Of a stretch of DNA of 38,764 nt, positions 1 through 38,764 are shown in pieces (within the stretch, counting starts at the first letter, position 1; every line of letters begins with the position of its first letter). The notes beneath the pieces were generated by a model. The model searched no databases. It was given only the letters and a program-made list of their open reading frames with translations, and was not told the DNA's origin. The position numbers and the translations under genes were made by a program. The DNA comes from Octopus bimaculoides (lineage: Eukaryota): positions 28,830,079-28,868,842 of the forward strand of contig NC_068987.1 of NCBI RefSeq assembly GCF_001194135.2. Reading direction: 5' to 3'.

Positions 1-426
1 GTTTATAAATATTCCCCCATCATGACTTAAATTTGCCCATAGCCTACCTCTTTTTATCGACAGTTACTTATATCCAACTGGCTACTCCTGATGTCTTATT
101 TCCTCCTTCAGGAAAGGGAATACATGTGATAATATTTGTGACCATACCTACCCATGAGCTGTCAACTCGCTCTTTTCCTTTGTTCAAAATAGACAGTCTT
201 CTAGTCATACATTTAGTAGCCGATAAAGAAATAAATGAATTAGAAATAAATTACAACCCTTACAACACTATGACTCCACTATGTTCCGTGCGGTTCTTAG
301 AAGTTGTAGTCTAATATTTGCTACAATAGCGACAACACGAATTTTTCCCATCTTCTTGCTCTGTTAAAATATTCAAGGAGAATTATCTTAATGTGTCCAA
401 CTTGCTAAAACTCCATTTATTTATTC

Positions 427-514
427 GTGCAGCTGAGGATGGAACTGCATTTAAATTGATGTAATGATTGCATTGTTCAATTAAATGGAGCCCCTTGAAA
501 CGGTCGTACTGCAT
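427..514 (+). ncRNA. Type I hammerhead ribozyme (copy 1), long stem II, near-palindromic stem III
   Basis: Stem I GTGCAG (427-432) pairs with CTGCAT (509-514). Core CTGAGGA at 433-439. Long hairpin stem II at 440-496. GAAA at 497-500. Stem III ACGGTCGT at 500-507. Cleavage triplet GTA at 506-508. A homologous copy lies at 38410-38499 (-). Confidence 0.8.
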
Positions 515-560
515 TACTACTTGATATCCTGTTGCTTATTTTAATTATATATATATATAT
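427..560 (+). mobile_element. Hammerhead-bearing dispersed repeat (Penelope-like terminal repeat or retrozyme-like), ending in (AT)n
   Basis: About 75-80% identity by hand alignment to 38376-38499 (-). The shared region includes the tail GATATCC(T)TGTTGCTTATTTTRATT followed by (AT)n. The family assignment is inference. Confidence 0.55.
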
Positions 561-727
561 ACATAGTAAATTTCTATTAATTGACAACTTATAAGTGGAT
601 GTTTCGCATTGCATTTTTTACAGATGAAGCATTGACTCTGTCTGAGACCTTCTGACATATTCTTGCTTGTGAAAAGTTTGGTGGTAACGGTCTAATACTT
701 AGGGGATACATAAAAAGTGATGTTTCA

Positions 728-1297
728 NNNNNNNNNNNNNNNNNNNNNNNNNNNNNNNNNNNNNNNNNNNNNNNNNNNNNNNNNNNNNNNNNNNNNNNNN
801 NNNNNNNNNNNNNNNNNNNNNNNNNNNNNNNNNNNNNNNNNNNNNNNNNNNNNNNNNNNNNNNNNNNNNNNNNNNNNNNNNNNNNNNNNNNNNNNNNNNN
901 NNNNNNNNNNNNNNNNNNNNNNNNNNNNNNNNNNNNNNNNNNNNNNNNNNNNNNNNNNNNNNNNNNNNNNNNNNNNNNNNNNNNNNNNNNNNNNNNNNNN
1001 NNNNNNNNNNNNNNNNNNNNNNNNNNNNNNNNNNNNNNNNNNNNNNNNNNNNNNNNNNNNNNNNNNNNNNNNNNNNNNNNNNNNNNNNNNNNNNNNNNNN
1101 NNNNNNNNNNNNNNNNNNNNNNNNNNNNNNNNNNNNNNNNNNNNNNNNNNNNNNNNNNNNNNNNNNNNNNNNNNNNNNNNNNNNNNNNNNNNNNNNNNNN
1201 NNNNNNNNNNNNNNNNNNNNNNNNNNNNNNNNNNNNNNNNNNNNNNNNNNNNNNNNNNNNNNNNNNNNNNNNNNNNNNNNNNNNNNNNNNNNNNNNN
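728..1297. other. Assembly gap (N run)
   Basis: Run of N with (AT)n on its right side. Confidence 1.
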
Positions 1298-1344
<47 letters not shown>

Positions 1345-1523
1345 TACATATATATATGTATATGTATCATATATATATATATATACATATATGTATCATA
1401 CATATATATACATATATATATATATGTATATGTATCTATATATATGTTTTACATACACACACACACGCGCGCCCACACACACATACACACACACGTATAT
1501 ATATATATATATACATATATATA
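1298..1523. repeat. Compound (AT)n/(AC)n microsatellite
   Basis: Directly visible. Confidence 0.95.
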
Positions 1524-2011
1524 ATAGCAGTTTGACTGAAGTACATATGACTTAACATTCCGTAGACGTTTAGGACAAGTCTATCTGAGTAGATATTCGG
1601 ATAAAGTGGCAAATTTGTAATAAAGTTAAGATGGCTTCTAGGATTATATGCTTCTATTCAGCAAATCAAGGTACTTACCGTCAAAGCCAAAAGTGACAGA
1701 GGTACTATTTCTTTTAATTTATTCTTTTATGTATAAAGCAAGACGGGATTTTGACAGGAATTTAAGCAGGTTGCGGCATGATATACTGAGAAACTTTGTA
1801 TCGAGTGGAGTTCTAAGTTGCTGGTGCGAGTCTGTAGATGAGACGGCTTTTACTAGAGCTTAAGCACATCAGGGGCAACAAGCAGTCTTCCCGTGGTATT
1901 AAACACAAGGGTGGAGTGTTTTCTATATACGTAGCAGAAATATTTCTGTAAGATAGGTATAGTTTAAGAGGGACATAAATGCTTCATTCTAAATATTTGT
2001 CTGACACAAAT

Positions 2012-2193
2012 ATATATACATTATATGTGTGTGTGTGTTTGTGTGAGCGCGTATATACATGCATGCACACACACACACACACACGCACACACACACTCAC
2101 ACACATATATATATATATATGTTTCTGTGTTTATTTGTATATACATGTGATATATGTTTGTGTATCTGTGTATATATACACACACATATAAAT

Positions 2194-2234
<41 letters not shown>
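2012..2234. repeat. Compound (GT)n/(AC)n/(AT)n microsatellite
   Basis: Directly visible; runs into the gap. Confidence 0.9.
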
Positions 2235-2692
2235 NNNNNNNNNNNNNNNNNNNNNNNNNNNNNNNNNNNNNNNNNNNNNNNNNNNNNNNNNNNNNNNNNN
2301 NNNNNNNNNNNNNNNNNNNNNNNNNNNNNNNNNNNNNNNNNNNNNNNNNNNNNNNNNNNNNNNNNNNNNNNNNNNNNNNNNNNNNNNNNNNNNNNNNNNN
2401 NNNNNNNNNNNNNNNNNNNNNNNNNNNNNNNNNNNNNNNNNNNNNNNNNNNNNNNNNNNNNNNNNNNNNNNNNNNNNNNNNNNNNNNNNNNNNNNNNNNN
2501 NNNNNNNNNNNNNNNNNNNNNNNNNNNNNNNNNNNNNNNNNNNNNNNNNNNNNNNNNNNNNNNNNNNNNNNNNNNNNNNNNNNNNNNNNNNNNNNNNNNN
2601 NNNNNNNNNNNNNNNNNNNNNNNNNNNNNNNNNNNNNNNNNNNNNNNNNNNNNNNNNNNNNNNNNNNNNNNNNNNNNNNNNNNNNNNNNNNN
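2235..2692. other. Assembly gap (N run)
   Basis: Run of N flanked by (AT)n on both sides. Confidence 1.
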
Positions 2693-3693
2693 ATATATAT
2701 ATATATATATATATATATACGCCTTCAATATTAAGTCAAGCGTTTATCTATCGCATTGTCATTGAAATATGTCAATATTGAACTGTATATAACCAGAGAC
2801 TGTCTGCAAATCCAATGTTGGTGGAACCTTAAGTATTGAACATATGAATCATATCAAGAATATTGCATGTAATGATGAAGAAAATCGGTTAAAATGATGC
2901 CTTAATAGAAACGTATAGATTTTATTAAACGATGTGTTTGCGGAATACACATTAAGGATTTTCTTTCGCAGAAGCAGTAAACTATATACAACGCAGAATT
3001 GTTCCCGCGTTTCACTGCTGGGGATATCATATGTGAAAATAAAGAGAAAACTACTAAACTCTTTTATACTATCCAGCTTGAACCTGCTCCACGTTTTATG
3101 TTACGAATCCATCCATTTTAAACAGTTTATGTTTAAACTTATCCACTTTGTCATAAATACATAAGCACGGTTGTTTGGATATTAATCTTCCAGCGTTTTC
3201 TAAATGAAATATGCTTAGTGGATCCTGACGGTTAATAAACCCAGCAACAATAGGATTAAATGCATTTTCTGTGTAAAATTATAAACGTACTTGAAATAGC
3301 AACATCAGGAACATAAAACTTTAGAACTACAGAAATGCTATGCACTTTAAACCACATCTATGTATGACAAGAATTGACCGTATATTCTTGTTTATTTTAA
3401 TCCACTTTGGTATATTAATGCAGAATTTAGAATACATATCTCTCCCTACCATAAAAAACGATGCAAATAAGCTAGCGCCATAAAAGTGCAGGGTTTTCAT
3501 AACACAAAGTGATAGTTTATATTTATCTATTGCAAAGACATGATAATGTTTACACAAGTTCCTTCAACGTCATTATTTAATCTTGTATATATAAATATTA
3601 GAGTGGTAAAAAAAAGTGAACTGCAACATGTATCAATATTGTTGAAATGATATATAGGTTATATATATTTATGTGTATGAGTTTGCGTGTATT

Positions 3694-3697
<4 letters not shown>

Positions 3698-3741
<44 letters not shown>

Positions 3742-3790
3742 TGTGTTTATGTGCGTGTCTGAGCATCTGTGTATGTACGTGTGCTTACTG
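3698..3790. repeat. (GT)n microsatellite
   Basis: Directly visible. Confidence 0.95.
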
Positions 3791-3989
3791 TGTGTTGCTA
3801 TCATTTTTAAGTGAAAGAAAAAAAATTGAAAACAAACGAAAGCAATATTTTAATATGTTCCGTATTTTTATCAATGAAAACAAGCAAACTCTACACACAC
3901 TGGTTTGTCGTTCGTCAGTCATATATATCGCTGCATAACATACGTCAATGAAACTGATGCTAAATAGGGCATGGCTCTCTATGTCGGAC

Positions 3990-5280
3990 AGCCTATAATT
4001 TTGCTGGAGGCAGGTCACCGCATCATGTGAACCATACACTATAGTCAAATAGCAGAACAATGTGTTAAAAATTGAACAAAGGTTTTGCACTTTACCCTGC
4101 GTTTTGCTAATAAAGCATATAGTGAAATACCTAAGCTAGTGGCAATGTTAAAATCATGTGTGACTATGTGACAGAGGTTGTACATCGTATTCCATTTATC
4201 GTGACCAAAGTGCGATAAAGTTCAATGTGTAGTTCCCATATTCTTGGCTGAACAATTTTCCTAAAACCTGTCGAAAGCAATAGAGAAAGCAGATGAGAAA
4301 CTCTATCAAGGACAGTCAATAAACCTCATTCAATTAATTATAATTGCACCCTTATGGCGAGGAAAAACTGTTCCGTTCTTTTCAAATTTCAGTTTGCAGC
4401 GAAATTCTTTATGCTATCTCTATTCAAGTCATCTCTATGAATACGTCACCACTAGTCGTTGTTGTTTACGAATTTATTTGCTACGCCATTTTCAAAGATA
4501 TTGAATGACAGCAAACTAAACTTCCTTGAGACACCAAGCTAAATTTATACGCGTTTGGCTTCCAGTCAGAGTCTAACTTGTCATTGCTAGCACATATAGC
4601 AAATTATTCCTTGAAATATGCTTTCCTCTTCGAGTAACTCCGCAACACACATGAATCTAATGTAGACTACGAATTCGGTGTGGATTCACGATGGCAGCGA
4701 TGTTCCCTGCATGTAGTTAATCCATCAATGTAACAATTGTTCCATTAACACGCGTATGCAGTCATTCCTTAACCAATATCCAGGCTATCTCGGACTATCT
4801 TACAACTTAACTACGGTGTCTAGCCTAAGTCGCTATCATCACCGACAGCTTTCCTTCTCATCGATGCATGCGAGTGCATCGTAGTTGCTTGTGTCACAAA
4901 CTCCATGTACGAGCCATATAGATGCAATTTTAGAGCTACCGTCAGTGAATTCCAACACCCTGCCCTCCCTTGTAGTTATGGTGGGGTACAGTTGGCTATC
5001 ATGTTAAACTGAATGATTTCATTCAACTGTAACACGTTTCTACTGGCTGTTCCTCACATCTGGAGTCTTTTAACCTGAATAGTGTTAAAAGTGTTCGGAC
5101 GAGCTAAATCTTTTATGCTTACGTGAGAAAAAAGAGGTATCTGCTGTGACATGCTTTCCACTGATCATCGAAACTTCGTTCTCAAAGTGCTGATGTGCAA
5201 CCTATCATTAGAGGAAATAACTGCTTCATCCGTCGTCCGTAGTTGAGGAGTTCCGTGATTTAAGCCTTAAGACATCCACT
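3990..5280 (-). mobile_element. Highly degenerate CR1/L2-type LINE reverse transcriptase remnant
   Basis: Minus-strand frameshifted peptides VSQGS / LLSFNIFEN..KFVNN..DDLNR near 4535-4420 resemble GVPQGS-LLFNIFIND-KFADD-DLDRL. ELYRTLV near 4225-4200 resembles LYKTLVRP. Boundaries are approximate. Confidence 0.55.
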
Positions 5281-5901
5281 ACCGTCCTTTAAATTGAGTT
5301 GAAAGATATCCGTGAGGTAGTTTAGCTAAAGTGGCAGATGACATATGTTGCTCTTCGTACCAATGCTTTTCTAGTTTTGTCTGCAAATTGTAGAAAGATA
5401 ATAAATTGCTGAATAAGCAAGAGACACATTTCTTTTCATTTATTTTTCCCCTGCATACATATATTGAATAATATACAATAGAAAAACATTTTGCAAACTT
5501 ATAAATAAACAATTATTTTTATTAAATTATGTTACAAAACACGAAGCTAATAAGAGTAAAGTCAGATTTTTAAACATTTTTACTAAACCTATCAGGTATC
5601 TCCATTATCTAAATATGTAATTGAAACACATAGTGCAATTCATTAGAAATGGTTAATGCTAGATTTCTATCGTTGATATCCTTATTGTTCATATCGTTTT
5701 TTCTTTGCCGTTGTCTGTGATATTTATTATATTTATTATTCGAGATAAGAATAATTTATGAAATCTATTTACCCACGCCTTGAATTTTCTCCTTTAATGA
5801 CGTCATTACAGAATACTTCACAATTCATTTTTTACACAATCTCTTGAGTTGAAATCTTAAGTTATGGATGCTATTTAAAAGAAAACTAATAATGAAAATA
5901 A

Positions 5902-6113
5902 TAATTTCAAATTTAAGCACAATGCCAGTAATTCTGGGGCGAGGTTAAGTCGATTATATAGACACCAGTACTCAAATAGTACTTATTTCATCGAACCCGA
6001 TAGGATGAAAGGCGAAGTTGACCTCGGCAGAATTTGAACTCAGAACATAAAAACGTATGAAAAACTGATAAGCATCTCGCCTGGCGTGCTAACGATTCTT
6101 CTAGCTCACTGCC
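5902..6113 (-). mobile_element. tRNA-derived SINE, group A (octopus OK/OR-like)
   Basis: Reverse complement reads GGCAGTGAGCTAG-AAGAATCGTTAGCACGCCAGG...TTCTGAGTTCAAATTCTGCCGAGGTCAAC with a B-box-like GTTCAAAT. Homologous copies at 13976, 14262, 22057, 22262, 24665 and 30795. Confidence 0.85.
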
Positions 6114-6114
6114 T

Positions 6115-6609
<495 letters not shown>

Positions 6610-6675
<66 letters not shown>
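6610..6675. repeat. (TAA)n tail / microsatellite
   Basis: Directly visible. Confidence 0.97.
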
Positions 6676-8645
6676 TTCAGCGAAAGTGGAATGGCAGGAT
6701 ATTGCATTGCAGGAACTTACCGTAGCTCTAACGAAAGCTCATAAGTCGAAGTCTCCTGGATATGAAAAACCCACACAAAGTTCTGATTTTATGGCCTCTC
6801 ATCGTTACATTGCCAGTTAAATGGATGTTTCTCTGATATCATCAGAAACCCCGAGAATATTCCATACTGGCTCTTATTATGGATGACATACCTACACCCT
6901 AAAATGAGCGAAACAAAGAACCAAAAAACTATAGGCTGATCACTTGTAGGATAGCTATGTATAAAATACTTATATCTATTTTCGCCGAAAGGATATACCA
7001 TTTCTCGATCAAAACTATACCCTTCCTCTTAAATAAAATGGGTGCAAAAAAACTCATACTGATGCAAAGAGCAGCTATTAACAAATCGTGTGATAGTCGA
7101 AATTTACCCATCAAAAATCAATATCTTAGTAGAGCATGTATTGACTCTCGTAACGCGTTGAACAGAGATCGGCATACTTGGATATTCAAAGGTACTAAAT
7201 ATATACAAGATCTTTCCTTTCATAAAAGTCTTTCGTCCACTTAGTATGGGACTTGGAACACGCAGCTGTTTCTCAAACTTATGAAAGGCTTGGATGTATC
7301 TCAATTCATGAAAATAGATCGCGAAGTATTCCAAGGTGGTTCACTCTCCCCTAAATTTTCTTCTGTTTTTTCGTTAGTCCCTTGTCCCACAAGTCAAACA
7401 GAACAAATTACTGATACGAACGGATTGAGAAGATTACCTCTCAGTTGTTCCACAAGGATGATATGAAACTATAATCAAAAGACCAAAGTTACTTGAAAGG
7501 GTTAATAATAGCTATGAAAAAAATCTGTGATGACATCAATATGGAATTTGGCCCTAGTTAGGCGTGCAAAAGTTACATTCAAATGCTGTAAACTACAGCT
7601 CAAAGGGAAGGGATTCAACATGTGTGAATGAAAGAAAAGACCAAGAGAGAATATTATTGACGCATCAGAATGGCCCTGAATAATGAGCTGAACTCCAATA
7701 ATAGACTTCAAGCTATAAACTCCTTGGTGGCACCAGTTGTCCAGTATAGCCTTAATGTCATAATTGGGATATGAGTGAATACCAACGTATGGGCATAAAG
7801 ACCAGGAAACTGCTGACATTAAACAGGATGTCAAGAATTCCCATAGCATGACATGAGTAATGCCTCGAATGAGTTCAGGAAACTGATGAGGATATGAAAA
7901 GAATTCATCAGACGCTGAAGAGCACTGTTTTGAAAGGCAAAACATAAAAACATTATTTTAGCGGCACAAGATAAGAGTCTCTTCATTCGGAGCTGTCAAG
8001 CTAGTGTCTTGCACAAAGAGGCAAACATAAAATCTACACTTCACGATGACAAACGTGGGAGAATCGACCCCATTGCTGCCGGTTGCATATATAATATAAA
8101 GCCAGGCATGATCAAGTTGGCCACAACTTGCCCTGGAGCAAATGCCATCACTATGACAATCCGCACACGAAGAACCGCTACGAATACTACCCAAAGCCAG
8201 TCACTGAGGAAGAGAATATTACCATCCTATAGGATTATAGGATACATGCAGACAGTCAAAATATGCTAACAGGCTAAACATTATCATCAAAGATCTAAGA
8301 CAAAACAAAACGCACCTGTTAATTGATATGACGGTATATGATGGTAGAAACATCTTAGTAAAAGAATTTGAAAACCTATCCAAATACAAGGACCTTGAGT
8401 TTGAGATACCTAAGGTGTGGCAATTAAAACCCATAGCTTTTTCCTTTTTTACAGTTGCTCTGAAAATGGTCAAGAAGGATAAAAACAAATGTTTTAACCA
8501 GCTTCCATGGAAACCAACAACCTACAAGGTTCGAATATTTCTGCTGACATCAACTGCTCACCTTCTCATGAGGTATCTCTATCTGATCTATATTTGCTTA
8601 GGCATCTGGTTGAAAACCAGCCGAAGATGAAATAAAATAAATCAA
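6676..8645 (+). mobile_element. Degenerate R4/Dong-like retrotransposon (RT, CCHC region, RLE), many frameshifts and stops
   Basis: Ordered motifs: ALTKAHKSKSPG (~6725), NYRLITC..MYKILISI (~6930-6980), FQGGSLSP (~7330), DDMKL (~7460), DDINMEFG (~7530), KTRKLLTLN (~7800), IAAGC (~8075), LLIDMTV...LSKYKDLEFEIPKVWQLKP (8320-8430), LLTSTAHLLMRYL (~8545). Confidence 0.85.
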
Positions 8646-8885
8646 GCGAAAAATAAGATAGCAAAAAGTATAAGAATAACTTCCAAGATAGACACAAGAT
8701 TAGAAAATTGCGTGCAGGCAAACTGGTGATTGCATCGACACCGACTGCTTATAGCATGCCTGCATTGTTTTGGTATCAATGGACGTATCTCATCATCGAA
8801 CGGTGTCAATAGCACGTGAAAATGTATCTCAGCATAGCTTTGGAACATAGAAATAGAACCCTTACTTAAGACAAAAGGAAAATAC

Positions 8886-8920
<35 letters not shown>

Positions 8921-9172
8921 NNNNNNNNNNNNNNNNNNNNNNNNNNNNNNNNNNNNNNNNNNNNNNNNNNNNNNNNNNNNNNNNNNNNNNNNNNNNNNNN
9001 NNNNNNNNNNNNNNNNNNNNNNNNNNNNNNNNNNNNNNNNNNNNNNNNNNNNNNNNNNNNNNNNNNNNNNNNNNNNNNNNNNNNNNNNNNNNNNNNNNNN
9101 NNNNNNNNNNNNNNNNNNNNNNNNNNNNNNNNNNNNNNNNNNNNNNNNNNNNNNNNNNNNNNNNNNNNNNNN
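8921..9172. other. Assembly gap (N run)
   Basis: Run of N flanked by (AT)n. Confidence 1.
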
Positions 9173-9203
<31 letters not shown>

Positions 9204-9351
9204 CCAAGAGAGTTAGGGTTTGAGGATCCAACCCACTAAGGGATAATATTTATCCAATATACTGCAGGGAGGGTATCCAACTGTTGTTACACTAGTTTTA
9301 TACCAAGTGCAATGAGTTAGTGCGGTTAAAATGGGGTCTTTACACTAAATT

Positions 9352-9413
9352 TATATAGCAATAAGAAAATGGAGGGGAATATGTATTCCCCTCCAGTTTC
9401 TCATTGCTATATA
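9352..9413. repeat. 62-nt near-perfect inverted repeat (hairpin)
   Basis: TATATAGCAAT-AAGAAAA-TGGAGGGGAATA / TG / TATTCCCCTCCA-GTTTCTC-ATTGCTATATA gives 28 of 30 positions Watson-Crick paired. Confidence 0.9.
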
Positions 9414-9419
9414 TATAAC

Positions 9420-9664
9420 CACGCGCGTGACTTAGTGGTTAGGGTGTCAGCGTCATGATCATAAGTTTGTGGTTTCGATTCCTGGACCGGGCGACGCGTT
9501 GTGTTATTGAGTAAAACACTTCATTCCATGTTGCTCCAGTCCACTCAGCTGGCAAAAATGAGTAACGCTGCGATGGACTGGCGTCCCGTCCATTTGGGGA
9601 ACACATGCGCCATTGAAACCGGAAAACCGGGCCCATGAGCCTGGCTAGGCTTTAAAAAGGGCGC

Positions 9665-9667
<3 letters not shown>
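9420..9667 (+). mobile_element. tRNA-derived SINE, group B (CORE-like central domain)
   Basis: A-box-like GACTTAGTGG and B-box-like GGTTTCGATTCC. The central GTTGTGTTATTGAGTAAAACACTT resembles the MIR/CORE domain. A (TTA)n tail follows. Homolog at 34030-34259 (-). Confidence 0.85.
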
Positions 9668-9698
<31 letters not shown>

Positions 9699-10479
9699 AT
9701 ATATATATATATATATATTCATACGCATACGTATGTATATATGTATTTATGCATGTATGTACTTATATATGTATGATTTTATGTACTTATGTATGCACGA
9801 ATATTTGTTTAGTCACAAACAATATATAGGAGAGCATGGGAATCCAATCCCTGTCATTTTTAACTTATATGAGCTGCTCGAACCTTTTTACGCAGTAATG
9901 AGCTCCATTCGATGCAAAATACTTGCGCCATCTTTATACTCAGCGCACTCCAACTAAATGGTTCAATCGTGCTATTATAGAATGATAGGTCTAATGTCAT
10001 TCCGAGGGGAACTATCTCCTAAATTAAACATCACCAGTGATAAGAAACACAGTTATGCCCTCACCCCACCAGGCTTTCTATGTGTTGCCTGTTGTTCTAA
10101 TGAAGATCAACTGTTAATCAGCCGTAGAGTTAACATTCTAAATTAAAGGAATGACTTTTAAACCTACAGCGGATTAAATTGATTAATTATACATCTACGA
10201 CCAAAGCTTGTAAATTTACAATATGGCGACAAAAACGCTAATACTTATTTCACTGAAGTTGATCAAGAAAGTTCCAGTATGCCAACAACTACAAGTTTTT
10301 TGGTCTTATATCGGTATACCAAAAACGATGACAGTCAGAGCAAACACATATCTTCATATCACCATACATTTGCAGCATCTTCATAAAACCCTCTTCTACT
10401 AAAGATGACTTCGAACAATCGTGGCATGTCACATCACTTTTGAGCACATCTGAAACCTAGAACCTGTATCTCAAAGCAA

Positions 10480-10900
10480 ATTGTTTGATTTATTAGGCTG
10501 TTGAGTTCAGTACACAACTTTATACCATGCGCCCTGGACATTATATGAATATCAATTACATTGTGTTGCAATATTTCATCCACCAAAACTGCAAGTAGTC
10601 ATGAACATCAAAAGTGATGACTGTTTTACAAATGGTTATATACTAGTAAGAGAAAAGTCCACACAATTCCAGACAACCTTTGGTAGACTCCAATGTTAAT
10701 GATTAGATTTTATAAAAAATATTCCAAACACAAGGAAATCCAAACCGGTTACGTGCCCTCAACATTAAAATCAATCCTTGCTAAATAGGGAACCTAACAA
10801 GGATTTTCATTACACCCTCAAAAGGATCAAGTTTTCTTTCAACATCCAGTCAAACAATTGAGAAACTGAAAACATGTAAGAACTGGAGAGAAATATACTG
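10480..10900 (+). mobile_element. Possible very old CR1/L2 RT C-terminal remnant
   Basis: Only weak peptide echoes, e.g. QTIEKLKTCK near 10850 versus IxKLExVQR. Boundaries are poorly defined. Confidence 0.25.
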
Positions 10901-11949
10901 AGAAAATGTTGGTGCTGCGAAACACATATGATATCTATAGGGTGAAAATGTAATCGAATAATAAGAGAGAATTTATTAATGACAAGTAAGATATGCAGCG
11001 CTGATACGTGCGACCGTCTCTATTTTTCCCCAGATGGGGCACAAGTTTTCGTATTAAATTTTGTATTATATTCCAATTTAAAGTTACGTTCATATCATAG
11101 TTAATTTCTTTCATGATATCGTATGCTTATATTTTAGTAGTGATATTTTGTCGTAGAATAACGTGGTAAAATATGTTTATTGACACTGGTGCATCAGTTA
11201 AGATATTCTTCTGTTCTCGATTCTGCTAACTATCATAACCTGTCTATATCATTTAAGAACCCTGTCACTGTCACTAATTAGTGAATATGGTCAGTTTTCC
11301 ATTCTATAAGATATTGCCAGGTCAGTTTATCACAACGGTTTAGTATTTCATTATGTTGGCGTACGTTCTAGATTAAGAAAGCTAAATCCTCTTTTCAGAG
11401 TGACCTACCACTCATTTTTAATGTTACATCACTTCATTAAACACTTCAAGTAACTTAAATATAAATGTGATTGTAACCAGGGAAATATATTTCAGAGACC
11501 CATCCACAAGCACCTAAATTTGACGCCTTCTTTTCTGTCATTAGCTGCTTAAATAGTGGATCCATTTATTGTAGCCATTGTGCTCAGGCAACGGCACAGT
11601 TATCTTCCCGTAATCTGAGCTCCTATCTATGTATCTTATTTTAGTCGACACATGGATCGGGTATTTGTAAATCTTCATAATCAGCACGTACATGTTCACC
11701 ACATTCGCTTAGGTAACATGCGCTCTATCCAGTTACTATCTTGATTATAGATGCAATTGCATCAAGAGCACTCTAGGGCACATGAGAAAGATAACCACTA
11801 GCCATCAGGGATTTCGAAGTGTTTGAGAATTGTAATAGAGTAGCAATCCTCAATTTCGTTAATGCAGGAGGCTAAAAAGTAAGGCATAAAGAGGCTTTTC
11901 CTCATCTAAGAATGGGAGTACAGTAACCGTCAGTAGTGGATTTAGTTAC

Positions 11950-13420
11950 GAATCTCAATGGTCAGCAGACAGCTATGTTTAAATACCATTTCCACGCTGC
12001 GCAAACCCCAACATCAATGACAACCTCCACCTATGCGATACATCATTGAGGGGCTGGGACTCAAGCTGGCTTCGGTGGGGCATTGATCAATTTTGATCCA
12101 TCAAAAGCATTCGATCGGGTCAACCACCGTTACCTGGAAGCCCTGCTAAAGTGGTTGATTTTGTACACGTTGTCAAAGGCTGGATCACTGCAATGCACAG
12201 CTACACGTGCTCGGTGGTCACACTAAATGGTGATCTATCGGAACTGTCTAGCATCACACTGTCGGTACGTCAGGCTTCCCACTGTCACCCCTACTGTACC
12301 TGCAGGCTCCGGAGCCACTGCTGCGAAAGTTGGAACAATTGAGAGGCATCCCTTTCAAACTAAGACTCGGAAGAGCAGTATCTGCCACTGGGCACCTGGA
12401 CGGTGAGAGCGGTGCTGTCTGATGGTGTCGTCGAACGCTGGACCGACGGACCAGTTGAACTACTCGGGGTCTGGTTTGGTCCTGACCTCTAGGTGGATAA
12501 GAACTGGTACGAGGGGACGAACAGGGTGACCAGTCTTACCCAGAAACGTGCTAAGAGGAAGCTGCATTTGAAAGGTCGCGTAAAAGTAGTGAAGGCCTAC
12601 ATCACCTCCGTTATCATTTATCGTCTGACCGTCGTGCCTTACCCCAGTTATTGCCTGATCAAGCTGGAACGTCTCTTGTTCATGTTTTTGTGGAAGAGAA
12701 GCGTTCCAATGGTCAGACGGTGAATCTGCTGTCGGTCCTTCTGCGTGGCGGATTAGTCATACCGTGGCTTTTGATGCGCAGACATGTGCTCAGGTTGCGC
12801 CTCCTGCAGCGATTTCTAGATGATGAATGTGTGTGGGCTCCGTTTTTCAGGTACATATTTCCACAACTCGTGTCTTTCACGGAGCAGCAGTCTTGGGTTA
12901 AACATAGACCAAGACTGGGCGCCTGGCCCTAAAAATATCGTGAGGCGTTCACTGTCCTCTACCATTCGCGCAATAGGATCGTCTGTCGTCCGAGTCTGTA
13001 GTGATTATTGCACATACGCCCGCCTTTCTTCAATCGGGTGGGCAAAGCAGTTTTACTTTGCCTGGTTGATATGGCGAAAGAGGTTGTCTGGTGGACGAGG
13101 CTGAAAGGAATCAGGAAAGGGACATTCCTTTTTGGTAAAACCCTCATTGACTTTTCAAGTTTGACTTGAAAAGGAAATTGAGGGTGGAGAGGGATGTGCT
13201 GTTCTCGAGTGAATTTCTGAAAGAGCGGGTGAAATTTGCAAAAATGGCTAGAGTGGATGGTACCACTCTGACTGTAGACCTGTGATTCGGAGAAAAGGAG
13301 TTGAAAAAGGTACTAATTTGTGGTTTTCAGGGTGGTGTTGTATGATTGCTCCTTGATTATCCCTAGTGCTGCTCCTGTAAGTGGAGCACCACCCATAATA
13401 GTATTTTCCCTTATTGTACT
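11950..13420 (+). mobile_element. Degenerate, internally deleted Tx1-clade (L1 group) LINE: RT to 3' end
   Basis: NINDNLHL..IIEG..GALINFDPSKAFDRVNHRYLEALLK (~12010-12150), GWITAMHS..VTLNGDLS..SVRQ (12178-12275), VELLGVWFGPDL, RKLHLKGRVKVVKAYITSVIIYRLTVVP..LERLLFMFLWK, GGLVIPWLLMRRHVLRLRLLQRFL. No YADD segment was found between these blocks, suggesting an internal deletion. Confidence 0.85.
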
Positions 13421-13430
13421 ATATATACGT

Positions 13431-13808
13431 GGAAACGCAATGGCCCAGTGGTTAGGGCAGCGGACTCGCGGTCATAGGATCGCGGTTTTGATTCCCAGAC
13501 CGGGCGTTGTGAGTGTTTATTGAGCGAAAACACCTAAAGCTCCACGAGGCTCCGGCAGGGGATGGTGAACCCTGCTGTACTCTTTCACCCCAACTTTCTC
13601 TCACTCTTTCTTCCTGTTTCTGTTGTGCCTGTATTTCAAAGGACCAGCCTTGTCACACCGTGTCACGCTGAATATCCCCGAGAACTATGTTAAGGGTACA
13701 CGTGTCTGTGGAGTGCTCAGCCACTTGCACGTTAATTTCACGAGCAGGCTGTTCCGTTGATCGGATCATTTGTAACCCTCGACGTCGTAAGCGACGGAGT
13801 GCCAACGA
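13431..13808 (+). mobile_element. tRNA(Arg)-like-headed SINE, longer group B2 variant
   Basis: Head GGAAACGCAATGGCCCAGTGGTTAGGGCAGCGGACTCGCGGTCATAGGATCGCGGTTTTGATTCCCAGACCGGGCG is tRNA-like with A and B boxes. It shares its head with group B but has a different ~300-bp body. Confidence 0.8.
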
Positions 13809-13975
13809 CTATATATATTTCACTTCTTTTAATGTATAGTGTGTATACTTTGTTTTTTTTATATATCATTCCATTATATGTACACCCACACACATTATGT
13901 CTGTCTTTGTATTGTCCACCTCATCCTTTGCGCTGGTAGCAAATGAAAGAAATCATTATTAATATTACCATTATT

Positions 13976-14195
13976 GACGCTGCGAGCTGGCAGTATCGTT
14001 AGCACGCCGGGCGAAAGAGCTTCGCAGCATTTCGTCTGTCCTTAGTTCTGAGTTCAAATTCCGCTGAGGTCGACTTTGGATTTTGTTCTTTCGGGGTCGA
14101 TAAATTAAGTACGAGTTACAGATTGGGGTTGATTTAATCGTCTAGTCCCCACCAACAAAAAACTTCAAAACGTGTGCCAATAATAGAAAGGATTA
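13976..14195 (+). mobile_element. tRNA-derived SINE, group A
   Basis: GCGAGCTGGCAGTATCGTTAGCACGCCGGGCGAAA...TTCTGAGTTCAAATTCCGCTGAGGTCGACTTT. Confidence 0.9.
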
Positions 14196-14261
14196 TTGGT
14201 ATTATTATTATTATTATTATTTGAGAATTAGATTAAGCGTTATAATAATTACTCATTTTAT

Positions 14262-14478
14262 GGCGGCGAGCTGCCAGAAACGTTAGCATGCAGTGCGAAA
14301 TGCTTAACGGTATTTACGTTCTGAGTTCAAATTCCGCCGAGGTCTGCTTTGCATTTCATCCCTTCGGGGTGTATTAAATAAGTACCAGTTATGCACTAGA
14401 ATCGATGTAATCGTCTTAAACCCTTTGTCTGTCCTTGGTTGTCCCCTCTCTGTTTAGCCCCTTGAGGGCAATAAAAAT
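14262..14478 (+). mobile_element. tRNA-derived SINE, group A (alternative-tail subfamily)
   Basis: GGCGGCGAGCTGCCAGAAACGTTAGCA...GTTCAAATTCCGCCGAGG. The tail TTGTCCCCTCTCTGTTTAGCCCC...GGGCAATAAAA matches the 24665 copy. Confidence 0.88.
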
Positions 14479-14511
14479 ATATATATATAGGTGCTAAAAC
14501 GTTGCATCCAA

Positions 14512-14541
14512 CTATTATTATTATTATTATTATCATTATTA

Positions 14542-14572
<31 letters not shown>

Positions 14573-14605
14573 TATTATTATCATTATTATTATTATTATT
14601 ATTAT
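14512..14605. repeat. (TTA)n microsatellite with TCA variants
   Basis: Directly visible. Confidence 0.95.
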
Positions 14606-14859
14606 AGAAACAAAGGTCACATTTGGTTTTGGATTTATGTGTAGCAAGTTATTACTTGTAACCTAAAATATCCACACGTTTTCGACGGTGCTTAGAACCC
14701 TCCTGATATTTGTTGCTGTCCCTAACAGACAAGCATTCTGTAGGAGCTCTAGTGGGTAATCTAGTTTAGTCTCCTCCAACTATCTGTCTATATTCTGACT
14801 TACTCTTCCCAAAGCACCAATTATTATAGGCACGATCTTTACTGTTCACATGCTCCAAA

Positions 14860-15062
<203 letters not shown>

Positions 15063-15699
15063 ATTCCGTTTTTAAGAATGCTAAAGAGGAAACACAGAGA
15101 AATAAACCGAACAAAAACTTACAGATAGTTAGAGACTAATAACTTACTCAGTATTAGATGAAAAGTGAAAAGAGATGTAAATAAAACATAGATAATGGGC
15201 TACTGTAATCTGGCTGTGAGAGTAATAAATCTTCACTATAATATTCTGAACAGAACGACAAATATATTAGCAAGATTAGAAATGAAGGAAAGTAAAATTA
15301 TGATTGCATTTAGAATAGACTGTGGAAAATCTTGAATACTGAAATTCATATTTACCATAAAAACAGTGGAGCAAATGTATGTAAAGACACTGAGTACTTG
15401 AAATTCTCCACTATATGATTATAAGTAAATTCATTAAATGAATTTATTTATAATCCGATATATGGAACAAGCAATGCAAACATGTTTTCCGTCTGCAATT
15501 AAATGTACAAATACCAAATACAGGTATACCAAATATACGTTGAATAATTGTAGGGAGGAATTAGCTAAAAAAACAATAGAAATTAATAAAAGTTAAACGC
15601 TAAATTAATAATGAGACATCTTTAGATAATAAGAAGATTAAATTATTCGATGACCTATAGGTGAAGAAAGTGAACAAGTTGGAGTTGGGCCAAGAAATA

Positions 15700-16987
15700 T
15701 CTCAACCAATAAGGGAAGGCTTCAACCCGATGACTGAAAATTATTTTCTGTGATGCAGGTTCAAATTCGTTCAGACTAAAAGCATAAAACAGAGCTGGAT
15801 GCACTACAAGCAGTGTGTGGAGCTGTTGTGAACAAGAAATGAAACACATTGTATCAGACGGATCACTATTATCAGAGAAAGAATAAATTTTAAACCTTGA
15901 CTACCCTAGGTTTGCGCTCATACTGGGAAAGAATTCCAGAGCCCCACCATTCAGTAAAGGAAGGAATGGACATAGTGACAATTCCTCTGCTTCAGTATCA
16001 GAGTTAACATTTTAATGTTTTCTGGAGAAGAAATATAGCATGAATTCGTAAAATTTACAATCGCTATCCTAATACTTGTGTGTCATTATTATATAGAGCT
16101 TATTCGCCCATGCCCAACAACTGACTAAATACTGAACTAGAGAGAAATGGCATATTACCATAGTAACAGAAACAGGGCGCGGAATAGTTGCATGACTATA
16201 AACCATCAGTATCACCATAAGGCAAATAAAATTTAATGAAAACTAAAACTACAATCATTAAAAAAATTCAGCGAAATCCGGTTTTATTTGACAATCATTG
16301 CTTCCATTAACACATTTATTGAATGAAACCCCCTACAGCTATAGATGTTATGGACATACTATAAATTATTTTTCGTACATAAATGAATTAAAAATATTTA
16401 CAACTGACAATGCTGAGCTGGGAAACCTACTTGAAGTTCTTTTTTGTAATTCAGTCAACACATAAAATTCAGTTTGGGATTAGACAAATGCGCCAAACCT
16501 ACAACAAATGAGGCAAATTAACTAAAACTGAGAATATCATAATGGGTAAATGTAAGAAAATTAAAGCTTACATCAGCATCACATATACAAGTATTTAAGA
16601 GTTGAGGGCGTAGATACGGCCCAGAGCATAAATGTGAAAGAACAGAATATTAGGAATTAAAAGGAAAACATAAATATACTAGCCATGATACCATTTACTA
16701 CATCAGCACAATAAAATCAATTTTATGTCAATAGGATAGCTTTCAAAGAGAAAAAAACTTCTCAGGAAAATACGAGAGCATTTGGAATTCATCAATACAA
16801 ATCCCAAATATATTTGTATGAGAGTGGGTATACATGAATGTATGTATGTATGTACGTATGCATGTATGTATGTATGTATGTATGTATGTATGTACGTACG
16901 TATTTATGTATGTATATATGTTTGCATGTATGTATGCGTGTATGTATGTATGTATGTAGGTAGGTAGGTAGGTAGGTAAGTAGGTAG

Positions 16988-17062
<75 letters not shown>

Positions 17063-17200
17063 TATAGATAGATAGATAGATAGATTTGTAGAGTAATATA
17101 TAGATTCATTGAATTGTTTAGTTATCACAATATCTCCTCTAGGAGACTGGAGACTCACACAGCAGTATGACGCAGCGGAAATCCAAGGAATCACATCCAA
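15700..17200 (+). mobile_element. Very old R4/Dong-like RT remnant interrupted by a tetranucleotide microsatellite
   Basis: HLLNETPYSY (~16315), ELKIFTTDNAELGNLLEV (~16385-16440), GLDKCAK (~16476-16497) and YKYL (~16585) occur in R4/Dong RT order. The 5' boundary is uncertain. Confidence 0.55.
16835..17085. repeat. (TATG)n-(TAGG)n-(TAGA)n compound microsatellite
   Basis: Directly visible. Confidence 0.97.
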
Positions 17201-18439
17201 GAGATCTTTTCATGAGGAATATATAAATCATAAAACGATTAAATGTCATGAGATATGAGAGGTGACTATACTTATTTAATCATTTCTCATTCTTAGGATT
17301 ACGACCTAGCAACCTTCTTCATGAAATGATAATTTCTGTGTATAATAAGTTACGTTTACACTTTTGCACTAATATGAATGTTTACACATAATGTAATGCA
17401 ATTCTATATTCACAAATCAATACAAATAAAGGAAGCTAAATCATCAGATCAAAATATTACCACAGTTACATCAACGATTTAGCTCTAAGTAAATACAATA
17501 TATGGAAGATCGAAATTAGATAAAATTAGATAAAATTAGCCTGGTATGGTCACTTAAATTAAAGATATGCTATTTCACATCAATGAAAAATCTAAGTTCC
17601 GGGAATCGTCCAGTCTTAAAGTTAAAGAAAAAAAAAATGGAAGACATAAGAAGACATCAAATTAGGATTAACTGAGATAGGGATTTATTTATTTGTATTG
17701 CTGTGGGTTATAAAGTTTATTAAATGTAGGCTTCATAATTAACAATAAGATAGGAATAGTGAGCATAAGGGAATGATTTGTATTTAAGGTACTGATGTCA
17801 ATGAATGACATGCATTTCTACAAATTGCAGAATATGTAAACATGGTTTAATATGTTATCTATCATTAAGGAGAGATAAACTAATGGTTAACAAGGCAGAG
17901 CTGTATTGATCGACATGGTAGAATGTCCGGATATGGTCTAATACATTATCTATTGCTAAAGAGCTAAGCCTAAATTATGGTTAACTAACACACGGAATTA
18001 TTCAGTTGTTATGATCTAGATTACCGAGTTTATTTATGTTGATGTAATAATTAAGTATAAGATTAGTTATGGCTAGTATACAGTAACGATTTATATTAAT
18101 GTGTTGGCATTAAAATTAAGGTTCATAGTCATTTATGAGCGGTTTTTTGACCTTTTAACTCTATTCGAAAGTTACTGTTATTCAATGCACTACTATCATT
18201 GTGATTTCATTTTTATACCCGCAACTGTCTGTTTACTATTAAACTCATTAATTTTATATTTTTGCACGTACTTTTATATATAATATTTAGAAATATTTTA
18301 TATATTTACAACAACTACCTTACTTCCTTTCCTTATCCCTTCCTGTTTTTAACAATCCTCAGGATGTCAAGTGGTTGAATAAATATATTCACCTTTCATA
18401 ACTACTGCCTATTTTTCTTTTTCGCATATACATATACAC

Positions 18440-18472
<33 letters not shown>

Positions 18473-18545
18473 TGTGTGTGGTGTGTGTATGTATGTGTGT
18501 ATGTGTTTGCGTGTGTGTGTGTGAGTGTGTGTGTGTGTGTGTGTA
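18440..18545. repeat. (GT)n microsatellite
   Basis: Directly visible. Confidence 0.95.
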
Positions 18546-18636
18546 TTGCTCTTAATTACTTTCGCGACGTCTATATTTCTCCCTTTAGATTGTAAAACTA
18601 TGAAAAAACCACCCATATTATTTATATACATACATA

Positions 18637-18940
18637 NNNNNNNNNNNNNNNNNNNNNNNNNNNNNNNNNNNNNNNNNNNNNNNNNNNNNNNNNNNNNNNN
18701 NNNNNNNNNNNNNNNNNNNNNNNNNNNNNNNNNNNNNNNNNNNNNNNNNNNNNNNNNNNNNNNNNNNNNNNNNNNNNNNNNNNNNNNNNNNNNNNNNNNN
18801 NNNNNNNNNNNNNNNNNNNNNNNNNNNNNNNNNNNNNNNNNNNNNNNNNNNNNNNNNNNNNNNNNNNNNNNNNNNNNNNNNNNNNNNNNNNNNNNNNNNN
18901 NNNNNNNNNNNNNNNNNNNNNNNNNNNNNNNNNNNNNNNN
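18637..18940. other. Assembly gap (N run)
   Basis: Run of N. Confidence 1.
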
Positions 18941-20087
18941 TATGTCTGTTGCAGCAAGATCAGAAAATTACTTAGTAGCGAACCAATGGAAGGTACTGTA
19001 AGAAGAGACATGACAAAATATAACACCTTTCTACATATATAAAAAGAAGCATGCAATATCTACCAACTGCAAAAGAAATCCATTGATTTTAATTTGAACG
19101 AAGCTACCAACAATATTAAAAAAAAAAAAACAGAGGTAAAAATTTAAAAGGATTTCAAAATATACGAAGGTTTAAATAGCTAGAAAATCAACTTCTGTGT
19201 CATTGCCTCTTAAGTAGCACACGATCGGCCTGTAAAACATATCGCATACAATCATTCTTAACTTACACAAATCATATTTTTTCAAAATTATACGTCACAT
19301 TCTAAAAGAACCCAACCAAACAATAAAGCACAACACAGTTAACAACCATCGTTCAATAAAAAATTGAAATTTATTTTATGTAATGAACGCATACCCAACA
19401 CTCTTAACGTAAACAACTTAAAAAACAGAAACACATTTTCCAACTAATATAAATAACACAACACGGAAAGCACATTAAATTTCCGAATATGTCTGTGTAT
19501 GTGTGTATTTTATTTTATTTTTGTGTGCGTGTGTGTGGTTTTTGTTTGTTTCTGCTTGTATGCGTGTGTGTGTGAGAAAAAGGAAGACGGAGAGAGTGAA
19601 AGAGAAAGAAAGACAGAGAAAGAGATTGTATATCACATGGGTGTTTATGTGTGCATTAAAACATATACATTTGTGATTGTGTGAAAATATCCATTGCAGA
19701 AAATTCAAACAGAGAAGCTTCGGACTGATTTAAATATCTTGACTGTTGCACTGTTATTTTTTTTTCTGCATTTGGAGTTATTTCGGGATTTATAGGCAAA
19801 TAAGATGCCTGTGTGTGTATATATGTATGTGTGTGTGTATGTGATTGTGTGTGTATTTGTGTGTTTGTATGTGCATGTGTGTGTGTGACAGATTACACGT
19901 GTATGCATAAAACTGATTTTGTTAAGCAAATCAGATGTCTGTGTGTGTATATATCTGTGTGATTGAGTGCATTTGTGTGGGGGAGTTACACGCGCTCGTG
20001 TGTAACAGATTACACATCATATGTGTGTACATAAAGCAGTGTTTTTGATTGTATTTCGAGGTTTATGGGCGAATGAATTGTATGTAT

Positions 20088-20487
20088 ACTCTCTTACTCT
20101 TTTACTCTTTTACCTGTTTCAGTCATTTAACTGTGGCCATGCTGTGGCACCTCCATTAGTCGAGCAAATCGACCCCAAGACTTATTCTTTGTAAGCCTAG
20201 TACTTATTCTATCGGTCTCTCTTGCCGAACCGCTAGTTTACGGGAACCTAAACATGCCAGCACCTATTGCCAGGCGATGTTGGGGTGACAAACACAGATA
20301 CACAACTTATACACGCATATACATATATATATATATATACATATATACGACGGGCTTCTTTCAGTTTCCGTCTACCAAATCTACTCACAAGGCTTTGGTC
20401 GGCCCGAGGCTATAGGAGAAGACACTTGCCCAAGGTGCCATGTGGTAGGTAAACAAGCTACTTACCACACAGCCACTCCTACGCCTC
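20088..20487 (-). mobile_element. Composite SINE: tRNA/CORE-like head (group D, 20487-20348), internal (AT)/(GT) microsatellite, group C tail with (GAGTAAAA)n end
   Basis: Minus strand: GGCGTAGGAGTGGCTGTGTGGTAAGTAGCTTG...GGCACCTTGGGCAAGTGTCTTCT (MIR-core-like), then a microsatellite, then ...CGGTTCGGCAAGAGAGACCGATAGAATAAGTACTAGGCTTACAAAGAATAAGTC...GAGTAAAAGAGTAAAAGAG. The same architecture occurs at 26070-26320. Confidence 0.82.
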
Positions 20488-20514
20488 CTTATGTATATAA
20501 GTATTATGCATGCA

Positions 20515-20597
20515 TACATGCATACATGTATGTATGTATGTATGTATGTATGTATGTAGGTAGGTAGGTTGGTAGGTCGGTCGGTAGGTAGGTAGGT
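20515..20597. repeat. (TATG)n-(TAGG)n microsatellite
   Basis: Directly visible. Confidence 0.93.
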
Positions 20598-20974
20598 AAC
20601 TTTTATTGGCCGGCTCGATGGATATGTGTACTTTCGGATGGATGTTTGAATGGGCGGATAGATATTCGACGAAGTCGGAAAATACATTAATTGAAAACTA
20701 AATTGGAAATTCAAATGTTGTACAACTAGCAAAATAGCATAACAATATTTTCTCATTATTTCAATAAAGAAACGTTTCTCTGCAAACGAAATTACACAGT
20801 AAACTCCATTCGAGTAAAACTGCATCACTGTAGGACGAACTATATTCATTCTGTATTGCATAAATATGTAAATAAAAGATATATGAACAGAATAACAACG
20901 TTAAGAAAGAGAGTAAGTACACTGGATATGTTGATCTCAAATGATGAAGCAAAAATGAATTAAAGTATTAAAGA

Positions 20975-21570
20975 NNNNNNNNNNNNNNNNNNNNNNNNNN
21001 NNNNNNNNNNNNNNNNNNNNNNNNNNNNNNNNNNNNNNNNNNNNNNNNNNNNNNNNNNNNNNNNNNNNNNNNNNNNNNNNNNNNNNNNNNNNNNNNNNNN
21101 NNNNNNNNNNNNNNNNNNNNNNNNNNNNNNNNNNNNNNNNNNNNNNNNNNNNNNNNNNNNNNNNNNNNNNNNNNNNNNNNNNNNNNNNNNNNNNNNNNNN
21201 NNNNNNNNNNNNNNNNNNNNNNNNNNNNNNNNNNNNNNNNNNNNNNNNNNNNNNNNNNNNNNNNNNNNNNNNNNNNNNNNNNNNNNNNNNNNNNNNNNNN
21301 NNNNNNNNNNNNNNNNNNNNNNNNNNNNNNNNNNNNNNNNNNNNNNNNNNNNNNNNNNNNNNNNNNNNNNNNNNNNNNNNNNNNNNNNNNNNNNNNNNNN
21401 NNNNNNNNNNNNNNNNNNNNNNNNNNNNNNNNNNNNNNNNNNNNNNNNNNNNNNNNNNNNNNNNNNNNNNNNNNNNNNNNNNNNNNNNNNNNNNNNNNNN
21501 NNNNNNNNNNNNNNNNNNNNNNNNNNNNNNNNNNNNNNNNNNNNNNNNNNNNNNNNNNNNNNNNNNNNNN
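20975..21570. other. Assembly gap (N run)
   Basis: Run of N. Confidence 1.
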
Positions 21571-22056
21571 ATAGGCATAGATACATATAAATACTTATGT
21601 ATAACATAAATATAATATATGTATATGTATACATAAATGCATACACATAGAGACACAAAAGCACACTCATACACACACATGTACAACTCATTTAGTATAA
21701 AACATTTATTACTTGTAGCAGCGAAAATCTGCAACAATTTGTCGAGCATACATATTAGTTCATAATCTTGTAAATACTAGTTGCAAAAGGGAGACAATCC
21801 AAAATTACTTCTGCAGGATCAGAACTGTAAAACTATGAATTAAATACTCAGGTGACGTTGACTCTACCTCTATATATAATTGTATAAATGCTTCACGCTT
21901 ACACTATCACTATGTACAAACTCTACAATCTACTCTAACACTGCCTAATCAAAGTGCTCCACCACTTTCATCAATATACTACGCAACAGCACCCAACACA
22001 TAAGCAATCCTATGTTATTTCAGTTCTGTTTACTCATCGGAGCGCCACTGTTTTAA

Positions 22057-22247
22057 TATTGGTTTCAAATTTTGGCACAAGGCGTGCAAGTTCGAGGGAA
22101 GGGTTAAGTCAGTTACTTCGATCCCAGTACACAATTTGTACTGTATTTTATCAGCTGCGAAAGGACGAAAGGCAAAGTCGGCCTCGGCGGAATTTGAACT
22201 CAGAACGTAAAGACGCACGAAATACCGCTAAGTATTTATGCCAGCAC
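22057..22247 (-). mobile_element. tRNA-derived SINE, group A (left arm of inverted pair)
   Basis: AAAGGCAAAGTCGGCCTCGGCGGAATTTGAACTCAGAACGTAAAGACGCACGAAATACCGCTAAG is the reverse complement of the group A sequence. Confidence 0.9.
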
Positions 22248-22261
22248 ATTGCCTTCCATTG

Positions 22262-22433
22262 ACGCGTCGGGTGAAATGCTTAGCAGTATTTCGTTTGTCA
22301 TTACGTTCTGAGTTCAAATTCCGCTGAGGTCGACTTTACCTTTCATCCTTCCGGGGTCGATAATTAATTATCAGTTGTGTACTGGGGTCGATCTAATCGA
22401 CTGGCCCCTCCCAAAAAATGTGGGGCCTTGTGC
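22262..22433 (+). mobile_element. tRNA-derived SINE, group A (right arm of inverted pair)
   Basis: GAAATGCTTAGCAGTATTTCGTTTGTCATTACGTTCTGAGTTCAAATTCCGCTGAGGTCGACTTT...GGGGCCTTGTGC. Confidence 0.9.
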
Positions 22434-22619
22434 ATCTCTGCCTTTTCATCCTTCCATGGTCGTTAAAATAAATTTGCAATCATATTCAGCTAAGGATCGG
22501 TATCACTGCTTATGTTGTAGAACGTGTTTAACAATGATCTGACTGGAAAAAAAAAGAAAAACTCCCTCCCATGGAATATATATATTTACATATTTCAGTT
22601 GAATGAGTCTTTAGAAGAA

Positions 22620-24600
22620 CACCTAGCTAGTCTTCATTGAGGGTGAATGATTACTTGTTCAAAAAGTAGTGTATTGTGCCATCAACATCACTATCTCATC
22701 TGTGACCATCTTCAGTCCAGTAGCAAGACAAGATTAGTAGCGTTGGAGAAGGAGATGGATGCACAGGACGATCAAGATGGCTTTCATGGCACAACATTCT
22801 CTCTGCATCCTACAATGCGTTGGTGCAGCCGCTTTCTCCTCCGTTGATTCCCGTTGGTTTTTCTCCATAGGATACGCTGGATCCAGTCTTCTTACGCATT
22901 GGTAGACAAGCCATAATATGTCAATTAACCGTTAGTGAGGTTCTGACAGTTGCTACTACACAGTGTCAGAGTAAAACTGGGAAAAATATTGGCCTCACAA
23001 TCTTCAAAAGATGGGATTTTTCGATCCAGGGCCCAACCAGTGGATGCAGTTTAATGTCATACTCATTATGGCTTTAACCGTCCATAGCGACACATAGATT
23101 AAGAGATGGCTCCTTGTTTTTTTCAATATATTTCAGGAGAAGTAAGACGCGATAACGTGATCCAGTTTAAAGAACGAGGGATGAAGACGATGAATTCAAA
23201 CAATTTCACCCTTTCGAAGAAAGATCTTGGCGTGGTACTGTTTGGAGAATGCAAATTGAGTTACTGGAAATTTGGCTTCCAGGTCGTTTTACTAATCAGA
23301 TTCTTGATTGTCCGGTTCAGGAAACTGGGAGGCAGCAAGACACCGAGCTTGGGGCGAGTTGCAACCGGAATATTTCGGAAATAGCAGCTTATATTTCTTA
23401 CTAAGTATGTTGCTGATTCTGCAAAGGACTGATTCTCTCAGTTGTTCTCTACTTTTGCAGCTACGCAATGTAAAATATTCTCATGTGAATCTTAGTTTAT
23501 TTTATGTTAATCGCTTTTCTTATTGGATATTAAAATGTTATGAATATTCTTTATTTATCTGCTATAAACGGTACGTTAACCCAGGTAAACCTCATTGTCA
23601 GAGTTCTTCGGCATGATTCTGTACTTGCGCTATTTTTTGAATGTGGGAATAGCATAAATGCATGTGTATTATGCCATAGTTTACTCCGTTCCCTTCTCGC
23701 TTCGTCGTAAGTTTTGAAACGCATGCACACATTGCTCTAGCCTGATCAATTTAGAAAATATTTGTGGATACATTAGCAAAAAAACACATCTAATTGTTTA
23801 TAGGGTTTAATAGAAATAATTAAAAATCCAGAGGTATGCGACCTTCCACCTTGCCGATTATTAAAGACCAAAGAGACTTGTCCTTTAGTCAGATACTTCG
23901 GTTTCAGACCTTGATTTTCTTTCTATGAATCTGTGAGGTCACATGTTTTCTTGCCCTCTTTACGCTATCGACACTGCACGTTCTGAAAGTCTAGTCTTAG
24001 TTGTTCAAATCAAATTTCAATGCATGCTTTTGCGCATCTGATGTTGTTGAACTTGTCGTTGTTAAGTGTATCACTCAAATTGACATTCTTAAGCGCTGAA
24101 ATATTATTACAATGAATGAGGGTTGCTGTGTAATTAAAGAATTTCTGTTTTTGTTATCCTCTATGTTGTTTACTTTACTTCAACGAGACATTTCTCCTGT
24201 GAGAAAACATCTTGTACTTGATGTAAACAAAAGTAAAGTAGAATTATCTCCAAAAGCATCAGACCTTATATCTTCCAGTTATTTTGCTGTTTCTATTATC
24301 GATTCACTTTTAATTGCAGCCATTTTGTGTTTATTGTTCATGCTGTAGTTCATGTCGTTCGTTTTGTTAACAAGTTGTTTACTTATTTCTCTGGCCACAA
24401 CTTAATACGTTTACTCTTTTGGCGCAAAGTACTGGGATGTTGAATCAGACCTCTATTCTACTCTAGTTTAATTTCGTTGAAACCTTTACTCACTCATCTG
24501 TTCCACATCTGTTTCTGTCTTCCACGACATTGAATGCTCTCCCGGTCTTCAAATGAGGATTGGGAGAGTATTGCAGCTACGTTCTGCTTCCCATACGCCT
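22620..24600 (-). mobile_element. Possible highly decayed RTE-type LINE
   Basis: Weak minus-strand peptide echoes only: IVRPIFFPVLL at ~23000, ILWRKTN at ~22870, LEDIRSDAFGD at ~24260. More complex than the flanks but no intact ORF. Confidence 0.3.
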
Positions 24601-24664
24601 GTGTCAATGTTATTTTTGTGAGATTAAGGCAATGAGATTTTAATAGTTATTTTTATTTCTTTTT

Positions 24665-24815
24665 TTCTTTATTGCCCACCAGGAGCTAAACATAGAGGGG
24701 ACAAACTAGGATAGACACAGGGATTAAGTCGATTAGATCAACACCAGTGCGTAAGTAGAAGTTAATTTATCGACCCCGAAGGGATGAAAGGCAAAGTCGA
24801 CCTCGGCGGAATTTT
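24665..24815 (-). mobile_element. 5'-truncated group A SINE (alternative-tail subfamily)
   Basis: TCGACCCCGAAGGGATGAAAGGCAAAGTCGACCTCGGCGGAATTT plus a tail matching 14400-14478. Confidence 0.85.
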
Positions 24816-24899
24816 CACCAGTAATTCTAACTGATGTGATTCTTTCTGATTCAGCTATAGTTGTGACTTTTAAAATTATTGTGGTGCAACATACATTGA

Positions 24900-24924
24900 T
24901 AGATAGAGAGTCAAACAGACAGAC

Positions 24925-25014
<90 letters not shown>

Positions 25015-25024
25015 GTAGATAGAT

Positions 25025-25066
<42 letters not shown>

Positions 25067-25072
25067 GGATAC

Positions 25073-25139
<67 letters not shown>

Positions 25140-25235
25140 CGCAGACTGACAGATAGACAAACAGAGAGACAGACAGACAGACACATAGACACACAGACTG
25201 AGGAACACACAAACAGACAGAGACATATAGATATA
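24900..25235. repeat. (GATA)n/(GACA)n compound microsatellite
   Basis: Directly visible. Confidence 0.97.
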
Positions 25236-26069
25236 TCCTCGGTAGTTTTTTAAATCTCTGCTGGTGTGGGCTTGCATGAGCCATTAACATTGATGGCGTT
25301 ACTTTCGGCAATCTAATACTCTTATGAGAACCACACATAGCATCAACATCGGAGAAGGAAAACAAGGCGCAACCAACCACACTTTAAGCGCCACCAAGCC
25401 ACCATGTGGGAGCGATCGGATGGAGTCCACAACAGCAATATCTCGTAATAACATTTGACATTGTAGGTGGACAACATTAGCCTCAGAAGCCAAGAATGCG
25501 CCTGTCGACATTACAGCCTAGTTGGCAACAGTTCGATGCAGTTTCATCATCCGCTACGCTTTTCCGCATAAGCGGCAGCGAATGATCCAGAAATCAAAAT
25601 GTGAGCGTCAATTACTGACACGTTCAGAAGCAGCCTAAACAGAATGACGCCATTGAAACTTCTTCTTTCTGATATTTCCTTCAACAAAGTGACACTGAAA
25701 TTCTCGAACACGAGAAGCAGCCATAACCGACGACAATATGTATACCCGTGTTGGGATTTAATTTTCGAGTTTCTTACTCAGTAAGAAAACCGCGGTTTTT
25801 AAACGGGAAACAAGACCGTTTGATAGGCTTTTAGACATATATTTATATTGTATGAACACAAGTAAACATGTACATACATATTTATATACATATTTACATG
25901 GATATGAGATCAGACATGAATAACAGTGCATGAAAGTTTTCTATAATTTAACATTAAATTTATAGTCCGAATGGAGTAACTGCAGATTTTCTCACCATTT
26001 CAGTGTAAATGTTTTCTATTCTACTAAATGTAGCCGTGATTTTGTACTATAAAGCTTGATTCCGAACAT

Positions 26070-26320
26070 ATTCAGTCTCAGTGCGTGGCAACTTGAATAA
26101 GTGTCTTCTAATCTAGCTTCGGGCAGAATAAAGCCTTCTGAATAGATTTAGCAGTAGGAAGCACATGCCCGTCGCATGTATATATGCATGTATGTATATA
26201 TGNNNNNNNNNNTGTGTGTGTGTGTGCGTGCATGTGTGTGTGTTTGTGTGTGTCTCTGCGTGTGTGTATTCAGCATGACAGCAGTCTAATGACTGGAATA
26301 AGTAAAATATAAAAGATAAA
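26070..26320 (+). mobile_element. Degenerate composite SINE (group D head, microsatellite with 10-N gap at 26203-26212, group C 3' end)
   Basis: GTGGCAACTTGAATAAGTGTCTTCT...GCCCGTCG, then a microsatellite, then CAGCATGACAGCAGTCTAATGACTGGAATAAGTAAAA. Homologous to 20088-20487. Confidence 0.7.
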
Positions 26321-26989
26321 CTTAGCGCAATATTGTCATTTGTTGAGCAGTTATGTCAACAATAGGCTATCGTTTCTTTCTCGTCCCACACCATTGCGTC
26401 CGGCTGCTTGTGCTTACATGTTATAATTTTAAAATGCTCTGTGGCTAAATCCTACACAGCACCGTTGCCTGATATATTTAACTCTTATGTATTAGTCATG
26501 TTTCGGACCACGGCATCATTTACGTAAACATGTTTCTATGAATGTTATGTATGTATGAGCGCATGTGTGCACGTATGTCTTGCAGTACATATGCGTGCGC
26601 ACGTGTAACTGTGTCTGAATCGCTAAATTTCACTGCATTTTAGAAAACCGGTGTTGCTTTCTTTACACTACGTTATGTTTCATAATTCTTATTTTCGATT
26701 AATGCAGGAAATAAAATAAGTTGAGGACTGTAAAAAGTATTTGAGTTGATATGCTTAACTAAAGAGCTAAAACGTTGCCCAGGCATATACGGAGTTGAAT
26801 GACTGAAGCCAGTAAGAAAATATATGAAAATATCAGGTCACGATGATGTAATATTAGAAACAAATCTGTCAGACTTCAAATGTGCTAAAAGTTTGATAAA
26901 TTATATTGTATATCTCTTTGTGTATTAAGTGTTAAGTGCTAAATTGATGTTTCGTTATGTGTGGTGATAGTGTATACTTCTTTTAAAAG

Positions 26990-27170
26990 AAGACTAGCGT
27001 AGTTTCTCGTATATCCAACATATAACGTTACCATGGCCTCTTTTAATGGAATGAGATTAACATTTTGCAACTGGTATCCAATATCCAGTATCCAGCAACT
27101 GATCCAACTAGTACGAAAGCGGGACACTGATTTGTATAGTGTAAGGATTTTAGTCAGGTTCTTCACCTTT
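26990..27170 (-). mobile_element. Short CR1/L2 RT C-terminal fragment
   Basis: ORF 26939-27166 contains ILTLYKSVSR...YQLQNV, similar to LTLYKSLVRP...KLERVQ. Confidence 0.35.
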
Positions 27171-27399
27171 TTTTAGTAATGCATTCATTCTTGATAATTG
27201 TGTAAATAACTACAAAATTATGATGAATAAAACACGTCAGGAATGGTAGGGAAAACCGTTCTAATACTAAGAGCATACGATATAAGAATAGATTTCTCTA
27301 ACGTCAATAAATTGGTCATTACTTGCAGAACAGAGACCAGCTCTTAGAGTTAAGAATATAATAAAAACCTATTAACAGATTATTGAAATATATAATATA

Positions 27400-27490
27400 T
27401 TATATGTTTATGCATATATGTATGTATGCACACGCACACACACACTCATATATACACACACACACACACACACTCACACACAAACACACA

Positions 27491-27531
<41 letters not shown>

Positions 27532-27595
27532 GCATATATACAAATATACATGTATGCATATATATGTGTGTATATATGTATATGATTATATATAA
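27400..27595. repeat. (AC)n/(AT)n compound microsatellite
   Basis: Directly visible. Confidence 0.93.
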
Positions 27596-29439
27596 TAAAG
27601 CATTATAAAATATAATTAACGGTCTATAGCTTCATATAACAATATTACATAGATTAATGTTGTCGTATTCAAATGGTTTCTCGGGTGAATGTTGCGTTAA
27701 ATACGATGTAAAAGAAGACTATATGCTATAAAACTATAGGGAAATTAAACGATAGTAATTGCTACACATGGAATTATCAAAATAGACAAGCGTTTTAAAA
27801 GATGTGGTAATTCGCCACTTAATTAATATAATGTCTGTATATGTAACGTATGTATAAACCATTTGGATGCGAAAATATATTGATTTTTATTTAGATATAG
27901 TTTAGGGAATAAATATGCGTGGTGTTCAATGACATTAATTTACTAAATGAACTGAAATAATTTTAATCAGGAATCAGATTTGTCCATCGAAGAGAATTAC
28001 GGACATCTTGAAACCCTCCTACATACATACAATGGAAGAACAAGTATTGATTAATAAAATGCGTAAGAGATCGTGTATTCTGTCAACGGCAGCAGACCAT
28101 TAAGTTTACTTCAATAATATATCTGGCAGTGTTTTAGTAACACCGGTGGGTAATAAGTCAAATTAACCGCCAAAGGACTTAGCCTCACTTTGCAAAGACA
28201 TCTGGTTAAATGTACTAAGATAGATTTTCAGTTTTTCTTTCGATTCAGTCATCCACACACACAACTGAGTGGAAAATACTAACTTGTGATTTTGAATAAG
28301 GATGAATGATTTGAAGCTGAAACAAAAGAGTCCGAGTGCATTTAAGAAGAATTATTTAGTTGGGCTCAAGATCTTGAAGAACGAGGCTAAATATGTGTTC
28401 CCGATTCATCCGACGTTCTTCTATTTCACCGTTCTCGTAAAAAAGCAGAAAATATTAGAAAACTTAGTTATAAACTAGTGTTTCGGTTATACAGTGATAG
28501 ATTCTCACAGATATATTGAAAATCGCAGTAAATTTGACTAAATCATATAAACAACTCCTTGCCAAAAACAGGTGACAATATTTAGACAAAATGAGTTGTG
28601 TACACGATTCGGGGTATCAGACATCCATGAAAACAAACTGAAGAACAGCGTGGGTTCTGTGTAAGGTTTTTAATGTGGAAATATCACTGAGGTGCCTTAA
28701 AGAGAAGATTCTATATCATAGTAGTAGAGTATTGATTTAAGTGTATTTAGCTCAGAGAGCTCAATCCAATAAGGAAAGGTGTTTAGGCTTTTGATTATTT
28801 AACATAGTTTCCATCATTCAGAGTGTGTCTACAAACATATAATTCGATGTTCTCTTCTCCTAAATGTTTAGCGGCTGTATGTAGGAAACTGAGAAATCGA
28901 GTAACAACTATATCGTTGTCATTTTTTTAGTTGAAGAGCAATTATACAAGACAGTCTATAGCTCAATGGATATAATATCCTAATGTGCATATGTGCATGT
29001 ATATGTATACGTACCTTCCACCACTACCCCCATACACACAGAGACATTTCTCGTTCCGTTATCAGTTTTGAAACTCAGACAGATATTATCCTAACACGAT
29101 GTAGAAGATATCTCAGCACACATCAACAAGCGTTACATCTAATTGAGGTTTTTAGAGTACAAGGAAAGTACCTGAGCATTTAGACATGTAGACATTTAGA
29201 CATTTCTAATTGCTTACAACAGGATAAAGACCGCAGGCCGTGAGACGCTGCGAATGATTACATAATTTGGATTCATACATCATCATGCAACGTTCTGAAG
29301 TATCAGAGAATGAATTTGCCTTAGATTAAGTGTATATTAATGTTATGATAAATGTTATGACTACGTATAGTTATGTTAATATTATTATTAATGGTACTTA
29401 CATCATTACTAATGTGGTTTTATGAGTAATTCAATTTGC

Positions 29440-30150
29440 TTATTACTGAGTGTTACTGGAAGAGTCAATGATATAAAGCTTCCTTGGCAGAATATTTTGG
29501 CGGTCGATTGTGGCGTAATTGTTTTCATGATTCAGTGTGCGTAAGACTGGAAGCGCCCAGGATGAAGGTCTTCGAACGTGGTGTAAATTGCAGAAGTGAT
29601 TCTCAGGCAAAAGTCGAGAAGGAAATGATTCCAACAAAGCGCTAAGTATATTCAAGGGAGTGTGTGTGGTGCTAAATCTAGGAGCAGATTAAGTCTACCA
29701 TTCTCAAACTGAACCACCCACCCAAATTAGCTTCAAAACAGCTTGTATCTTCGTAACTTCAATCTTCGCTTACAATGCTTTGGTTGGCTCGATACCATAG
29801 CACACATTACAGGCCAAAGATTCTGCGCAGTGGAAGTCGATATAAGGTCGTTACAAAGCAAACTTTTCCAGTTGATAGCTATGTTTATCTTAAGCAAACA
29901 GCTACCCTTTCACCTATTAAACTCATAGATTTGCCTATGCCACTCATCCATAGAGCGTTGTTTCCAACTGTTAACCATGCAGTGTTGCCTGTGTTGCTTA
30001 CCATTCAACATTGTTGATGCTTGTTAGTTCCACAGTCATTTCCGGGCCAATGTTTGATCTATTGAAACATTTAGATCAGAATGCGTAACTGAAGTGACCA
30101 ACCTGAAGAATTGGGTGCATCTGTGTTTCACAGAAACTATGTTAGCAAAC
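29440..30150 (-). mobile_element. Possible decayed RTE-type RT C-terminal remnant
   Basis: Minus-strand NHFLLDFCLRITSAI near 29625-29585 resembles FHLRCLRRILxI. Otherwise weak. Confidence 0.3.
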
Positions 30151-30794
30151 TGAACAATCCAATTTCTTGAGTAACATAGTACTATTACAATTTCGTGACA
30201 TGTTTTAAAATAAAATTCTCTGAAAACACATCGTATTTGGAATCTGTTTCCCTAAACACTAGGTATATAACAAAGGATAAGAAAATAAACATGTAATATA
30301 TCGACAGCATTTAGACTACACTATAAGTAAATGTTGCTGCATACTTTTTGTTAGTCTTAATGCGGTATGTGGACGGGTAAATAGGTAAGCGGTTCAATGA
30401 CTTGAAACATAGTAAAAAGGGAGAAGATTAAGCTGAAAAAGAGAATAATATCATAATATAATAACAGTAGAAACAAGATCAAAAAATGCATTACTTTACA
30501 TCTACAGGGCATTGGACAGATGTAAAACAGATGAGGATGTACACATAGGTCCATGTTGTAAAAAGCAGGTAAGTCACGTAAAAAATAATTGAAAAATCGG
30601 AAAGCAAAACTCTATTACAAGAAACAAAAACAATGAAATAATACTACTCCTGTGGAGATGATAACTCAGCCATGAATCAAGAAATTATAAGATAAACATT
30701 GCTCTGATAGACTTCAAACATAGCAACAGATTTCATATTAATCTTAGAGGCTTTGTAGGTAATGGATGCCAAAATTAATAGAGAGGTGGATAGT

Positions 30795-30965
30795 ATGTTT
30801 TGTGGTATTTAGTTATGTACATTTACGTCTGAAGTTCAAATTCTGCCAGTAGTGTCTTCATATTTCATCCTTCTGGGGCTCGATAAGGTAAATGCTAGTC
30901 AGTTACCAGTGTTTACATTGTTGATTGAGCCCATCTTTAAATAGTTATGGCTTTGTGTCTACACT
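30795..30965 (+). mobile_element. Old group A SINE
   Basis: TTTACGTCTGAAGTTCAAATTCTGCC...TTTCATCCTTCTGGGGCTCGATAA. Confidence 0.7.
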
Positions 30966-33351
30966 GGAAGTCATTTCTAAAGCATATAAAACTGTCTCCT
31001 TAGATGAGGCAACAGTATAAAAAACGGCTTATATGTTATCTAAAAAGAACTACATTTAGTAAGAATATACAGAACGTATATATTGAATGTAGAAGCAATT
31101 TCCTAGGCACTGTTGCGCTGTGATTACTAAAACAGTTGTACAAAAGAGAAAACAAATCATAGAACATAGACATATATAAATATAACATACAAATCAAATA
31201 GATATAGAACACACATAGAGTATGGAAACATAGAGTATTATCGACACAATGGAAAGAAATACGAACTTATCCAGTAACGGATATTGAAGATGTCACTGAA
31301 TTTTGCGATTTCTCTGTGTATATCGACCAGGTTTCAGAGTGACTTGATGGTAGGACATGCTTGTTAACAGATATGATTATGCCATTTGCAAAATAAACAA
31401 ATGCACAAAGATAAAATAAAGTAAATAAATAACTGTCAAAACGAAGGAAATTGGTAAACAAGCCGAGAACACCGTCTTGTAAATTGAGATTAAGATTTCT
31501 TCTTTGTACCAGAAAATGCCAATAATTTTATTTTTGATTGATATGCTTGCACTCATTAAAAAAGAGTACTGACCATCATGTTAGTATGGTAGGTACTGAG
31601 TGAAAGAAATATACAGGGTGGCTTATATGCTGCATATGTGTTAAACAAATCAATAAATGTGTTTCTGTAGTAAACACATGAAGAAAAATGTTTTTTTCAA
31701 TATTTTTTCAATGATATACTTTGCTACGCATCTTGTTGTAACAAAGTATCTCGTAAAACCTGACATTAAGAACCCTTCAGACAACGATGTTCACCTTGTT
31801 TACTGGAAGTCCAAATGATGCTTATTTCGTCTTTATAAATTTTATATATATATCTATAGTGTGTTGACTGAATTATCTCTATGAACAGTTTTAATGTCTG
31901 ATTTTGCTGCGTTTGATTTTGGATGTTTTATACCACCCAGATTTACTTTGGCTATCATCTGCATGTGATTAATATTTAAGTATTAGTTGAAAGGAGAATC
32001 AGATGTATTCGACAACACACCATTACCACCAAGTGGTAACTTGTGACAAGTAGAGAACATATTACCTCTTTAGGGCGACGTTTCACAATCACAGATTTAG
32101 CGAAGAGTAGGGCTAAAATCATTATTTATGATGGTTTCCATAACTTCAAACTTAGTAAAAGTACTAAGTAAAATCTTAGTCATCAGAATGTATGGGGATA
32201 AAATCTGAAGAAAATATTTAATGAATCCAGATAACACACATGTCACAAATGAAAAACTGTGAATCAGGAGAAAAGTACCAACAAGGTTATGAGGTGAATA
32301 CGTTCATCGTAGAATATAAAATTAAACATAAAAACGGAGCGAAGATCACTAAAATACATTATTTAATCAGTCGATCCTTGCCCTTATTTGTTTTATATCT
32401 ATATTTTTATCCTGCTGCTTTTCCTTTATACTTTTTTCTTTCCATTAGTATCAACATTCTGAGAATGTAAAGTAGTAAACTGACATTTCTCTAAACGTTT
32501 TAGTGTCATTTTAAAATTCTTCTCTCTCTACCATTAGTATATATACAATAAAGTAGGCGGTTCCTGACCTCTTAATATCAGTGGCACTAGCTGTTTGCAA
32601 TAAAATTAACGATGGGAAACTAATATGACAATGTGTCTCCGTAGTTTCCCCAACCTGATTGAAATTTTCATAGCGTGAAACCCTGTTGTTTATATTTTAT
32701 ATCATTGTCATTTATGCTCTTCTTTTTCGATGTATGTGATTGTTTCAATTCTACAATGCAAACAAATTTGTTTTTTTCAGCGTTACCATTGCTAGACTGA
32801 AAAGATGATTAGTACAATTGTCATCACGTCATATCATATGGTTTTACATAAATATTCTGTTTATAATCCATCATGTTGAAAGATATAAAAAAAGACTTCC
32901 GGGTTTTGAAACTACTTTATTTGTTTAAAAATGCATTTCCGTCATATTCTTTCCTCTTTTAGTTTACTAGCACACACACAAACATGCACATACACACAGA
33001 CTCTCTCTTTCTCTCTCTCCCTCACACACACACACACAGTACATTTTATGAGATGAAATAGTTGAACAACTGCTGATGTTGAGTTTAGAGCTCCACATAG
33101 ATTATCATCGTCCAGTCTGCTTCCAGTATAGTGGCTAAGAAACTACTATATTTAGCAGCATTCGTAGTCATGCATGACAGATCAAATCTTGAAATTACTT
33201 ATCAGTAACTTAATGCAATAAAATGTTCCCAAATGATCCGTTCTGATGTAGCATCGAAATGTAATTCGAACATGTAATGCAGAGTTCCAATCAGGCATAA
33301 TGCGTAGGAACCGATAATCAATGTTTAACGTCATTACTTATATATATATTC

Positions 33352-33548
33352 TTTTATTCTTTTACTTGTTTCAATCATTTGACTGTAGCCATGCTGGAGC
33401 ACCGCCTTTAGTCGAACAATTCGACCTCAGGACTTATTATTTGTAAGCCTAGTACTTAATCTATCGGTCTCTTATGCCGAACCGCTTACTTACGGAGACG
33501 TAAACACACCAGCATCGGTTGTCAAACGATGGTGGGGGCAAACACAAA
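33352..33548 (-). mobile_element. Group C SINE tail (3' part of composite SINE)
   Basis: TTTTACTTGTTTCAATCATTTGACTGTAGCCATGCTGGAGCACCGCC...GTAAGCCTAGTACTTAATCTATCGGTCTCTTATGCCGAACCGCT matches 20095-20300. An (AT)n run follows. Confidence 0.85.
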
Positions 33549-33589
33549 TATGCATATATATATATATATAAATATATATATATATATGG

Positions 33590-33680
33590 ACCCCAGTGGA
33601 GCACTAGAGTCAATGTAATCAACTTACATCCTTTCCCATAAATGCTGGACTTGTGCCAAAGTTTGAAACCAATATTAGAT
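33590..33680 (+). mobile_element. 3' fragment of group A SINE
   Basis: GCACTAGAGTCAATGTAATCAACTT...TGCTGGACTTGTGCCAAAGTTTGAAACCAATATT matches the reverse complement of 22057-22130. Confidence 0.7.
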
Positions 33681-34029
33681 TTAAAGGTACTGATCCGAGC
33701 TCCTATGAAATAAACTTAAAGCAAAAGCGTGAAGAATTTGAAATCAAAACACATTAGAAGGTAACACAAAAAATAATAAATGTTAAGATACCTTATCCTC
33801 TTCATTCCCTCTCACTGTATTGCTCTCTCTCCTAAGTTTGTTTCTTAGAGTAAGAACCCGATGAGGACGTGGGGGAAGGTCAAAGTCTAATATAGAAATG
33901 ATGATAGTGACTGATATCTACTTTATTTTTCGTGGATGCTGGGGTACGAATATCAAAGCAGAATATTCGAGATCTGAAATCCCAAGTTAAATCATATATC
34001 TAAATAGGTAAGAATTCAACTTCTCGGGT

Positions 34030-34259
34030 CATACCGACTGATAAGGGCTGGTTTCCCGGTTTCTATGGTGCATACATTCCCCACCTGGACGGCACGCCGG
34101 TCCGTCGCAGGATTACTCATGTTTGGCAGCTGATTGAAATGGAGTAACCTGAAATGAAGTGTTTTGTTCAAGACCACAACGCGTCGCCGGGTACAGGAAT
34201 CGAAACCACAATCTTACGATCATGAGACCAGCACTCTGAGCACTAAGCTACGCGCCTCC
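34030..34259 (-). mobile_element. tRNA-derived SINE, group B
   Basis: Reverse complement GGAGGCGCGTAGCTTAGTGCTCAGAGTG...GGTTTCGATTCCTGTACCCGGCGACGCGTTGTGG is homologous to 9420-9667. Confidence 0.85.
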
Positions 34260-35159
34260 ACTGTGCCTGATAGGGTGCTGTGTTAGATTTGTTCAAATTC
34301 ATGTAGACAGAGAAATATATTGCTGTGGAGAAACTGGAGTTGAATGAATCGGCTCTCCGTATATATAATGATTTAGGATTTTTCGTTTGTAGGAGACTCT
34401 GCTACATACATCTCATGCTCTAGATGTTTCCTTCAAATTTTAGTAAAACAATTCTAACGGAAATAGTGATGCAAGAATCGCTAAGTGCTGTCTGATCTCT
34501 ATCTTCACCTCCTACGCAAACATATACCAATTCTCTGTCTGAGCAATAACATTTTATGTGCCACTAATCCTTATCGGATTAAACTAAGTGGTTAAGATAA
34601 TTACATGAAGATTAAAACATATTTCGTGATCAGGCGACTCATTATAACTTACAGGCCATTGTTGTTGTTTTCTTTTATTTCAGAAATAGAAAAAAAACTA
34701 TAAGTAAGTAAACAAACAGTTCTACCTTAATTTTTCTATTCAATTTTGAGAACAAGAAATAGCTAAGGATTGCAAAGTTCATAGAAACGTCTGTAACCGA
34801 GGATGTGCATTTCCTCCGTGATTGAGATTGCCGACACTAATAAGATGCAGATCAGTATTATTCGTGTTTATAAAGGTAGAGACTGGAGAGAAACCATGAC
34901 TGGTTCAATTACAGTTAGTTGGTTTGTTGCAAGGTTTTTAATTTTCAAACGAATTGTTGTTTACTAAATGTATAATATTACACAAACAGAATAATTTTAC
35001 TCACATACAAAAACTTCAAAATACACACATCTGGACATATACACATTGGAAACCCGCGAGACTTTTCGAGACGATTTTCGTAATATTGAGAATATGAGAA
35101 CTGCCATGAGACAAGCAAGCCAACACAACTATAGATATATTGTATTTCAATAAATTTGC

Positions 35160-35361
35160 GCGTGTATGAGTATGTGTGCGTGTATACATATATATATTAT
35201 ATATATGTATATTATATGTTTATATATATATATAAATATTATATATGTATATTGTATATATGTATATTATACATACATATATATNNNNNNNNNNNNNNNN
35301 NNNNNNNNNNNNNNNNNNNNNNNNNNNNNNNNNNNNNNNNNNNNNNNNNNNNNNNNNNNNN

Positions 35362-35400
<39 letters not shown>
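35160..35400. repeat. AT-rich microsatellite containing an assembly gap (N 35285-35361)
   Basis: Directly visible. Confidence 0.95.
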
Positions 35401-35406
<6 letters not shown>

Positions 35407-36619
35407 ATTACTACACTTGATAATCGTATTCTTTACTTCTTCGTGATCAACATTGCAGCTGATATCATCGTTATCATCCTGAGCTACACGACCATCTCTG
35501 TTCGAATTATTATTATCATATTTTAAAAAGTTGCAAATGAGTTTTTACTGCATCAGCAGGTGCACCTCCGTATACCGAGGTGTGGACAGCATTGTCTTGG
35601 GAGAGTACAATTATATTTACATAGTACATCTGTTTACTTGGTTATGGTGGCTTGTTTTTATATTTCTGATGTAGCATTGATGTTTCGTCTCAGAGTTTGC
35701 TAATTGGTTGATGCTATAAAACGTTGCATTATTTCATAGAATAAATCTGTTTAGTATACGTTCTGTTTTGTAATTTAACGCCGAGTACAGAATGCGTTCA
35801 TTATATTATATTAAGGTTCTCTATTTCTAGTCGCGTAACGAGTGTGTAGATTACGCGCAGAAAATTTATGTGTGTCGTGTTATGGAATTAAACGTTTCTT
35901 CAGTAACATGAGGAACAAGCTTACTAAGTTGTTAAGTGTGACTGTCTTTAGAGATGTAAGTCTTAATGCGTGTTTTCAAGTTTGCATTTCTTTTGTTTGT
36001 GCCCCAGTCATTACTCATAGCAATCGATATATGTATACACCGAACCTACATCTGTAAAATTTATGGTTATTGTAACCTATTCTACCAAGAAGTATAGCTT
36101 GCCATGCTTTATGTAGAGTTACAGTCACAGTAAAAAAGTAAAACAATAAAAATTTTAGTCAGCAACAAAATATAACCCTTACCCATATACATAAAAAAAA
36201 CATCTTCGATGTCATCTCCTATAGTAATAACTAGCACAACTAGATGCACTGCGGTTGTTTCGAATAGTGAAACTTAATTTCAATAACTTGAACCAGCTTT
36301 TTTTCTTTTTCAGCTTTAGAAGATATTTTATAATTTAGTATAAAACTTGATTCAAGCCACAACAGAACACAACTGCCGTATCTGAAAGAGTGATTCTAAC
36401 ACAGACATCCTCGTTTGCAACCCCATAATGTCCCTCCTCTAACTGATAGGAATTTACTAGCAAACACACTCGTACTTCTAATAGACACACATACTTTCTC
36501 CCCCACCTTGCTCTCTCTCTCTCTCTCTCTCTCTATTTATCTGTATGTATTTATCTATCAATCTTTTGGCTTCTATACACTCTTTGTCGTAGTCTGGAAT
36601 TGTCAGGGCGCCAATGAGT

Positions 36620-36790
36620 TGCTCTGAACTCTCTTATCTCTCCTCCACTCATCATCCACATCTTGTTCAACTCCATGTACATTAAAATTAATTCAAAGCC
36701 CAGTTCTATCGCACTACATTGTCACCCTCTGGAATACTTTCCATGCTCTTTTGAAAGTTGCTGATTTACAACACTTTTAAACGGAACAAT
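36620..36790 (+). mobile_element. CR1/L2 3'-terminal remnant
   Basis: IVTLWNTFHALLKVADLQHF (~36718-36778) resembles the CR1/L2 C-terminal motif RVVxxWNxLP..V.A.S...FK. Confidence 0.4.
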
Positions 36791-38346
36791 AACAGCAATA
36801 ATCCAAACAATCTCGGAGAGGAACGAAAGAAATACTGTCACCAGATCAAACTAGGAAAATAATAGCAAAGGACTAAAGAAATCAAGACACAGAAAGAGCT
36901 TTGAGAGGAAAATGTTAAAATCAAAACCTCATGTAGGAAATTAAAATAGAATAATTAATAAAAGAAAGTTTGCATAATGGAAATAGAAATAAGCAATGCG
37001 AATTAAAACATTCAGAAATTTAGACATGGTGGTAGAACTAACACATGCAAAACAAATACATTACATGTAAGACATAACAGAATTTAACCTTAGGTTATCT
37101 ACATAATAGCGAGCAACTTAAAAGAGATACGCATAATGGGAAGTATGAGAAATAGAAAAATGGAAGTGATGAATATAAAAACATGAATAAATAACCTAAA
37201 AAAACAAGTAGAAAAAAATATAATAAATAAGTATATATTACTTGGTCCTTAACAGTATCAGTAGGATTAAACATATCTGAGAAAAGAAAGAAATTTGAGA
37301 AAGAAAAAAAAAAACTAACGCGGAAAAAATATTCCAAATTTTTGAATATAGAAAACAACAATTATGCTAAAAGAAAAGAATGGCAAAGTCTTCCATTTCA
37401 GCTACGAGAGACTGTATCAAGAACTAAGTACAAAAAAATATATATTTAAGACACTATCAACTTCAATATGAATAGGGGGATTTTGAGTTGGTGTAGGAAT
37501 TGCAAATAGAGTGTTACGGGCAACAAGCGTAGCAACTGATTAAATGCTGCAAAAATAATAACAAAAGAAAACACCTGAAAGTTTCCAACAAATTATAAAC
37601 TCCTATCTACTTCTTATTGTAATATACAATTGTATCACATATTCCTGGCCCAAAAACTTTATGACCTCTTAAAAATGTCTTAAGCAACGGTTGAATGGGT
37701 CACCGGGGTGAACTGCATCTTGAACACTAAAGCTAAAAAAAAAGTAGAATTAAAAGAGAAAAACAATTTATTTTTTATAGATTCCGTAATGCAGTATAAC
37801 ATAACATATATATAACTACCTGGCAAAGAAAAAAGTCCTACATTAGTGAAAGGGTGCTGAAAATATATGTTGTTTCATATGATTCAAAAAGCGATAATGG
37901 AAGGTGAGTTACAGCGGGGCAAAAATTGAGCGTCGGGGAAATTTTGAGAATACTTCCAACACTATGAGCCCAACGAACAATATGATGACTACATCAAATA
38001 TGACATATATAATGGGCAAAATAATTAGCGGATGCATAAAAGATTTTTTTAAATCAGATCTCATTTCTGTTACAACAGAAATATTTTAATGTATGTTCTT
38101 AAAACTCATTTTTATGCCTAGCTTAAACATATTTAATCACTCTGCTGATGATTGTCGAACATGTTGACCAAGTTACATTTATGGTGTCATGAGCTTGACA
38201 TTGATTTAGCAAAACTAGACTGAAACCGAAGGGAAAATGTCTACTCTATTTACATAAAACAAAGATTTAGCAGGTTGCGCGGGCGCAGTGGTTTGTGGTT
38301 CATTGGTTCTTCCATACCCTCTTTCTCTGTTTTTCAGTCTTTCTCC

Positions 38347-38350
<4 letters not shown>

Positions 38351-38377
<27 letters not shown>

Positions 38378-38499
38378 ATCAAAATAAGCAACAAGGATAT
38401 CCAACGTTAATGCAGTACGATGGTTTCATGCGACTCCATTTATTTAAGCAATGTGGACATTACATCAAATGTAGAATGCAGGGCAATCCTCAGCTGCAC
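38351..38499 (-). mobile_element. Hammerhead-bearing dispersed repeat, second copy, ending in (AT)n
   Basis: Reverse-complement homolog of 427-560 with the same 3' tail and (AT)n terminus. Confidence 0.55.
38410..38499 (-). ncRNA. Type I hammerhead ribozyme (copy 2)
   Basis: Minus strand reads GTGCAG-CTGAGGA-[stem II]-GAAA-C-CATC-GTA-CTGCAT. Core is at 38487-38493, GAAA at 38424-38427 and GTA at 38416-38418. Catalytic residues and stem I are identical to copy 1. Confidence 0.78.
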
Positions 38500-38764
38500 A
38501 AAGATATAGAAATTTACTGAAATTACATTTCAACAGAAGGGCATATTTTTAAAACTACATTTAAACTCTCCAAGTAGAAAGGAAGAATACAAAAAAAAAA
38601 CATTTTGACTTAGCCAGACCATACAGACTAGCGAATAATTCTAAGCAGACTTTTAACTGTCACTGATTTTATTTCTTTTTTTTTTTTGTTTGTTTGTTTC
38701 TGATTTATGGATCATCTTATCAGACTTAGTAATTCGAAGCTTAAGAGGGCCCTAGCATTCTAAG

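What the first reader, a model, noticed from the sequence alone, without database searches (positions are those of the whole stretch)
427..514. Intact type I hammerhead ribozyme with an unusually long stem II
Seen: all hammerhead elements are present in type I order. Stem I is GTGCAG/CTGCAT (6 bp), the core is C3-U4-G5-A6-G7-G8-A9 (433-439) with G12-A13-A14-A15.1 (497-500), the A15.1-U16.1 and C15.2-G16.2 pairs can form, and the NUH triplet GUA predicts cleavage after 508. Stem II is a ~57-nt hairpin (CATTTAA-TTGA-GTAATG / CATTGT-TCAA-TTAAATG) rather than a short one. Known: type I hammerheads occur in Penelope-like elements and in metazoan non-LTR retrozymes, usually with short stems. Inference: this may be an unannotated long-stem-II hammerhead family of an octopus-like genome. 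One deviation is that the 10.1-11.1 pair is U-U rather than the canonical G-C.
Basis: partly seen in the sequence, partly recalled or inferred. Interest (0 to 1): 0.9.

Follow-up and report, generated by a model that had tools for sequence, protein, structure and literature searches.

The report
Hammerhead-like ribozyme in octopus retroelement
A complete hammerhead self-cleaving RNA motif with an unusually long middle stem sits near the 3' end of a repeated, non-coding mobile element of an octopus genome; it is probably one more transposon-borne hammerhead, and whether it cleaves is untested.

Summary
At 427-514 (+) every hammerhead (HHR) core base, a 6-bp helix I, a 57-nt hairpin as helix II, a 2-bp helix III and a GUA cleavage triplet lie in type I order.

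It is not an isolated match. It lies about 37 nt from the 3' end of a dispersed, non-coding element of at least 530 bp that abuts (TA)n. A second copy with an intact motif is at 38534-38383 (-). Two more copies came from Logan octopus-like contigs; one has G5 mutated and one has G12 mutated.

The majority consensus of the four copies keeps the full motif. HHR-defining positions changed less than the rest (5/81 against 40/225, p=0.007). Two helix II pairs show changes on both sides. The U10.1-U11.1 mismatch is in all four copies and is a published, active natural variant.

Against it:
- Rfam gives no hammerhead hit.
- The lowest-energy fold is not the HHR fold.
- The base of helix II is weak.
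- Only four copies could be retrieved.
- No cleavage data exist.

Best reading (about 0.6): a real type I HHR of a non-autonomous retroelement resembling Penelope-like elements, probably slow as a monomer. It is a long-helix-II variant of a known kind. Interest is moderate, not 0.9.

The parts
18..545 (+). Copy A of a dispersed non-coding retroelement. It is at least 530 bp and its 5' end may lie beyond the window start.
   Evidence: Homologous to L010 rc 1230-1731 (67% over 526 columns) and to L009 rc 492-903 (73%). nhmmer places it at 18-540. No Pfam domain in its only ORF.
427..432 (+). Helix I, 5' strand (GUGCAG; positions 2.6-2.1)
   Evidence: Pairs with 509-514. 4 of 6 pairs are invariant in 4 copies; the two outer pairs are broken in copy C.
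433..439 (+). Core box C3 U4 G5 A6 G7 G8 A9 (CUGAGGA)
   Evidence: Identical in copies A, B and D; CUAAAGA in copy C.
440..496 (+). Helix II: a 57-nt imperfect hairpin closed by U440.U496 (10.1/11.1), with apical loop AUUG at 467-470
   Evidence: Predicted by the single-sequence fold and independently by RNAalifold on 4 copies. 88% of cells are paired. Pair 441-495 is G.U / U-A / A-U / A-U, and pair 448-487 is C-G changed to U-A in copy D.
497..499 (+). Core box G12 A13 A14
   Evidence: GAA in copies A, B and C; AAA (G12 to A) in copy D.
500..507 (+). Helix III: A15.1-U16.1 and C15.2-G16.2 around loop GGUC. The octamer ACGGUCGU is self-complementary if G.U pairs are allowed.
   Evidence: Both pairs are invariant in 4 copies while the loop varies (GGUC, CAUC, UGUC). 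The self-duplex scores -5.8 kcal/mol for copies A and D and 0 for B and C.
508..509 (+). Predicted cleavage site GUA|C (A17 | C1.1)
   Evidence: Follows from hammerhead numbering applied to the sequence. No cleavage data exist.
509..514 (+). Helix I, 3' strand (CUGCAU)
   Evidence: Invariant in all 4 copies.
515..545 (+). 3' tail of the element between the hammerhead and the microsatellite
   Evidence: Shared with copy B. The stretch from cut site to repeat is 37 nt in A and 38 in B. It is shorter in C (26 nt to the (TA)n) and in D (17 nt to a (GT)n run).
546..561 (+). (TA)8 microsatellite abutting the 3' end of copy A
   Evidence: (TA)n also follows copies B and C.
38383..38534 (-). Copy B of the element: 5'-truncated and the most divergent copy, with an intact hammerhead motif at 38499-38410. 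Core box 38493-38487, GAA 38427-38425, predicted cut 38416|38415.
   Evidence: blastn gives 81% over 151 nt; alignment; nhmmer; descriptor hit. There are 0 of 27 changes at hammerhead-defining positions against 21 of 75 elsewhere.
38350..38378 (-). (TA)n microsatellite abutting the 3' end of copy B

Best explanation
The motif is a genuine type I hammerhead ribozyme. It is carried on the sense strand, about 37 nt from the 3' end, of a non-coding and therefore non-autonomous retroelement of an octopus genome. Its copies are 5'-truncated to different extents and end at (TA)n. That layout resembles Penelope-like elements and the retrozyme-like elements derived from them.

Shown here:
- All core bases and three helices are present in type I order.
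- The motif is the family consensus and is intact in two divergent copies.
- The long helix II and the U10.1.U11.1 mismatch are family features.

Inferred:
- In the element's transcript, helix I (6 bp), the long helix II and a short helix III assemble the core.
- The 2'-OH of A508 then attacks its 3' phosphate. This would leave a 2',3'-cyclic phosphate on A508 and a 5'-OH on C509.
- Helix III has only 2 bp and its octamer ACGGUCGU is nearly palindromic, and a rod-like alternative fold is more stable. Cleavage is therefore probably slow in a monomer and favoured when two copies pair through helix III, as in newt, axolotl and Penelope-like-element hammerheads.
- The likely role is processing of element or read-through transcripts.

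Dispersed copies then decay neutrally: copy C lost G5 and copy D lost G12.
For: - The sequence features are all present.
- A second intact copy lies in the window. Two further copies are in Logan contigs. The majority consensus of the four keeps the whole motif.
- In copies B, C and D, hammerhead-defining positions differ from the consensus at 5/81 sites against 40/225 elsewhere (Fisher p=0.0066). Copy B alone shows 0/27 against 21/75.
- 89.7% of cells pair in the named structure, against 45% or less when partners are slid. Two helix II pairs change on both sides.
- RNAalifold independently recovers helices I and II.
- Chance expectation is 0.005-0.035 per window.
- The motif is on the strand expected to be the element's RNA, judged from the 3' (TA)n and the variable 5' truncation.
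- From the literature: U10.1-U11.1 is the best-tolerated mismatch and occurs in natural hammerheads (PMC3088659). Axolotl HHR_Amex2 has it and cleaves (PMC7229834).
- Metazoan type I hammerheads have 6-bp helix I and 1-2-bp helix III with a palindromic loop, and act as dimers. Hammerheads of Penelope-like elements have an enlarged helix II (PMC4209133).
- Several clades of Penelope-like elements insert at (TA)n. Some Naiad 3' UTRs carry core halves 35-50 nt apart (PMC8557442).
Against: - There is no Rfam hammerhead hit even at E<=10 on short stretches. The 57-nt helix II may explain this, but that was not tested.
- The fold energy is not unusual (z=-1.4).
- The best hammerhead-compatible fold of copy A is 4 kcal/mol above the lowest-energy fold, which pairs C3-G5 with helix III bases. 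RNAalifold also pairs the two core strands with each other.
- The base of helix II is weak in copy A (U.U, G.U, G-C, then an internal loop).
- The canonical G10.1-C11.1 pair is absent.
- Position 7 is G, which to my recollection is the least common base there.
- Helix III is palindromic only in copies A and D.
- Only four copies were available, so the covariation does not beat the shuffles (147/500).
- No RT or endonuclease ORF, no pseudo-LTR and no tandem partner was seen.
- The tail downstream of the cut site is retained in genomic copies, so the RNAs that were copied back into DNA were not cut there.
Confidence: 0.6

Rival explanations
1. The resemblance is chance inside a structured 3' end. 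On this reading 427-514 is just a long imperfect hairpin near the 3' end of a retroelement, for example a stem-loop recognised by the reverse transcriptase of its autonomous partner. It happens to carry CUGAGGA and GAAA on opposite arms. The bases are conserved for hairpin or protein recognition, not for catalysis, and the RNA does not self-cleave.
For: - RNAalifold and the single-sequence fold prefer a rod in which the two core strands pair: U434-A508, G435.U507, G438-C505, A439-U504, U440.G503.
- Two one-sided changes keep those rod pairs: G5 to A in copy C and G503 to A in copy B.
- Rfam is silent.
- The whole 3' module, not only the core, is better conserved than the body of the element.
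- With a loose descriptor a large genome, or its repeat library, should hold a few chance matches. This is an extrapolation.
- A third descriptor hit in this window (35803-35909, minus strand) is plainly chance.
Against: - The match covers all 11 core bases plus A15.1-U16.1, C15.2-G16.2 and H17 in exact register.
- It also shows features the descriptor did not ask for: helix II closes one position from the core in all copies, the mismatch is U.U (the best tolerated), helix I has 6 bp, the helix III octamer is near-palindromic, and the motif is on the sense strand.
- Copy B, at 28% from the consensus elsewhere, has 0/27 changes at hammerhead positions.
- Rod-like alternative folds are normal for hammerhead-bearing RNAs.
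Confidence: 0.3
2. It is a relic. The family descends from a hammerhead-bearing element, but the ribozyme was already disabled in the family's founder by the long insertion in helix II and the loss of G10.1-C11.1. The motif survives only by descent.
For: - Two of four copies have lethal core changes.
- The base of helix II is weak and the lowest-energy fold is not the hammerhead fold.
- Cephalopod Naiad elements are described as long inactivated (PMC8557442).
- Copies differ from one another by 20-33%, so the family is old.
Against: - The deficit of changes at hammerhead positions (p=0.0066) and the fully intact motif in the most divergent copy point to selection in the master lineages after the long helix II arose. 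All four copies share that long helix.
- Changes on both sides at the base of helix II keep pairing.
Confidence: 0.1

Closest known systems
Type I hammerheads of Penelope-like elements ('min-HHRs' and variants; Cervera & de la Pena 2014, PMC4209133)
   Same: Type I topology on a retroelement's sense strand, an enlarged helix II, a very short helix III with a near-palindromic sequence implying dimer action, and expected low monomer activity. Members of this element class prefer (TA)n (PMC8557442) and often carry a short 3' 'tail' (PMC11167929).
   Different: Helix II here is about 22 pairs with bulges (57 nt), against 6-8 bp. The 10.1/11.1 position is U.U instead of the highly conserved G-C. 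No extra unpaired base follows A9 if U440 is read as 10.1. No pseudo-LTR, RT or GIY-YIG ORF is visible.
Naiad 3'-UTR 'HHR_half_core' cases (Craig et al. 2021, PMC8557442)
   Same: The CUGANGA and GAAA boxes lie far apart in the 3' end of an element that targets (TA)n (35-50 nt there, 57 nt here). Naiad remnants are reported in Octopus species.
   Different: Those cases were not accepted as hammerheads and no helices were described. I could not obtain their sequences (no supplement is held), so homology is untested. No Naiad coding sequence is seen next to any copy.
Metazoan non-LTR retrozymes (Cervera & de la Pena 2020, PMC7229834), in particular axolotl HHR_Amex2
   Same: Type I hammerhead with 6-bp helix I, 2-bp helix III plus a tetraloop, and a U.U mismatch at the base of helix II. 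The host element is non-coding, AT-rich and a few hundred bp long. HHR_Amex2 cleaves weakly as a monomer (22% in 1 h) and well as a dimer.
   Different: Retrozymes are tandem repeats of about 170-400 bp whose paired hammerheads release circular RNAs. The copies here are dispersed and single, with one hammerhead each and no tandem partner in the readable sequence. The helix II there is short.
Rfam Hammerhead_1 (RF00163)
   Same: Same core consensus and same order of helices.
   Different: Neither window copy nor the Logan copies reach even E<=10.

Membership tests
Hammerhead ribozyme, type I | Conserved core C3 U4 G5 A6 N7 G8 A9 ... G12 A13 A14, the A15.1-U16.1 pair, and H17 (not G) | tested here: met
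   All present at 433-439, 497-500, 507 and 508. They are also present in copy B and in the 4-copy consensus.
Hammerhead ribozyme, type I | Three helices around the core, with helix I open-ended | tested here: met
   Helix I has 6 bp. Helix II is a long hairpin. Helix III has 2 bp plus a 4-nt loop. 89.7% of cells pair across 4 copies, against 45% or less when partners are slid. Helix III is marginal.
Hammerhead ribozyme, type I | G10.1-C11.1 closing pair of helix II | tested here: not met
   U.U in all four copies. This is a known tolerated natural variant (PMC3088659, PMC7229834), so it weakens the case but does not exclude membership.
Hammerhead ribozyme, type I | Match to the curated covariance model (Rfam RF00163 or other hammerhead families) | tested here: not met
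   No hit at the gathering score or at E<=10 or E<=5 on short stretches, nor at E<=1 in L009 and L010. The long helix II is the probable cause. This could not be tested because a trimmed sequence cannot be submitted.
Hammerhead ribozyme, type I | Covariation supporting the helices | tested here: inconclusive
   Two pairs change on both sides (441-495, 448-487), but with 4 sequences 147 of 500 shuffles do as well.
Hammerhead ribozyme, type I | Core conserved above background among relatives | tested here: met
   5/81 against 40/225 changes from the consensus in copies B, C and D, p=0.0066. The sample is small, and copy A, on which the motif was found, contributes to the consensus.
Hammerhead ribozyme, type I | Loop-loop tertiary contact between helices I and II | not testable with these tools
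   The apical loop of helix II is too far from the core. An internal loop 3 bp above the core could stand in for it, but that is speculation.
Hammerhead ribozyme, type I | Site-specific self-cleavage giving 2',3'-cyclic phosphate and 5'-OH ends | not testable with these tools
   Needs in vitro transcription or end-specific RNA sequencing.
Penelope-like element or its non-autonomous derivative | RT plus GIY-YIG ORF, or sequence shared with such an element | tested here: not met
   No ORF or Pfam domain in copy A, in L009 or in 1.2 kb upstream in L010. An autonomous partner could not be searched for in an octopus genome.
Penelope-like element or its non-autonomous derivative | Pseudo-LTR or partial tandem structure | tested here: not met
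   No internal direct repeat in L010. The window holds only two far-apart inverted copies. A 570-nt assembly gap starts 166 nt after copy A's (TA) run.
Penelope-like element or its non-autonomous derivative | Insertion at (TA)n, and a 5'-truncated copy population | tested here: met
   (TA)n abuts the 3' end in 3 of 4 copies. L010 also has (TA)10 1.2 kb upstream. The 5' ends fall at about window-equivalent 18 or less, 100-145 and 390.
Metazoan non-LTR retrozyme | Tandem repeats of 170-400 bp, each with a type I hammerhead, giving circular RNAs | tested here: not met
   Copies are single and dispersed with no tandem array. Circular RNA is not testable here.

The most novel reading that the evidence does not exclude
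Hammerheads with a very long helix II and a U10.1.U11.1 closing mismatch may be functional ribozymes of (TA)n-targeting Penelope-like lineages. These would include the Naiad-type elements now described as lacking hammerheads, whose 'half-core' 3' UTRs would then be real ribozymes missed by every current descriptor and by Rfam. The octopus family would be the first worked example. An internal loop of helix II would replace loop 2 in the tertiary contact.
Probability: 0.15. Interest if true: 0.65.

Novelty: new variant of a known kind. Interest (0 to 1): 0.45.

Why it matters
If the motif cleaves, it extends the accepted architecture of natural type I hammerheads in two ways. Helix II would be several times longer than descriptors allow, and the closing U.U mismatch would be fixed in a family.

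It would also add cephalopods to the animals with transposon-borne hammerheads. Current searches (Rfam, RNAmotif descriptors with short helix II) would then be under-counting ribozymes in retroelements of the Penelope-like class that target (TA)n.

If it does not cleave, it is a useful caution. Loose hammerhead descriptors find complete cores inside ordinary transposon hairpins.

Either way the biology is an increment on a well-known theme, not a new kind of system.

Tried and rejected
- **Rfam at gathering and at lenient E-values** on both window copies and on the Logan copies: no hammerhead.
- **tRNA scan** for a SINE head: none found.
- **JGI metagenome scan** with an unbiased 20-base pattern from the 3' tail: 8 loci, all chance 20-mers with no flanking homology.
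- **GTDB genome and IMG/VR scans** with a 26-base family pattern: nothing.
- **Word-indexed protein search** with antisense translations of the element, and then with a 1485-aa chimera of all frames of four copies: nothing.
- **Exhaustive profile search:** this was the only route to new copies, giving P0121 and P0122. Its top hit P0120 is an unrelated 61-bp minisatellite, and P0123 is a repetitive protein I did not follow.
- **O. bimaculoides protein P0001:** not on record for contig retrieval.
- **A TARA scaffold carrying an octopus-like LINE ORF (L014):** holds no copy.
- **Exact look-ups of 12 window ORFs:** none is in the collection.
- **Pfam on 10 window ORFs:** no domains.
- **Supplement of the Naiad paper:** not held.
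- **Nested-model energy of a double hammerhead:** not computable, because the structure is crossing.
- **miRNA-like hairpin:** rejected because the fold z-score is only -1.4 and no Rfam miRNA matches.
- **'U440 is the extra unpaired base after A9' (the register of Penelope-like-element hammerheads):** rejected because it pairs worse in copies A, B and D.

Full report
**What is in the sequence**

The window is eukaryotic draft sequence: 35% G+C, seven N gaps and many (TA)n runs. The best protein match of a LINE-like ORF remnant at 6240-6506 is an Octopus bimaculoides protein at 85% identity. An octopus origin is therefore likely.

At 427-514 on the + strand the sequence reads GUGCAG-CUGAGGA-(57 nt)-GAA-ACGGUCGU-A|CUGCAU.
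- helix I is 427-432 with 509-514, 6 bp with one G.U;
- C3-A9 is 433-439;
- G12-A14 is 497-499;
- A15.1-U16.1 is 500-507 and C15.2-G16.2 is 501-506;
- A17 is 508;
- the 10.1/11.1 position is U440.U496.

**Is it more than chance?**

I wrote a relaxed type I descriptor: CUGANGA, 6-80 nt, GAAA, a helix III hairpin of 7-24 nt with at least 2 bp, H17, and a contiguous helix I. I ran it on 1000 dinucleotide shuffles of the window.
- With helix I of at least 6 bp it gives 0.035 loci per window.
- When the helix III hairpin is at most 10 nt it gives 0.005.
- It finds nothing in the reversed window or in about 60 kb of unrelated loci.

In the real window it finds three places: the finding, a second site at 38499-38410 (-), and a site at 35909-35803 (-). 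The last has no helix II and no similarity to the others, so I take it as chance.

A single hit would not be convincing in a genome of this size. The argument rests on the relatives.

**Relatives**

blastn of 1-727 against the window finds a second copy, B, on the minus strand at 38508-38358, 81% identical over 151 nt and ending in (TA)n.

No octopus genome is in the DNA collections. I therefore translated the antisense frame, which happens to be open across the motif, and ran the exhaustive profile search. It returned two spurious ORFs, P0121 and P0122, that are translations of further copies. Their Logan contigs gave:
- copy C (L009, SRR11869385);
- copy D (L010, L011 and L012, the same locus in three runs).

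Copy C aligns to window 145-560 (73%). Copy D aligns to window 18-525 (67% with lenient scoring).

The motif is therefore the 3' module of an element of at least 530 bp.
- It has no ORF of note and no Pfam domain.
- No tRNA or Rfam match is present.
- The 5' ends differ between copies: about 18 or less, 100-145, and 390 in window-equivalent positions.
- (TA)n abuts the 3' end in A, B and C.
- Copy D's 3' end is replaced by (GT)n plus another SINE-like insertion also seen at window 20438-20486.

This is the signature of a non-autonomous retroelement copied from its 3' end. The hammerhead lies on the strand that would be the element's RNA.

**What the four copies say**

Copies A and B have the complete motif. 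Copy C has CUAAAGA (G5 and G7 changed) and two broken outer pairs of helix I. Copy D has G12 changed to A. The majority consensus is the full motif, so it was a property of the family's ancestor and not an accident of copy A.

I left copy A out, because the motif was discovered on it, and counted differences from the consensus in B, C and D. The 27 hammerhead-defining positions changed at 5 of 81 sites, against 40 of 225 elsewhere in 420-525 (Fisher one-sided p=0.0066).

Copy B is the most divergent copy (21/75 elsewhere) yet shows 0/27 at those positions. A direct A-B comparison gives 0/27 against 24/97 (p=0.0013), but that number is inflated by ascertainment on copy A.

The differences fall where a hammerhead tolerates them:
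- the apical loop of helix II (AUUG to UCCA);
- loop 3 (GGUC, CAUC, UGUC);
- the base of helix II, where pair 10.2-11.2 is G.U, U-A, A-U and A-U;
- pair 448-487, which is C-G changed to U-A in copy D.

For the named structure 89.7% of cells pair, against 45% or less when partners are slid. With four sequences the covariation measures do not exceed the shuffles (147/500). RNAalifold, run blind, recovers helix I and the long helix II.

**Weak points**

- Rfam reports no hammerhead for any copy, even at E<=10 on a 351-nt stretch. A 57-nt helix II would be heavily penalised by RF00163, but I could not test a trimmed sequence.
- The fold energy of 420-520 is ordinary (z=-1.4).
- The lowest-energy fold of copy A (-22.6 kcal/mol) pairs GCUG 432-435 with CGGU 501-504. 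The best hammerhead-compatible fold is -18.5.
- RNAalifold likewise pairs the two core strands with each other. One-sided changes in copies B and C keep two of those rod pairs.
- Helix II of copy A starts U.U, G.U, G-C and then opens into an internal loop. Copy B's base is better (U.U, U-A, G-C, C-G).
- Helix III has 2 bp.
- The octamer ACGGUCGU can form an 8-bp intermolecular helix with two G.U pairs in copies A and D (-5.8 kcal/mol), but not in B or C. A palindromic ancestor ACGAUCGU would be one step from both A and B. That is conjecture.

**Comparison with what is known**

- Perreault et al. found natural hammerheads whose helix II starts with U10.1-U11.1. They note it is the best-tolerated mismatch (PMC3088659).
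- Axolotl HHR_Amex2 (about 60,000 copies) has a U.U at the base of helix II and a 2-bp helix III with a tetraloop. It cleaves 22% in an hour as a monomer and efficiently as a dimer (PMC7229834).
- Canonical metazoan type I hammerheads have a 6-bp helix I and a 1-2-bp helix III with a small palindromic loop.
- Hammerheads of Penelope-like elements have an enlarged helix II (6-8 bp), act as dimers and cleave poorly in vitro (PMC4209133).
- Neptune, Naiad and Hydra elements insert at (TA)n. Naiad remnants occur in Octopus species. Eight Naiad families have the two core halves 35-50 nt apart in or near the 3' UTR, recorded as 'HHR_half_core' and not accepted as hammerheads (PMC8557442).
- Penelope-like elements often carry an optional 30-40-bp 3' tail (PMC11167929).
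- No paper in the library describes hammerheads in cephalopods.

**Verdict**

- The most likely reading (about 0.6) is a genuine type I hammerhead of a non-autonomous retroelement resembling Penelope-like elements. The long helix II and the U.U closing mismatch are fixed family features. It is probably a slow, dimer-favoured cleaver, and individual copies are decaying.
- The main rival (about 0.3) is a retroelement 3' hairpin that carries the boxes by chance and is conserved for another reason.
- A smaller share (about 0.1) goes to a relic that was already dead in the family's founder.
- Membership is incomplete. The core and helices are met. G10.1-C11.1 and the Rfam model are not met. Catalysis is untestable here.
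- It is not a retrozyme in the published sense, because there are no tandem units. It cannot be called a Penelope-like element, because no coding part or pseudo-LTR was seen. It works like their hammerheads would.
- It is a new variant of a known kind, of moderate interest.

Noticed in passing
window 6038-6506 (+) and 8241-8627 (+): Remnants of a LINE-like ORF. The best hit is an uncharacterised Octopus bimaculoides protein (85%), with many hits in other invertebrates. No Pfam domain.
   Followed up: partly
window 12000-13400: A GC-rich island (51% against 35% overall) with overlapping ORFs of 90-125 aa on both strands. No Pfam hit; nature unknown.
   Followed up: partly
window 20438-20486; L010 16-64: A 49-nt piece, 84% identical between the window and the DNA that interrupts the 3' end of copy D. 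It is probably another abundant octopus SINE.
   Followed up: no
window 35803-35909 (-): A third match to the relaxed hammerhead descriptor (CUGAAGA ... GAAA). It has no helix II pairing and no similarity to the family, so I judge it a chance hit. It shows how loose the descriptor is.
   Followed up: yes
window 728-1297, 2235-2692, 8921-9172, 35285-35361 and other N runs: Several assembly gaps are flanked by (TA)n or related microsatellites. The gaps probably hide long simple repeats. One gap starts 166 nt after copy A's (TA) run, so a nearby second copy cannot be excluded.
   Followed up: no
L010 reverse strand 1-20 and 1230-1731: Copy D's contig begins with (TA)10, 1.2 kb upstream of the part homologous to window 18-525. 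If that is the 5' junction, the full element is about 1.75 kb and lies inside a (TA)n microsatellite.
   Followed up: no
window 383-514 (-) and 38275-38520 (+): The strand opposite the hammerhead is open for 43 and 81 codons, starting at an ATG made by helix I (CTGCAT). Gene callers have turned such copies into 'proteins' (P0121, P0122). These are spurious ORFs, but they proved useful as handles for finding copies.
   Followed up: yes
L013 733-3600: A 61-bp minisatellite with 47 copies, read as a 1035-aa ORF in an ENA contig. It was a false positive of the profile search and is unrelated to the element.
   Followed up: yes
window 16792-17200 and 24733-25380: Long runs that translate as repeated YLSI (a 12-nt repeat unit) create long spurious ORFs on the minus strand.
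   Followed up: no
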